Positions 1 to 64,000 of a stretch of 64,000 nt of DNA are shown here, piece after piece. The DNA lies in assembly GCA_965226375.1 (NCBI GenBank), contig CBDDCX010000008.1:960001-1024000 (forward strand). The letters run 5' to 3'. The translations under genes and the position numbers were made by a program. Source of the DNA: Longimicrobiales bacterium (GTDB lineage: Bacteria; Gemmatimonadota; Gemmatimonadetes; Longimicrobiales; Gaopeijiaceae). Position 1 is the stretch's first letter. Every line of letters starts with the position of its first letter. The notes under the pieces are model-generated. The model was not told the origin of the DNA. It searched no databases and saw only the letters and a program-made list of their open reading frames with translations.

Positions 1-1
1 C

Positions 2-370
2 TACGTGGTGGTTTCGGCGCCGGCGACCCCGGAGACCGAGGGGATCATCTCGAATGAGGCCATCGCGGCCATGCGGAGAGGGACGGTCTTGATCAACGTT
101 TCTCGCGGCTCACTCGTGGATGAGGGCGCGCTGGTGGAGGCGTTGCAGTCCGGGCATTTGCGTGGGGCGGGATTGGATGTGTTCGCGCGTGAGCCTCTCG
201 AGGAGGGACACGCTCTTTGGTCCCTGCCCAATGTTCTCGCGACTCCCCACGTGTCGGCGGTCACCAGGACGTTCTGGCGGCGGGAGGCGGACCTGATCAT
301 CGAGAATTTCGGTCGCCTACTGGACGGAGAGCCCCTCCTCAACGAGGTCGATAAGGCGAGGGGTTACTAA
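2..370 (+). CDS. D-2-hydroxyacid dehydrogenase family, C-terminal part (5' truncated by window)
   Basis: Motifs LINVSRGSLVDE, GAGLDVF..EP, TPHVS. Confidence 0.9.
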   Translation, partial: YVVVSAPATPETEGIISNEAIAAMRRGTVLINVSRGSLVDEGALVEALQSGHLRGAGLDVFAREPLEEGHALWSLPNVLATPHVSAVTRTFWRREADLIIENFGRLLDGEPLLNEVDKARGY

Positions 371-1164
371 AGTCCCTTGATCTCGTTCCAGATCGCGTCC
401 AGTTCTTCCAGCGTCGCCTTCCCGAGAACTACGTTCCGTTCCGCCGCCACTGCTTCCAGGCGCTCGAATCGGCGGGTGAACTTGCGATTGGCGCGTTCGA
501 GGGCCGTGGCCGAGTGACCTCCCGTGAGGCGGACGAGATTGACCATGGCGAACAGCAGGTCTCCCAACTCCTCCTCGAGCCGGTCCGGGCCCTCTTCTGC
601 CATGGCCTGTTCGACCTCGGCGAGCTCTTCTCTCACCTTGTCGAGTGCCCCGGAGGCGTCGGGCCAGTCGAAGCCCACCCCGCTGACACGGTCCTGAATC
701 CTGTGGGATCGGTGTAGCGGGTCCATGGCGTCCGGGAGGCCGGTCAGGACCGACGCGCCATCTTCTCGCTCGCGAGCCTTGAGGACCTCCCAGTCGACCT
801 TCTCTCCGAGGCCGAACAGGTGTGGATGACGTTGCTTCATTTTTTCCTCGAGCCGTCGTGCGACGGACTCGGGAGTGAAGGCTCGGCGCTCCTCTCCCAG
901 AACGATCTGAAACGCCAGATTGAGCAGCAGATCCCCCAGTTCTCCCTCCAGGTCCTCTTCACGCCCGCCGCGAATCGCGTCCACCACCTCGTGGCTCTCT
1001 TCGAGGAGGTGCGGAACGAGGCTCTCCGGCGTTTGCGCGCGATCCCAGGGGCAGTGTTCCCTGAGGAATCGGATCAGCACCAGAGCGCGATCGAGCTCTC
1101 CTGGCCCAAAGTCGGGCGGTGGTGGCGTCTCGTCTTCGGCGCTCATCATCGGATTGTCGCTCAT
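367..1164 (-). CDS. mazG: Nucleoside triphosphate pyrophosphohydrolase MazG
   Basis: CPWDRAQT, two EELGDLL-type repeats, RHPH, GFDWP. Confidence 0.95.
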   Translation of the reverse strand: MSDNPMMSAEDETPPPPDFGPGELDRALVLIRFLREHCPWDRAQTPESLVPHLLEESHEVVDAIRGGREEDLEGELGDLLLNLAFQIVLGEERRAFTPESVARRLEEKMKQRHPHLFGLGEKVDWEVLKAREREDGASVLTGLPDAMDPLHRSHRIQDRVSGVGFDWPDASGALDKVREELAEVEQAMAEEGPDRLEEELGDLLFAMVNLVRLTGGHSATALERANRKFTRRFERLEAVAAERNVVLGKATLEELDAIWNEIKGL

Positions 1165-1218
1165 CTCTGGGGAAACGGACCTTGATCGAGGCTTATCTTT
1201 TCGCTTTTTTCTACGTCT

Positions 1219-2370
1219 ATGTCAACGGATGAGCAGGCCGTCGAGTGGGCGCCTGACCGGTCGTGGGTAGAGGTCAGAGCCGGGGCCCTTCGAAGCAACT
1301 TCCGCCGGATCAGGGAATCCGTCGGTGCCTCTACAGCCATCATGCCGATGGTGAAGGCCGATGCCTACGGTCTCGGGATGGAGTCGGTGGTGCAGGCGTT
1401 GGAGCCGGAGGCGCCGTGGGGTTACGGTGTGGCGACGGTGGCGGAAGGCGTTCGACTCCGCGCCGGCGGAGTGGCCAAGCCGATCGTGATCGTCAGCCCC
1501 CTTACGCCCGGGGACTACGACCAGGCGGTGGTGAGCGAGCTCACCCCGACCATATCGGAGTTGGACGCGATCGACCGACTGGCCGCGTCGGTGGAGAGGG
1601 TGGGGAGGCAGGCCCGCGTCCAAGTCGAGATCGACACGGGCATGGGTCGCTCCGGATTCGACTGGAGGAGGGTCAGCGAGTGGGGTCCGGCGTTGGTGGA
1701 GCGCCTGACTGATGGTCTGGTCTGGGAAGGCAGCTATACGCACTTCCACTCGGCCGACGTCGAGGGTGACGGCTCCACCGCTGAGCAGTGGCAGCGCTTC
1801 CGTGCGGCTATCGAGGCGCTGGGCGACGGCGGTGGCGGACTGGTTCACGCCTGTAACGGGGCGGCGGCCCTGCGGTATCCGTCTTTGGCGGCGGATGCGG
1901 TACGGCCGGGAATCTTCCTGTATGGCGGGGCCGTGGGCGAGGGAGTTCACCCTCCCGACGAGGTTGCGACGCTCCGGTCACGAGTGACGCTAATTCGGGA
2001 TGTGCCGGTCGGAACGACGCTGGGCTATGGCGCAACGTATCGGGCCAGCCGGGCGGAGCGTTGGGCGACTCTGGGAATCGGATACGGGGACGGTTTCCCT
2101 CGGGTCCTCGGAAATCGAGGGACTGTGCTCGTGGGAGGGCGACGCGTGCCCATCATCGGACGGATCTCGATGGACATGACGGTGGTAGACATCTCGGGCG
2201 TCGACGGCATCGTGGTCGGTGATACGGCTACCTTGATTGGATCGGATGGAGAGGCGCAGATCACGGTCGATGAGGTCGCGGCGTTGGCGGGCACGATCAG
2301 CTACGAGATCCTGACGGGCCTCACGAGCCGTCTCCCCCGGGTTTGGCAGTGGAAAGACGATGTTCGATAG
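1219..2370 (+). CDS. alr: Alanine racemase
   Basis: VKADAYG PLP lysine motif, DTGMGR, GYGDG, GRISMD, TISYEILT. Confidence 0.97.
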   Translation: MSTDEQAVEWAPDRSWVEVRAGALRSNFRRIRESVGASTAIMPMVKADAYGLGMESVVQALEPEAPWGYGVATVAEGVRLRAGGVAKPIVIVSPLTPGDYDQAVVSELTPTISELDAIDRLAASVERVGRQARVQVEIDTGMGRSGFDWRRVSEWGPALVERLTDGLVWEGSYTHFHSADVEGDGSTAEQWQRFRAAIEALGDGGGGLVHACNGAAALRYPSLAADAVRPGIFLYGGAVGEGVHPPDEVATLRSRVTLIRDVPVGTTLGYGATYRASRAERWATLGIGYGDGFPRVLGNRGTVLVGGRRVPIIGRISMDMTVVDISGVDGIVVGDTATLIGSDGEAQITVDEVAALAGTISYEILTGLTSRLPRVWQWKDDVR

Positions 2371-2433
2371 AGTACGGCCGGACATCGGGAGTTTTGTCTT
2401 ACCAAGAATGGATGAGAGTCCGAGGAATTCGGT

Positions 2434-3798
2434 TTGAAGCGATATTTGCAGACATATGGGGCCCTGTTCATCGTGTCCCTCTCAGGGTGCACGGAGCAGA
2501 ACCCGACCGCCTCGGTCGATGAGTTCGTCGGGGAGCTGAACCCGCGGACGGTAGAAGTTGTGCTGCCGTTCGAGGAGTTCGTGGACAGCGTGCAGATCCT
2601 TGGAGGCTACGGGACCTTGGCGACCCTGGGCCGTGGAGTCCTGGCGAACGACTTTCAAGGGCTGAATTCCAAAGTCTTGATTCGCTTCGGTACCTACCCG
2701 GACTCGGTGCGTCTTTTCGACTCCTCCACGGGCACCGTGACCTGGGACAAGGATCACTGGATCGTTGGCGGTCGCCTGGTCCTGTTCTTCGACACGATTC
2801 AGGGCGTGAACGCCGGCCCGGCCGACATCACGGCATCGGCTACCCAACAGGAGTGGGACGCGCGCACCGCCAACTGGGAAGCTGCGGTGGATGCGGCCGG
2901 GCAGCGCATGGAGTGGGTGCCGCCCGGGGGTGGATCCGCCGTGTACCTGGCGTCGGGCACCTACGATCGCCTGTTCGACCGCCCCGAGGGTGACACGTTA
3001 CCCTTCAACGACTCGCTGAGCATTGCATTGGATTCCGCGCAAATCGCTGCGTGGTCGGATCCTACGGATTCCTCGCGAGGTGTGCTGGTCAATCTCGATG
3101 ATCCGGGTCGCCGCATCATCCTGGAGGGAGCCCGCCTCAGGTTGACGGTGCAGCCCAGTATCGCCTTTCTCGCCGGTGAAGAGGTACTCGACACGTTGGT
3201 TGAGGAGACCGCCTTCGGTGGAGAGAGCACCTTCATCTATGATCCGCTCCCCGGGCCTCCCACGGAGGGACTGCGAGTAGGCGGAGCTCCGTCGTGGAGG
3301 ACGGTGTTGAGTCTCAATGTACCGAGGGTGCTCACCGGTCCCGCGGAGGTGTGCGCGATCGTCGACTGTCCCTTAGACCTCGCCGCTTCCGACGCCCAGT
3401 TGGGGTTGGCGGAGTTGTTGTTGACCACTCGGGAGACTCTTCCCGAGTATGAGTTGTTCGATACTCTGGCCGTCGATCTTCGAACCGTAGTCAGCCCGGA
3501 GCTCCTTCCCAAGTCTCCTCTGGGCGGTCAACTCGCTGGCGCCTTCGGCATAAGGGTCCGGCCGTCGATGTTCGGAGAAGACGCGGGTACGGAGATCGCC
3601 TTCCCGTTGACCGGTCTCATCGGTGGACTCATGCTCGGCGACTCCGCCACGGTCGCCTCAACCCCCAACACCATCGTTTTCCTCAGTGTGTCCGAGCCCG
3701 CCTCGTTGGGCTTCGCGTCGTTCCATGGGCCCGGGAGTCCCGATGCTCCCGCGCTGAGGTTGCTGTTGACTGTGGCCGGAAAGTTGAGGCTCCCATGA
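2434..3798 (+). CDS. Hypothetical lipoprotein
   Basis: 454-aa ORF with lipobox LSGC; stop overlaps next start (ATGA). Confidence 0.7.
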   Translation: MKRYLQTYGALFIVSLSGCTEQNPTASVDEFVGELNPRTVEVVLPFEEFVDSVQILGGYGTLATLGRGVLANDFQGLNSKVLIRFGTYPDSVRLFDSSTGTVTWDKDHWIVGGRLVLFFDTIQGVNAGPADITASATQQEWDARTANWEAAVDAAGQRMEWVPPGGGSAVYLASGTYDRLFDRPEGDTLPFNDSLSIALDSAQIAAWSDPTDSSRGVLVNLDDPGRRIILEGARLRLTVQPSIAFLAGEEVLDTLVEETAFGGESTFIYDPLPGPPTEGLRVGGAPSWRTVLSLNVPRVLTGPAEVCAIVDCPLDLAASDAQLGLAELLLTTRETLPEYELFDTLAVDLRTVVSPELLPKSPLGGQLAGAFGIRVRPSMFGEDAGTEIAFPLTGLIGGLMLGDSATVASTPNTIVFLSVSEPASLGFASFHGPGSPDAPALRLLLTVAGKLRLP

Positions 3799-4973
3799 GG
3801 CGTGCTTGGATCTTGATCGGCATGATGATGGGCCTGCCGAGCGTGGGTGTAGGACAGTCCATTCTCAGCACCGGAGGACTCGGCGTACGCAGCGAGCCCC
3901 TCGACGCTGTGCAGCGTGCTCTGGGAGGAGTCGGTCTGGCGGCGGGGACGGCCTCGGTTCTCCCGGGCGACCCCACGGCATCGCTCGATTTGTTGGCTCC
4001 CACGGTGACGTTCACGGCCCAGCCTGTCTGGGGCGACTACACCATCGGGTCCGAAGAAGGTGATTTCCAGGGTACTCGCTTTCCGATTCTCGGCTTCGCG
4101 TACCCCCTTGGTATCAGGAGCGTTCTGACGGTAAGCACGGGAAGCGTCTTCGATCAGCGATGGGGGGCCGTCACCGACGGTACGATCGAGGTGGCGGGGG
4201 ACTCGGTCCCGTTTAAGGACACGTTTTCCTCCGACGGCGGCGTGTCCACGGTGCGAGTCGGGTATGCGCGACGCCTCTCGGCCACTCTGGCGGTCGGTGG
4301 CTCCTTGGGGCTCTACAGGGGGCACGTCGATCGGAGCTTCGTCCGGAGCTTCGCCAGAGAGCTGGACAGCCTCGACATTGTAAACCGGATCTCTCCCTTC
4401 GCGCAGGCGGGAAGGTGGACCTATTCGGGGCCGGTGGCCTCCGTGAGCGCATCCTGGGATCCCACCGAGGTGGTGCAGCTTGGTGCGTCCCTCGGTTGGT
4501 CCGGACATATCACTGGTGAGCCGGTAGGCATTACGGTTGGCGGGCCGATCAAGGTGACTCCCCCCCTAGAGATCCGCCTGGCGGCCACGACAATTCTGAG
4601 CCCCAGCCTTTCGTTCACCGCGGGGTTTGCTACGGCGAACTGGTCCGATCTGGGGGAGCCCGTGTTCGATGAGCTCGCGGTCGGAAGAGTCACCTCGTAC
4701 GGTGCGGGTCTGCAGTGGCGGGTCCGGGACTTTTGGGCGGGCGCCTTGCCGGTACGCGTGGGATATCGGCACTCCCCGCTTCCATTCCTGTTCAGGGGAG
4801 AGCCTGCGGTGGAGAAAACGTTCTCGGGTGGATTCTCCGTCGTCATGGCCCAGGCGCTCGGCATTCCTTTGGCTACCGTGGATGCGGCCGTAGAGTTTGG
4901 AAGCCGCACCTCAGGTGAGTTGGACGAGACCTTCCGACGACTCACCTTCACGATTCGGGTCGGAGGCCGCTAA
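3795..4973 (+). CDS. Putative outer-membrane beta-barrel protein (FadL-like)
   Basis: Signal peptide, 'ALGGVG' N-terminal segment, alternating beta-strand pattern. Confidence 0.6.
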   Translation: MRRAWILIGMMMGLPSVGVGQSILSTGGLGVRSEPLDAVQRALGGVGLAAGTASVLPGDPTASLDLLAPTVTFTAQPVWGDYTIGSEEGDFQGTRFPILGFAYPLGIRSVLTVSTGSVFDQRWGAVTDGTIEVAGDSVPFKDTFSSDGGVSTVRVGYARRLSATLAVGGSLGLYRGHVDRSFVRSFARELDSLDIVNRISPFAQAGRWTYSGPVASVSASWDPTEVVQLGASLGWSGHITGEPVGITVGGPIKVTPPLEIRLAATTILSPSLSFTAGFATANWSDLGEPVFDELAVGRVTSYGAGLQWRVRDFWAGALPVRVGYRHSPLPFLFRGEPAVEKTFSGGFSVVMAQALGIPLATVDAAVEFGSRTSGELDETFRRLTFTIRVGGR

Positions 4974-4986
4974 CGCGGCACGCGGC

Positions 4987-6330
4987 ATGCGGGTCTTATA
5001 TCACACCTTCGGCTGCAAGGCCAACCAGTATGACACCGAGCGTATGCGGCAGGAGCTGGAAGCGCGCGGTGCGCGGACGGTAGAGGGAGATTCTCCGGCC
5101 GACATCTGCGTGGTGAACACCTGCACGGTGACGAACGCGGCGGATGCTGAAGCTCGGCGTTTCATCCGACGCCTCCGGAGGGAGCGACCCGAGGCGAGAG
5201 TGATCGTGGCTGGGTGCTCTGCCGCGCTCAGGACAGCCGAGTACGAGGCGATGGATGGAGTAGAGGCCGTGGTGCCCGGCCACGATCCCCTGGAGTTGGC
5301 CGGTGCCGTGGTGAGCCTCCAGCCGGCGCTGGTTCAGCTGGGCACCCGGCGCGGCTTGGATCGGCTGGACCTGGAGCCGGTCGGCGCGTCCGTGCTGACC
5401 CGCAGAGAAGGAGCCACGAGGGGCTGGCTGAAGATCCAGGACGGCTGTGACCGGCACTGCTCTTTCTGTGCCACCCGGTTGGCCCGGGGCGTGAGTCGAT
5501 CGCGCCTGCCCGACGAAGTGATCCGCGAGGCCTCGGTCCTTTCAGGGCCTCATCCCGAGTTGGTCATCACCGGCATCCACATTGGGCACTACGGGCGTGA
5601 CCTGGATGATGCACTAACGCTCTCGGAGTTGTTGGCCCGTCTTCTCGATCGTGTACCCGATGTGCGCTTTCGCCTGGGCAGCATCGAAGCGACCGAGGTG
5701 GACGACCTCCTGCTGGGGCTGATGGTTGCCTCCGGAGGCCGTGTGGCCCCTCACCTCCACATGCCCCTGCAGAGCGGAGCAGACGCAGTGCTCCGGCGCA
5801 TGCGGCGGTGGCACACGAGGGAGACCTACCGTGCCCGGACGCTCGAGATCGCTTCGAGACTCTCTCGTCTTGGTCTCGGCGCGGACGTGATCGCAGGATT
5901 TCCCGGCGAGACGTCGCAGGATCACGAGGACACCATGCGGCTGGTCGAGGAGCTCCCGTATACCTACCTGCACGTCTTCCCGTACTCTCCCAAGGACGGG
6001 ACCGAGGCCGCCGAACTCCCAAGCCCGGTCCCGCAGAGGATCGCCGGAGAGCGGAGCCGGGAGCTGAGGACGCTGGCTCAGCAAAAGGGTAACTGCTACC
6101 GCAGTGCCCGTTCGGGTGAGTCGGCACAGGTGACGCTCGAGGCAGGGGGACAGGTGGCGCTCACGGGGGACTACCTGCGTGTGGACGCCACGGGGGCGGA
6201 AGCGTTGCATTTGGGACGGTTGTATGGGGGTCGGCTACGGGGCTCCGGCCAAGACCTGTATATTGAGATCGACCCGTCGGCTTCTTCTGACATGGACTTG
6301 TCCCTGCGTTCGCACCTGAGTTCAGTATGA
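4987..6330 (+). CDS. mtaB: tRNA methylthiotransferase, MtaB-like radical SAM
   Basis: HTFGCKANQYD, NTCTVT, KIQDGCDRHCSFC; ATG at 4987 preferred. Confidence 0.85.
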   Translation: MRVLYHTFGCKANQYDTERMRQELEARGARTVEGDSPADICVVNTCTVTNAADAEARRFIRRLRRERPEARVIVAGCSAALRTAEYEAMDGVEAVVPGHDPLELAGAVVSLQPALVQLGTRRGLDRLDLEPVGASVLTRREGATRGWLKIQDGCDRHCSFCATRLARGVSRSRLPDEVIREASVLSGPHPELVITGIHIGHYGRDLDDALTLSELLARLLDRVPDVRFRLGSIEATEVDDLLLGLMVASGGRVAPHLHMPLQSGADAVLRRMRRWHTRETYRARTLEIASRLSRLGLGADVIAGFPGETSQDHEDTMRLVEELPYTYLHVFPYSPKDGTEAAELPSPVPQRIAGERSRELRTLAQQKGNCYRSARSGESAQVTLEAGGQVALTGDYLRVDATGAEALHLGRLYGGRLRGSGQDLYIEIDPSASSDMDLSLRSHLSSV

Positions 6331-7709
6331 TCTCGAGACCCCGAAAACGCGCCTACGTCGAAACGTACGGCTGCCAGATGAACATCAGCGATGGAGAGCT
6401 GATGCAGGGCGTCCTCGCTGAGCAGGGCTACGAGATCGCCTCCACGCCGGAAGATGCCGACGTCATTCTCGTGAACACCTGTGCGATCCGCGAACATGCG
6501 GAGAAGCGCGTGCTCGGCAGAGTAGGGCAGCTCCACGGGCTTAAGCGGGAGCGTCCGGACCTGGTGATCGGTGTGACCGGATGTATGGCTCAGCGCATGG
6601 GCCCCGCGCTTCTCGAGCAGGCCCCCTACGTCGATCTCGTCATGGGCCCGGACGGGTACCGCTCCCTTCCCGAAAGACTCGAGGCTCTCGAGGAGGGGCG
6701 TAGGGTTATGCCCTCGCGTTCCGGTAAGAAGCGCGGTCCTCAGCTCGCGGTGCTGGATCTCAACCTCGGCGAGAACTATGAGGGCCTTTCACAGCGCCGG
6801 ACCTCCCGGATCTCCGCGTGGGTGCCGATTCAGCGCGGATGCGATCACAGGTGCACCTTCTGCATCGTCCCCTACGTGCGGGGCCCGGAGAAGAACCGTC
6901 GACCCGAAGAGGTCCTGAGAGAGATCGAGGAGATCGCGGCTTCCGGCATCACCGAAGTAACTCTTCTGGGGCAGACGGTGAACTCCTATCGCTCGGAGGA
7001 GACGTCGTTTCCGGACCTGCTGCGGTCCGTCGCTCGCATAACGGGAATTCGCAGGGTGCGTTTCACCTCGCCTCACCCCAACGACGTGACAGCGGAACTA
7101 CTGGAGGTGATGGCCGAAGAGGCCGCCGTTTGTGAGCAGCTGCACCTGCCTCTGCAGTCGGGGAACGATGGTGTGCTGAAGCGCATGCTGCGCCGCTACA
7201 CTGTGGATAGCTTTCTGGAGAAGGTGGAGTTGGCGCGGCGGGCCCTGCCTGACATCGCCCTATCCGCCGACATCATCGTCGCTTTCCCCGGCGAGTCCCG
7301 GGAGCAGTTCGAGGACACGTTGGAGGTTCTTCGTACGGTGCGCTTCGACGACGCATACACGTACAAGTATTCGCTGCGTGAGGGTACTCCGGCCACTCGT
7401 TTGCCGCTCGAGGATTTTGTCCCCGATGACGAGGCTCAAGCACGCCTCGAGCGACTGATCGAGGTCCATCGCGAGATCCAGGGCGAGATCAACCGGGGTG
7501 AGGTCGGCCGCGTCGAAGAGGTATTGGTCGAAAAGACCGCGCGGGGGCCGGGGCAGATTCTCGGCCGCACGAGACGGAACAAGGTGGTGGCTTTTCAGGG
7601 TGCGCCCGAGCTCATCGCCAGCTATCAGACGGTGACCCTTACGGCCACGACGAACGCCACGTTCGTAGGAGAGTTGTCGGAGGCGTCCGTCATGGTCAGC
7701 CCCTCATGA
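6327..7709 (+). CDS. miaB: tRNA-2-methylthio-N6-dimethylallyladenosine synthase
   Basis: ETYGCQMN, NTCAIRE, RGCDHRCTFC, FTSPHP, TRAM domain. Confidence 0.95.
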   Translation: MISRPRKRAYVETYGCQMNISDGELMQGVLAEQGYEIASTPEDADVILVNTCAIREHAEKRVLGRVGQLHGLKRERPDLVIGVTGCMAQRMGPALLEQAPYVDLVMGPDGYRSLPERLEALEEGRRVMPSRSGKKRGPQLAVLDLNLGENYEGLSQRRTSRISAWVPIQRGCDHRCTFCIVPYVRGPEKNRRPEEVLREIEEIAASGITEVTLLGQTVNSYRSEETSFPDLLRSVARITGIRRVRFTSPHPNDVTAELLEVMAEEAAVCEQLHLPLQSGNDGVLKRMLRRYTVDSFLEKVELARRALPDIALSADIIVAFPGESREQFEDTLEVLRTVRFDDAYTYKYSLREGTPATRLPLEDFVPDDEAQARLERLIEVHREIQGEINRGEVGRVEEVLVEKTARGPGQILGRTRRNKVVAFQGAPELIASYQTVTLTATTNATFVGELSEASVMVSPS

Positions 7710-8047
7710 GACTAGCTGGACCGCTGGGGGTGTTCGCGGTCCTGGTTGTCTCGATCGTGTTCGCGGCCATAAACGGAGCCCAGCGCGTCACCGTGGATCT
7801 GGGCGTCGCGGTGTTCTACCGTGTGCCGGTGACGGTCGTGGCCTTCGGGGGACTGTTTACGGGCATGGTGGTCATGCTGGTCGCGGGCGTGCACAGCGAC
7901 CTGAAGGTGCGCTCCATCCTGCGGCAGCGACTGGAAACCGAGGATCGTGAGGAGCGCGCCCTGATCGATCGAAGGCAGCAGGATCTCTTTCCCGCGGAGT
8001 CTGCCTTGGGTGAGACACGAGCGGAGGAAGAGGGGGAGGTGTTCTAG
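7706..8047 (+). CDS. LapA/DUF1049 family membrane protein
   Basis: Two TM helices separated by N..RVTVDLG, charged tail; coupled to miaB. Confidence 0.65.
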   Translation: MRLAGPLGVFAVLVVSIVFAAINGAQRVTVDLGVAVFYRVPVTVVAFGGLFTGMVVMLVAGVHSDLKVRSILRQRLETEDREERALIDRRQQDLFPAESALGETRAEEEGEVF

Positions 8048-8083
8048 CCTGATCTCGGCCATTCGGCGGCTCCGCGGTCCTCC

Positions 8084-10390
8084 ATGAGACCCCGGCCGCC
8101 CCCTGTGGCGCTGCTCGCCCTGGCCTTCCTCGCCGGGTGTGCCGCCGTCACCGCCTTCGCCTCCCCGCTCTCCCACCTCCCCTCCCTCACTCCCCTCGCG
8201 TTACTCGTTCTGCCATTCCTTCGCCCCGCGCGTAGGGGCCGGATCACCCTTGCACTGTCGGTGGCCGTCTTGGCCGGTGCCGTTCTCACTCACGCGCGCC
8301 GCGAAGTGGCGGAGGATGATTGTCGTCTCCATCTGTCGGAGGGTGCCTCGGGGACCGTCTCGGGATGGTTCGAGACGGTGCCGGGACCTGGAGCCCGCCC
8401 CTTCCGCCTGGTCGACGGACTGGGATGTCACGGAGAGGTCCGGGTTCTGTGGCGAATGCCGGACTCGGTGAGGTCGGTGGGGGCGGGGCAGCCGGTCGTG
8501 GCCGAGGCACGCTGGCAGCGCTCTTCCCATCCAGAGCCTTCGAGGCCCCAGTTCGCCGGTGTGCTGGTCCTCGACGACGTTCGGGCCCGAACATCGCCTC
8601 TCGGCTTCCGGGTCGCACGTGCGCGTGCCCGGCTTCGTGGCGGTGTCGAGACCTGGCTCAAGCAGCTCTTTCCCGACACCTGGCCCGTAGCCTCGGCCCT
8701 CGTCCTCGCACGGAAAGAGGGGCTGGACCCCGAGGTGCGGGAATCGTTCGCCTTGGCAGGCATTGCGCACCTGCTGGCGATCTCGGGCTTTCATGTGGGC
8801 GTCGTGGCGTTGTTGGTAGGAGTGGTGGTGCGCGGCCTGGGGGTACCGCCGAGACCCGCGCCAGCCGTGGCGACGCTGGTGACCTGGCTGTACGTAGGCT
8901 TCATCGGTTTTCCGGACGCGGCGTCCCGGGCCGCCCTGATCCTCACCCTCGTGTCGATGTCCCGCCTGCGAGCGCGGCCCGCCGGTGCGCTCGGGGCCAT
9001 ATCAAGCGCCCTCTTGATTCTGGTGCTTCAGGATCCCTTTGCTCTGGGGCGGCCGGGGTTTCAGCTCTCGTTTGCCGGTGCGCTCGGGCTCGTGCTAGGC
9101 GCGCCTCCGCTGAGGAGGGCCTTAGGGGTGGGATGGCTCAAGGCGGTTCCGAGGTCTCTTCGAGATGGCGTAGCCGCCGGGGTGGCCGCCACGCTCTTCA
9201 CTCTGCCCTTCGTCGCTTGGCACTTCGGGCGGGTTTCCGTCGTGGGGGTCGTGGTGACCCTGCTGGCCACCCCTCTCGTGGCCGCTGCCATCCCGGGTCT
9301 ACTGGCCACGCTCGCGGCGTATAGCGCCTTTCCGTCGCTCGCCGTCTTCCTTGCGGGCGGAACGGACATCCTTCTCCGGGCCCTGGAAGGTCTCGCCCGC
9401 GGAGCCGGGTCGCTACCAGGCTCATCCGTGTGGGTGGGTAACGCCACGCTGATGGGAGGGGTGGTGGGTGGGCTCCTGGGAGTTGCCTGGGTCCGAGCTA
9501 CGCCGGAGCGGCTGAGACCCTGGGTGAGGCATCTGGTGGTGATACTCGTCATGGTGGCGTGCGCGGGGGCGGCTCCGCTCGTGGAGCGCAGTTTGGGCGT
9601 CGGTACACTCGAGATCGTCTTTTTGAGCGTAGGGCAGTGGGACGCGGTGGCGATCCGCTCTCCGGCGGGGCGGTGGGTCGTCGTGGACACGGGGCCGAGG
9701 GGGCGCTCCTGGGACGCCGGTGCCCGAGTGGTGCTGCCGTATCTCCGGCGGCGCGGGGTGACTCGCCTGGAGGCCTTGGTCTTCACCCACCCGGACCTCG
9801 ATCACATCGGCGGGGGCAAGGTGGTCGCCGACGCCCTCGATCCACGTTTCATCATGGATCCCGCGCAGGCGGCCGGAAAGGACGCGTATGTCGATATCCT
9901 CGAGGTGGCAACGGCCCGAGGGATTCCGTGGATCGAGGCCAGGCGAGGCTTCATGCTGGAGCTCGACGGTGTGCGACTCGAGGTGCTTCATCCCGACGGC
10001 GTTACGGCAACGCCCACTGGCAAGAGTGACGCCAACGCCCAGTCCGTGGTGCTTCTCGTCCGTTACGGGGCCTTCGAGGCTCTCCTTACCGGCGACGCGC
10101 CCACGGAGGTGGAGGAGGGGCTACTGGCCGATCTTCCGGGAGAGCTGGAGCTCCTGAAGGTGGGTCATCACGGATCGAACACGTCCACGTCTGCCGAGCT
10201 TCTGTCCAGAACGTCGCCGGAGGTGGCGGTCATATCGGTCGGGGCCCGAAACCGGTATGGGCATCCGCACGCATCAGTACTACGGCGCCTCGTGGACGCT
10301 GGCGTCCGGGTGTTACGGACCGACCAGAGTGGGCATGTTCGGGTGCGGGCGAGACGCGGAGGTCTCTACCAAGTGGATACACAGTGGTGA
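8084..10390 (+). CDS. comEC: ComEC/Rec2 competence protein
   Basis: AGIAHLLAISGFHVG, GFQLSF, metallo-beta-lactamase HPDLDHIGG, LKVGHHGS, NRYGHP. Confidence 0.93.
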   Translation: MRPRPPPVALLALAFLAGCAAVTAFASPLSHLPSLTPLALLVLPFLRPARRGRITLALSVAVLAGAVLTHARREVAEDDCRLHLSEGASGTVSGWFETVPGPGARPFRLVDGLGCHGEVRVLWRMPDSVRSVGAGQPVVAEARWQRSSHPEPSRPQFAGVLVLDDVRARTSPLGFRVARARARLRGGVETWLKQLFPDTWPVASALVLARKEGLDPEVRESFALAGIAHLLAISGFHVGVVALLVGVVVRGLGVPPRPAPAVATLVTWLYVGFIGFPDAASRAALILTLVSMSRLRARPAGALGAISSALLILVLQDPFALGRPGFQLSFAGALGLVLGAPPLRRALGVGWLKAVPRSLRDGVAAGVAATLFTLPFVAWHFGRVSVVGVVVTLLATPLVAAAIPGLLATLAAYSAFPSLAVFLAGGTDILLRALEGLARGAGSLPGSSVWVGNATLMGGVVGGLLGVAWVRATPERLRPWVRHLVVILVMVACAGAAPLVERSLGVGTLEIVFLSVGQWDAVAIRSPAGRWVVVDTGPRGRSWDAGARVVLPYLRRRGVTRLEALVFTHPDLDHIGGGKVVADALDPRFIMDPAQAAGKDAYVDILEVATARGIPWIEARRGFMLELDGVRLEVLHPDGVTATPTGKSDANAQSVVLLVRYGAFEALLTGDAPTEVEEGLLADLPGELELLKVGHHGSNTSTSAELLSRTSPEVAVISVGARNRYGHPHASVLRRLVDAGVRVLRTDQSGHVRVRARRGGLYQVDTQW

Positions 10391-10500
10391 GGTGACCCCC
10401 GAGCCGTGTGCGCGAGTGCGGCGTCGGGGCCCCGCGAAGCCGATCCGCCAGCGGAAGTACGCTCAGGGCGAGGGGCCGGCCGTCGGCGCCGTGCCGGTCG

Positions 10501-10528
10501 TTGACCCCGGCGGGGCCCCCGTTATCTT
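10501..10528 (+). promoter_or_regulatory. Possible sigma70-type promoter for fbp (TTGACC-16 nt-TATCTT)
   Basis: -35/-10-like hexamers ending 40 nt upstream of the fbp ATG. Confidence 0.4.
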
Positions 10529-10568
10529 GGCCCCACGGCAGTCGCAAACCGACTTCTACCCCGATACC

Positions 10569-11585
10569 ATGCCCGAAAACAGCGTCGTCACCCTCGAACG
10601 GCACATCATCGAAGAGGAACGGAGACGTCCCGAGGCCACCGGAGCCTTCAGCAATATCCTATATGCGCTCACGTTGGCGGCGAAGATCATCTCGAGAGAG
10701 GTGAACAAGGCCGGCATCGTGGACCTTCTCGGGGGTGCGGGCACGGTCAACATCCAGGGAGAGCGCGTCCAGAAGCTGGACCTCTACGCCCAGGACGTGA
10801 TCTACCGGGCCATGGATCACACGGGCACCCTCTGTTGCATGGTATCCGAGGAGTCCGAAGACATCCTGGCCATCCCGGCCGAATTCCCCAAGGGCGACTA
10901 CGTCCTGATCTTCGACCCCCTGGATGGCTCTTCCAACATCGACGTCAACGTCTCCATCGGCACCATCTTCTCCATCCACAAGAAGGTCACCGACGGAGAG
11001 GACGGCACCCTGGCGGACTGTCTGCAGGTCGGTTCCCGGCAGCTGGCGGCGGGATACGTGCTGTACGGCTCGTCCACCATGCTCGTCTATACCAGCGGCC
11101 ACGGGGTGCACGGGTTCACACTCGACCCGTCCATCGGCGAGTTCCTCTTGAGTCACCGGAACATCACCATTCCCGACCCGCCCAACCTGATGTACTCGAT
11201 CAACGAGGCGTACTATCCCCGCTGGTCCAAGGGGCAGCAGCGGTTGATGCAGCACCTCAAGGGCCTCGACGGAGAATCGACGCCCTCCTACAGCTCCCGA
11301 TATATCGGTTCGCTGGTGGCCGACTTCCACAGAACGCTGCTCAAGGGCGGGATTTTCATGTATCCGGCTGACAGCAGGGCGCCCGGAGGCAAACTGCGGC
11401 TCCTTTACGAGGCCGCGCCGATGGCGATGATCTGTGAACAGGCCGGTGGGAGGGCCTCCGACGGGAAGAATCGCGTTCTGGACCTCACTCCGGAGTCGCT
11501 GCACGCGAGAACCCCACTGTACTTGGGATCCAGAGACATTGTGACCATGGCCGAACGATATTTGGCCGAACCATCAGAAATCTGA
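10569..11585 (+). CDS. fbp: Class 1 fructose-1,6-bisphosphatase
   Basis: GERVQKLD, FDPLDGSSNIDVNVSIGTIF, RYIGSLVADFHR, GKLRLLYE. Confidence 0.97.
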   Translation: MPENSVVTLERHIIEEERRRPEATGAFSNILYALTLAAKIISREVNKAGIVDLLGGAGTVNIQGERVQKLDLYAQDVIYRAMDHTGTLCCMVSEESEDILAIPAEFPKGDYVLIFDPLDGSSNIDVNVSIGTIFSIHKKVTDGEDGTLADCLQVGSRQLAAGYVLYGSSTMLVYTSGHGVHGFTLDPSIGEFLLSHRNITIPDPPNLMYSINEAYYPRWSKGQQRLMQHLKGLDGESTPSYSSRYIGSLVADFHRTLLKGGIFMYPADSRAPGGKLRLLYEAAPMAMICEQAGGRASDGKNRVLDLTPESLHARTPLYLGSRDIVTMAERYLAEPSEI

Positions 11586-11671
11586 GGGTCGTCGGGTTTC
11601 TGAGGCTTTTTTGGTGGGGTCGGGATGGTCGCAAACCCTTATAAACGCTGGATTATTCCCGAATCAAGTTG

Positions 11672-11687
11672 TGGCATCATCCTTGCA
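11672..11687 (+). promoter_or_regulatory. Sigma54 (-24/-12) promoter
   Basis: TGGCATCATCCTTGCA = GG-N10-GC, upstream of RBS and ATG 11762. Confidence 0.7.
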
Positions 11688-11761
11688 ATTTCGGCCCCTC
11701 GGATTCTTGCGCTCTGCCTTTCCGGGCGAGCGAACTACACCTCCATACTGGAGAGTTCTCA

Positions 11762-14700
11762 ATGAAGTTGCTTCGTTTTGCAGCCATCGCGTTGCTCGCG
11801 ACCATCCGATGGTCGCCTGTGATGACGATGATGACACGGGCACGACGCCGCCCCCAGTCGCCGCAACCGGGACCATCAGTGGTGCGGTCACGGTTGAAGG
11901 CGCGGGGCTGGCCGGCGTGACCGTCAGCATGGTGGGTGCCACCTCCGCGTCGGCATCGACCGGTGCGGATGGTTCCTACTCGTTCACTAACGTCCCGGCT
12001 GGGACGTACGGCGTACAGATTGCCGGCGTCTCCCTCGACGTGACCTTTTCCACAACGTCTCAGGTCGTCACGGTCACGGGTGGTCAGACGAGTACTGCCA
12101 GTTTCAGCGGTAACTACATCCGCACGGCGAGCATCCGCGGTAGCATCACCGCCGGAAGCACGGGCATCGTGGCTACGGTGTCTCTCGCCGGTACGGGCAT
12201 GCTAAGCGGTGTGTCCGCTTCCGGAACCTCGGACACGAACGGTGACTTCGAGTTCACCGGTCTGCGGGCCGGCGACTACACGGTTACGGTCTCCGACTTC
12301 GGTTCGGCTGAGATCCCGGTCACCTCGCGTGACGTGACGGTGGCCACGGGCCAGAGCGCCAGCGTGACCTTCGTCGGCACGGTCGAGGAAGTCACCACGG
12401 CCGCTACGGTCACGATCTCGTCGATCACGGTCAGTGGTACGGCCGGCGCGACGGTCATTCCGGGCGCTGTCGTCGGATCCATCGACGTGAACCTCACCAT
12501 CAGCGAGGGCACGGCGACGCTCGTCTCGGCCTCCGTGCTTCTGGACGGCGAGGTCGTGGGCACGCAGACGTTCTCAACGGGTGCCCCGGCTGAGGAAGGT
12601 CCTGATGCTGCCGAGCGCACGGCGACCATCCAGATCAATACGGCTGCCTGCGGAGTGGCTCCGGGAACGATCTGCGGTATTGGCAATGGCGATCCCACGC
12701 ACTCGAGTGGTGCCCACGTCGTCACTGCCGAGGTGGTGACCAGTGACGGCGCCACGGCCTCGGCCTCCCAGAGCACCAATCTGACGTTCGCCAATGCGGA
12801 CCTCTTGATCGGCACCCTTTCGATGATGAATACGGCCGTGAGCGCCACCAGCCAGCTTTGGGGAGCCGGAGACGCAACCGTCGGCGTTACTCCTGTGGCC
12901 TATTCGGGGAAAACGGTGGGTTCCATTATGGTGACTCTCGTCCAGACCCCCGGTGCTCCGGTTACGACGACCGCAGTGACTGAAGACACCGCCCCGTTCA
13001 CCTTCGTGTTCTCTTCCGACACCGGTGACGAACTGGACGGTTGGCAGACTGACGCTGCAGACCCCGACGCGCTGAACATCACCGCTGCGGCCTACACGGA
13101 CGGCAGTGGGTTCGCGCTCGGAAACGGCGGTGATCCGAACGCGTTTGCGAAGATCAACAATTCTTCCCCGGCGCTCGCGCTGTTCGACAACATTCCGCCG
13201 TCCCTCGAGACTGCGGGAGACGGCGGATTCTTCGCGCTTCCTGACGCCGTGGAGACTGTGGATGAAGTCGAGGACATCAACCTTTGCTGTGACAACAACT
13301 GGGTTACGTCCGGCTTCGAGTTCGACAATGCGCTCGGAGACATTGAGGATGACGACGTTGACGGTCCCGGCGCGGGTGAGCCCGGTGTCGGTGGCATCGT
13401 CGTTACGTTCCATGCGGGTGATGCGGACGACGACTGGGACGAGGACACAGCCATGGAAGACTTCCCCCATGGTGATACGCCGGGGGATGCCGGGCTGGAG
13501 CAGAGCCTGCTGAGCACGGACTTCCAGCTCTGGGTCGGTCTCACGGACGCGTTGGGCAACGTTAGCTATACAGCGCTCGAGGCCAGCGCCGGTACGAACG
13601 CCGCCGACTTCTTCGGCATCGACGATACGCCCGCTGATTTCGACTTGGCCGGCGTGGCCGATATGACCATCTACAACGGAGTTTCCGGAACTAGTGGAGA
13701 CGGAATCGAGTTCACCTCCGTCATTGAGGACGTTCCCGGATTCGGCGACGCTCCGGTCTCTGGTTGGATGACGGTCGAGCCCGAGGTGGGTGACGGACCG
13801 TTCGTCATCGCTGAAGACGAAGAAGACGGCGGTCCGGTGAACCTGCCGCTGTTGACAGATGCGTGTGGCGCAACGGAGCCCCTGGCTCTGAATATCACGG
13901 GCGACAACTCCGCGTTCTGCATTCCGGATGGCACCGCCGGGCCCGAAGACGGCCTGTACACGTTCGGTGGTACGCTCTTCAGCGCGTCGGGAGCCACGAC
14001 AGACGAGGAGATCATTCGCCTCTACCAGGATCTGACGGATCCCGAGATCACCGCGAACGTCTCTCCGTCGCCAGTGCTCGAGGGTGGAGACAACGCGACG
14101 TTCAGCGGTGGAGTGAGTGACAACCTCGATCTCGCGTCAGCGGCCTTCACGTTCGACTTCGACAACGACGCCGTTTGGATTCCCTTCAGCGATCCTGCCG
14201 CGATTGGTGACGACGACCCGTTCGTGGGAGCCTGGATAGATGCGGCCAACCCAGCCGTGACGCTGCCGTTCGTCGCGGGTCTGGAAAAGGTGACCGCCGA
14301 TGATCCGGACGGTACCATGGACATCATCACGAACGTGCGGATCATCGCCACGGACCCGGCCGGCAACATTTCCGCGGCTGCGTCGAACAACATCATTGCC
14401 AATACGGTCAACGGTGGCACCCCACCTGTATCCTACGGTGCAGGCGGCATCGACGCGGAGATCGGTGACGGCGTTGGTGGGGCAGGCTGGTTGATGGTGT
14501 CTCCGGCGGCCAACACCGAGATCTGTAACGGTGTGGGTGATCCGGACGAGACCACCGAGGTTTGCGAAGACGTAACGATCGACGCCAACGAGTCGTTGGA
14601 CCTCGAGTTAGAGGTCAGTGGCCCGTCGGGAACCTTCTCGAACCCGTTCCTGAGCGGAACCATCTTCTTCTACTTGAAGCACCCCGTGAGCACCGAGAAT

Positions 14701-14919
14701 GTCCTTCTCGGCAGCGTCCTAGCCAACTCGGCAGCGCTGACGGATGATGGAGACGATCGCACGTATGCATGGGACCTCACGCTCCAGGCGTCTGACGTCG
14801 ATGGCTTCGCCGTTGCAGCGGACGCCTTTGTGGTGTTCGCGATCGGCGTAAACGCGGATGGCCTGGGCCTTCGCCTGGCCGACGTGTCGCTCGACGTAGT
14901 CGACGGCGCGATTCCGTAG
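11762..14919 (+). CDS. Large acidic surface lipoprotein with two carboxypeptidase-regulatory-like/Ig-like repeats; 1-nt frameshift in the signal peptide near 11805
   Basis: GGAG RBS, then MKLLRFAAIALLATI in one frame and PMVAC-DDDDD lipobox in the main frame; Thr/Gly/Asp-rich body. Confidence 0.75.
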
Positions 14920-14927
14920 CCAATCAC

Positions 14928-14983
14928 CCGCTTCGGCGGACCAACCCCCCGCCCGGCTTCGGCCGGGCGGGGGTTTTTCTTTT
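14928..14983 (+). terminator. Rho-independent terminator preceded by a small UUCG hairpin
   Basis: 12-bp GC stem 14946-14973 with TTCG loop followed by T tract; CCGC-TTCG-GCGG at 14928-14939. Confidence 0.95.
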
Positions 14984-14986
14984 GTG

Positions 14987-16886
14987 GTGGGCCCGGCATG
15001 GGCGATGACTTGGAGGTGAAAGTCCTCCCGGAACCTGGTCGCAGGGACCGAAGGGAAGCGCAAGGCGTTCGTCGTGAGGCGTACGCTGAACGAAGCGTGA
15101 AACGAACCCGTGAGTCGACGAACAGGAACCGGATACGAGGCGCTGCGGACCGGGGCGAGCGGACCACTGACCGCGAAGCTCCTGCGACCAAGGGGAAGCG
15201 GCGTAGATCCGGCGATTGTGCGGGGAAGGTCATCGTTCTTACCCGGGGAGGTCTCGCCTGACGCCTGAAAGGGCGACGCCGGCATTGCGCTGTTGGGCCT
15301 GCCGGCGGAGCGAGAAGTCAGCAGAGGCCATAGTAGGCCGACGAAGTGCATGATGCGCTTGGACCCAGCTTTGTCGGACGAAGGGCCGAACGGAGAGGAG
15401 AGTGTGACGACCGTGGATCTCGAGAAGGCCATGCGCCAGGAGTCCAGGCAACTGGAGCTCCCGCTGGAGGATAGGGGTGAAGCCCCGAAGGTAGAGGGGA
15501 GTGGCGAAGCCGGAACGGTGGCCCATGGAGACGAGCGCTCAGGAAGCGAGCATCTCCTGATGGAGGAGGTGGTCGGGCGTGCCAACCTCGTAGGAGCGTT
15601 GAAACGCGTGCGGCAGAATAAGGGCAGTCCGGGCATCGACGGGATGAGCGTGGAGGAGCTGCCAGAGTACTTGCGCAGGCACTGGGGGGAGATCCGACAG
15701 CGGTTGCTGGCGGGGACCTACCAACCGAAGCCGGTACGAAGGCAGGAGATACCGAAGAGTGGGGGAGGGGTCCGGGAGTTGGGGATTCCGACCGTGCTGG
15801 ACCGGTTCATCCAACAAGCCATCCTGCAGGTGCTGCAACCGAGGTTCGACCCGACGTTCAGTCGGCACAGCCACGGCTTCCGGCCTGGGCGCCGAGCACA
15901 CGATGCGGTGCGCGAAGCGCAGCAATACATCCAGGAAGGGAGACGATGGGTGGTGGATGTGGACCTGGAGAAGTTTTTCGACCGGGTGAACCACGACGTG
16001 CTGATGGGGCGGCTGGCAAAGCGGATCGAGGATAAGGCGATGCTGCGGATCCTCCGTCGCTACCTGGAAGCCGGAGTCATGGCGAACGGGGTGGTGATGG
16101 AGCGGCACATGGGGACGCCTCAGGGCGGACCGTTGTCGCCGTTGCTGGCGAACGTGCTCCTGGACGAAGTGGACAAGGAGTTGGAGCTACGCGGACACGC
16201 GTTTGTCCGGTACGCCGATGACTGCAATGTATACGTGCGGTCGAGGCGGGCAGGACAACGTGTGATGCAGGCGCTGAGGCACTTGTACGGGAAACTTCGG
16301 CTTCAGGTCAACGAGGAAAAGAGCGCGGTGGCGCGAGTGTGGGATCGACAGTTCCTGGGCTACAGCTTCTGGGTAGCGGCAGGGAAGGTCGTGAAGCGCC
16401 GGGTCAGCAAGAAGGCCCTGACGAAGTTCAAGGAGCGAGTCCGGCAGATTACAAGCCGGAGTGGCGGGCGGAGCCTGCAACAGGTGGCGGAAGAGCTACG
16501 GCGCTACGTGCTGGGGTGGAAGGCATACTTCGGCTTAGCGGATACACCGGGGGTTTTCCGAGACCTGGACCAATGGATCCACCGCCGGCTGCGTACGTTG
16601 CAATTACGCCAGTGGAAACGGGGAAGGACAGCGTACCGGGAGTTGAGGGCTCGCGGTGTGAGCGAGAACCTCGCCTGGCGAGCTGCTCGGTTCGCGCGAA
16701 GCTGGTGGCACGTGGCCGCGCACCACGCCCTGCACACGGCCTTGCCAGGGGCGTACTTCGACGAGCTGGGTGTGCCCCGGCTCACGCCGTACTGACCTCA
16801 ACTCACCGAACCGCCAGGTGCGGACCCGCATGCCTGGTGGTGTGGGAGGGGAAGGACCGGGATCGCCGGTCCTCCCCTATCCCGAT
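14987..16886 (+). mobile_element. Group IIC intron
   Basis: 5' end GTGGGCCCGGCATGGG just after the terminator; domain V starting GAACCGCC with CGC triad (from ~16808); domain VI with bulged A 16879; 3' end ...CCCGAT. Confidence 0.92.
15404..16795 (+). CDS. ltrA: Group II intron reverse transcriptase/maturase, no endonuclease domain (start uncertain: 15404 or 15432)
   Basis: NKGSPGIDG, LGIPTVLDR, GTPQGGPLSPLL, YADD, maturase thumb. Confidence 0.95.
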   Translation: MTTVDLEKAMRQESRQLELPLEDRGEAPKVEGSGEAGTVAHGDERSGSEHLLMEEVVGRANLVGALKRVRQNKGSPGIDGMSVEELPEYLRRHWGEIRQRLLAGTYQPKPVRRQEIPKSGGGVRELGIPTVLDRFIQQAILQVLQPRFDPTFSRHSHGFRPGRRAHDAVREAQQYIQEGRRWVVDVDLEKFFDRVNHDVLMGRLAKRIEDKAMLRILRRYLEAGVMANGVVMERHMGTPQGGPLSPLLANVLLDEVDKELELRGHAFVRYADDCNVYVRSRRAGQRVMQALRHLYGKLRLQVNEEKSAVARVWDRQFLGYSFWVAAGKVVKRRVSKKALTKFKERVRQITSRSGGRSLQQVAEELRRYVLGWKAYFGLADTPGVFRDLDQWIHRRLRTLQLRQWKRGRTAYRELRARGVSENLAWRAARFARSWWHVAAHHALHTALPGAYFDELGVPRLTPY

Positions 16887-17046
16887 CATCCAACCGAGAG
16901 AGACAGGGCCAAAGTAGACGGCCCAGACGTCGTGGTCGATCTCTTCGAGGCCGATGTAATCTCCGCCGAGCAGGTGAGAGACGTTGATCCAGCGTGAGTG
17001 CCATCGGATTCCTCCGTTCGTTGAGACTTTGCGGACTTCGAAGTGA
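16887..17046 (-). pseudogene. IS481-family transposase 3' fragment (copy 1)
   Basis: HFEVRKVSTNGGIRW...VYFGPVSLGW, paralogous to 17400-18075. Confidence 0.85.
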
Positions 17047-17067
17047 GCAGCGAGCGGGGCCTTCTCA

Positions 17068-17343
17068 GTGTGGGTCCTGTTGTCACTCCGCTCTTTGGGC
17101 CGGCCGGCCCTAACGAGGACTTGGGTCCAGCGGCTCATCATTCTACCGACCGTTTTTCTGACGCTGACGAGCCTCGTGGTGCTGCTCGTCGTCAATGTGA
17201 TGCTAGCTCGTCCGGCGATCTATCTAACTGCGCTGTTACTCCTTCTCTTCCAGTCTGGGCACACCTTCTGCCACATCGTGTTCTCCTTCCTCCCGCGAGT
17301 TCGAGTCGACGGTCATTCCGGAGAAGGCGACGTCGAGCGGTGA
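17068..17343 (+). pseudogene. Small membrane protein, probably 5' truncated
   Basis: Two hydrophobic helices, no clear RBS, lies between IS481 remnants. Confidence 0.4.
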
Positions 17344-17355
17344 GCATGGCGAGCG

Positions 17356-18075
17356 TGAACAGCGCACCTGATGGTTAACACAAGTGTGCCAGCTGATGGT
17401 TAACAGATTGGGTTACGTCCTGTGTTACCGTGGGTGTCGAAAATGACGAAGAGTTCTTCGTCAAACCACCCGAGGGTAGTGGGACCGAAGTAGACCTGCC
17501 ACAGAGCGGGGCCGATGGGTTCGAGCCCGATGAACTCGTTGCCCAGAGCCGAACTGATGTTGATCCAACGCGAGTGCCAGCGGATGGCTCCGTTTGTAGA
17601 GACCTTACGGACCTCGAAGTGCTCAGGGTACTCGATGGGCGGAAGGACGTCGGGGTAGGCTCTAAGAGCCGATCGGTAGACGGAATGGGGAGTAGCGTCG
17701 TCGAGCGCCTCGTGGGGGCGGATGTGATTGAATGTGTGGCGGAAGTCGTTGAAGTGGCGCTGCTGGGCACTGAGGTTGGCCTTGGGCGGGCGAGTGGCTT
17801 CACGCTTGAGGGTCCTGTGCATGCGTTCGTGTCGGCCGTTCTGCTGCGGCTTACCCGGCTCGATGGTCTCAGGACGGATACCGAGGCGGATCCACCAGGC
17901 ACTCAGGCGTGTGAGGCGAGCGAGGCCGATGGAAGCGAAGGGCGTACCATTGTCGGAGCGGATGACGGCGGGCAGACCGAACTCGCGGAAAGTCCTGATG
18001 AACACAGGCTTGGCGAGCTCGATCGACGTGGAATACAGCCCTGTGCACTCGAGCAGGAACCGGCTGAAGCCGTCC
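17356..18075 (-). mobile_element. IS481-family element remnant: transposase core plus right end
   Basis: DGFSR, IRSDNG, PQQNGRHERMHRTLK; end TGAACA at 17356 with two CTGATGGTTAACA repeats (17368-17380, 17393-17405). Confidence 0.85.
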
Positions 18076-18080
18076 TCTAG

Positions 18081-18145
18081 CTCGCGCGCTTCGCTTGCGG
18101 TCACCATCTTAGCCGCGCAGCAGAATCGCAATCCGTTAAGCGGCT
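18081..18145 (+). other. attC-like site, right arm (L' GCAGAAT, R' GTTAAGC)
   Basis: GTTRRRY at 18135-18141; complementary to the left arm at 18487-18510. Confidence 0.6.
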
Positions 18146-18175
18146 GCTACAACCGGCCTGGAGGAGCAGGGCTTC

Positions 18176-18457
18176 ATGAAGGCGATTTGGAACGGTGAGG
18201 TGATTGCTGAAGCCGATGACACGGTGATCGTCGAAGGCAATCACTATTTTCCAAACAGCTCGCTGCGTGGCGAGTTCTTTTCGGCGAGTCCAAAGAGGTC
18301 GACGTGCCCCTGGAAGGGCACCGCTTCCTACTACGATGTCGAAGTCGCCGGTCACCGAAACGAAGGGGCTGCGTGGTACTACCCAACACCGAAGCCAGCT
18401 GCCGAAGCGATCGCGGGTCGTGTCGCCTTCTGGCGTGGCGTCGAAGTCACCGAATAG
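18176..18457 (+). CDS. DUF427 domain protein
   Basis: VEGNHYFP, CPWKGTASYY, AAWYYPTP, RVAFW. Confidence 0.93.
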   Translation: MKAIWNGEVIAEADDTVIVEGNHYFPNSSLRGEFFSASPKRSTCPWKGTASYYDVEVAGHRNEGAAWYYPTPKPAAEAIAGRVAFWRGVEVTE

Positions 18458-18486
18458 CTGGGTCGTGAGAGACCGCGCGGCGGCAG

Positions 18487-18552
18487 CCGCCGAACAAGCG
18501 ATTGCTGCAGTCGGGGTAGACATCCCGCTCTCGCGCTTCGCTTGCGTTGAGC
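18487..18552 (+). other. attC-like site, left arm (R'' GCCGAAC, L'' ATTGCTGC), internally deleted
   Basis: Follows DUF427 stop; shares CGCGCTTCGCTTGCG with the 18081 site; ends GTTGAGC. Confidence 0.55.
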
Positions 18553-18648
18553 CTTGGCCTGGAGCCGATCGATGAGGGAGATTGTCGCGTTGGGCATCCT
18601 ACTCGGAGCGGAACCTGTCAACGACAATGGGACACTCTACGGGATTAA

Positions 18649-19656
18649 TTAGAGAGCAATGTCCTGTGTGGTGAGGGAAGGGATGGGAGGATTGATGAAG
18701 ACGGCCTCCGGGAGCGGTTTGGGCTTCGGCACACCTCTGACGAAGCGTTCGGGATGAGCGGCCCATGCTTCGCGGAGCACGGATTTCCTGCCGGCAATGA
18801 CCTGATCGGCGTTCCCGAAGTGGACCTGCTCGGGGGTTAGCATCGAGATGCCGCCATGGCGGTGCTCGGCATTGTACCAGCGGAAGAACGATCGACAGAA
18901 CGTCTTGGCTTGGCCCTGATCCCCGAACCGTCCGGGAAACGAGGGATGGTACTTCAAGGTTTTGAACTGAGCCTCGGAAAACGGGTTGTCATCCGACACC
19001 TGAGGCCGGCTCAACGAGCGGGTCACGCCGAGGTCAGCGAGAAGTTGAGCGGTGCATTGGCTCGTCATTGGAGCTCCCCGATCCGAGTGCAGGGTCAGGA
19101 CCCGGGGCTGGACGCCATGCTTCAGGCAGCTCTGCTGGATCAACCGGCCGGCCAGGGCCGAGTTCTCCCGGTCCGCCACCATCCAGCCCACGACGTAGCG
19201 GCTGTAGATGTCCATGATGACGTAGAGGTAGTAATAGCTCCACTTCTTCGGCCCGAGCAGCCGCGTGATATCCCAGGACCACACCTGGTTCGGCGCCGTG
19301 GCCATCAACTCGGGCTTCTTGTACTCGGGATGGGTGCGCTGCGCCCGGCGTTCCTGAACCGGCACCTCGGAGGCCAGAACACGATACATCGTGCGTTCGC
19401 TGCACAGGTAGACCTCTTCGTCGAGCAGCGTGGCCACCACCTCGGCGGGTGAGCGGTCCACGAACCGCTCCGAACACAGCGTGTCGAAGACCTCGCCTCG
19501 TTCCGTCTCGCTCAATGCCCGGGCGGGCGTCGGGCGGGGCTGCTGTTGCCCGGTTGATGGGCCTCGACGACGGTACAACGTCGATCGGGAGACCTCGAGG
19601 GCCGCGCACGCCGGTTTTACACCGACGTGCTTAGCCAGCTCATCGGCCGCCTTCAA
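18649..19656 (-). CDS. IS3 transposase OrfB (DDE)
   Basis: WSWDIT, LHSDRG, DDNPFSEAQFKTLK. Confidence 0.95.
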   Translation of the reverse strand: MKAADELAKHVGVKPACAALEVSRSTLYRRRGPSTGQQQPRPTPARALSETERGEVFDTLCSERFVDRSPAEVVATLLDEEVYLCSERTMYRVLASEVPVQERRAQRTHPEYKKPELMATAPNQVWSWDITRLLGPKKWSYYYLYVIMDIYSRYVVGWMVADRENSALAGRLIQQSCLKHGVQPRVLTLHSDRGAPMTSQCTAQLLADLGVTRSLSRPQVSDDNPFSEAQFKTLKYHPSFPGRFGDQGQAKTFCRSFFRWYNAEHRHGGISMLTPEQVHFGNADQVIAGRKSVLREAWAAHPERFVRGVPKPKPLPEAVFINPPIPSLTTQDIAL

Positions 19657-20102
19657 GAGTTTGTCCCGTCGTCGAGGCTTATCCCCAGCAGCCCCGCAAC
19701 TTTTCCCTGCACGTCGATGATCAGGTGTGCCTTCCTGAGCTCATTCCCGAGCCGTGCGTTTCGCCGCTCCAGCTTGCGTACCTTCTCATCCAGCGGATTT
19801 CGCTCCGGCTTGCGGCCGCGTTTCTTCGACAGGGCCTTCAGCGACCCGCTATGCGCCGCCTTGCGCCACGTCGTCAGGTGCGACGAGTACAGGCCCTCTC
19901 GCCGCAGGACTTGACCCACCTCGCCGGGCTCGGTGCACCGGTCCGCTTCTTCGACGATCCGCAGCTTGTACGACGGACTGAACCGCCGCCGTAGCGGCCT
20001 ATCTACTACCTCCGGGTCCGCAGGAGCTGCCGCGCTTCGCTTGGCCTCCCCGGTTCCAGGGGCACTACCATTCTCTGCCATTCTCTCTCGCAGTCCCAAC
20101 AT
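19653..20102 (-). CDS. IS3 transposase OrfA (HTH)
   Basis: RRRFSPSYKLRIV, LRREGLYSSHL; TTGA overlap with orfB. Confidence 0.9.
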   Translation of the reverse strand: MLGLRERMAENGSAPGTGEAKRSAAAPADPEVVDRPLRRRFSPSYKLRIVEEADRCTEPGEVGQVLRREGLYSSHLTTWRKAAHSGSLKALSKKRGRKPERNPLDEKVRKLERRNARLGNELRKAHLIIDVQGKVAGLLGISLDDGTNS

Positions 20103-20748
20103 GTTCGTTTTCTCTGCCTTCGCCCTACTCTAATTCTTTGCGTGCTCCGTGTCTCACGTACGTTGGCAGAGAGGGAAGCTCTCGGCTGTGGTGACATTGA
20201 GGAAGCGAGCGAGCCTCCCTCGGACGGTGTCGAGAACGAGGTGGAGCGATTCCTGGACTCCTATCGTCTCGCGGTTGAGACTCGTGATGGTCCACTGCTT
20301 CGAACCATGTACGTCGATGACGGCCGCTTCGAGTGGATCGAGGATGGCGAGGTCCGTTATCGCTCGCCCAACGAGGTGCTAGCTGCGCTCGCCACACTCC
20401 CGAACGACGCCGTAATGCGGACAGAGTACACGGGCGTTGAGGTGGTTCCGGTCGGCGATACCGGCGCCCGGGTCACGTTCCAGTTCCAAACCGTGTTTGG
20501 GCAGGGCCCGTCAGTCTTCGAGTTCGGCGGCATGAGTTCCCTCGTGGTAGAAAAGACCCCGACCGGCTGGCGCATCGTGGGCGGCCACACATCCTCCTCA
20601 GGACCCGGCGGCCGCTGAGTGACTGCTGCCTGAGAGAATGCGGTTCGCATGGGTTGGCCGAAATGGTCAGGTTGCAGAGCGGTCAACTCGTTGGGGAGGG
20701 ACTCTCTCTTGGGAACCCCCAAAATCGGCCAACACGATCAGTGCGAGA

Positions 20749-21117
20749 TCATCCACCCCCGGCCACGAAGACCAGCCAGACGGAACCGGGACGGGCAGCT
20801 AAGCGCACAGACGTCGAGAAGCCTTCAACCTCGTAGAGCTTCGTGCCTGCCGGCAGGGTATTCGAGTCGCCGTCTTCAAAGGGTCGAATTTGTTCACCAG
20901 GGGTATCCTGGCAGTCCACCAGCCGGGCCACTTCGGCCACGATGTTGGTTGGGGCCGGAGCGCCCGAGGGGAGTGGTTCCGGTGACAGGCTATAGGTGAC
21001 GCTGCCGATCCGCAGCGTTCCCTCGCACCCGCCGGATAACTCAGGGTCAAGCACCGCCTCACCACACGCGGTGGCCAAGACACTGACCACCGCCAAGAAA
21101 AGGATTCGACTCTTCAT
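20749..21117 (-). CDS. Hypothetical lipoprotein
   Basis: Signal peptide ending LATAC. Confidence 0.6.
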   Translation of the reverse strand: MKSRILFLAVVSVLATACGEAVLDPELSGGCEGTLRIGSVTYSLSPEPLPSGAPAPTNIVAEVARLVDCQDTPGEQIRPFEDGDSNTLPAGTKLYEVEGFSTSVRLAARPGSVWLVFVAGGG

Positions 21118-21342
21118 GTCCCCAGCCCTTCACGAGAGATGCTCTAGGAGCCGACGGGAGATCGAGGGCTCTAGAATGAACGATCTGGGGTCGGGGTCTG
21201 TGACAGACCGCCGTCGTAGGCCGCATCAAATCCTTGCTTGTACGGTCGAAGCCGACATAATATCCGCAGGTTCCCAGCTCTCCAGAGGAGTGATCCCCTG
21301 TTGGATGTTTCCGAACAGGGTCAGGACAGAGGGAGGTTAGAA

Positions 21343-21507
21343 ATGAGCTGTTTTCTCTGTGCGGAGATGGGGGTAGCGGTTTGTTCACACTGCGGCGTTG
21401 CCCTCTGCAAGAAGCATTTGGCGGAGAGACAACGGCATCAGGTGGGAGGGATGACTTACGGGTGTCCGCACACGGTCCCATCAGCCCGTCCTCAGGCTCC
21501 CAGCTAA
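21343..21507 (+). CDS. Small Cys/His-rich protein (DUF2180-like)
   Basis: GGAGG RBS; CFLC...CSHCG..LCKKH. Confidence 0.65.
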   Translation: MSCFLCAEMGVAVCSHCGVALCKKHLAERQRHQVGGMTYGCPHTVPSARPQAPS

Positions 21508-21723
21508 GACACGAACGGTGGTTTCTCTTTGGGCAGTGCTGTTGTCGATCATGAAGCTGTGGGGCTCAGTGGGAATCAAGTGCATGAGAGGCGACACTAC
21601 TTTGCCTCATGATCTTGTCCGTTTCGCCAGTGACTTGGCCTCCTTTGACGTTGCTCCGGCCATCACCACTTTCCAAGGATCCATGGTCACGGTATACAGA
21701 ACAGGTTGAATAAAATCTCGTAA

Positions 21724-23973
<2,250 letters not shown>

Positions 23974-24099
23974 GGTCGTTGAGATCATTGGTAGGTGAAC
24001 CCCCGGGTTAGTGAGGCCGTGTCCCCGCGCATCCTATAGTAGGGACGAATCCGGGCGCCTTGAAGCTGAGGTCACGCCATCACCTCGAAGGGGAACTCG

Positions 24100-24867
24100 A
24101 TGAGACTCGAAGGCAAAGTGGCCATCGTGACGGGGGGAGGTGCGGGAATCGGCAAGGCAATTGCCCTCCGCCTCGCGGAGGAGGGAGCCGACGTCGCCAT
24201 CGGTGATGTCGACGAGACCGCCGCACGGGCCGTCGCTGGCCAGATCGAGGCGCTCGGCCGCCGGGTGGCAGTGCTGCGAACGGACGTCACTCGGAAACCG
24301 GAGATCGAGGCGCTGGTCGACAGAGCGCGGCAGTTTGGTCCCATCGACATCCTGATCAACAACGCGGGCGTCGAGGAGATAACGCCGCTGCTCGAGATTC
24401 CTGAGGCCGAGTGGGATCGCACGCTCGACACCAATCTCAAGGGCGTATTTCTGTGCAGTCAGGTCGTGGCGCGTCACATGATCGCCGACGGCCGAGGCGG
24501 GAAGATGGTGAACCTCGGCTCCATAGCCGGCCTTATGCCACCGAGAAAGGTGCCGCACTACGCCTCATCCAAGGGAGCCGTGCACACGCTGACGAAGCAG
24601 CTGGCTCTGGAGTTGGCTCCGCACAACATTACCGTGAATGCAGTCGCCCCCGGCGTGATACGCAACGGGCTCAGCACCCATCATTCCCTGGCCGATCCGG
24701 AGCGAGCTGAACGGATAGCACGCGGTATCCCGCTGGGGAGGGTCGGATCCCCCCAGGACATCTCGCACGCCGTGCTGTTCCTGGTATCTGAGGAGGCGGA
24801 CTACATCACGGGCGTGGTGCTGCCCGTTGACGGCGGGTTTTTGCTGGGCGGTCTGCAGACTGGGTGA
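24100..24867 (+). CDS. SDR family oxidoreductase
   Basis: TGGGAGIG, NNAG, YASSK. Confidence 0.95.
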   Translation: MRLEGKVAIVTGGGAGIGKAIALRLAEEGADVAIGDVDETAARAVAGQIEALGRRVAVLRTDVTRKPEIEALVDRARQFGPIDILINNAGVEEITPLLEIPEAEWDRTLDTNLKGVFLCSQVVARHMIADGRGGKMVNLGSIAGLMPPRKVPHYASSKGAVHTLTKQLALELAPHNITVNAVAPGVIRNGLSTHHSLADPERAERIARGIPLGRVGSPQDISHAVLFLVSEEADYITGVVLPVDGGFLLGGLQTG

Positions 24868-24891
24868 GGCGCCAGCTCCCTTCGGAGTGCG

Positions 24892-26859
24892 TTAATCACG
24901 ACCCGGGTTCGGTGGGCTGTTCGCTTTCGTCTCCTCATCGAATGGCGCCACTCCGGTGCCTGGGCAGAAATCTCCGGTGCCCCGGAAATGGGTGTTCAGG
25001 CACTTCAACTCCGAGCCGAGGGTCTGCAGCAAGTCCACCGTCGCAGGGTACGGCGGCCGGGAGAAGTAGCCGGCCCTGCCTCCGCGGGCCATGTCGGCCG
25101 TGGATTGGCCGAGCCTGCTGAGCGCCCTCACGTCGGCGCCTCTCGGGACCAGGTACTCGATGAGGTCGTTGTCGCCCCGGACCGATGCGTAGTGGAGCGG
25201 TGTGTAGCCCCACCCATCGGGCAGGGTGACATCAGCGCCGTGCTCTTCCACCAAGTACTCGACCACGTTGAGAAAGTTGTTCGGCACGCTGTTCATCATG
25301 AAGGGTCCGAGCCCCATGTACCCGCCCCCCGCCGCCGCGTGGATGGCGTACATGTTGGGCGTGCCCTCGGGCAGCATCGGGAGCCCCGAGTCCTCCTGCA
25401 GGCGCCCGTCATTCTGCCGCCCCTCCCTCAAGCCGGGCTCCGGCAAAGTGGTCGGCATGTTCGGGTCTGCGCCGAACGTCGCCAGCGCTTTCATCGCGTC
25501 GAGATCCTGCGCGAGCGCGGCCCGCCAGAAGGGGGTCGCGCCTGTCAGGTCGAGGCCGAGCTTTCCCCGGAGAAAGTCCGCGTGCCAGAGATGGCTCTTC
25601 AGGGCCACGTTCGGGTTCGCGCCAGCCTCGAGAAGCGCATTCAGCACTTCCATGTGCCGAGTCTGCTCGTTGTCCTGCGCCCGGGGCTGTGGGTGGTCGG
25701 TGTACTTGAACGCCCACTGAGTCTGCAGCACCGCGAAGAGGGGTGAGATACCATCGGTGTCGGTGGCAGGATCCGCGCCGCGTTCGATCAGCCTCATTGC
25801 CAGGTCGAACCGACCATTCAGAAGCGCGATCAGGAGAGGACTGCTTCCGTCGCCGCTGACCTGGTCGATGTCGGCCCCGCCGTCCAGGAGAGCCGCCGCC
25901 GCTCCGATATGGCCCTCACGTGATGCGTGCAGGAGAGCCGTCATCCCGCCCGTCTTACCGACCAACGTCTCGAACTGCGGGCGAGCGAGGATCTCATTTT
26001 CGGCTTCGTAGCCCGAGGGGGTATTCCAAGCCGGTCGGCGAATCGCGAGATCGTCGGGATCGAAGTCCGCGAGCAACGCCTCGATCTGTTCCTCAGAGCT
26101 CAAGAACTCCCGCTGGACGCCGAGGGCTACCTGCAACTCCGCGTCGCTCAAGGCCCTGTTGGTTCCCTCTACGGAACTCCTTCGGATCTCCGTGAACGCC
26201 TCCCTCAAGCGTCCCTCCGCCGCCCTGTCGATCGCCATCCTCTCGAGGACATCGACGACCTCCGTGCGGATCAGCGGATCCGCGCCGTGCCTCAAGAGCT
26301 CTCGGACCGACGCGACGCGACCACGGGCGGCCGCGAACATCAGGGGCGTCTGTCCGGCGGCGCTTTCGCGCGCATCGACCGTCACGCCGTGCTCCAGCAG
26401 TGCCTGGACCGTGCTCTCGCCGTTCAGCGCCTTCGCGGCGAGGTGGAGGGGGGTCACTCCGGTGCGCGACGTCATCGCAGTCGGGTCGGCACCGGCGTCG
26501 ATCAGCGCGCGAACGACCGAGGCGTGAGCGCCCCCGCTGGCCAGGTGCAGCGACGTGTGGGCGCCGATGCGCGTCTTCGCCTCGACATTCGCCCCCACCT
26601 CGATCAGAAGCTGGGCGATCTCGAGGCTCCCCTGCTGGGCGGCCAGGTGCAGTGCGGTCAGGCCGTCCCCTCGAGCTACATCAGGATCGGCGCCGCCCTC
26701 GAGAAGAGACCGGACGGCGACCACGTCACCGCGCTTCGTCGCGTCCAGGAGCGGACTGTCCTCCGGATGCGCGGCGTTCGTGGCACCAGCCGACAGCGCG
26801 AACGCTAGGACCGCACTGGTCAGACCCACCCGCCTTCGCCTGATCATGCTCCCTATCAT
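24892..26859 (-). CDS. Secreted ankyrin-repeat protein
   Basis: Repeated GxTxLHxA motifs, signal peptide; coupled to DUF1552 gene. Confidence 0.9.
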   Translation of the reverse strand: MIGSMIRRRRVGLTSAVLAFALSAGATNAAHPEDSPLLDATKRGDVVAVRSLLEGGADPDVARGDGLTALHLAAQQGSLEIAQLLIEVGANVEAKTRIGAHTSLHLASGGAHASVVRALIDAGADPTAMTSRTGVTPLHLAAKALNGESTVQALLEHGVTVDARESAAGQTPLMFAAARGRVASVRELLRHGADPLIRTEVVDVLERMAIDRAAEGRLREAFTEIRRSSVEGTNRALSDAELQVALGVQREFLSSEEQIEALLADFDPDDLAIRRPAWNTPSGYEAENEILARPQFETLVGKTGGMTALLHASREGHIGAAAALLDGGADIDQVSGDGSSPLLIALLNGRFDLAMRLIERGADPATDTDGISPLFAVLQTQWAFKYTDHPQPRAQDNEQTRHMEVLNALLEAGANPNVALKSHLWHADFLRGKLGLDLTGATPFWRAALAQDLDAMKALATFGADPNMPTTLPEPGLREGRQNDGRLQEDSGLPMLPEGTPNMYAIHAAAGGGYMGLGPFMMNSVPNNFLNVVEYLVEEHGADVTLPDGWGYTPLHYASVRGDNDLIEYLVPRGADVRALSRLGQSTADMARGGRAGYFSRPPYPATVDLLQTLGSELKCLNTHFRGTGDFCPGTGVAPFDEETKANSPPNPGRD

Positions 26860-28277
26860 GCTCCCACCTCGGACCCCGCCTTCTGGCTCCTGGGGAAGCT
26901 CAACGGGAACTCGCCCGTGCTGTCACCGAACTGCTGCATGGGGTCGTGTCCCATGCTCTGCATCAGGCTCACGAACACGTTGGCCATGGGTGTGCCTGTC
27001 GGAGCCCTGAGGTGGAGGTTCCCCTCGAGCGCACCGTTCGCGTGGCCCATCAGGAGGAGCGGGCAGCGCCGATGATTGTGCAAGTTGGGGTCCCCCATCG
27101 GAGAGCCCCAAATGATGGCCGTCTTGTCCAGCAGGGAAGCGTCGCCCTCCATGGTGCTCTTCATCCTCTCCAGGAAGTACGCCATCTGACTCAGGCGGTA
27201 GGTGTTGATGACGTTGAATTCCCTGATGGCGCCGTGGACGTTGCCGTGATGCGACGCCCCGTGGAACGACTTGTTCGTACCACTGTCCGGGAAGGTGCTG
27301 TTCTGCAGATCGAATCCGGTCTTGAAGGTGATCACCCGGGTGAGATCCGCCTGGAGAGCGAGTACCTGGAGGTCGAACATCAACCGCATGTGGTCTTCCC
27401 AGCGGTCGGGGATGCCCGACGGCGCCTCCGGCATCTGCCGCTCCTCGCCGCTGGTGTTCTGTGCCTCGACCAGCCCGATCCTCCGCTCCAGCTCGCGGAT
27501 GTGCGTGGTGTACTGGTCTAGGGCCCGCCGATCGACAGCCCCCAGCTCCCTCTTCAGATCGGCCAGCCCGCTCGCGACCCAGTCGAGCAGGCTCCGGTTG
27601 GTCTGTAGCCGGCTGGCGCGGTCGGCGGGGGAGTCACCGGAGCCGAAGAGCTGCTCGAACACCACCCGGGGCTCACGGATCGCCGGAAGCGGCTGGGTCG
27701 GAGACGCCCATGCTAGCGTAGTCGTGTACGCGCAGTGGTAGTTGTAGGCGCACCCGCCTCCCCGGTCCATTTGCTCGGTCGTGATCTCCAGCGACGGTAG
27801 CGCGGTCTCCTGGCCGAAGCGCTCCGCGTGCACCTGATCCAGGGACTTGCCGATGAAGACGTCCGCTTGCGTCTGGAGCGGATGGGACTGGGTCAGGAAG
27901 ACCGCAGTCGAGCGATCGTGGTCGCCGCCGATCTCCTCGGCGCGGTAGGGCTCAGCCATGCGGCAGTCCGTGTTGCTGACCACGGTCAGGTAGTCCCGGT
28001 ACGCCTCGAGCGGCTTGAGCTGGCTGTCCGTCTTGAACTCGAAGTCGCGGCCGACCTTCGCAGGAGCGAAGAGGTTCTGCGAGTCTCCCCAGTCGTTCCC
28101 TCCCGCACATCCCATCGACTCCTCGACGCAGACCAGGCGAGTGAACTGCTCCTGCGCGGGGTCACGCCAGCCCCTCCCGGCCGGTACCATCGCGTCCAAG
28201 AAGGGAAGGGCCACCGACGCCCCCGTGCCACGGATGAAGGTGCGACGCGAAAGGTGTCTACCAGTGATGAAGTTCAT
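26856..28277 (-). CDS. DUF1552 (HXXSHH) protein with Tat-like signal
   Basis: SRRTFIRG, LPFLDAM, DLTRVITF, FHGASHH. Confidence 0.9.
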   Translation of the reverse strand: MNFITGRHLSRRTFIRGTGASVALPFLDAMVPAGRGWRDPAQEQFTRLVCVEESMGCAGGNDWGDSQNLFAPAKVGRDFEFKTDSQLKPLEAYRDYLTVVSNTDCRMAEPYRAEEIGGDHDRSTAVFLTQSHPLQTQADVFIGKSLDQVHAERFGQETALPSLEITTEQMDRGGGCAYNYHCAYTTTLAWASPTQPLPAIREPRVVFEQLFGSGDSPADRASRLQTNRSLLDWVASGLADLKRELGAVDRRALDQYTTHIRELERRIGLVEAQNTSGEERQMPEAPSGIPDRWEDHMRLMFDLQVLALQADLTRVITFKTGFDLQNSTFPDSGTNKSFHGASHHGNVHGAIREFNVINTYRLSQMAYFLERMKSTMEGDASLLDKTAIIWGSPMGDPNLHNHRRCPLLLMGHANGALEGNLHLRAPTGTPMANVFVSLMQSMGHDPMQQFGDSTGEFPLSFPRSQKAGSEVGA

Positions 28278-30725
28278 GGCTGGTTGCTCCCTGAGTCGTC
28301 CGTGCTGGTCTGCGTTTGTCTCATCTGGAACGGATCGCTCATGACGATTCCTCTGATGAGCGACGCCATCCTGTAGTCGTTCGTCTCAGCCGCCCGCGTG
28401 ATGATCCGGATTGTCGGTTGGTCGAGGTAGTTCGTGGGACGCCCGATCGCGTAAGTCAGCAGGTGCTCCGTAAAGTTGCGCACGAGCGGGATGGGACGCT
28501 TCAGGAGAACGTCGGCCAACTGGCTGGGCGTGCCGATCGTCGTGCCGTCGTAGAAGACGCCTTCGGTGTCCAGCGGTGCATTGTTCTCACGGATCCGCCA
28601 GGCGCCGGTGACGTCGAAGTTGTCGAGCGCGAGCCCGATCGGGTCGATGAAGTTGTGGCAGGAGCTGCAGACCGGGTTGCTACGGTGTTGTTCCATTCGC
28701 TCACGGGTGGTCAGGAGACGACCCGCAGTGGCGGTCGGGGACTCGTCGAGCGTCGGCACGTTGGGCGGGGGAGGCGGGGGTGGCGTCCCCATGAGCACCT
28801 CCATGACCCACTTCCCACGCAACACCGGCGACGTTCGAGCCGACATCGAGGTCAGGTTCAGGATGCTTCCATGGCCGAGGATTCCCCGTCGCTGGTCGTT
28901 GGGGTATATAACGCGGCGGAATTCCTGTCCGGAGACCCCCTCGATGCCGTAATGCTTGGCCAGACGCTCGTTGAGGAACGTGTAGTCCGCGTTGAAGAGC
29001 TCGAGCAGGCTCCGGTCCTCGCGGACCAGGTACTGGAAGAGTAGCTCGGTCTCCCGCACCATCGCCTCGGCGAGCTGTTGCGAGAAATTCGGGTACAGGT
29101 ATGCTTCGGGCCAGACCTTCCCCACGTCCTGCAGCCGCAGCCACTGATGGGCGAAGCGTGTGGCCAGCGTCTCGGATCGCGGATCCGCCAGCATGCGCCC
29201 GACCTGCCGCTCGAGCACGGCGGGCTCGGAAAGCCGGCCGTCCTCGGCGACCTCGAGGAGCTCGTCGTCGGGCGCGGAGTCCCAGAGGAAGAAGGACAGC
29301 CGCGACGCGAGGTCGAGGTCCGTCAGTCGATAGACCTCACCCGCCCGGGTATCGGTGGGCTCCCGCTCCAATCGGAACAGGAACTCGGGCGAAACGAGAA
29401 TTGCCTGCAACCCTGCTCGCACCCCGAACTCGAATCCCTCGTCGGCAGCCGCCGCATCATAGAAATCCATCAGCTTCGCGAACTTGCTCCGGGGCGGCGT
29501 TCGCCGATACGCCTTGCGTCGCGAGTTCCATGAGTATCGACTCGGCGCAGGGACGCTCCTCCTCCGGCACCTTCGGGTAGCAGGCGAACACCTCTTGTCG
29601 ACTCGTGGTCTCGGACACGCCGGTCACGTTGTCCGGGCCCGTGATCAGAAGCTCGGAAAGATGCGTCAGTCCGGTGACGCCGTACCGCCCCAACGCCGTC
29701 CCACTCGTCGACCACTCCGCAGGACTGAACCGGTCCTCGTAGGGACCTTCGATGAGGTTCACGAACGCCGCCGATACCCTGCGCTGGCCCGCACGGACGA
29801 AGATCGGCTCGGTTCGGATGGCCGGGATCGTCGTGCCTGCGTTGTGTTCGAGCATCAGGAGCGCGACCGGCTCACCGTCTATCGAAATATCGATGTCCTC
29901 CTGGGCCGTCGAGTTCCCACTCCCGAAGGTGGTCTCCACCTGGAAGACGTACTCAGCGTCCGCGGGAAAGTCGTGCGTCACGACAATGCCCCCCCGGGTC
30001 CCGAACGGTGCGCCTTCGACGTGATCCCAGGCGCGCTGCGAGACCTCCAATGGGTTCTTGTGCTTCGTCGTGGAGGACTCTACGTCGGGGTTTCCGAGGG
30101 CGAGTCGGCTGATGTCGGCTGCGGCCCGCAGATACGAATCCAGAAGCGTGGTCGAGAGCGCCTGGGCGGCAGACATGTTGTCGAAGCTGCCCACGAGAAC
30201 GTCGGGGGGGAGCCACGTCCCTGCGTCCACCTCCAGGGCGAGGAGGTCATGGATGACGTGCTCGTACTCAGTCCGACTGAGCCGCTGGAACCGACGCACG
30301 CCCACGTTGGGAGCGGCTCGGGCCGCTTGGTCGACGTCCGACTCCAGGGTCTCCGCCAGCGTCAGGAGGGTGTCACCGCCGGGGCGCGGCATGCCGGGGG
30401 GCGGCATCATCCCCGCGCGCAGCTTCCGGATCATCTTCTCGGCCGTCTCGGCCTGATCCGGGGCACTCTCGACGGAGAAATGCTGGAGCGACAGGGTTCC
30501 GGTGAGCAGCGCGTCGTTGTGGCACGCCACGCAGTAACGCTGCACCACTTGAGTCAGCGTGTCCCGCGGTACCGGCGAAGAGGAAGGATCGGCTTCGGCC
30601 GCGATGGGAGCGGAGTAGACGGCGCCTACGTCGTACGCGTTTGGGAGCGACAACACGTCGGACGGGCCGCTGCCGATCAGCAGCAACATCCCTGCAAAAA
30701 CGCCAGAAAGGGAGAGTGTCTTCAT
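28274..30725 (-). pseudogene. DUF1592/DUF1588-type cytochrome c protein, frameshifted near 29510
   Basis: CVACH and CSSCH haem motifs, LASRLSFFLW, TSPVLRGKWV; split between two frames. Confidence 0.85.
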
Positions 30726-30945
30726 GCTCCGTCCTGACAAGACTTCGAGAACTGCACGGCCCTGCCCAGGTTAAGATACAGACCGGTTCATGGTCGGCAA
30801 CCAATCGGTGTCATGCCGATGGATCTCGCAACCCCGGCCGGACCTGCTCCGAGAAGGCGCTTCCGCCAACGAGCCAACGTGGTGTCCGCGGTCGCATTCC
30901 AGACCTTCCTTGTGGCCTGACACACCATAGCGGCATCTTGCGGCC

Positions 30946-31939
30946 ATGTCCGACGCCATCTCCCGCCTGAACACAGCCCTAGAAGGCCGCTACGCCATCG
31001 AGCGTGAGCTCGGGGTGGGTGGACATGAGTGGTGTGATCGACATCATCGATACGCCTGGTGCATCCAGCTTCGGGGACATCGACAATATCTCGCTCTCTC
31101 CCGACGGGCGCTACGTCGCGATCGAGGCCGGCGACGAGCTCTCCAGTGCTAACGACCAGCCGATGCAGATCTGGATCTACGACTCCGACCAGTTCTCCGC
31201 GACGCGCCTGACGTTTCAGGGGGCGCGAAACGCCCAACCGCGCTGGATGCCGGATGGGCGCCACGTCGCCTACATCTCCAGCCAGGTCGACGGGCCCGAC
31301 GGTATCTGGATGCAGCCGTTCGACCGCACCGGAACGGATGAACTCGTCGTCCAGACGGACTGGCCTGTCGAGGCGTTTGACGTAGCCGCTGTAGAGGGGC
31401 TCCCCATGATCCTGACGGATGCGTCCGGCCCGACCCGTGATCTGTGGTTGGCCTATCCGGGAACGTCGGAGGTGGAGCCGTTTCTCGTCACCGATTTCTC
31501 GGAACGTCTGCCTCGGATCTCGCCCGATGGCCAGTGGGTCGCCTACGTGTCCGACGAGTCCGGCCAGGACGAGGTGTACGTCCGCTCATTTCCAGAGGGG
31601 GGACGGCCGTGGCCCGTCTCCAGGAGTGGCGGCTCCCTGCCCATATGGAGCCACTCCGGTGACGCAATCTTCTTTGTCAGGCAGGGATTCATGATGGAGG
31701 CCCGTTTGTCCCTGAGAGACGAGGTGCGCATCGTCGAGGAAAGCACGCTCTTCGAGACTACCGGCATCGACGCAACTTCGTTCGGAAGCGGCTCGGCCTA
31801 CTACGACTTATCGGGGGACGACGAGCGTTTCCTCGCGCCGCTCGCTCTTTCGGCCACGAACGTTCTGGGGGTCGAGAACGCGGAGACCGTCGTGGTGCTC
31901 AACCTCTTCGAGGAGCTTCGCCAGCGGATGGGGAATTGA
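30946..31939 (+). pseudogene. Ser/Thr kinase paralog with internal deletion: 23-codon N-terminal stub followed by TolB/PD40 propeller
   Basis: MSDAISRLNTALEGRYAIERELG then SPDG repeats ending VVLNLFEELRQRMGN; kinase core absent. Confidence 0.8.
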
Positions 31940-31966
31940 AGCCCAACTAGAGCGCCGGCCGCCCCC

Positions 31967-32923
31967 TCAGCGGCCGTCTACGTCCCCCAGGAAGGCGGCG
32001 ACCGCCGAGTTGAACGCCTCCGTGCCATCGATGTTGACCATGTGGCCGGCATCCTCGATAATCTCGAAGGCGGCCCCGGGAACCAGTCCGGAGAACTCCC
32101 GCACGGTCTCGACCGGAATCTCGTCGTAGCGGCCGACGACGAAGAGCACCGGCAAATCGAGCTCCGGCAGCCGGCCCACCCGATCGAAGTCCAGCAGTGT
32201 TCCGGTCGCCGTGAACTCAGTCGGTCCCCACATGTACTCGTACACCTGCGCATTGGGGCCGGGGTCGTCCTCACAACCCGGAAGGACCGGCCACGGCCAC
32301 TCGCTGCGCACCAGGAATCGGGCGTAAAAGGAATCCGTCGCGGCCAGGTATTCCGGCGATGTGTAGTCACCGGTCGCCTCACCCTGCCTCAACGCCTCTG
32401 CCTGGCTCGGAGGGAGTTGCCCGATCAAGTCGGCGGCTTCCTCGACCCAACGAGGCGTGCTGAGCATCGGCCCGACGAACACGACCGAGCGCACTCCCTC
32501 GGGTCGCGTAAGCATGTACTCGATCGACAGCGTGCCTCCCCAGGAGTGCCCCATTATGTGGACCTCGTCCAGCCGGAGAGCCGCACGCAGCACATCGATT
32601 TCTTCAAGGAAGCGGGGAATCTCCCAGAGGGAGGTGTCGTCCGCGGGATCCGATCGGCCAGCCGCGAGCTGATCGTAGAGGATAACCGGTCTGTCCTGAG
32701 CGATCCCCGTGAGGGTCGAGATATAGCTGCAGCTGCCGAAGCCAGGCCCGCCGTGAATGACGAGGAGTGGCGTACCGGTCGACTCCGCTCCGAGGGTCTG
32801 ATACCAGATCCTGCCGCTCGGGACTTCTACGTAGCCCTCTGGCGGTGCGGGGGTCGGAGAGTCGGCGCAACCGACGAGTGCTACGGTCAGCACCAAGCCG
32901 AATGGAAGGGCCCTTGGTCGCAT
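31967..32923 (-). CDS. Proline iminopeptidase-family alpha/beta hydrolase (lipoprotein)
   Basis: HGGPG, YDQL, GHSWGG, YMWGPTEF; LVGC lipobox. Confidence 0.9.
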   Translation of the reverse strand: MRPRALPFGLVLTVALVGCADSPTPAPPEGYVEVPSGRIWYQTLGAESTGTPLLVIHGGPGFGSCSYISTLTGIAQDRPVILYDQLAAGRSDPADDTSLWEIPRFLEEIDVLRAALRLDEVHIMGHSWGGTLSIEYMLTRPEGVRSVVFVGPMLSTPRWVEEAADLIGQLPPSQAEALRQGEATGDYTSPEYLAATDSFYARFLVRSEWPWPVLPGCEDDPGPNAQVYEYMWGPTEFTATGTLLDFDRVGRLPELDLPVLFVVGRYDEIPVETVREFSGLVPGAAFEIIEDAGHMVNIDGTEAFNSAVAAFLGDVDGR

Positions 32924-33122
32924 GTGTTCCTCCGACGCTTCGAAGATCGGGCCGTGCCGGCCGTGTGAATGACATCACGGACGGAGGGCGAATCGCGAAT
33001 ACTATTGTTCCACCACTGCCTCAACGGCCGCAAGGTGGAGCGCGCCGGTGCCCACACGACCTCGGCTTGCGCCTCCCGGCCTGCGCATAGGATGTTGAGC
33101 ACCGCCTAGTCTCGGAGTGCCG

Positions 33123-35761
33123 ATGTCCGATCCCATCGAACGACTCAATACCTCCCTCGAGGGCCGCTACGCCATCGAGCGCGAGTTGGGTGAAGGCGGC
33201 ATGGCTACGGTCTATCTGGCCGACGACCTGAAGCACGAGCGAAAGGTCGCCCTCAAGGTCCTTAAGCCCGAGCTGGCGGCCGTAGTCGGTGCCGAGCGCT
33301 TCCTCGCCGAGATCAAGACCACCGCCAATCTCCAGCACCCGCACATCCTCCCGCTCTTCGATTCCGGAGAGGCGGACACCTACCTCTTCTACGTGATGCC
33401 CTATATCGAGGGCGAGACGCTCCGGCAACGCATCGATCGGGAGCGGCAACTCCCGGTGGACGAGGCCGTAGGGATCGCCAAGGCGGTAGCCGAGGCCCTC
33501 GATTATGCGCATCGCCAAAATGTGATCCACCGGGACATCAAGCCGGAGAACATTCTCCTGCACGAGGGCAATCCCCTGGTCGCTGACTTCGGCATCGCCC
33601 TTGCGGTTCAGCAAGCGGGTGGTGGCCGGCTCACTGAGACCGGGTTGAGTCTCGGCACGCCGTATTACATGAGCCCGGAACAGGCCACGGCGGACCGTGA
33701 TCCCGGTCCCCAGAGTGACGTCTACTCCCTGGCCAGTGTGCTCTATGAGATGCTCACTGGTGAGCCGCCACACTCGGGCACGTCGGCCCAGGCCATTCTC
33801 GGCAAGATTCTCACATCCGACCCGGTGCGGCCCACCGAGTTGCGCCGCTCGGTCCCCCCGCATGTGGAAGCTGTGGTCTTGCGCTGCCTGGAGAAGCTTC
33901 CCGCCGATAGACTCTCGTCGGCGGCTGACTTTGCGGAAGGGCTGGACAAACCGGGCAAGGTGGAGTTCGGAAGGGGTATGGGGACGGAGCCCACGAGGGC
34001 ACGCCGCGGAGGTTGGCTTTCCTGGACGATCGCCGCTGGCGCGGTCGTGGGGCTGGCCGTGACCCTGCTCGGACGCATCGGCTCTTCGACGGAATTCGCG
34101 TCCGCCACCCTCCGTGCGGTCCTCGAGCTGCCGTCCGACGCCTACCTCGTGACTCCGAACCTCTCCATCACCCCCGACGGCCGACGCCTCGTCGTGCACG
34201 GCTTCATCGATGGGCGTCAGAGCCTGCTCGTGCGCGACCTCGACGACATTTTGTTCCGACCGTTGGCCGATACCGAGGGGGTCAGCGACCCTGCGATTTC
34301 CCCCGACGGCAGGTGGGTCAGCCATAGATCCGGCGACGGTCTGATGAAGACACCCGTGGCAGGTGGGCCGTCGGTTGTGCTGGACGCCGATTCCCGTTGG
34401 GGGTTGGGTCACTGGACCGCGTCAGACACGCTGTACTACTCCCGTAGCTACCGGAGCGGGATCTGGAGAGTCGGCGCAGAAGGCGGGAACCCGGAGATGC
34501 TTACTAGCCCCGACGAAGAGAGGGGGGAGCTCTCCCACTGGTGGCCCCAGCTCCTTCCGGATGGTGAGCACGTGCTCTTCACCGCGTTTCGAACCCCGAT
34601 CGATCGGGCGGAGATCGTCGCCTTGTCTCTCACCACCGGTGAGCAGCGGGTCATCCTCTCGGGAGGGGTGCATGGTCGGTACGTGTCGACCGGCCACCTC
34701 CTCTATGCCAGAGAGGAGGCCCTACTGGCGGTCCCCTTCGATCTGGACCGAATGGAGGTGACCGGCGACCCGGTGACGGTCGTGAGCGACCTGGCGATGG
34801 AGCACCCGGACGGTCTCGGCGGCTACACCGTGTCCGCAACCGGGACCCTGGTGTACCTACCGGCCTCGGACTTCAGTGCGCCGGCGGATCTCGTGTTCGT
34901 CGCTCGTAACGGTTCAGAGACCCTAGTCCTCCCCGAGCCCGGCCTCTATTCGGATCCCGCCCTGTCTCCGGATGGCCGCCGGATAGCACTCTCGATCAGG
35001 GAATCGGCAGAACCAGGTGACATCTTTGTGCTCGATCTCGTGAGGGGTACCCGCTCGCGACTCACCGAGGGGGGCGGTAAGGACTTCGGACCGCGTTGGA
35101 CACCGGACGGTAGCCGGGTGATCTACATTGTCGAGTCCCCGGTGTTCGACCTACACATACGCCCCGCCGATGCCAGCAGCCCGGCTTCCGTTCTAGTGAC
35201 CGGAGCGTACGACAATTACCCGGTTCGTTTTCTCCCGACGGGCACAGTCTGATCTTCACGCGTTGGACCCTGCCCAATGCTCGGGCGATGTCGGTTCCGC
35301 TGGGCGGAGGCGTGGCCGACACGGTGTTCGCGCCGGCCTTTCCTGTGAACGACGCGACGTTGTCTCCCGACGGACGATGGTTGGCGTATACAGCGACGGA
35401 GTCTGGCAGGCCGGAGGTCTTTGTTTCGAGCTACCCCGATCCGTCGCTGAGCAGGCAACAGGTGTCCTCGGAGGGTGGCCTCAACCCGCTGTGGACCCGC
35501 GACGGGAGGGAGATCGTGTTCCGGAGCGGGGACCAGGTAATCGCGGTGACGGTGGATCCGGCCTCCGGGGATCTCGGTCGGCCAGAGGTGCTGTTCGAGG
35601 GGCCCTACCTGTCCCCAGCGGGGAACCATGCATTGGGATACGATGTCTCCGCCGACGGTGAGAGGTTCTTATTCGTGAAGCGCCCCCCTGAACGAGCACC
35701 GCGCCGCTTGATCGTGGTGACGAACTTCTTCGAGGCACTGAAGCGGATCGTGCCCAACTGA
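33123..35761 (+). CDS. Eukaryotic-like Ser/Thr kinase + TM + PD40 propellers; 1-nt frameshift near 35220
   Basis: GEGGMATVY, VALKVL, HRDIKPEN, DFG, GTPYYMSPEQ; one extra C restores YPGSFSPDG into 35288-35761. Confidence 0.9.
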
Positions 35762-35810
35762 TGTCCGACCCCGTCATGCCGGAGCACGGACGAAGACTCC
35801 GGAGGGACCC

Positions 35811-37628
35811 ATGTCCATAGATCGACGACGCTTCCTGCTGAAGTCCACCGCGGCCGCGGTCGGGCTCGGTGCCCTTCCGGCGGGCTTCCCTCCGGCGGCG
35901 GCCGCTGACCTGGCCTGGGCCGGTGAGGCCGAAGCCGACCGTTCCGGCGCCATGCCCGTCCAAGATTGGCTGGACGGCTTCTTCAGGGCCTACTACGCCC
36001 GGCGGCCGGTCAACGCCACATTCATCGGCATCCACGACCACGATCATGTCCTGCCGGACTTCTCGGAGCAGGGTGCCGGGGATACGCTGGCCGAGATGGA
36101 GGAGTTGTTGAGAGGGGCGGCGGGTCTCGATCCTTCGCCATCACGCGAGAGCGTGCCCACCGAAGCCATCGACAAGCGCCTCGCCGAGGGCTTCCTGCGC
36201 ATCCAGATCTGGGAGCATGGCTCGCAGCATTTTCGGCTCGGCAACCCGACCCTTTATACGGGCGAGGCGGTCTTCGGCTCCATCTCGCTCTTCCTCACCG
36301 ACTTCGCTCCCATGTCGGAACGTGTCGAAGCGGCCACCGCGCGAATGGAAGGCGTGGCGGCGCTCCTGGAGCAGGCACGGGAGAATGTGCGGCGTGCGCC
36401 CGCCGAGTGGACGGCACGGGCCATCCGCGAGTGCGAGGGGGCCCGCCTCTTCCTTACCGAGGGGATCGACATCCTCTCCGCCGAGAATCAGATCACGACG
36501 CCCGGCTTCCGGAGAGCGGCGGAGCGTGCTGCAACGGTGTTCGCGGATTTCGAGACCCACCTGGAGACCGAGCTGCTCACGCGGACCGCGGACGAGCTTG
36601 CCTGCGGTGAAGAGGCGTTCCGCCTCTATCTGACGGACGGCCACTTTGTCGAGACGGAGCCTGAAGAGATCGTGCGCTACGCCGAGGAGCGGGCTGCCGA
36701 GGTACAGGCGGAGCTGGAATCGGCCGCGCGGGCGCTCGGTGCTGTCGACTCCACCGAGGCCTTGGCCGGTCTCAGGTCCGCCCACCCGACCACCGACGCC
36801 TACTACGATCGTTATGGGCAGGTGTGGGATGAGATGCGTGATGTCGTCGAAGAAGGGGAGCTTCTCACCTGGCCCGACCCCGAGCTCCCGATCCGTTACG
36901 TAGCGCGGCCCGCTTGGGCACCACCCTACCTGTACTTCCTCTCCTACAGGGCGCCCGCGGCTTTCGGTCGGCCCTCGATGCACGATTATCTGGTAAGGGC
37001 CATCGATACTAGCCTGCCGGCGGAGCGGCAGGAGGAGTTACTCCGGGGTACGAACGACAGCGTCATCAAGCTCAACCACGTCATCCATCACGGGCACGTC
37101 GGCCACCACGTTCAAAACTCGTACGCCTACCGATCCGCCTCCCGAATCGGTCAGGTCGCCGCGGTGGATTGCGCTTCCCGCATCGCCATGTTCTGTGGGG
37201 GCACCATGGCCGAGGGCTGGGCGTCCTATTCCACCGCCCTCATGCGCGAGGCCGGTGCCCTCACTCCCCTGGAGGCGCTGTCCGAGCTGAAGGGGCAGCT
37301 ACGCATGTATGCCCGGGCGGTGGTGGACGTGCGTCTACACCTCGGCCACTACACCCTCGAAGAGGCCGCCGAGCACTACGAGCGGGAGGCGGACATGACG
37401 CCCGGGTCGGCCCGCGGCGAGGCCGTCAGAAACAGCATGTTCCCTGGGACGGCCGTCATGTACATGCTGGGTAGGGAAGAGATCCGTCGATTGAGGCGGG
37501 AGATGGAGGAGCGACAGGGAGACCGCTTCAGTCTTCGACGCTTCCATGACGACCTCTTGTCGTACGGATCCATCCCCGTCTCTCTGATCGGAGCCTCCAT
37601 GAGGGACAGGGAGTCAGATACGGGTTGA
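35811..37628 (+). CDS. DUF885 family protein, Tat signal
   Basis: DRRRFLLKS, HHGHVGHHVQ, MAEGWA, FHDDLLSYGS. Confidence 0.85.
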   Translation: MSIDRRRFLLKSTAAAVGLGALPAGFPPAAAADLAWAGEAEADRSGAMPVQDWLDGFFRAYYARRPVNATFIGIHDHDHVLPDFSEQGAGDTLAEMEELLRGAAGLDPSPSRESVPTEAIDKRLAEGFLRIQIWEHGSQHFRLGNPTLYTGEAVFGSISLFLTDFAPMSERVEAATARMEGVAALLEQARENVRRAPAEWTARAIRECEGARLFLTEGIDILSAENQITTPGFRRAAERAATVFADFETHLETELLTRTADELACGEEAFRLYLTDGHFVETEPEEIVRYAEERAAEVQAELESAARALGAVDSTEALAGLRSAHPTTDAYYDRYGQVWDEMRDVVEEGELLTWPDPELPIRYVARPAWAPPYLYFLSYRAPAAFGRPSMHDYLVRAIDTSLPAERQEELLRGTNDSVIKLNHVIHHGHVGHHVQNSYAYRSASRIGQVAAVDCASRIAMFCGGTMAEGWASYSTALMREAGALTPLEALSELKGQLRMYARAVVDVRLHLGHYTLEEAAEHYEREADMTPGSARGEAVRNSMFPGTAVMYMLGREEIRRLRREMEERQGDRFSLRRFHDDLLSYGSIPVSLIGASMRDRESDTG

Positions 37629-37751
37629 GCGGATGCTTAGACGTGACCGGAAGTGTCTCTGGAGCTTCCGCTTGCGACTCCTGGGACGCTGGTGCAGTGT
37701 CCCTGACCTGACCAGGGCGATGTGCAGCCGTTGAGAAAGGACCTCGTGCCG

Positions 37752-38254
37752 ATGAAGAATCTCAAACTCGCAGGGCACGTTCTTTCTCTCGTCATCATGT
37801 TCGCTCCGGACCTCAGTGCCCAGTCCCCGGCCCTTGGTGATGGTCCGTGGGAGTTCGACACCGTCAACCCACCGACGCGTATTCGCGTGTCGGTCGTCAC
37901 GAATGCGTTGACCCGCCCTTGGGGTCTAGCTTTCCTCCCGAATGGCGACATGCTCGTGACCGAAAGGGCCGGTACGCTCCGGATCATCCGTAACGGCGTG
38001 CTCGACACGGAACCAGTCTCCGGCGTGCCCGAGGTAGCCGCCAGGTGCCTGGGCGGTCTCCTGGATATCGCTCTTCATCCGAATTCTCACACCAACAATC
38101 TGGTCTATTTCGTCTACTCGAAACCAGGCGAGATCCCGGCCGGTGCCGGCTACTACGCAACGACCGCTCTGGGACGGGGGCGGTTCGACGGCGCTGCGTT
38201 ACAGGACGTTGAGGACGTGTTCGTGGCCGATGCCTGGAGTACGAATCCCTGTGG
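37752..38254 (+). pseudogene. PQQ-dependent sugar dehydrogenase, 3' truncated
   Basis: PWGLAFLPNGDMLVTERAG, GGLLDIALHP; similarity ends near 38250. Confidence 0.85.
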
Positions 38255-38479
38255 GCAGGCGGCACGGTATATCCGATGTTGCGTCGCTTCGAGCAATCCG
38301 GCCTGGTGGAGTCGACTTGGGAGACGCCCAAGCAGGCCTTCGGTCATCGACGCCCGCAGCGACGGAACTATAGCCTGACCGAAGAGGGTCAGCGTGCCCG
38401 TGCGGCGGCGGGAAAGCGATATCGCCAGCACCTGAAGGTGTTCGGCGAGGCCGCCCCTGGCGAACAGCCGGCGTACTGA
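38255..38479 (+). pseudogene. PadR-family regulator, 5' truncated
   Basis: AGGTVYPMLRRFE...RRNYSLTEEG. Confidence 0.8.
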
Positions 38480-38489
38480 GCCACTCGTC

Positions 38490-41212
38490 GTGAAGCCTCC
38501 GCCCAACAACGAGGACCGCCCCCCTGTTGCGTACCACCTGCTCGACCGGTGGATGCGTATCATGGCGTTGCTAGTCCCCCCGAATGAACGCGCGACGTGG
38601 ATCACGGAGTGGGATGGAGAGTTGTGGTACGGCATCGCAGCAAAGCAGCGGCCTCGACTTCATGCGGCTGTCGGATTGGCCGTGGGCATGTCGCGTGACG
38701 CGGTCCACGTACGACGACTCCAAACCAACAAGCCCGGCCGGCACCGCCGGTTGAGAGATGAACGGATGCACTCTGTGATCACCGATGTACGGCTCGGCCT
38801 GCGTAGACTGCGCAAGGCGCCCGGATTCACCGTGGTCGTGGCGGTTACGCTGGCGCTCGGAATCGGCGCGGCGACCACCGTCTTCAGCGTGGTCAACTCG
38901 CTGCTGCTCAATCCTTTGCCGTACCCGGACGCCGACCGCCTCGTAATCATGTGGCAGGGACGCCCCGCCGCGCAGGTCGACCGGGACTGGTTCTCCGGAG
39001 GTCACTACTCGGACATCCGAGAGCAGACCAACGCCTTCGAGGAATTGGCTCTCGTCACGGGGGGGGCATATACCATGACCGGCCGCGGCAACGCGGCCCG
39101 CGTGGGTTGGGTATAGGCGCAGTCCTCATACCTGCGCATGTTGGGCGCGACCGCGGCGCTCGGAAGGGTCCTTGACACAGGGGACGATCGAGCCGATGCC
39201 GGCGAGGTAGCCATGCTCACACATGGTCTGTGGCAGCGCTCCTTCGGTGAGGACCCGGACATCGTCGGCCAGACCATCACTCTGGACGGCAGCGACTTCG
39301 AGATCATAGGTGTGCTCACACCAGACCTACTGCTCGACAACGAAGTCATGCCGACTCCAGAAGCCGTCGGGCAGGTGGACATCGTGCTGTCCTTTCCGGT
39401 CTCCGGAACGCTGCTCGCCGACCGACTCACCGAGTGGTACAACATCGTCGGCAAGCTAGAGCAGGGCGTAACGCTGGCCCAGGCTCAGGCCGCTCTCGAT
39501 CTGGTGGCCGCGACGATCCAAGAGTTGCACGAAAGCGATCCCAACTCGGGGTTCTTCATCCGCGCTGTCCCGCTGATCGATGAAGTAGTCGGGAGTATCC
39601 GGCCGGCGTTGTTGGTGCTTCTGGCGTCCGTGGGCGGTGTGCTTCTCATCGCGTGTCTGAACGTTGCGAACCTCCTGCTTGCGCGCGCCACGTCACGCCG
39701 GCGAGAACTCGGTGTACGCGCCGCATTGGGGGCGAAACGCGGGCGCCTGGTGCAGAGTTGCTTACGGAGAGCGCTTTGCTCGCAGCGATCGGAGGCGTTC
39801 TCGGTGTTGGGTTCGCCGCCGCCGCCCTGGCGGCGATCCATCAATTGGGCGCCGCGAGTCTTCCGCGTGTAGAGGAGATCGCGATCGACGGGCGGGTGCT
39901 CCTCTTCTCGGTCACGGTTACAGCGGTGACCTGCCTCGTATTCGGCTTGTTGCCGGCCTGGCGCACATCCCGGATCAATCTTGCGGGTATCATGAACTTC
40001 TCAGGACGAGGGACTTCTTCACGCGGCAGCTTGTGGTCTCGCTCCAACCTCTCTAGTGCGCTGGTGGTCGCGGAGATCGGGTTATCCCTGGTGTTACTGA
40101 TCGGTGGAGGGCTGCTCGCGAGAAGTTTCATCGAACTGCAGCGGGTCGATCCAGGTTTCGAAACCAATGGGCGGCTCACGTTCGGGGTTGCGGTGAGCGG
40201 TGTCGAATACTCCGAAGCGCCTGCGCGGCTCGAATTCTACGACCAACTCGCGGAGCGCATCCGAGCGTTGCCGGGCGTGGCCGCGGTGGGGGCGACCACG
40301 GACCTTCCGTTAACCGGTAGCGTGAATTGGGCACCCATCGGAGTCGTGGACTACGTGCCACCGCAAGGCCAGGGGCATCAGGTCATCTCAGAGTACCGGG
40401 TCGTCTTGCCTGGCTACTTCGACGCGATGAGCATCCCGCTGATTCGTGGACGCCGGTTCGACGACAGGGACGTCTCGGACGGGACTCGGGTCGCGATCAT
40501 CGACGAACACTTCGCTGATACGTACTTCCCGGAGCGGGACCCGATCGGAATGCAGGTCGCCGCCTGGGGGGGACCGATGACCATCGTGGGCGTCGTCGGA
40601 ACGATCAAATACGACGCTTTGGACACCGATTCACGCGTAACCACCTATCAGCCGGTGAGCCAACTGACAAGATGGGCGCTCTCCGTCGTCGTCGAGACTG
40701 CGGGCGACCCGAACACCTTGGTGCAACCCGTGAGGCGTATCGTGCGGGAGTTGGATGAAGGCGTGGCGGTCGTCGACGTGATCTCAATGGACGGAATTCT
40801 TGCCAACTCCCTCAACCAACGTCGATTCTCGATGGTGCTCATCCACGTGCTCAGTATCGTTGCCCTGATTCTGGCCGGTATCGGCATCTACGGGCTCGTG
40901 TCGTACCGGGTAAAGCAGGGCACCCGCGAGCTCGGTATACGCGTGGCCCTCGGTGCGTCGACGAGAGGGATCCTGTCCTTGGTGCTGCGCCACGGCTTGG
41001 CTCTGTCCCTGGTCGGTATCGTGACTGGACTCGCTGCCGCTCTCAGCCTGGCTGGGTTCATGCGCTCGATGCTCTTCGGCGTGAGCGCGATCGATGGACT
41101 GACCTTCACGGCCGTGTCGGCCGGCCTCGTGGCTACGACATTGCTGGCCTGCTACATCCCGGCCCGGCGGGCCACCTTGATCGATCCCCTGGAGGCGATC
41201 AGGAGCGACTAG
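38490..41212 (+). pseudogene. ADOP-type duplicated ABC permease; premature TAG at 39114-39116 and frameshift near 39755
   Basis: [41 protein letters not shown]. Confidence 0.9.
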
Positions 41213-41997
41213 TTGACGTAGCCCTTTGTCCAAATAACGACCGCGCCACACTCGGCCCTGTGCCCACCCATCCACTCGGGCACGCCCGTCCGGTTAGGAT
41301 ACACCTCGAGGGCAGCAATTTCGGGCATACGAATCATGTTGGACCAGTACATGCTCGCCCTCCCGCGGCCGCCAATCTGCACAATGATGCGATCGATGGC
41401 GACGCTCATACGACCCCCCCCCCCCCCCCCCGGTCCCCGTGTCGAGAATACGTCGAAAGAAGTTCCGAAATCCTCGAACCGCACTGCCACCCCAGGTGCA
41501 CGGTTGAACAAGTCATCGAGAGTTATGAGTCCCGGTTTGGTGTCCATGTCCTCCGGCGTCAGGAAGTAGCCGAGCCCGACCTGTTCTCTTGTGTAGAACC
41601 CACCACGGGCCAACACCGCGAACTGCCCATCAACGACCGCTTCGATCGGGTCTAACACGACAGGGTCGATTCCCAGACGCAGGTCCGTGAAGGCAGTCTG
41701 TCCTGGTGCAACCGAGAAGACGGTCGATGTGGACGTGGCATATCCGATGCGCGCGACACGAAGGTGGTACGGGGCCTCATCAGGCAAGCGGACCTCGAAC
41801 TGGCCGTCCTCGTCGCTGACTGATTGGGCGACGACGGTCTCATCCGCGTCGAGCACTGCGACCTCGGCGCTCGCGATAGGGTCGTCCGTGATCTCGTCGG
41901 TGACCGTGCCCTGCACTGTCTGGGCCCATCCGGGGGTAGCGGACACGAGTAGCAGCGCCAGTGGCAGCCAGGTAGACCAACTCATCAAGACCCGCAT
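41209..41997 (-). CDS. Carboxypeptidase-regulatory-like domain plus TonB plug-like protein
   Basis: Signal peptide, GTVTD..D.DGQF, ARIGY, LEVYP, CGAVVIWT. Confidence 0.7.
   Translation of the reverse strand: MRVLMSWSTWLPLALLLVSATPGWAQTVQGTVTDEITDDPIASAEVAVLDADETVVAQSVSDEDGQFEVRLPDEAPYHLRVARIGYATSTSTVFSVAPGQTAFTDLRLGIDPVVLDPIEAVVDGQFAVLARGGFYTREQVGLGYFLTPEDMDTKPGLITLDDLFNRAPGVAVRFEDFGTSFDVFSTRGPGGGGGGRMSVAIDRIIVQIGGRGRASMYWSNMIRMPEIAALEVYPNRTGVPEWMGGHRAECGAVVIWTKGYVN
41414..41431. repeat. C18 homopolymer (G18 on the coding strand)
   Basis: Direct count of the run. Confidence 0.95.
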
Positions 41998-42382
41998 TCC
42001 GCACCCTCCCCACGTGTCGAAGAACAGTAGCCCTCGGTCACCGGCTCATCACTCATCATAGTAGTGATCCGCCACATCTGCTTCGGTGGCCCTCATCCGG
42101 ACCGCCGCGTGCACCCGCCTGAACGCGGCTCTCCAAGGTCGCCACGCCCGATGGTCTCAGCCACGGCCGGCCGTCGAGGGGGCTCACACTCGTAAGCGGC
42201 GCCCGTTTCCAGCTCAGCAATGCGGCCCCGCCACCTGTTATTCGAAGGGTCAACTCAGCACGGGCATTGACCCCACGGCGGCGAGAGGATAGCCATGAAA
42301 GGCTCTGCTCCGCTCCCCGCTGGGTTCCTGCCTTAGTGGGCACGCGCCGACGGTTGAATCTTTCTTTTTTTTGGGGGACTTC

Positions 42383-45364
42383 GTGAGAACATTCCTCTCT
42401 ATGCTGGGCCTCTCTCTCCTACTCACGAGCGGAGTCGGAGCCCAACAGGCGACCCGGACCGAACCTGTGACGGGCATGCGGGACAACGGCACCGGCTTTC
42501 ACGCACTGGTGGGCGCGCGGGTGGTGACGGCCCCGGGTCAGGTCCTGGACAACGCCACGGTCGTGATCCGCAACGGTCTTATTCAGGAGGTGGGACGGAA
42601 CGTGCAAACCCCGGCGGGGGCCCGAGTCTGGGACCTGGTGGACCACACGGTCTATCCGGGCTTTATCGATGCCCACGCCGACCTCGAAACGGATGAGGTT
42701 CCGGGGGGAGGCGATGTGGGGGCTACCCACTGGAATCCTCAGGTCCGTGCCTGGTTCAGCACCACCATGAACTTTCAGGACGATGCCGATCGCCGGGCTG
42801 CGCTGCGCTCCCAGGGGTTCGGTACGGCCCTGTTCGTGCCCCAACACGGAATCTTCCGGGGGACCGCTTCGGTAGTGAACCTCGGCGACGTAGGGGTCCG
42901 GGAGCGTGTGCTCCGCCCCGATCTGGCTCAATCCGTGGGCTTCCAGCGCTCCTTACAGCTGGGCGGGTCGTACCCCAACTCATCCATGGGGACCATCGCG
43001 CTCATGAAACAGACGTTCATGGACGCGGACTGGTATATCCGGGCGTGGGGTGCCTATGAGTCGAGCGGCCGCGCCTTCCTTCCACCTGAGACCAGCCAGG
43101 CGCTGGCGGCTCTGGAGAACGTGGTCCAGGGGAATCAGCCGGTCCTGTTCGAGACGACTAGCGAGGAGGAGTACCTGCGGGCCTACAAGCTCGCTGCAGA
43201 CTTCGGTGTGGACCCCTGGTTCCGGGGGAGCGGGCAGGAGTACCGCATCATCGACGTACTCCGGGGACGCACCGAGCCGCTCATCATTCCCCTGGACTTT
43301 CCTGACGCCCCGGATGTCGACGATCCCGAGGCGGCGCTGAACGCTACACTGGCCGACCTTCGCCATTGGTATCTAGCTCCTACTAGCCCGGGTCAGCTGG
43401 CCGGGGCAGGGGTGCCCTTCGCGATCACCTCCGACGGGCTCGCGTCGTTGAACGAGTTTCTGCCCAACCTGCGTATGGCCGTGGCCCGGGGACTCTCCTC
43501 GGCCGACGCTTTGGCGGCGCTCACTACCACGCCGGCCGGGTGGTTGGGAATTGAACGCACTCACGGGACCATCGAGTCGGGTAAGATCGCGAACCTGGTC
43601 GTGAGCGAGGGCGACCTCTTTACAGAGGAAGCCACTGTGCGCGACGTCTGGGTGCACGGGCAGGTCTACGCCGTGACGCGCCCAGCCCAGATCGACCCCC
43701 GGGGCACCTGGCGCATCGCATCCGACGACGATTGGGGCTTCGAGGCCATACTGCGTCTCGAGGGCCCACTGAATAGTCTACGTGGCTCCATCGATGTTGC
43801 CGGTCCCGATGGCGCCAGCATCGACCTCACCTCAGCGGACGCCGTGGCCGAGACCGGACGCATCGAGGTGCGCTTTCCGGGTGAAGACCTGGGATACGAA
43901 GGGATAGCCCTGCTGACGGGATCGGTGCAGGGTGATGAGTTCTACGGCTGGACGTCGCTCCCCAACGGGGCGGACCCCGCGTTCCGAGGCACTCGCACAG
44001 GGGCCTATGAGGGAGAAGCTCGGGGTACGGTCGCCATGGAGGTCCCCGAGATCGACCTCCCCTTCATTCGCCCGATGATGGAGTACGGGCGGAGTGCCAT
44101 CCCGGAGCAGCCTGCCGCCGTGGTTGTCCGGAACGCCATCGTGTGGACCCAAGGTTCCCAGGGGCGCATGGAGAACGCCGACCTGTTGGTTCAGGCCGGC
44201 AAGGTAGTCGAGGTCGGTCTTGACCTCGACGCCCCCCGCGGAGCGGTGGAGATCGACGCCACGGGCAAACATGTGACGCCAGGCCTCATCGATCCGCACA
44301 TCCACTCCGGGGTCAGTTCGGTGAATGAAAGCGGGTTCGCGATCGTCCCCGAGGTCCAAGTGGGCGACGTGGTGACCCACAACAACATCTGGATGTACCG
44401 CCAGCTCGCCGGGGGGCTCACGACTGCTCACATCAAGCACGGGTCCGCCAACCCCATCGGCGGCGAGAATGTCTTTGTGAAATTGCGCTGGGGATCGCTG
44501 CCCGAGGACCTCAAGCTGGAGAACGCGCCTCGGACGGTGAAGTTCGCCCTGGGTGAGAACCCGAAGCGACGGCAGCAGCGTTACCCCGACACCCGCATGG
44601 GAACGCAGGAGATCATTCGCGATCACTTCCTGGCGGCTCGGGACTACGAGCGGGAGTGGCAGCGGTGGGAGGCGTCGGGGGAGGGGATCCCTCCCCGCCA
44701 CGACCTGCGAATGGAGGCGATCCTCGACATCCTGAACCAGGAGCTGCTCATCTCGTCGCACGGTTACCGGGCCGACGAGTTCCTGGCCCTTGTGCGCTTG
44801 GCCGAGGAGTTCGGGTTCCGGGTACAGACGCTGCAGCACGGGATCGAGGCGTACAAGATCGCTCCCGAGTTGGCCGCTTCGGGCGTCGCAGCGGTGGTGT
44901 GGAGCGACTGGGGCGGGTTCAAGATGGAGGCGTACGACGCCACCGTATACAATGCCCGTATTCTGATCGAGGCGGGCGTTGTGACGTCCCTGCACTCCGA
45001 CAACGCCGAGATCGCCAGCCGCATGAATTGGGAGGCAGGCAAGCTGCTACGCACCGGACTCACCGAGGAACAGGCCCTGTCGACCGTGACCGACCAGGCT
45101 GCGAAGGCCGTGGCCATCGATGCCCGGGTGGGCTCTCTCGAGGCGGGCAAGGACGGCGACTTCGTCATCTGGAGTGGTAACCCCCTGTCTCAGTTCACCC
45201 GAGCCGAGCAGACCTGGGTAGATGGCCGACGCTACTTCTCCATCGAAGAAGATGCGGTCATGCGGGAGCAGATCGATCGGGAGCGTACGCAGCTCATCCA
45301 GGCCATCCTCTTGCTGCAACGGAGCGCGGAACTGGCTGAAGAGGAAGAGAGGAACCGAGGATGA
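42383..45364 (+). CDS. Two-domain secreted amidohydrolase
   Basis: PGFIDAH and PGLIDPHIH, KFALGENPK, GSLEAGKDGD. Confidence 0.9.
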   Translation: MRTFLSMLGLSLLLTSGVGAQQATRTEPVTGMRDNGTGFHALVGARVVTAPGQVLDNATVVIRNGLIQEVGRNVQTPAGARVWDLVDHTVYPGFIDAHADLETDEVPGGGDVGATHWNPQVRAWFSTTMNFQDDADRRAALRSQGFGTALFVPQHGIFRGTASVVNLGDVGVRERVLRPDLAQSVGFQRSLQLGGSYPNSSMGTIALMKQTFMDADWYIRAWGAYESSGRAFLPPETSQALAALENVVQGNQPVLFETTSEEEYLRAYKLAADFGVDPWFRGSGQEYRIIDVLRGRTEPLIIPLDFPDAPDVDDPEAALNATLADLRHWYLAPTSPGQLAGAGVPFAITSDGLASLNEFLPNLRMAVARGLSSADALAALTTTPAGWLGIERTHGTIESGKIANLVVSEGDLFTEEATVRDVWVHGQVYAVTRPAQIDPRGTWRIASDDDWGFEAILRLEGPLNSLRGSIDVAGPDGASIDLTSADAVAETGRIEVRFPGEDLGYEGIALLTGSVQGDEFYGWTSLPNGADPAFRGTRTGAYEGEARGTVAMEVPEIDLPFIRPMMEYGRSAIPEQPAAVVVRNAIVWTQGSQGRMENADLLVQAGKVVEVGLDLDAPRGAVEIDATGKHVTPGLIDPHIHSGVSSVNESGFAIVPEVQVGDVVTHNNIWMYRQLAGGLTTAHIKHGSANPIGGENVFVKLRWGSLPEDLKLENAPRTVKFALGENPKRRQQRYPDTRMGTQEIIRDHFLAARDYEREWQRWEASGEGIPPRHDLRMEAILDILNQELLISSHGYRADEFLALVRLAEEFGFRVQTLQHGIEAYKIAPELAASGVAAVVWSDWGGFKMEAYDATVYNARILIEAGVVTSLHSDNAEIASRMNWEAGKLLRTGLTEEQALSTVTDQAAKAVAIDARVGSLEAGKDGDFVIWSGNPLSQFTRAEQTWVDGRRYFSIEEDAVMREQIDRERTQLIQAILLLQRSAELAEEEERNRG

Positions 45365-46704
45365 CCACGACGAAGCGAGGAGCCGTGACGAGAGTCCTGA
45401 CCCTGGCCGCCGCCGTGGCCGCAACCGCCGCCCTGTCGCCGTCCCCGGCGAGCGCACAGGTGCGGATGACCGTGCCACCCCAGTCCGAACCGGTGGCGCT
45501 CCAGGGGGCCACGATTCACACCGTGACCAGCGGCGTGATCGAGAACGGGACGATCCTCTTCGAGAATGGGCTTATCGTCGCCATCGGCACCGACGTGCGG
45601 ATCCCCGAAGGGACCCGGGTCGTGGATGTCTCCGGGAAACACATCTACCCCGGCCTCATCGACGCATATAGCACTGTGGGGATCAGTGAGATCGGCGCCG
45701 TGGGTGTCTCGAACGACATCAACGAACTGGGTGACTTCAATCCCAACGTCAGAGCCGACGTGGCGGTCAACGCCGAGAGTCGCCATATCGGCACGACCCG
45801 CTCCGCCGGTGTGCTCGTGACCATGACGACTCCAGGTGGTGGGCTCATCTCAGGCATGTCGTCGGCTCTCAGCCTGGAGGGTTGGACCTGGGAAGAGATG
45901 TCCATGGAGTCCGCGGCGGCCCTCAACGTGAACTGGCCGAACCCCAACCCCGGCCAGGGTCGCCGTTTCGGCACGCCGCAGGCGGAGCCGCTCCCCTACA
46001 CGGAGCAGGTCCAGCAACTCATGGATTTCTTTGCCGAGGCCCGGGCGTACCGAGATGCGGTCGCCGCAGGTGAAGAGGTCCGGACCGACTCACGCTACGC
46101 CGCGATGATCCGCGCGCTCGATCGGGCGATTCCCGTGGTAGTGAGCGCGGACGGTGCGGCCCAGATCAACGACGCCATCACATGGGCCAAGGAGGAAGAC
46201 CTCCGCCTCGTGATCAGGGGAGGAAGGGATGCGATTCACGTTGCGGATCGATTGGTGGCAAACGACATCCCGGTGATTCTCACGTCCACGATGGCTGCAC
46301 CTGGTCGGGACTACGAGGGGTACGACGGCAAGTACTCCATGCCGGCCCGTCTGTACGAAGCGGGGGTGCGGTTCGCCATTTCCGGTGGCGCCGGAGCCCT
46401 CTACAGCAATCGGTTGCCCTGGGAAGCCGGGGTTGCAGTGGCCTTTGGGCTCCCCGAGGAGGAGGCCCTCAAGGCGGTGACCATCAACGCGGCTGAGTTC
46501 ATGGGAATCGCCGACCGGGTCGGTTCACTAGAGCCCGGCAAGCAGGCCACGCTGCTCATTACTACCGGGACCCCCCTGGACATGACCTCAGATATCGAGC
46601 AGTCCTACATCCAGGGCCGCGAGATCGACATGATGGACATCCATAGGTGGTTCTTCGACAAGTACATGAAGAAGGTGCTGCAGTACCGGCGGTTGGTGAT
46701 GTAG
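45361..46704 (+). CDS. Amidohydrolase family partner subunit
   Basis: YPGLIDA, GSLEPGKQATL; coupled by ATGA overlap. Confidence 0.9.
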   Translation: MTTTKRGAVTRVLTLAAAVAATAALSPSPASAQVRMTVPPQSEPVALQGATIHTVTSGVIENGTILFENGLIVAIGTDVRIPEGTRVVDVSGKHIYPGLIDAYSTVGISEIGAVGVSNDINELGDFNPNVRADVAVNAESRHIGTTRSAGVLVTMTTPGGGLISGMSSALSLEGWTWEEMSMESAAALNVNWPNPNPGQGRRFGTPQAEPLPYTEQVQQLMDFFAEARAYRDAVAAGEEVRTDSRYAAMIRALDRAIPVVVSADGAAQINDAITWAKEEDLRLVIRGGRDAIHVADRLVANDIPVILTSTMAAPGRDYEGYDGKYSMPARLYEAGVRFAISGGAGALYSNRLPWEAGVAVAFGLPEEEALKAVTINAAEFMGIADRVGSLEPGKQATLLITTGTPLDMTSDIEQSYIQGREIDMMDIHRWFFDKYMKKVLQYRRLVM

Positions 46705-46848
46705 AGGGCTGCGGTGGGGGGGGCCGGGGGTGTCTGCGGAAGCTCCATACTACAATCGGTCTTTGGTCAGTGCGATCGGTGTAAAACACTGCCATAATTG
46801 CAGTTACGGCGTTTCGCTCAACGAAAACGTCAAGGAGACATCGCCCCC

Positions 46849-48195
46849 TCAATACCGCCAGCTCGCCAGATCGGCCCCCGCAGGCGCCGTTGCGAGGATC
46901 CTCGCTTGGAGCTGGTCGAACCAGTAGCGCCGATCGTGGCCGCTGTAGCAATGCGGCTGACGGTCGCCGTACTCGACCACGCCGCCGTAGTACGGGTTCG
47001 TGGTACTCTCGAGGAACTCCTCCAGAATGTAGACAGCGTTGTTCAGGTAGCCGTTGTCCATGTCTCCCATGTAGACGTGTAGCTTACCCTCGAGCTTGGG
47101 CCCCAGCGTCGCCCAGTCCCGTTGCAGGATATGCGTCAGGTCGTAGTTCTCGCGCCAGTACTCCACGACGTCGGGTCGGATCTCGCCGGTCCACTTGTCG
47201 TAGGGGTAGGCCGGATAACCGTCTTCACCCACGGGACCGAAGACGGCGGGCCAGATGTCGTGCTGGCCACCGGAGCGGCTGTTCGTTCCGATGACGAGCT
47301 CGATGTGGTTCCGCTCCTCGAACGTGTTCCGGAGCTCCCCGAGCGTGTTCCGGTATCCCGGCCGGTAGATCCGCCGCCACTCGGTCTCCTCGTAGTACGC
47401 GTTCTCCCCGTCATAGAGGGGGACGATGCGGTAGAAATGGAAATAGACGACGTCCGGGCAGGCCGCCCAGACTCCGTTGTACTCCTCCGGATAGAAGGTC
47501 TGGGCGCCGCGCACCTCCCAGCCGCCAGTCGAACCGCCGTGCATTCCGCGGGCCCACCCTTCCCCAATCCCTCGGAAGCGCCGCTCGATCGCGGGAATGA
47601 GCTCATAGGTGATCGCGTCGCCATAAGGACCAACGTTTGCCGAGTTCACGGCGTAGGAGTCGTCGTAGTAGGGATTTGCGTGCTGGATTTTGGCGTACAG
47701 CATCCGCGGGTACCCGGAGCCCGTCCACTCCTCGTAGAACGCGTAGTCGCGCTCCGCCCGCTCCCGCTCCGGACCCTCCAGGCCCGGCGCCGGAGGCGTC
47801 TCGCTGAACCCCCGGAACTCCCGGGCGAAGTGTCCGTGGTTGATCATCAGGGGATAACGGGCGTCAGGGTGATCCTGGTAGCCGCCCGGGAGAAGAACGA
47901 TCGCCCCGAGATGCATGGGCCGCCCCCAGAACTCCGTGAGCAGCTTGCTCTCGATCTGCACGTAGCGGATGTATTCGGTGTCCTCGTACGGGGGCAGAGG
48001 CGGGATCTCTCGGTCCAGACTGACGCGGATCACTTCGTCGTGGCCGGGATCGACGCGGATCCGCTGCGGCGTGCTGATCAGGTTGCCGGGTGCGATCTGC
48101 CATTGCTGCCCCTCTCCGCGGTCCATGGGGAGCCTGACGGTGTGCCCGTCGGCCCTCGTGAACGTCTCGTAGCGGTGAAGGAGCGCCTGCCCGGC
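46849..48195 (-). pseudogene. Putative esterase (alpha/beta hydrolase), 5' truncated
   Basis: GAIVLLPGGY, DDSYAVNSAN, GGSTGGW; no plausible start. Confidence 0.75.
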
Positions 48196-48244
48196 ACGTC
48201 GCGTCGGAAGCACGATGATGGCCCCGGGAGCCACGCGCGGTATC

Positions 48245-48759
48245 TCCAATCACGGCACGGTCCTGGTGAGCTTTGACGGCATCGACTACGTGAGCGACGC
48301 CCAGGCCGCCGGCTTCGAGGCTCTCCCTCTTCTACAGGGACAGGAAAGCCGCACCACAACAGGTATCCACTCCATGCGCGCGGCGCCGATCGAGAACGGC
48401 CATGAGATACACTTCTGGACCGGCCACATGCGCGAGAAGGAATTCCGATTCCAGACGGAGCCGGAGAACGATCCCGTCGACCACGCGCGCTTTCTCTCGC
48501 TATACGACCGGTCGGCGAACGCGGAGGGGTACAGCCCCTTCAACAGTGCCCTCTATATCTGCCGGCACTTCGAGGACTCGGTGCTGTCGATCCACGGCGG
48601 AAGCAAGGTCGCCGTCGCGGCGGACGGGTCGATTGCTTCCGAGGAGGTCGACGACGCGCAGACTCGGAAGCGCTAGTCGAGGAATTCGGGATTTCTGAGG
48701 AGGCGGTCGACGCGCTGCCCAAAGATGAGCCGCGCGGGCCGGACGTGGCGATCGCATGA
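48245..48759 (+). pseudogene. Arylamine N-acetyltransferase-like C-terminal fragment, frameshift near 48672
   Basis: NHGTVLV..DGIDY..DA, SPFN; tail LVEEFGISEE in the next frame. Confidence 0.6.
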
Positions 48760-48910
48760 TTTGGGCGACTCGCACTCCCCAAACCACGAGATGAAGGAAG
48801 GCTTCGGCGGCGGGCTTCAAGACTCGATCGCAAGCCGATCATGCACTGCTCTGAGCACGGTCTGGAGCTGGATCCGCTGTCCACCTGAAGGGCAGAATGA
48901 GGATTCAGGG

Positions 48911-50059
48911 TTAGCGAAAGCTTCCCAGCTCGCGCACGGTCTCGCTATCTAGGCGCCGAAGCGCTTCGATGAGTAGTTGGACCGCCTGATCGAAGTCCGA
49001 CCGCTGTATCACGCCCGTATGAGAATGGAGATAGCGCGTGGGTACCGTGATGTTCACCGACGGCCGACCCGAGTCGAAGCGTTGGATTTCGGCGCCGTCC
49101 TCGCCGTACCCGGTCAGGACGTCAGCTTGAAGGGGGATGTCCGCTTCGTCGGCGACCCGAAACATGAAGTCTCGGAGCTTCTTGTTGGGGATCATCGAGC
49201 TGTCCAATAGGAAGATCCCGGGACCGGACCCGAGCCGCTCCTGAGCTTGAGTCGGTCGCATGCCTGGGTAGTCGGCCGCGACCCCGGCCTCGATCGAAAT
49301 GCCCAGCTCAGGTTCAGCCAGGGCGACAGCGGTTCGAGCACCTCGCAGCCCGATTTCCTCCTGTGTCGTGGCCACCCAAACGACGTCAGCCGGCACCCGG
49401 ATTCCTTCGTCCCGGATACGTCTGGCGGCCACCAACATCACGGCAAGGCCTACTCGGTCGTCCCAGGCCTTCGCCGCGTATCGTTCGTTCGCCAAAACGG
49501 CAAAATCGCTGAGTGGAGCGATGCCATCGCCCGGTCTTACCCCCATCTCTTCGACTTCGGCTCTCGAGGTGGCTCCCACGTCCAGGAAGATCTCCTCGAG
49601 CGACCACACGCGATCTCGCTGTGCACCTGGTGTAACGTGCAATGTCCGGATGCCGCTGATGGCCATCACCGGACCGTCGCTCCCGAGGATCGTCCACCGC
49701 TGGTCTGGCAGAGCTTGTCTGAGCCAGCCACCGAGAGTTTTCACGCGGATGAAGCCATCGGGTGTGATGTGCTGAACCATGAGCCCGACTTCGTCGAGAT
49801 GCGCTGTGACCATGACCCTCGGACCATTCGATGCGCCCGGAGCCGTGGCGAGTACTGAACCCAGGCCGTCGAACCGCACCTCGGCGCCGAGGTCCTCGAA
49901 CTCCCGCACCACAATCTCTCTTACCGACTCTTCAAACGCCGACGGACCTGGTGCCTCAGTGAGCGCCCGCATCAGGTCGGCGGTCGCGTCGAGGGTCTGG
50001 CCGAAGGCGGGGGGTGTCACGAGGAATGCTGCCAAGACCAGCGTCCACGATCGATTCAT
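48911..50059 (-). CDS. M42 family metallopeptidase
   Basis: AHLDEVG, KAWDDRVG, TTQEEIGLRGA, PTRYLHS. Confidence 0.93.
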   Translation of the reverse strand: MNRSWTLVLAAFLVTPPAFGQTLDATADLMRALTEAPGPSAFEESVREIVVREFEDLGAEVRFDGLGSVLATAPGASNGPRVMVTAHLDEVGLMVQHITPDGFIRVKTLGGWLRQALPDQRWTILGSDGPVMAISGIRTLHVTPGAQRDRVWSLEEIFLDVGATSRAEVEEMGVRPGDGIAPLSDFAVLANERYAAKAWDDRVGLAVMLVAARRIRDEGIRVPADVVWVATTQEEIGLRGARTAVALAEPELGISIEAGVAADYPGMRPTQAQERLGSGPGIFLLDSSMIPNKKLRDFMFRVADEADIPLQADVLTGYGEDGAEIQRFDSGRPSVNITVPTRYLHSHTGVIQRSDFDQAVQLLIEALRRLDSETVRELGSFR

Positions 50060-50165
50060 CTGATTGGTTTTCGCCACGAATCCCCCTATGTAGGTTTCAT
50101 ATTCACTTATGGGTGTACTGGACCAGACACAATTTGCACCTATTCACTCTAGGCCCAGGACCCGC

Positions 50166-50714
50166 ATGCCGTCCAACCTGCCGGCCGAGATCGCGCGATC
50201 CTTGCTGCGTGAGCTCGATACCCTGCGACGTGAAGTTGAAGCGTACCCGGACGATGAGTCCGTCTGGGGCCTCCCGCCGGGCGCTCCCAACTCCGCCGGG
50301 ACGCTGACCCTGCACTTGGCCGGAAACCTTCAGCACTACGTGGGTGCGCTCCTTGGTGGCACGGGTTACGTGCGGGATCGCGACGCGGAGTTCGCGACAC
50401 GTGGTCTCACCCGTCAAACCCTGATCGACCACGTGGCTTCGGCCGAACGAGCCATCGCCTCCGTCCTCCCGACGCTACCTGAGTCGAGACTGACAGATCC
50501 CTTCCCGGAAGCGATGCGCGGTGAGACCCTCTCTACGAGAGAGGCTCTACACCATGTGGCAACCCATCTGGCCTATCACGTCGGCCAGATCGACTACCAC
50601 CGCCGGATTGTTACGGGAGATCCCCAAGGAGTCGACGCGGTTTCACCTGCCGCGCTCAAAGCGCGGGGCCCAGGTGAGCCGGGTGCGGGTGCCGAGGCTC
50701 AGGGGTCGCCGTAG
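50166..50714 (+). CDS. DinB/DUF1572 family protein
   Basis: NSAGTL..HLAGNL, RDRDAEF, HLAYHVGQI. Confidence 0.88.
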   Translation: MPSNLPAEIARSLLRELDTLRREVEAYPDDESVWGLPPGAPNSAGTLTLHLAGNLQHYVGALLGGTGYVRDRDAEFATRGLTRQTLIDHVASAERAIASVLPTLPESRLTDPFPEAMRGETLSTREALHHVATHLAYHVGQIDYHRRIVTGDPQGVDAVSPAALKARGPGEPGAGAEAQGSP

Positions 50715-51793
50715 ATCCCCGTCTGTGGGAACGTCAGCGAGAAGCCGTACCAACGCGTAAAGACCTGAAGAGGACGCTCGATCCGGGCGCGTTCGCCCGA
50801 TGCATCGTGGAAGATGGCGTTTTCGATGTACGATCCGTCCGAAAATCGGAGCGTCCTGTCGTCCCAACTGAAGTCGTCCGCGTCCGTGTACGCCGCGGCG
50901 AGGGCATACGCCGAGGGGTCCAGGTAGATCACCACCTGACGCCCTCCGAAGTTGTCGAACACGGCGTTGCCGCTCTCGACGACTTCGTCGTACGGGTAGT
51001 AGCGTGCCAGTTCACCGTCCCAGATGCCCATGCCGATATCCATCGTCGGCCTGCGCGCGTCTTCCTCGTTCACCGTCGCTCGAAACATGCGGTTCAGACG
51101 GCCGCCGACGCGACGGATCAGGCTCCCTGTCGTCATCTGCTCGTCCGTGCGGATCGCCCGATCCGAGATCGTCACCAATGCGTCTCGGTCCAGATCAAGC
51201 ACCTGCGCCACGGTCGTTTGCATCAGGTTTGACACCTCGAGCCGGGCGCCGGTCAGCGGGCCATATACCGCTTCACCGGTCATATGGTCCCAGTAGGTTT
51301 CGCTCTCTTCGTCCCTCATGAGGAACAGCCCATCGTACAGACCGTGCTCGGCGAACCAGTGAACCCTGCCGTCCACGCTTGGAGTCATCCTGACCCCTGT
51401 GTTACAGATCACTCAGAAGGTGACCATCCACGGTTCGCCCTCGATCTCACCCTGCGCGACGTGGTGGTACGACATCTGGCTGGAGACCAGCGCGAGGGTC
51501 TTTCCCGCCATTTGGAACGAGACCACAGTGGTCTCGTCGGTGACGTCCCCTGCACGGCGGGCAGCCCGTAGCGACTTCCATTCGGGATCTCGGAGGGGGA
51601 TGAAGTTCGGTCGGGCCCAGAAGATCGCCCTGTCGGTGTCGAATCCCTCCTTGCGCGGCGTATCAGGATCCGCCTCGAGCCGCTGATCGAACTGTGCAGC
51701 GAGCGGGGCGGCGGCGAACGACGCGATCGCCAGAGTGACCACCATGAGCATACCAAGCCGCTTGCGGTCGACGTCGGGTAGCTGCTTGCTCAT
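50699..51793 (-). CDS. DUF3179 family putative selenoprotein (Sec at TGA 51413-51415, codon 127)
   Basis: Two in-frame ORFs joined by one TGA give VTF-U-VI-C-NTG; downstream hairpin. Confidence 0.85.
51381..51397 (-). promoter_or_regulatory. Bacterial SECIS-like hairpin
   Basis: GGGGUCA-GGA-UGACUCC with loop G at +23 after UGA. Confidence 0.7.
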
Positions 51794-51944
51794 GGACACT
51801 CCGTGGCGGAAAAGTCGATATGCTCGGGACGAAGATGTGGGCGGATCAGGCGCTTGTATAGTGAATCGCTGAGGATGTACGCCCGTTCCCGTAGAATTGT
51901 TGCTGGCCCGGGCACAGGCGCGTCCGGCTCAGGCGCTGGAATCC

Positions 51945-53198
51945 TCAGGGTTCCCCGATCGACGCCATGCCGATGTCGGCGAGAGTGGGAGTCCCCATCA
52001 ACCCCATCGTGGTCTTCAACTCGTCGGTCAGGATCTGCAGCGTCCGTTCGACACCTTCCTGCCCGAAGGCACCGAGGCCCCACAAGTAAGGACGTCCGAC
52101 GGCGACCGCAGTGGCGCCCAGCGCCAGGGCCTTGAAGATATCCGTGCCGCGCCGAAATCCACTGTCCACGATAACGGGCAAGCGACCCCGTACGGCTTCC
52201 ACGACTTCCGGTAGAGAATCGATCGTAGCGCGCCCGCTATCAGATGCCCGCCCTCCGTGGTTCGATACCCACACGCCGTCGCATCCGTAGCGGACACATA
52301 GTTCAGCATCCTCTCGAGTGACGATCCCTTTTACCAGGAGCTTGAGGTCGGTGGTTTCGCGGAGACGGGCGAGGAAGTCCCACGTCAGGTTCGATGACCC
52401 CCAGTCCTCTTCAGTCATGTTCGTGCCTTCGTACATCGGCTTTACGGGAGGCGCCATGCCTCCCTCCACATGACAGCTGGCGCAGTCCCTGGGGTCGATG
52501 CGAGACCAGCGCTCGACCGTCTCGCGGTTCGTAGTGACGGGCAGGTCGACGGTGAATACCAAGGCTGGACATCCAGCTCTTTCCACCCGACGCACGATTC
52601 GCTCCGCCACATCCCAATTGTTGGTTGCATATAGCTGGTACCAAACCGGTTCTCCACGTGCCTCGTTGACCGCCTCGACAGCGGTTGAGGAGACGGAAGA
52701 CAGGACTTGAAGGTGGCCCTGTGATCGGGCCGCGCGAGCGGTCGCCAATTCCCCCTCAGCGTGAAACCCCCTCTGGCTTCCCGCGGGTGCGACCACGATC
52801 GGAGTCGGCCATTCGACGCCGAAGAGCTCCGTGGAGGTATCGATGTGGGCAACGTCCACCAGGCGACGAGGCCTCAAGTAGATGCCTTCGAAGGCCGTGC
52901 GGTTCGCCTTCAGCGTTCGCTCCCCATCCACGCCCGTCTGGAGATAGCCCCAATGGGCCGGGGGGATGTTCTGACTGGCCACAGCCTCCATGTCGAAGAC
53001 GTCCAGGGCGTCCTCAGCCGACGTTACCAGGGCGTCCAGGGCGGCTCGGACACCGTCAGCATCCTGCGTCGCACCGCTCCCGTCCGAAGAGGCATTCTCG
53101 CACGCCGTCAGGTATGCAAAGAGTGGGCTGGCGGCGAGCCAGTGAAGAAAAGCGCGACGGTCGGGGCCACTAGATATACCAGAAATTCTCACGGACAT
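51945..53198 (-). CDS. FMN-dependent alpha-hydroxy acid oxidase/dehydrogenase, Tat-like signal
   Basis: WYQLY, TVDLP, VKGI, VSNHGGR, DSGFRRGTD, GRPYLWGL. Confidence 0.93.
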   Translation of the reverse strand: MSVRISGISSGPDRRAFLHWLAASPLFAYLTACENASSDGSGATQDADGVRAALDALVTSAEDALDVFDMEAVASQNIPPAHWGYLQTGVDGERTLKANRTAFEGIYLRPRRLVDVAHIDTSTELFGVEWPTPIVVAPAGSQRGFHAEGELATARAARSQGHLQVLSSVSSTAVEAVNEARGEPVWYQLYATNNWDVAERIVRRVERAGCPALVFTVDLPVTTNRETVERWSRIDPRDCASCHVEGGMAPPVKPMYEGTNMTEEDWGSSNLTWDFLARLRETTDLKLLVKGIVTREDAELCVRYGCDGVWVSNHGGRASDSGRATIDSLPEVVEAVRGRLPVIVDSGFRRGTDIFKALALGATAVAVGRPYLWGLGAFGQEGVERTLQILTDELKTTMGLMGTPTLADIGMASIGEP

Positions 53199-53241
53199 CC
53201 TCGGGCTTTGGTCTATTGGGATACCACGCCGGCGAATAGTC

Positions 53242-54177
53242 TTACGGCTCAATCTTTTGCGTAACCACGAACCGCGTCCCCCCCGCGTTGACGTCGTACT
53301 CGGGATTGTAGGACGTCATCGTGTTGTCGGCTCCCATACCAACCTGCTCGCCGGAGAAGAGCATTCGAGGCGCTCCGGAAGAGAATCCCCCGTCGGCCGT
53401 GTACTCGACGGCCATCAGCGAATTTCCTTCCCAGTAGAACAGCTCGTCATCACTCCACTTGGGCCAGGTACCACCGTTGGTCGACACCTTCCATCGGGCG
53501 TCGGACCTCGGGAATGTTGTCACGTAGATCTCGGTCTCGCCGGTCTGGTTGGACTGGTATGCGACGAAGTGGCCGTCACGAGACAAGCGGGCCAGCGCCT
53601 GAATCCCATCATCGTCGACCAGCACTCCCGTTTCCCCACTCGAGACGCTGACGTACCAGAGATCCCGGGCCTGCGTATCCGGATCGTTCGTATGGAAGAC
53701 CACGGTCGACGCGTCCGGCGTCCACGAAGGATACCACTTGTGCATGCCCTCGCTCTCGATGAGCGGGACATCACCGCCGGAGCCGTTCGCTGCACGGACA
53801 TACAAGTTCGAAACGCCGCCCGGCTTCTGGATCGAGTAGGCGATACGTGCACCGTCGGGAGACCAGATCATGTGCCGCTCGAACCCTTCATTGGTGGTGA
53901 GCCGGTCCGCGCCTCTGCCCTCGAGGAGGTACAGATGGTCCGTTTCTCCCGGTATCGCCCGGCCTCGGATCAGTACCTGCGCCCCGTCCGGGGAGATGGA
54001 GGGATCGAGGATCGAATTCATTCGTGGACCGATGGCCTCCTGAACGTTACCGGCCCGGTCGACCCAAACGAGCTGCCGAACGGGTGGGGCTTGGTCCTGT
54101 CCCCGTGCCTCGAGCGGTTTCTGATGCACGACGAGCGCGGCGAGCGCGATGAGGGGAATCGCAACGTGGGGCTTCAT
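53242..54177 (-). CDS. Secreted TolB/PD40 beta-propeller protein
   Basis: GAGGAG RBS, signal peptide, LVWVDRAG, SPDG repeats. Confidence 0.8.
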   Translation of the reverse strand: MKPHVAIPLIALAALVVHQKPLEARGQDQAPPVRQLVWVDRAGNVQEAIGPRMNSILDPSISPDGAQVLIRGRAIPGETDHLYLLEGRGADRLTTNEGFERHMIWSPDGARIAYSIQKPGGVSNLYVRAANGSGGDVPLIESEGMHKWYPSWTPDASTVVFHTNDPDTQARDLWYVSVSSGETGVLVDDDGIQALARLSRDGHFVAYQSNQTGETEIYVTTFPRSDARWKVSTNGGTWPKWSDDELFYWEGNSLMAVEYTADGGFSSGAPRMLFSGEQVGMGADNTMTSYNPEYDVNAGGTRFVVTQKIEP

Positions 54178-54250
54178 GGTGTCTCCTCGTAGGGAATAGG
54201 CGGTACGACCTACGTGTATCATGAGGGCCCCGTAAAGGCCAGCACTGGTT

Positions 54251-54643
54251 TCAGTGCGAGACCGCGGTAGTGACAGGCGCTCCCACGGTCTTGATGATGT
54301 GCACCAAGAACTTGGCAGGCTCGGTATCGCTGGCATTCGCTGACACCGCGTGGATGTCGTCGGGGGTCTCATAGAATACTTCGCCGGGAGACAACGTCAT
54401 TAGCTCGCCTCCGGCGACCTGCATGTTCACCTGGCCTTCCAGTACGTATACGACCACATGGGCGTTGTGGCGATGGGGATTCGACGTCTGTCCCGGCGCG
54501 AGGTCCACTTCGACGACCAGGAGTTCTTGGTTGTCGGGCAGGTCGGGCAGCGGCACGTTGAGCAACTGGGCTTCGGCCGGGCTGATCAGGGAGCTGATGC
54601 CGATCGAAATCAGCAGAACGCCTGCCTTGAGAATATGCTGCAT
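54251..54643 (-). CDS. Cupin domain protein
   Basis: PHRHNAHVVVYVLEG, FYETPDDIH. Confidence 0.9.
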   Translation of the reverse strand: MQHILKAGVLLISIGISSLISPAEAQLLNVPLPDLPDNQELLVVEVDLAPGQTSNPHRHNAHVVVYVLEGQVNMQVAGGELMTLSPGEVFYETPDDIHAVSANASDTEPAKFLVHIIKTVGAPVTTAVSH

Positions 54644-54665
54644 CGGGCTGCTTCTCCTTTCGTGG

Positions 54666-55412
54666 TTAGCGGCGGAACCTCGGCCACCAAAGCTGGTAAA
54701 GCGCGGTCGAGATCATGAAGCCCGAAGCAGCCGCATAGCCGAATCCTCCGAGCAGGGTCAGGTACGCCGCGGACGGAACCCACTTCGTTGCCCACCATGA
54801 GAATACGTCGATGCACAGAAATAAATACGGGGACGCTACGGCGGCGATGCGAAGCCAACCTGGAATACCCGTTGCCTGAACGAAAATGAGACAGACAAAG
54901 AAGAAGATGAATGCGATGCCGAAGAGGTGGATGTGGGAAACGCGCGCCAGCGTCGGCACGGTGGCACCTTCATCGATCTGCGAGACCGACTTGATCCCTT
55001 CGTAGCTTCGGTACTCCACCAGTCCGGGTAACGTACCGTGGCACCGCGTGCAGTTAGCGGCGACGACCTCGCGAATTTCTGATTCCCACCCGTCACGTGG
55101 GGACCTCGCCCGGACCCACTTGATGATCGCCGCCCGATCTTGCTCAGAAGCCATGAGCTTCATCGAGCCTTGGAGCTTGGCCTCGATTCGGCTACCCTCA
55201 CGATTGCCGTAGTAGCTGTACACAATGTCGTCCACCGAGAGCCCTAACTTCCCGTCCGCCATTCCGTGCGTGAGAAGTATCTGGGCGAACGACATGAGAA
55301 GACCGACTCCAATGACCAACAGGTAGCCCGTGAAGAGAGCCCGCAGCGCGGGATCAGCTCTCGCCAGCGGCGCTCCCCACTGAACGCGATCGGAATCGCG
55401 ACCGTCAGCCAT
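54666..55412 (-). CDS. Membrane protein with c-type haem motif
   Basis: CTRCH, SHIHLFGI, several TM helices. Confidence 0.75.
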   Translation of the reverse strand: MADGRDSDRVQWGAPLARADPALRALFTGYLLVIGVGLLMSFAQILLTHGMADGKLGLSVDDIVYSYYGNREGSRIEAKLQGSMKLMASEQDRAAIIKWVRARSPRDGWESEIREVVAANCTRCHGTLPGLVEYRSYEGIKSVSQIDEGATVPTLARVSHIHLFGIAFIFFFVCLIFVQATGIPGWLRIAAVASPYLFLCIDVFSWWATKWVPSAAYLTLLGGFGYAAASGFMISTALYQLWWPRFRR

Positions 55413-55587
55413 GCGTTGCAGCTCCTACCTATTGCAGTATGTGAGTGGGCATTCATTCACCACGCACCCACCGCCGATCGATGGGCATACGTAGCCCTTG
55501 TTGACACTCCCCGAATGGTGGTGCCGAAGTGGCTGAAAATCCAGATACGCCTTGTGGCTTCGCACACCATAGACGCATTTTGCGGCC

Positions 55588-55665
55588 ATGTCCGACCTCA
55601 CCGCCCGTCTGAACTCCACCCCCGACGACCGCTACGTCGTCGTGCGCTCCGGGGACACGACCTAA
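55588..55665 (+). pseudogene. Ser/Thr kinase 5' stub
   Basis: MSDLTARLNSTPDDRYVVVR; upstream 48 nt match 30898-30945 at 38/48. Confidence 0.75.
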
Positions 55666-56669
55666 CACCAAGCGAGGCTAGTGATGAAGCGCCGCACCTT
55701 CGTTCGTTCCGCGATCGCCGCAGCAGCAGCCACGGCCATCCCTACCAAGTCCTTGTGGGGCACCGGATTTCGACTTGCCCAACAGACGCCACCCGATGTG
55801 GACGCGATCTCCCTCGATGGGGGGGAGCTCACCCTGAGGGGGAGGGCGGTGGCCGAACTTCGCGCCCGTATGGCAGGACGGCTTCTCCTGGCCGATCAGG
55901 ACGGCTACGACGAGGCACGGCGTGTTCTCAATCCGTCCTTCGACAAACATCCCGCCCTCATCGCTCAAGCCACTGGCACGGCGGATGTCCGCGCGGCGGT
56001 CGAGTTTGCTCACGAGCACAGTCTATTGCTGGCGGTGAAGTGTGGAGGACACAGTGCCTCGGGTAAGTCGACGTGCGATGGCGGGCTGTTGCTCGACCTG
56101 TCTCCGTTCAGGAACGTCAATGTGGATCCGGTGGCGCAGGAGGCGTGGGTGACTGGAGGCAGCCTACTGGCACAGCTCGACCATGAAGCCATGGCCTATG
56201 ACCTGGTCACTCCGATGGGGACCGTATCTCATACCGGCATTGGAGGCCTCGTCACCGGGGGTGGATTCGGCCGCCTCGCCCGCCGGTTCGGTCTTGCGAT
56301 CGACAACCTCAAGGGTGTCCACGTCGTGACCGCCGACGGTGCTTTCCGTCGGGCCAACGCAGAGGAAAATCCGGATCTGTTCTGGGGCGTACGGGGAGGC
56401 AGCGGCAACTTCGGGGTGGTCACCTCATTCCAATTCCGCCTCCACTCGATGCAGCGGCAAATCGTTCTATGAAAGAGAGTGTCAAGGCCGGGCTCCGCCC
56501 CGGCTGTCTGCGAAGCCGTGTTGGGCTTGGCACTCAGCCTCCGCTTGGCTGGAATGACCGGATCGTCAGGGAGTGGTGTGCTGGATGAGTCAGTCTTCGT
56601 GTCGGCCACGATGATCCTCACTTGGATGGTCGATCCGTCTGGACTTGATTGAGTGGACCTAGGTCGTAC

Positions 56670-56815
56670 GACGCGAACCATGGTTCTATCTGAGACTCAG
56701 CCTCGGGGCCGGCCTGACACTTCTTCGGGTTCTGCGGAAGGGCCTGGAGTTAGGATCGTGCCTCGGCATGACTGCGAGCCGGGCGTACGGATTTGCTTGA
56801 GACTGCCTCCCGCAC
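56670..56815 (-). ncRNA. Candidate bridge/seekRNA (target-binding and donor-binding loops)
   Basis: Manual fold; loop segments match target flanks and element ends (see findings). Confidence 0.7.
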
Positions 56816-56867
56816 CGTCGTCCAGGGATTCGACGTTCCAAGGGATCGAAGGTCATGCGCTGCACCC

Positions 56868-57959
56868 CTACACCCTAGGACGATGAACCCCCCTCAATGT
56901 TTGGGGTCGACTCAGCTGCGTCGGATCAAAGACTTCTCCGGTTTTGAGTAGACGAAGGGTGAGCGCTGCGAGCTTGCGAGCCAGCGTCACACGGGCGAGC
57001 TCCTCGCGCATCCCGCGCTCGAGCATTCGGTTATAGAAGTCCAGGAATGGGCCCGGACGTCCAATGGCTACGTTGGCGGCGCCCTTGAAGACATTCTTGA
57101 GGACTCGATTGTGGTTGCGGTTCAACCCTCGAGTGAGCGGAGGGCGCCGCCGCCGGCGAGGACGCCCATCGAACAACTCGTAGTCGGAGCTCGAGCGCGT
57201 GACCACGGCGAGTCCGGCATAGGCCCACAGGTTGCGCTTCGTGCGGAAGCGCCACGGCGTACCCATGGTTGCTAGCAACAGTGCGATACGCACGGGCCCA
57301 AAGTAGGGGATCGTCTCGAGCACCCCGAAGGCCGGATCACGCTTCGCCTCGGCGACCATGGCCGCCTTGGTCTTCTTGCGCTGAGCCCGAAGCACATCGA
57401 GCTGAGCGTACAGGGTCTCGGCTCGTAGACGAGCTCCTCCCTCCGGTAGCTGCGCGAGCCAGGCGCCGCGCTGCTTCGGCTGGTAGACTCCGCCGCCCGT
57501 GGTTCGGATCGCCCGCGCACGGAAGAGTGCCTTGAGCCGCAGCATCACGCGCGTGCCGTCTTCGACGAGGTTGCGATAGGCTCGAGTCAGCTCCTTGAGA
57601 TCAGATCGGCCGTGTGCGCCGTGGTATACCGCGCGCAGCCCGCCACACCGCAACCGCTCCGACAGCTCGTCGGCATCGACCTGGTCCCCCTTGTTGCCCG
57701 AACGCTTTTCGCCTCTGCGATCGCATACGATCACCCGATCCACACGAGGACTCAGTAGGTCGTAGAGCCACTGCGCCTGGGTTCCCTCTTCGAACACTAC
57801 GTGCACCGACCCGCGCATCGCGCTGAAGAACTCCGTGATCGATGCGTCCCCCGTCTCGATCACGCTGCGCGCGATCACTCGTCCCCCTTGGCCCCGAACC
57901 GTCGCCACCGTCATTGCCTGGTGCACGTCGAGTCCCACATACTTGGTGTTCCGCTTCAT
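56868..57959 (-). CDS. IS110 DEDD recombinase/transposase
   Basis: YVGLDVH, VFEEG, KGDQVDA, YAGLAVVTRSSS, LARKLA. Confidence 0.95.
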   Translation of the reverse strand: MKRNTKYVGLDVHQAMTVATVRGQGGRVIARSVIETGDASITEFFSAMRGSVHVVFEEGTQAQWLYDLLSPRVDRVIVCDRRGEKRSGNKGDQVDADELSERLRCGGLRAVYHGAHGRSDLKELTRAYRNLVEDGTRVMLRLKALFRARAIRTTGGGVYQPKQRGAWLAQLPEGGARLRAETLYAQLDVLRAQRKKTKAAMVAEAKRDPAFGVLETIPYFGPVRIALLLATMGTPWRFRTKRNLWAYAGLAVVTRSSSDYELFDGRPRRRRRPPLTRGLNRNHNRVLKNVFKGAANVAIGRPGPFLDFYNRMLERGMREELARVTLARKLAALTLRLLKTGEVFDPTQLSRPQTLRGVHRPRV

Positions 57960-58845
57960 GAGAGCCGCCCTCTGCTGTGGTCCATGGTCGTTTCGCAACT
58001 CCACGGTACCCACAGGGGGCGTGCTTTCAAGTTGTGTTGGGGGAAACATCTTCTTTCCCATCGAGCGGGCGGGTGACGTCCTGAGCTTGTATGGGGAGTA
58101 CGGGGTACAAGCCCCCGATGAGTTGCAGTTGGACTTCGTGATGGTCCAGCCTCCCGGAGACGCACCGGGCGTGGTGGGATTCGGCGTGTGTTATTCGGGT
58201 CCGGAAGGAGATGCGGAACGCGCGCTCGCTCCCGTCTACGGGTTGGGAACACCCATCGTCGACACGATGCAAGCGATGGACTACGTCGCACTCCAGAAGT
58301 CGGGAGACATCGACGACCCGAGAGCGCGTGCATCCTATCTGAAGAGCGGGTTCTTCTCGGAGATCCCACCGGGGCTGATCGCAGCCATCGTGGACGGCAT
58401 GGAGGGCCATCCGTCTCGAGCTACCCTGGTGATTGTCCAGCAGAGCGGGGGGGCGATCGGCCGTGTTTCGAATACGGCCACCGCGTTCGCCCAGCGAGCT
58501 GCCATCGGAAACCTGCTGCTCGCGGTCGACTGGGCCCACGACGATGATGGCAGTGAGCACACGGCTTGGATCAAGCAGTTCTGGACGACCCTGGAGCCGT
58601 TCACCCATGGGTTTTACGTGAACGACGGCGACCCCGAGGCGTACGAGAGTGCCGAATTCGTCCACGCCAGCTACCGGGAGAATTACCCCCGGTTAGTGGA
58701 GATCAAGAACAGGTACGACCCCGACAACCTATTCAGGATGAATGCCAACGTTGCCCCGACGGTTTGAATTCTGAGTGGCGCCGTCCCTGTGCGCTCCGGC
58801 GCTACCGGCGCATTCTTACGTTGATCGGTTGGGTCGGGCTGCGAA

Positions 58846-59832
58846 CTAACGTATCGCGATCGGACTCCCCGGTGATCCAGTCGCTCCCTTTATCGGCATG
58901 GGCGTGAACACGAACGCGAACTCGTAGACGCCGTCGGCTGCGAGCGTGGACAGGTCGAGATTCTCGATGTTATAGACGCCGTTACGGTTCATGAGCCACT
59001 GGTGCGCTTCGAACGGACGGTCGGGGTTTTCTCCCGGAACCGCCTCCATGCTGAAGTTGTCCGCGCCCGTCATCACGATTTTCTTCTCGATGAGCCACTT
59101 GCTGGCCGTTACGCCCGGTCCCGGGGTGTCACCCGAGTAGGCAGCGTTGTCCGTCATCCAGAGTTCGCCATGTCCGGTGTTGAATAGGACAACGTCGCCC
59201 TCGCGTATGTCCGTATTCTGCCGTGCGAGTGTGCCCTCGATGTCGACGATGGTGATTACGTAGCCGGGAGCGAGCCGTCGAACATCCTTGTATGCTGCAA
59301 CGTCTAGCAATACGCCGCGCGTGAAGATGGAGCCGACGTTTTCGACCCCCAGTTTCGTCAGACCGTACGTGTCGCCGAACTCCGAAAGCTTGAAGCCGTT
59401 ATAGAATATCGCTTCGCCGTCGACCATCGTGCCGATGTGGCCGAGTCCGTCGAATTGGGTGCCGATCTGCCCCAGTTCACCACTGATCAATTCGTCGTTG
59501 TATACGACTTGTCCTACACCCATGGGGCCACCGGTGGGGAGTCCGGGGATGGTCAGGCTATAGTGCCGGTTCCCGAAGAGCGGCATGCCGAGCTCGTAGG
59601 TCCTCCCCAGCTCGTAAATCGTTCCTTCCCTTATGAGTCCCACCGCTTCGAGAACCTTGGCAGGCGTGATGCGATTCGCCGCACCACGTTGGTCGTCGGG
59701 GCCCCACTCCGAGGGCCACCACCGAGTGCCGGTTGGCGTTTGCGCGTCTGCGGGAACAGGTGCTAAGGGGAGGATTGCGAGTACCAGGAGGGCAAGTCGA
59801 CCCCTTGGCGGACATGCAGCTCGAGTTGGCAA
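58846..59832 (-). CDS. Cyclase family (kynurenine formamidase-like) secreted protein; start uncertain
   Basis: WGPDDQRGAAN, GTQFDGLGH, TRGVLLD, ENLDL, GATGSP. Confidence 0.88.
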   Translation of the reverse strand: MPTRAACPPRGRLALLVLAILPLAPVPADAQTPTGTRWWPSEWGPDDQRGAANRITPAKVLEAVGLIREGTIYELGRTYELGMPLFGNRHYSLTIPGLPTGGPMGVGQVVYNDELISGELGQIGTQFDGLGHIGTMVDGEAIFYNGFKLSEFGDTYGLTKLGVENVGSIFTRGVLLDVAAYKDVRRLAPGYVITIVDIEGTLARQNTDIREGDVVLFNTGHGELWMTDNAAYSGDTPGPGVTASKWLIEKKIVMTGADNFSMEAVPGENPDRPFEAHQWLMNRNGVYNIENLDLSTLAADGVYEFAFVFTPMPIKGATGSPGSPIAIR

Positions 59833-60185
59833 TGATGGGCGAGAATCCCGCCACTTCGTGGACCAAGGCGGTATACACGCCGGGCGAGTTGACCCACCAG
59901 GATGCGGCTGTGCTCGACCGATACTTCAACTACGGTCTGGTCCAACTTCAGCGGCTGCAGCAGATGAATGAGATGGGCATGGCCCACGATAGATGGAAGG
60001 ACCGGATCAGTTACCTAAGATGGCATCTGGGCAATGACGTAGGGCAGCGCTGGTGGGCTCACTTCAAAGACGGTTTCCCTCCGGACTTTGCGGCGACCGT
60101 GGACGAAATCCTCGAGCAGAGTGATTTCCGGGACAACCAACAGCTCCTCGATGCACTGGTCGGCCAACGACCACCGGCAGTCTAA
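59814..60185 (+). pseudogene. Hypothetical protein, probably 5' truncated
   Basis: Coding-like ORF with RWW motif; start overlaps the divergent cyclase gene. Confidence 0.5.
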
Positions 60186-60278
60186 CGAGTCTGCCCAGGA
60201 GGACCGAAATGGCTACGATGTCTTAACTCGATAGATCGTGTTCTCGACTCTGCCGCGCTCGATGTAACCTGAGGACCT

Positions 60279-61499
60279 GTGCCACTCGTGATCCAACCCT
60301 ACCACGTCATGCTCAAACCTCGGGGCGCGATCTGCGACCTGGACTGTGAGTACTGCTATTACTTGAAGAAGGAAGAGCTGTACGCTGGGTCGAGCTTCCG
60401 CATGACCGACGACGTGCTGGAGGCGTTCACCAAACAGTACATCGAGAGCCAGCTCAGTTCGGAGATCGTTTTCGGATGGCAGGGCGGCGAACCCACGCTC
60501 ATGGGCCTCGAGTTTTACCGGCGAGCGGTCGAGTACCAGCGGAAGTACACGAAGCCCGGTGTCCGTATCCTGAACACGCTCCAGACGAACGGCGTCAGCC
60601 TCGACGATGCGTGGTGCACGTTTTTCCGGGAGAACGGCTTCTTGATCGGGATCAGCGTGGATGGTCCGGCCCCGCTGCACGACGCGTCTCGGGTGGACAA
60701 GGGCGGAAGACCGACGCACATCAGGGTGATGGCAGGCCTGGACCTGATGAAGAAGCACGGGGTCGAGTACAACGTGCTCACAACGGTGCATGCCGCCAAC
60801 GTCGATCATCCGTTGGAGGTCTACCGATACCTCCGTGACGAGGTCGGTTCGACGTTCATGCAGTTTATCCCGATCGTCGAGCGCGAGGGCGAGAGCGGCG
60901 CAACGAGTCGCTCCGTCACGGGACTGGGCTACGGTGAATTCCTGGTCTCGATCTTCGACGATTGGGTCCATAGGGACGTCGGAAAGGTCTTCGTACAGAT
61001 CTTCGACGTGGCACTCTCTGCTTGGGCCGGGCAGGGAGCGGGACTGTGCATTTTCGAGGAGACCTGTGGACGGGCGCTCGCGATTGAGCACACGGGCGAT
61101 CTGTATTCGTGCGACCACTTCGTCGAGCCCGAGCATCTCCTGGGGAACGTGCTTCGAACGGAACTCCCCGTGCTCGTCGACGGTGCGCGGCAACGTGACT
61201 TCGGCACCGCCAAGAGGGACACGCTGCCGCAGTACTGTCTGGACTGCGAGGTCCGGTTCGTGTGCAACGGCGGCTGTCCGAAGAACCGGTTCATCCGGAC
61301 GCCCAGTGGCGAAGGCGGTCTGAACCACCTGTGCGAGGGCTACCGTCCGTTCTTTAATCATATCGACCCGGCGATGAAGTACATGGTAGAGGCCCTGCAG
61401 AACCGTGCGCCGCCTGCCGGAATCATGCAGGTTCTCTCAGACGGGGTGGACGCCGAGTTGATAGCGGCGTACGGAGCCGGGACGGAGAGCGCCCAATGA
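60279..61499 (+). CDS. Anaerobic sulfatase maturase (radical SAM/SPASM)
   Basis: KP.GAICDLDCEYCYY, WQGGEP, QTNG, YSCDHFV, CNGGCPK. Confidence 0.95.
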   Translation: MPLVIQPYHVMLKPRGAICDLDCEYCYYLKKEELYAGSSFRMTDDVLEAFTKQYIESQLSSEIVFGWQGGEPTLMGLEFYRRAVEYQRKYTKPGVRILNTLQTNGVSLDDAWCTFFRENGFLIGISVDGPAPLHDASRVDKGGRPTHIRVMAGLDLMKKHGVEYNVLTTVHAANVDHPLEVYRYLRDEVGSTFMQFIPIVEREGESGATSRSVTGLGYGEFLVSIFDDWVHRDVGKVFVQIFDVALSAWAGQGAGLCIFEETCGRALAIEHTGDLYSCDHFVEPEHLLGNVLRTELPVLVDGARQRDFGTAKRDTLPQYCLDCEVRFVCNGGCPKNRFIRTPSGEGGLNHLCEGYRPFFNHIDPAMKYMVEALQNRAPPAGIMQVLSDGVDAELIAAYGAGTESAQ

Positions 61500-62986
61500 C
61501 ACAGCCTTATAGGTCCAGACGCGAATTCATCCGGAATACGGGCGCGCTCGGCCTTGCGCTCGGCCTCGGGGAGTGGGCGAGCGGCTGCGCCTCGCCCGGC
61601 CAAAGCCTTCCTAACGTCGTGCTGATCTTCGCGGACGATCAGGGCTACGGAGATGTAGGCGTGTACGGGGCGCAGGGCTTCACGACGCCCCACCTCGACA
61701 GGCTCGCAGCCGAGGGCAGGCGCTTCACGGACTTCTATGCGTCACAGGCTGTTTGCTCCGCATCGCGTGCGGCGCTCCTTACCGGCTGCTATTCGAATCG
61801 CGTTGGCATCTTGGGTGCGCTGGGCCCCGGTGCCGAACACGGGTTGAACGAGTCAGAGACCACGATCGCCGAGATGCTGAGGGCGCGCGGATATGCGACG
61901 GGCATGGTCGGCAAGTGGCACCTCGGGAACTGGGAGCCGTACCTGCCGCTCCAGCACGGCCGCGACGAGTGTCTCGGGCTGCCATACTCGAACGACATGT
62001 GGCCGGTCGACTACGACGGAAATCCAATCCTGGAAGGCCGTAAGTCGGACAACCCCGCCCTCCCACTGATCGACGGGAACGAACGGATCGAGACGATCGA
62101 TACGCTGGAGGATCAGGCAACATTAACGACGCGCTACGCAGAGCGCGCGGTCGATTTCATCGACCGGAACGCAGCAGGGCCGTTCTTCCTGTACTTCGCC
62201 CACACCATGCCGCACGTGCCGCTCGGCGTGTCGGACAAATTCCGTGGCCACAGCGAGCAGGGTATGTACGGTGACGTGATCGAGGAGATCGACTGGTCGG
62301 TCGGGCAGGTCCTGGAAGCGCTCGAGCGGCACGGTGTCGCGGACAACACGCTCGTGATCTACACGAGCGACAATGGTCCGTGGCTCAACTACGGCAACCA
62401 TGCGGGAACGGTCGGGCCGCTCCGTGAGGGCAAGGGCACAGCACTCGAGGGGGGTCCACGTGTGCCGGCGATCATGCGTTGGCCCGGACGCATCGCTCCG
62501 GGCTCGGTGTGTACCCGGATGGCGTCGACCATCGACATCTTGCCCACGCTCGCCGCCGTGACGCAGGCGACACTGCCGGATCTGGAGATCGACGGCGTGA
62601 ACATCGCTCCGCTCCTCGAGGGCGACGAGAGCGCCAACCCCCGAGACGTCTTCTACTTCTATTACGGGCGCGAGCTCAGGGCCGTGCGCGAAGGCAAGTG
62701 GAAGCGGGTGTTCGAGCATCGGACGCGATCGTATGTAGGGGTCGAGCCCGGAATGGACGGCCATCCGGGTCCCTACGCGTTCCCCACCATCCCCGACGCG
62801 CTCTACGACCTCGAAAACGACATCGGCGAAACGACTGATGTGGCCGCAGAAAATTCGGAGGTGGTCGCGCGGTTGGGCGCACTCGCCGAGGAGGCGCGAC
62901 GCGCACTCGGGGACGGACTCACCGACCGCGAGGGAGAGGAAGTGCGCGAGCCGGGCCGGAGGCCGTTGAACCGTCGGGGCGCCTGA
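61496..62986 (+). CDS. Sulfatase, Cys-type, Tat signal
   Basis: ADDQGYGD, CSASR, GKWHLG, SDNG. Confidence 0.95.
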   Translation: MTQPYRSRREFIRNTGALGLALGLGEWASGCASPGQSLPNVVLIFADDQGYGDVGVYGAQGFTTPHLDRLAAEGRRFTDFYASQAVCSASRAALLTGCYSNRVGILGALGPGAEHGLNESETTIAEMLRARGYATGMVGKWHLGNWEPYLPLQHGRDECLGLPYSNDMWPVDYDGNPILEGRKSDNPALPLIDGNERIETIDTLEDQATLTTRYAERAVDFIDRNAAGPFFLYFAHTMPHVPLGVSDKFRGHSEQGMYGDVIEEIDWSVGQVLEALERHGVADNTLVIYTSDNGPWLNYGNHAGTVGPLREGKGTALEGGPRVPAIMRWPGRIAPGSVCTRMASTIDILPTLAAVTQATLPDLEIDGVNIAPLLEGDESANPRDVFYFYYGRELRAVREGKWKRVFEHRTRSYVGVEPGMDGHPGPYAFPTIPDALYDLENDIGETTDVAAENSEVVARLGALAEEARRALGDGLTDREGEEVREPGRRPLNRRGA

Positions 62987-63051
62987 TCGAGGTGTCGGTC
63001 GACGGGAGCCGTGGATCTTTGCACCGAAGTCGAATCGAGGAGACCTGACGC

Positions 63052-64000
63052 ATGAGTGAGAGAAACGGCCGCCCCATCTCCCGCCGAGACGCTCTCGGCC
63101 GGGCCGCCCGGGCCGGCGCAGGTGCGTATGCATTAGGCAGCCTGCCGCTGCTCGCCCGCTGTGCCCCGGCGATGGGCCGGGAGAAGCCGAACATCGTCTT
63201 CATCTTCTCCGACGATCACGCGCCGCAGGCCATCTCCGCGTACGGATCGAAAATCAACCAAACCCCGAACATCGACTGGATCGCATCAGAGGGCGCAATC
63301 TTCCTCAACAGCTTTTGCACGAACTCCATCTGTGCCCCGAGCCGTGCGGTTGTGCTGACCGGCAAGCACAGCCACATCAACGGAAAGATCGACAACTCTC
63401 TGAGTGATCCATTCGACGCCACTCAGCCGACGTTCAACAAGAACCTGCAGGCGGCCGGTTATCAGACCGCAATGATCGGGAAGTGGCACCTGCGCTCCGA
63501 TCCTGTCGGCTTCGACTTCTGGCAGGTGTTGCCGGGCCAGGGGCACTACTACAACCCGGACCTGCGCACGCCTGAGGGAGAGATCCAGATCGAAGGATAC
63601 GTGACCGACATCGTCACGGACCTCTCCATCGACTGGCTCCAGACGGGGCGGAACCCCGATCAGCCCTTCCTGCTGATGTGCCAGCACAAGGCGCCGCACA
63701 GAAACTGGATGCCCGGACCCGATCACCTGATGACGTTCGAAGGCGAGGAGATCCCCGAGCCTGAGACGCTGCTCGACGATTACCAGAACCGAGCCTTTCC
63801 GGCGAGCGATCAGGAGATGTCGATCCGCGATCACATGCGGCCCGCGGCCGATCTGAAGATCACGCCGGACAACCCGGACGATCCCACGGACAAGGCCGAC
63901 TTTACCAATCTTTACAATCGGATGAACGACGAGCAGAAAGCCGCATGGGACGCCGCCTACGAGCCACGTAACGCCGCCTTCCGGGCCGCGAATCCGCAAG
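63052..64000 (+). CDS. Sulfatase, Cys-type, Tat signal (3' truncated by window; not in ORF track)
   Basis: SRRDALG, PNIVFIFSDDH, CAPSR, GKWHL, HKAPHRNW. Confidence 0.93.
   Translation, partial: MSERNGRPISRRDALGRAARAGAGAYALGSLPLLARCAPAMGREKPNIVFIFSDDHAPQAISAYGSKINQTPNIDWIASEGAIFLNSFCTNSICAPSRAVVLTGKHSHINGKIDNSLSDPFDATQPTFNKNLQAAGYQTAMIGKWHLRSDPVGFDFWQVLPGQGHYYNPDLRTPEGEIQIEGYVTDIVTDLSIDWLQTGRNPDQPFLLMCQHKAPHRNWMPGPDHLMTFEGEEIPEPETLLDDYQNRAFPASDQEMSIRDHMRPAADLKITPDNPDDPTDKADFTNLYNRMNDEQKAAWDAAYEPRNAAFRAANPQ

Follow-up and report, generated by a model that had tools for sequence, protein, structure and literature searches.

A divergent IS110-family insertion sequence with an IS1111-type layout and a predicted two-loop guide RNA that can be read against its insertion sites

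Introduction

What kind of mobile element interrupts an oxidoreductase gene in the genome of a Longimicrobiales bacterium, and can the sequences that would direct its insertion be read from the element itself? The locus lies in a stretch of 64,000 nucleotides, called the window here, in which an earlier note had proposed an RNA-guided recombinase with guide strands matching its own target. The element is very probably an autonomous insertion sequence of the IS110 family, with an IS1111-type layout and an RNA-guided cycle. The mechanism is already known, and the element is a well-supported member of a divergent lineage that leaves the principle of RNA-guided insertion unchanged. What it adds is that lineage itself, with readable guides, an AC core and a geometry of long right and short left guides, together with a natural series of relatives in which changes in guide and target can be read pair by pair. 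Bridge/seek-RNA recombinases are under development as programmable DNA-insertion tools, and natural diversity shows what the scaffold tolerates.

The element and its empty site

The features of the locus are as follows.

55681..56466, plus strand: N-terminal part of the interrupted FAD-linked oxidoreductase (domain matches, orthologue alignment)
56464..56465: right-end copy of the core (GT on the plus strand, AC in the orientation of the element); second copy at 58036-58037
56467-58038, minus strand: IS110-family element of 1572 bp, with one copy of the repeated GTT counted
56868..57959, minus strand: transposase/recombinase gene, 363 aa plus stop (Pfam domains, profile search)
57960..58038, minus strand: left end, with the core, a 6-nt spacer ACAACT, the sub-terminal repeat TGAAAG (58029-58024) and the 5' leader
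58039-58767: C-terminal part of the interrupted oxidoreductase (domain matches, orthologue alignment)

The trinucleotide GTT stands at both junctions (56464-56466 and 58036-58038), and excision of 56467-58038 in silico yields ...CAG CGG CAA ATC GTT / GGG GGA AAC..., in which the reading frame is restored. The two halves of the oxidoreductase match FAD_binding_4 (E 1.4e-26) and BBE (E 2.7e-12), and three related genomes hold uninterrupted orthologues with 72% identity that read MQRQVLGG.I where the restored window reads MQRQIVGGNI. These orthologues are collinear over the empty site without a gap, and the target was therefore exactly GCAAATC-GTT-GGGG. Both this target and the in-frame restoration had been deduced previously from the letters alone, and both are confirmed. 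The window copy inactivates a host oxidoreductase gene.

A core of possibly three nucleotides had also been suggested. Four relatives (L035, L038, L040 and L045) have different bases before AC on the two sides: at the left junction and in the target guide it is T, G, C and C, respectively, and at the right end and in the donor guide it is always A. Only AC is common to both sides in these relatives, so that a dinucleotide core, AC (GT on the plus strand), fits better. Donor and target share the base beside the 2-nt core, and the edges of the element can therefore be shifted 1 nt leftward with identical sequence.

The absence of terminal inverted repeats, the short core repeated at both junctions and the scarless empty site are all features of the IS110 family. 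A sub-terminal repeat is present (TGAAAG/CTTTCA, located 6 and 4 nt from the core); its 6 bp fall below the range of 7-17 bp quoted for the IS1111 group, and the left-end copy covaries with its right-end partner in relatives, where TGAGAG/CTCTCA is found instead.

The host genome carries five full copies of the 1572 bp at 99-100% identity and four partial copies, three of which reach a contig end or stop at most five bases from one. The ends are identical in all five full copies and at five single ends among the four partial ones (one partial copy holds both). The distribution is patchy, with the element in 5 of 41 related genomes including the host and in neither of two other genomes of the same genus, and this pattern may be counted as support for mobility. 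Together with the evidence below, these observations support the view that the element is an intact, presumably recently active jumping gene of the IS110/IS1111 kind, with its own predicted two-loop guide RNA gene.

The recombinase

The transposase carries both domains expected of the family, PF01548 (E 5.5e-08, 33.2 bits against a cut-off of 29) and PF02371 (E 2.9e-10, 40.8 bits against a cut-off of 21.3). The NCBIfam model NF033542 aligns over 342 of its 343 profile positions with 118 bits and does not reach its cut-off of 140, a score that marks a divergent IS110 member rather than another fold. When the single transposase sequence was compared with the PDB (phmmer), no chain was found; only a profile built from 18 relatives succeeded, matching the transposases of IS621 (8wt6, E 7.9e-12) and ISCro4 (E 4.3e-10). 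Residues D12, E58, D93 and D96 are invariant in the 18 relatives and align with D11, E60, D102 and D105 of IS621, and a Ser or Thr is conserved at the position aligned with S241; the roles of these catalytic residues in IS621 are those given in the structural account of that enzyme (PMC11208158). The IS1111 motif GL-P----S(T)G reads GLAVVTRSS(S/A) here, with GL and the Ser kept and the P and G not.

A tblastn search of 72,556 plasmid records matched 96, all below 60% identity, and none of the best 25 of the 96 exceeds about 30%. Among the matches, the ten most frequent host genera are soil and environmental taxa. The lineage therefore looks divergent and far from the characterised IS110/IS1111 elements. 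The description of an intact RNA-guided recombinase in the earlier note holds for the sequence (domains, residues, covariation and identity of copies), and activity is the part that stands as a prediction.

A two-loop fold 3' of the transposase gene

The non-coding DNA of the element is distributed unequally, with 401 nt 3' of the transposase gene and 79 nt 5' of it. The 3' region contains the following features.

56733..56814, minus strand: target-binding loop, 82 nt, with an outer stem, a second helix GUCU/AGGC and an inner hairpin
56796-56789 and 56788-87, minus strand: right target guide GCAAAUCC and core-pairing GU, complementary to the top strand of AC-GGATTTGC
56749..56755, minus strand: left target guide UCCUA and core AC, of the same sense as the top strand ...TCCTA-AC, pairing with the bottom strand
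56675..56732, minus strand: donor-binding loop, with outer stem GAACC/GGUUC, inner helix AGGC/GUCU and two guide strands
56726-56717, minus strand: donor 5' strand GAAGAAGU-GU
56689-56683, minus strand: donor 3' strand AUAGA-AC

Folding of the minus strand reproduces both outer stems that had been drawn by eye, a 9-bp stem (56814-56806 with 56741-56733) and GAACC/GGUUC (56732-56728 with 56679-56675), and the four segments thought to act as guides lie where they had been placed (GCAAAUC at 56796-56790, UCCUAAC at 56755-56749, AAGUGU at 56722-17 and AUAGAAC at 56689-83). By itself the sequence has an unremarkable folding energy (z -1.0 to -1.2), and the two-loop fold draws its support from comparative pairing. 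Across 26 relatives and 28 pairs, 96.5% of cells are paired versus 32-48% with the partners slid, 15 of the 28 pairs show changes on both sides, and none of 500 shuffles reaches any of these measures. Helices 1, 2 and 4 of the target loop are 93-99% paired with 11 compensatory pairs, and helix 5 of the donor loop is 99% paired with 3. Wobble pairs occur on the transposase-sense strand, as U.G in 23 of 26 sequences at columns 46-107 and as G.U in 25 of 26 at columns 137-162, and this one-strand pattern fits an RNA of transposase sense. An Rfam scan of 56000-58500 with E up to 1 returned no family.

Guides that covary with flanks and ends

The earlier note had proposed aligning the non-coding regions of homologous elements and asking whether the loop segments covary with the insertion flanks, and in the relatives all four segments do vary and covary in this way. 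For the right guide, 23 elements match their own right flank at a mean of 8.04 of 10 positions, versus 4.89 in 454 non-cognate pairs; for the left guide, 16 elements match their left flank at 6.9 of 8, versus 4.7 in 110 non-cognate pairs. None of 20000 permutations was as high in either comparison, counts that overstate independence in that the 23 and 16 elements are related and share some guides or flanks. Guide and flank can be seen to change together in relatives, for example CGCGAGAC with GTCTCGCG, GCAUAUCC with GGATATGC, and CUCCGAAC with CTCCGAAC.

The 7-nt match between guide and target flank (GATTTGC) pointed out earlier is present; it lies 1 nt outside the register used by the relatives, and the right target guide is in fact 8 nt plus GU. 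On the donor side, the 3' strand AUAGAAC is identical to the right end with the core in all 23 elements, and the 5' strand pairs with the left end at 5 of 8 positions in register, with changes on both sides at two positions (a partial covariation); the 5' strand of L034 has no GU. A non-coding RNA, predicted here, whose target and donor loops covary with the target and the element ends is a further family trait. The loops can accordingly be read as the guides of a bridge/seek RNA, one that would be transcribed, processed and bound by the recombinase.

Integron attC sites as targets

This guide pair has as its cognate site TCCTA-AC-GGATTTGC, which is of integron attC type, and close relatives insert at one end of integron attC sites (the R'' side, ..YCTAAC|). 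Among the copies in OZ252253, 10 of 14 distinct right junctions (L014-L025, L031 and L078) carry an attC-type repeat directly after an R''-like GTCTAAC. With up to 15 copies in one relative, the family colonises attC sites and can thereby reshape cassette arrays. Two of six right junctions in the host genome (L001 and L003) are of attC type, and the window copy lies inside a gene and not in an attC. An integron integrase is encoded in the host genome (308.6 bits; cut-off 265). A tyrosine recombinase 4 kb from L003 falls short of an integron integrase call (205.5 bits against the same 265; its XerA-type score is 218.8 against 220). A loose attC-like regular expression gave 20 mostly spurious matches, recovered only the two occupied sites and was left out of the counts.

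A metagenome scan for exact-guide copies with a 24-mer found none, and a 20-mer match on a 1189-nt contig (L101) did not continue as a bridge RNA and was taken as a chance match.

Sites used in the host genome

A perfect cognate site is absent from the host genome, which leaves the five identical copies at near-cognate ones. The flank of the window copy matches the right guide at 4 of 8 positions in register and at 7 of 8 with a 1-nt shift; for the host-genome copies the in-register matches are 6, 4, 6, 2, 2 and 3 of 8. On the left, the window copy has a good half-site, CCCCA-AC, in which two of the pairs are G.U. On the right, the half-site is one base out of place, and pairing there would need one bulged RNA nucleotide. 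A crossover that was itself shifted in the window copy was rejected, since the left junction has one base too many for this, and a deletion after insertion was rejected on the collinear orthologues. At L004 the empty site gives a 443-aa open frame, neither half of which has a Pfam match, so a clean junction is unproven there.

It is possible, and we suggest only tentatively, that in this lineage the long right guide duplex lies at a variable distance from the core, with the short left guide setting the position of the cut. With the same reserve, such a variable spacing could cover matches of 6-8 nt that start 1 nt early (window), in register (the two attC-like sites) or 1 nt late (L004), and perhaps also ones that start 2 nt late. 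If this is true, a single bulged RNA or DNA nucleotide would be tolerated beside the crossover, and the natural off-targets of bridge recombinases would include bulged sites, as with Cas9. In that case a guide loop could change through 1-nt indels while keeping some of its targets, and the difference between the active guide GCAAAUCC and the GCAAUCC of an orphan remnant (G000:C8:1779380-1779516) would be one such step. The host genome amounts to a natural experiment on a guide that has no perfect site, and it hints at a 1-nt tolerance in register that is relevant to off-target prediction.

A somewhat less likely explanation keeps the bridge-RNA element and holds that the left half-site and core alone drive insertion in the host genome, with the shifted right matches being incidental or due to local sequence families. 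The left flanks in the host genome follow ..CC(T/C)AAC, and eight of eight fit ..C(C/T)(T/C/A)-AAC with C at -2 in every one; the in-register matches of the right flanks amount to no more than 2-6 of 8. Furthermore, the eight sites with a perfect right half, AC-GGATTTGC, and a poor left half are all unoccupied, and recombination at half matches is described for off-target insertion by IS621 in a recent report (10.64898/2026.08.31.748434). Against this explanation, a match of 7 of 8 is seen at two independent sites, with shifts of -1 (window) and +1 (L004), a level that only 73 of the 86041 AAC sites in the genome (8.5e-4) attain when four shifts are allowed. The remaining two non-attC sites match at 5 of 8 with a shift of +2, for which the background is 8.7%. 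Loops that stay the same across copies with unrelated targets had been named in advance as evidence against guiding. The host-genome copies, taken by themselves, do show this pattern (their loops are invariant and their right flanks differ), and only the relatives and the shifted matches argue the other way.

It is very unlikely that the host copies are simply stranded, the guide having gained 1 nt (from GCAAUCC to GCAAAUCC) and the copies having spread by homologous recombination or duplication instead of guided insertion. The orphan GCAAUCC does match unoccupied AAC-GGATTGC-GATTCTG repeats in register, and the present guide has no perfect site in this genome. However, five full copies with unrelated flanks, exact ends and a core copy on each side do not form the pattern left by duplication or recombination, and the empty site is clean where testable. 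In addition, in an RNA-library contig of a different sample this right end is followed by a flank most likely reading AAC-GGATTTGC-GATTCTG, an in-register 8/8 site, so that the likely cognate site is occupied elsewhere.

The right-end tail and transcription

Beyond the donor loop the element continues with the following features.

56467..56674, minus strand: right-end tail of about 208 nt, with H2, a GC hairpin, TTGACA, the sub-terminal repeat and the end ..CATAGA
56539-56502, minus strand: hairpin H2, 87.8% paired versus 9-42% with partners slid, a level reached by 0 of 500 shuffles
about 56504-56486, minus strand: GC hairpin, judged by eye
56485-56480, minus strand: TTGACA, with CTTGAC invariant in relatives
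56475-56470, minus strand: sub-terminal repeat CTTTCA, right-end partner of TGAAAG

This region had been set aside as some 200 nt of unexplained extra structure, a label that no longer suits it: the length of the tail is conserved across the family (209-255 nt from donor loop to element end in 23 relatives), and it holds the covarying H2 and the invariant CTTGAC. RNAalifold on 23 tail sequences returned only two pairs and no usable consensus, and H2 was tested by hand. The tail, with its conserved length and covarying hairpin, may be a third functional module, acting as RNA or as DNA. A further hairpin directly 3' of the donor loop was seen by eye only, at a place where the register of the alignment is inconsistent. 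The open frame at 56229-56681, which leads out of the element, was discarded as a gene on finding that indels break it in relatives.

A simple scan of the linear element for sigma-70-like promoters and for terminators found none of either. In four RNA-library runs (X15-X18), short contigs of low depth cover the tail, both loops and the 3' end of the transposase gene. The near-identical ones among them stand at 2-5x; the contigs carry no strand or end information and possibly come from contaminating DNA, and parts of the element left uncovered in these runs carry no meaning.

Comparison with known systems

Siddiquee et al. (2024, PMC11187229) describe the guide RNA of IS1111 elements as lying in the longer non-coding region downstream of the transposase gene (see also PMC11208160), and the longer 3' region here likewise holds the guides. 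Several other properties resemble those reported for IS1111 seekRNAs in the same account: the RNA gene is 3' of the transposase gene, counted from the 5' side, the guide that pairs with the top strand comes before the one for the bottom strand, the two guides overlap at the insertion point, and the target loop of 82 nt equals the peak seekRNA size. A -35-like box at the right end is also shared, as is the lack of a visible internal promoter, and sub-terminal inverted repeats are present at less than the quoted length; for ISEc11, the promoter at the junction is the only one seen according to that account. The element differs in its protein of 363 aa (330-350 aa are quoted for IS1111 transposases), in its altered GL-P----SG motif, in its sub-terminal repeat of only 6 bp and in the distance of its protein sequence. 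IS1111-family elements that target attC, namely ISKpn4, ISPst6 and ISPa25, are covered by Siddiquee et al., whose references include Tetu & Holmes 2008 and Post & Hall 2009; the present family is likened to them by description, and the window copy differs in lying outside an attC.

The likeness to IS621, as described by Durrant et al. (2024, PMC11208160) and Hiraizumi et al. (2024, PMC11208158), extends to a DEDD RuvC-like domain with a Tnp domain carrying the catalytic Ser, and to a two-loop RNA, predicted here, in which both guide strands of each internal loop also pair with a dinucleotide core. The right donor guide of IS621 is split, and the donor 5' strand here has an internal 2-nt mismatch. 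In contrast, the predicted RNA lies 3' of the gene here and 5' of it in IS621, and the guide lengths are mirrored: this element has 8+2 nt right of the core and about 5+2 nt left of it, the opposite order to IS621 (9 and 4). The core is AC rather than CT, and a 200-nt tail follows the RNA. That the 3' structure is no guide RNA at all, with protein and sub-terminal repeats recognising target and ends, and with target-like copies carried in the element for another reason such as pairing of single-stranded DNA, is extremely improbable: the repeats are present and covary, the RNA-library contigs may be DNA and Watson-Crick covariation alone cannot separate RNA from single-stranded DNA, but G.U and U.G pairs are frequent on one strand only at conserved helix positions, the geometry is that shown experimentally for seekRNAs and bridge RNAs (PMC11187229; PMC11208158), and the recombinase is homologous to that of IS621.

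A proposed cycle

The proposed RNA-guided cycle begins with excision, in which the DEDD/Ser recombinase would release the element as a circle closed at its AC core. The predicted circle junction would put the invariant right-end TTGACA 17 nt ahead of a left-end hexamer that weakly resembles a -10 box (a poor match in this subfamily, 2 of 6), and the resulting promoter could drive the recombinase gene and the 3' non-coding region on one transcript. A bridge/seek RNA of about 145-160 nt (56814-56675, minus strand) would be cut from this transcript or end within it. In the target loop, UCCUA-AC would pair with the bottom strand, covering the core and the bases to its left, and GCAAAUCC-GU with the top strand, covering the core and the bases to its right. 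The donor loop would read the circle junction with the same geometry, AUAGA-AC pairing with the right end and GAAGAAGU-GU, with its internal mismatch, pairing with the left end. Strand exchange at AC would then insert the element. In the 5' leader, AGAGGG is located 9 nt ahead of the transposase ATG.

Element boundaries, interrupted gene and copies

The plus strand reads ...GCAAATC GTT followed by CTATGAAAG... across one boundary of the element (56457-56475) and ...CAAGTTGT GTT followed by GGGGGAAAC... across the other (58028-58047). The earlier note had proposed that removal of 56467-58038 restores an oxidoreductase gene and that the target was GCAAATC-GTT-GGGG. Both proposals are confirmed: excision in silico joins two open frames whose products carry FAD_binding_4 and BBE domains, and uninterrupted orthologues in three related genomes (72% identity) are collinear with the restored protein (MQRQVLGG.I versus MQRQIVGGNI). 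Because this collinearity extends across the joint, the empty site was exactly as first written, with no base lost or gained after insertion.

The host assembly (G000; 8 contigs; 4.23 Mb; G+C 63.5%) contains five full copies, four at 100% identity and one at 99%, along with two short fragments of the non-coding region and four partial copies, three of which reach a contig end or stop within 5 bases of one. The copies have identical ends and GTT at each junction, and their flanks are unrelated apart from two attC-like sites. By protein search, the element is present in 5 of 41 related genomes, host included, and in neither of the two other genomes of the same genus, the patchy distribution expected of a mobile element. 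To judge from its copies, the element is a multi-copy and recently active one.

Relatives and the transposase

Relatives were taken from a scan of one genome per species, in which the best 80 of 93 confirmed stretches yielded 76 loci (L numbers below). They come mainly from metagenome-assembled genomes of Gemmatimonadota/Longimicrobiales, including a close group with 87-93% protein identity; distant relatives (37-57%) belong to Acidobacteriota, Myxococcota and others. In these distant relatives, DNA similarity is best kept in two places, the transposase gene and a block lying some 40-200 nt past its stop, which ends near window position 56670.

Transposase and predicted RNA stems (window coordinates)
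57959-56868, minus strand: transposase open frame, 363 aa from an ATG common to all relatives
56814-56806 with 56741-56733, minus strand: 9-bp outer stem of the target-binding loop (loop 1), enclosing an internal loop and an inner hairpin
56732-56728 with 56679-56675, minus strand: GAACC/GGUUC stem of the donor-binding loop (loop 2), which closes another internal loop and another hairpin

Both IS110 transposase domains, PF01548 and PF02371, are present in the protein. D12, E58/E59, D93 and D96 are invariant in 18 relatives; D12, E58, D93 and D96 align with IS621 D11, E60, D102 and D105, and GLAVVTRSS aligns with IS621 GLTPRRYES such that a conserved Ser/Thr falls on S241 (roles of these IS621 residues as in the relevant passages of PMC11208158). 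The NF033542 score is 118 bits against a cut-off of 140, no PDB match was found with the single sequence, and a tblastn search of plasmids gave 96 records with any match, all below 60% identity and at most about 30% among the 25 matches listed. By these comparisons, the transposase is a divergent lineage.

One relative (L027:2414-2790) carries three or four tandem copies of a 165-nt transposase gene segment (element positions 826-990). Upstream of the shared ATG (window 57960-58030, minus strand) the frame remains open, as it does in L026, L034, L037, L038, L040 and L045, and this stretch encodes a semi-conserved peptide, ..ESTPP.GTVEL..HGPQQ.AAL-MKR, that could reflect either nucleotide conservation at the left end or an N-terminal extension made from an alternative start.

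A conserved two-loop fold, probably of an RNA

Folding the minus strand of 56665-56825 reproduced the two-loop architecture described in the earlier note. The z-scores from single-sequence folding (-1.0 to -1.2) were unremarkable, as expected for G+C-rich DNA. The comparative test of the fold was decisive: the RNAalifold consensus from an alignment of 26 sequences has 28 pairs, 96.5% of its cells are standard pairs versus 32-48% when the partners are slid by 1-3 columns, 15 of the 28 pairs show changes on both sides, and none of 500 shuffles reached any of five measures. Conserved wobbles on the transposase-sense strand (U.G in 23/26 at one pair, G.U in 25/26 at another) would be A-C mismatches on the opposite strand, so the structure is that of a sense-strand RNA or, formally, of single-stranded DNA of the same sense.

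Target guides and a two-base core

For guide comparisons the element is turned so that its transposase is read from the left; GTT is then AAC. Between conserved sequences, the 5' strand of loop 1 is hypervariable. In relatives, 8 nt of this strand and the GU that follows them complement the core together with the right flank's first 8 nt.

Examples of right guides and right flanks of relatives
L012, L041: guide CGCGAGAC-GU, flank AC-GTCTCGCG
L014: guide GCAGAGAC-GU, flank AC-GTCTCTGC
L029: guide GCAUAUCC-GU, flank AC-GGATATGC
L034: guide CUGGGCCG-GU, flank AC-CGGCCCAa

The 3' strand of loop 1 equals the end of the left flank plus the core (CGCCUAAC with CGCCTAAC, GGCCGAC with GGCCGAC, AGUUCAC with AGTTCAC). 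Cognate right guides and flanks score 8.04/10 in 23 elements versus 4.89 for 454 non-cognate pairs; for left guides and flanks, scored in 16 elements, the values are 6.9/8 and 4.7. No permutation out of 20000 did as well in either case, numbers that overstate independence because the elements are related and have some guides and flanks in common. Despite this kinship, the pattern is plain by eye. Both target guides thus covary with the insertion flanks, a check that the earlier note had proposed, and it is this covariation, rather than a single 7-nt match, that now supports the guides; the note's observation and interpretation are essentially right.

The guide order is that of IS1111-family seekRNAs, with the top-strand-complementary guide 5', the bottom-strand-complementary guide 3' and an overlap at the insertion point, whereas IS110-type elements have the reverse order (both as reported in PMC11187229).

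The left junction and left guide read TAC, GAC, CAC and CAC in L035, L038, L040 and L045, whereas the right end and donor guide always read AAC. The base before AC therefore varies in the target and not in the donor, so that AC alone is common to both and the core is two bases, not the three suggested before; in the window this base happens to be A in donor and target, creating an apparent 3-nt repeat. GU, which pairs with AC, lies directly 3' of the right guide in most of the 26 relatives and is replaced by GA in L049, L051, L052 and L063. In one copy of the relative OZ252253 (L023:2984-3000) the right junction is AGC rather than AAC and the left junction is AAC; here a donor-target core mismatch may have had a different outcome at each junction.

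The donor loop

In the donor loop, the sequence of the 3' strand, AUAGA-AC, is that of the right end with the core in 23/23 elements readable for both, in agreement with the earlier assignment; since both segments are invariant, this is consistency and not covariation. The AAGUGU assigned to the other side proved to be only the 3' part of the donor 5' strand. In the register of the target loop, GAAGAAGU-GU faces left end AC-ACAACTTG with 5/8 pairs plus the core and two adjacent A-A mismatches. Relatives with left ends GCAUGUUG, GCAUAUUG or GCACAUUG have donor strand GAAGAAGC-GU or GAACGAGC-GU; there C-G replaces U-A at the pair adjoining the core, and in L045 the fourth pair becomes G-C. The donor 5' strand of L034 is without GU. 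These comparisons lend partial support to pairing between the donor 5' strand and the left end. The right donor guide of IS621 is also interrupted (A157-U158/C162-G165, in the relevant passage of PMC11208158).

A 150-aa open frame (window 56229-56681, minus strand) runs from an AUG in the conserved donor-stem GAACCAUGGUUC out into the flank; it is broken by indels in relatives and is therefore probably non-coding.

The right-end tail

The roughly 200 nt that the earlier note regarded as unexplained extra structure have a conserved length: donor loop and right end lie 209-255 nt apart in 23 relatives, 19 of which fall within 216-237 nt, and this holds also for sequence that BLAST no longer aligns. 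The stretch also contains recognizable features.

Features of the tail, in order from donor loop to element end
Directly 3' of the donor stem: short hairpin, by eye
GACTG box, conserved in relatives
56539-56502, minus strand: hairpin H2, GGGGCUGAUUGC-(A-rich loop)-GCAAUCAGC
GC hairpin adjoining an invariant CTTGAC(A)
16 nt from CTTGAC(A) to the end of the core, including a sub-terminal repeat

H2 is 87.8% paired versus 9-42% when slid, its 19 wobble cells are all sense-strand, and 0/500 shuffles reach its paired fraction or covariation score; three pairs changed on both sides, a count reached by 311/500 shuffles.

The roles proposed for these parts are the least supported of our readings. Circle formation would place TTGACA 17 nt from CAACTT, which matches TATAAT at 2/6 positions (A2 and T6 kept); relatives would have CATATT or GATATT, 4/6. 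A promoter scan of the linear element found none. ISEc11, an IS1111 member, has a known junction promoter and no other was seen in it, according to the account in PMC11187229. We read the last 25 nt of the element as a -35 box plus an end-recognition sequence; the upstream hairpins would lie near the 3' end of the primary transcript and act in its processing or termination, or else bind a protein.

Probable integron attC-type targets

In a relative genome with 15 copies (OZ252253), 10 of 14 distinct right junctions adjoin one repeat, GTCTCTGCGATTCTGCTGCGCGG...GCAGCAATCGCTTGTTAG(G/A)C, and the left flanks end (G)TCT-AAC and are otherwise unique. Left flank and repeat together form an imperfect palindrome bounded by RYYYAAC and GTTRRRY. 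Such bounds are the hallmark of attC sites, and by this consensus we take these targets to be of the attC type. Neighbouring copies lie 637 bp apart, a cassette-like spacing (L015:2991-3635 and L078). Host copies L001 and L003 are placed likewise (..CT-AAC-CAATTTGCGATCCTGCTGCG...ATCGC..GTTAGGG), and host contig C4 encodes an integron integrase (308.6 bits versus a curated cut-off of 265). An RNA-library contig from another sample shares this right end, differing at 1 of 213 nt, and the shown letters of its flank end ...GAATCGCAAATC directly before the aligned C-GTT. Assuming that the 30 loose letters shown, of 34, are the ones adjoining the joint, it would read AAC-GGATTTGC-GATTCTG, a site within an attC-type repeat that matches the guide perfectly and in register; GAATCGC would then be 6 nt away, as in L030. 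By these flanks, the natural target is probably an integron attC-type site.

Neither the mechanism, known from 2024 on, nor attC targeting is new, so the element represents a distant branch of a known kind. What goes beyond the routine are the one-base register shifts at natural sites, the indel between an orphan and the active guide, and the conserved tail, all put forward as hypotheses.

Several of the 15 copies in the 4.7-Mb OZ252253 genome are clustered at the same end of successive attC sites, which points to a heavily colonised cassette array. A second repeat type starts after ..GCGATTCTG of the attC-like site (ATCTTATAAGGCGAAGGGCTGACC...; L012:1506-1660, L030:2991-3145) and is also found in the host genome (C7 near 102,300, C8 near 912,100). 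About 130 nt on is an open frame beginning MFVAGIDAH that resembles a further recombinase of the IS110 type, whose non-coding region would be 5'; attC-like sites may thus be used by two families of RNA-guided elements.

Register shifts and a probable older guide

Read in the register of the relatives, the window guide GCAAAUCC-GU (56796-56787) specifies AC-GGATTTGC, and the left guide specifies TCCTA-AC. Among 86041 AAC sites in the host genome, none matches the right guide at 8/8 positions and only 21 match at 7/8. The perfect right half-site AC-GGATTTGC occurs at 8 host sites outside the element (e.g. G000:C2:53165, C6:432672, C8:48928), four of them in one repeated sequence (CTGATCAGCTTCACGGATTTGCCGCGGGCCAGACC); all have a poor left half and are empty.

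Right flanks scored against the guide at six readable own-genome junctions
L001: 6/8 in register, no better shift
L002 (window): 4/8 in register, 7/8 at shift -1
L003: 6/8 in register, no better shift
L004: 2/8 in register, 7/8 at shift +1
L005: 2/8 in register, 5/8 at shift +2
L007: 3/8 in register, 5/8 at shift +2

The GCAAAUC match to the window flank that the earlier note described is therefore present, but 1 nt off the relatives' register. Matches of 7/8 at any of four shifts occur at a frequency of 8.5e-4 among AAC sites, so that two among four non-attC junctions are not chance. A later deletion as the cause of the window shift is excluded by the collinear orthologues. The crossover itself was not displaced, since the window left junction has the full CCCCC-A-AC-ACAACT. 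The simplest reading is that one of the RNA's two C residues was bulged in the window complex, and one DNA base at L004; a narrow full-text search found no publication on bridge-RNA bulges in IS110 off-target insertion. Alternatively, only the left half-site may have mattered for insertion in the host genome, where every one of the 8 left flanks agrees with the left guide near the core (C at -2 in 8/8, with G.U allowed at -1 and -4); this would suit the "half-match" idea, as it is outlined in 10.64898/2026.08.31.748434, but it leaves the shifted 7/8 matches without explanation.

Host contig C8 also carries a transposase-less remnant of the RNA gene (1779380-1779516; 91% identity), with a tail fragment (1781084-1781190) beyond some 1.57 kb of DNA unrelated to the element. 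The remnant has GCCUAAC as left guide and GCAAUCC as right guide, the latter one A shorter than that of the window copy, and GCAAUCC-GU is in register with unoccupied host repeats ..TAAC-GGATTGC-GATTCTG... This one-base difference argues that guides in the family change by single-base indels as well as by substitutions. The active version has lost perfect complementarity to local sites.
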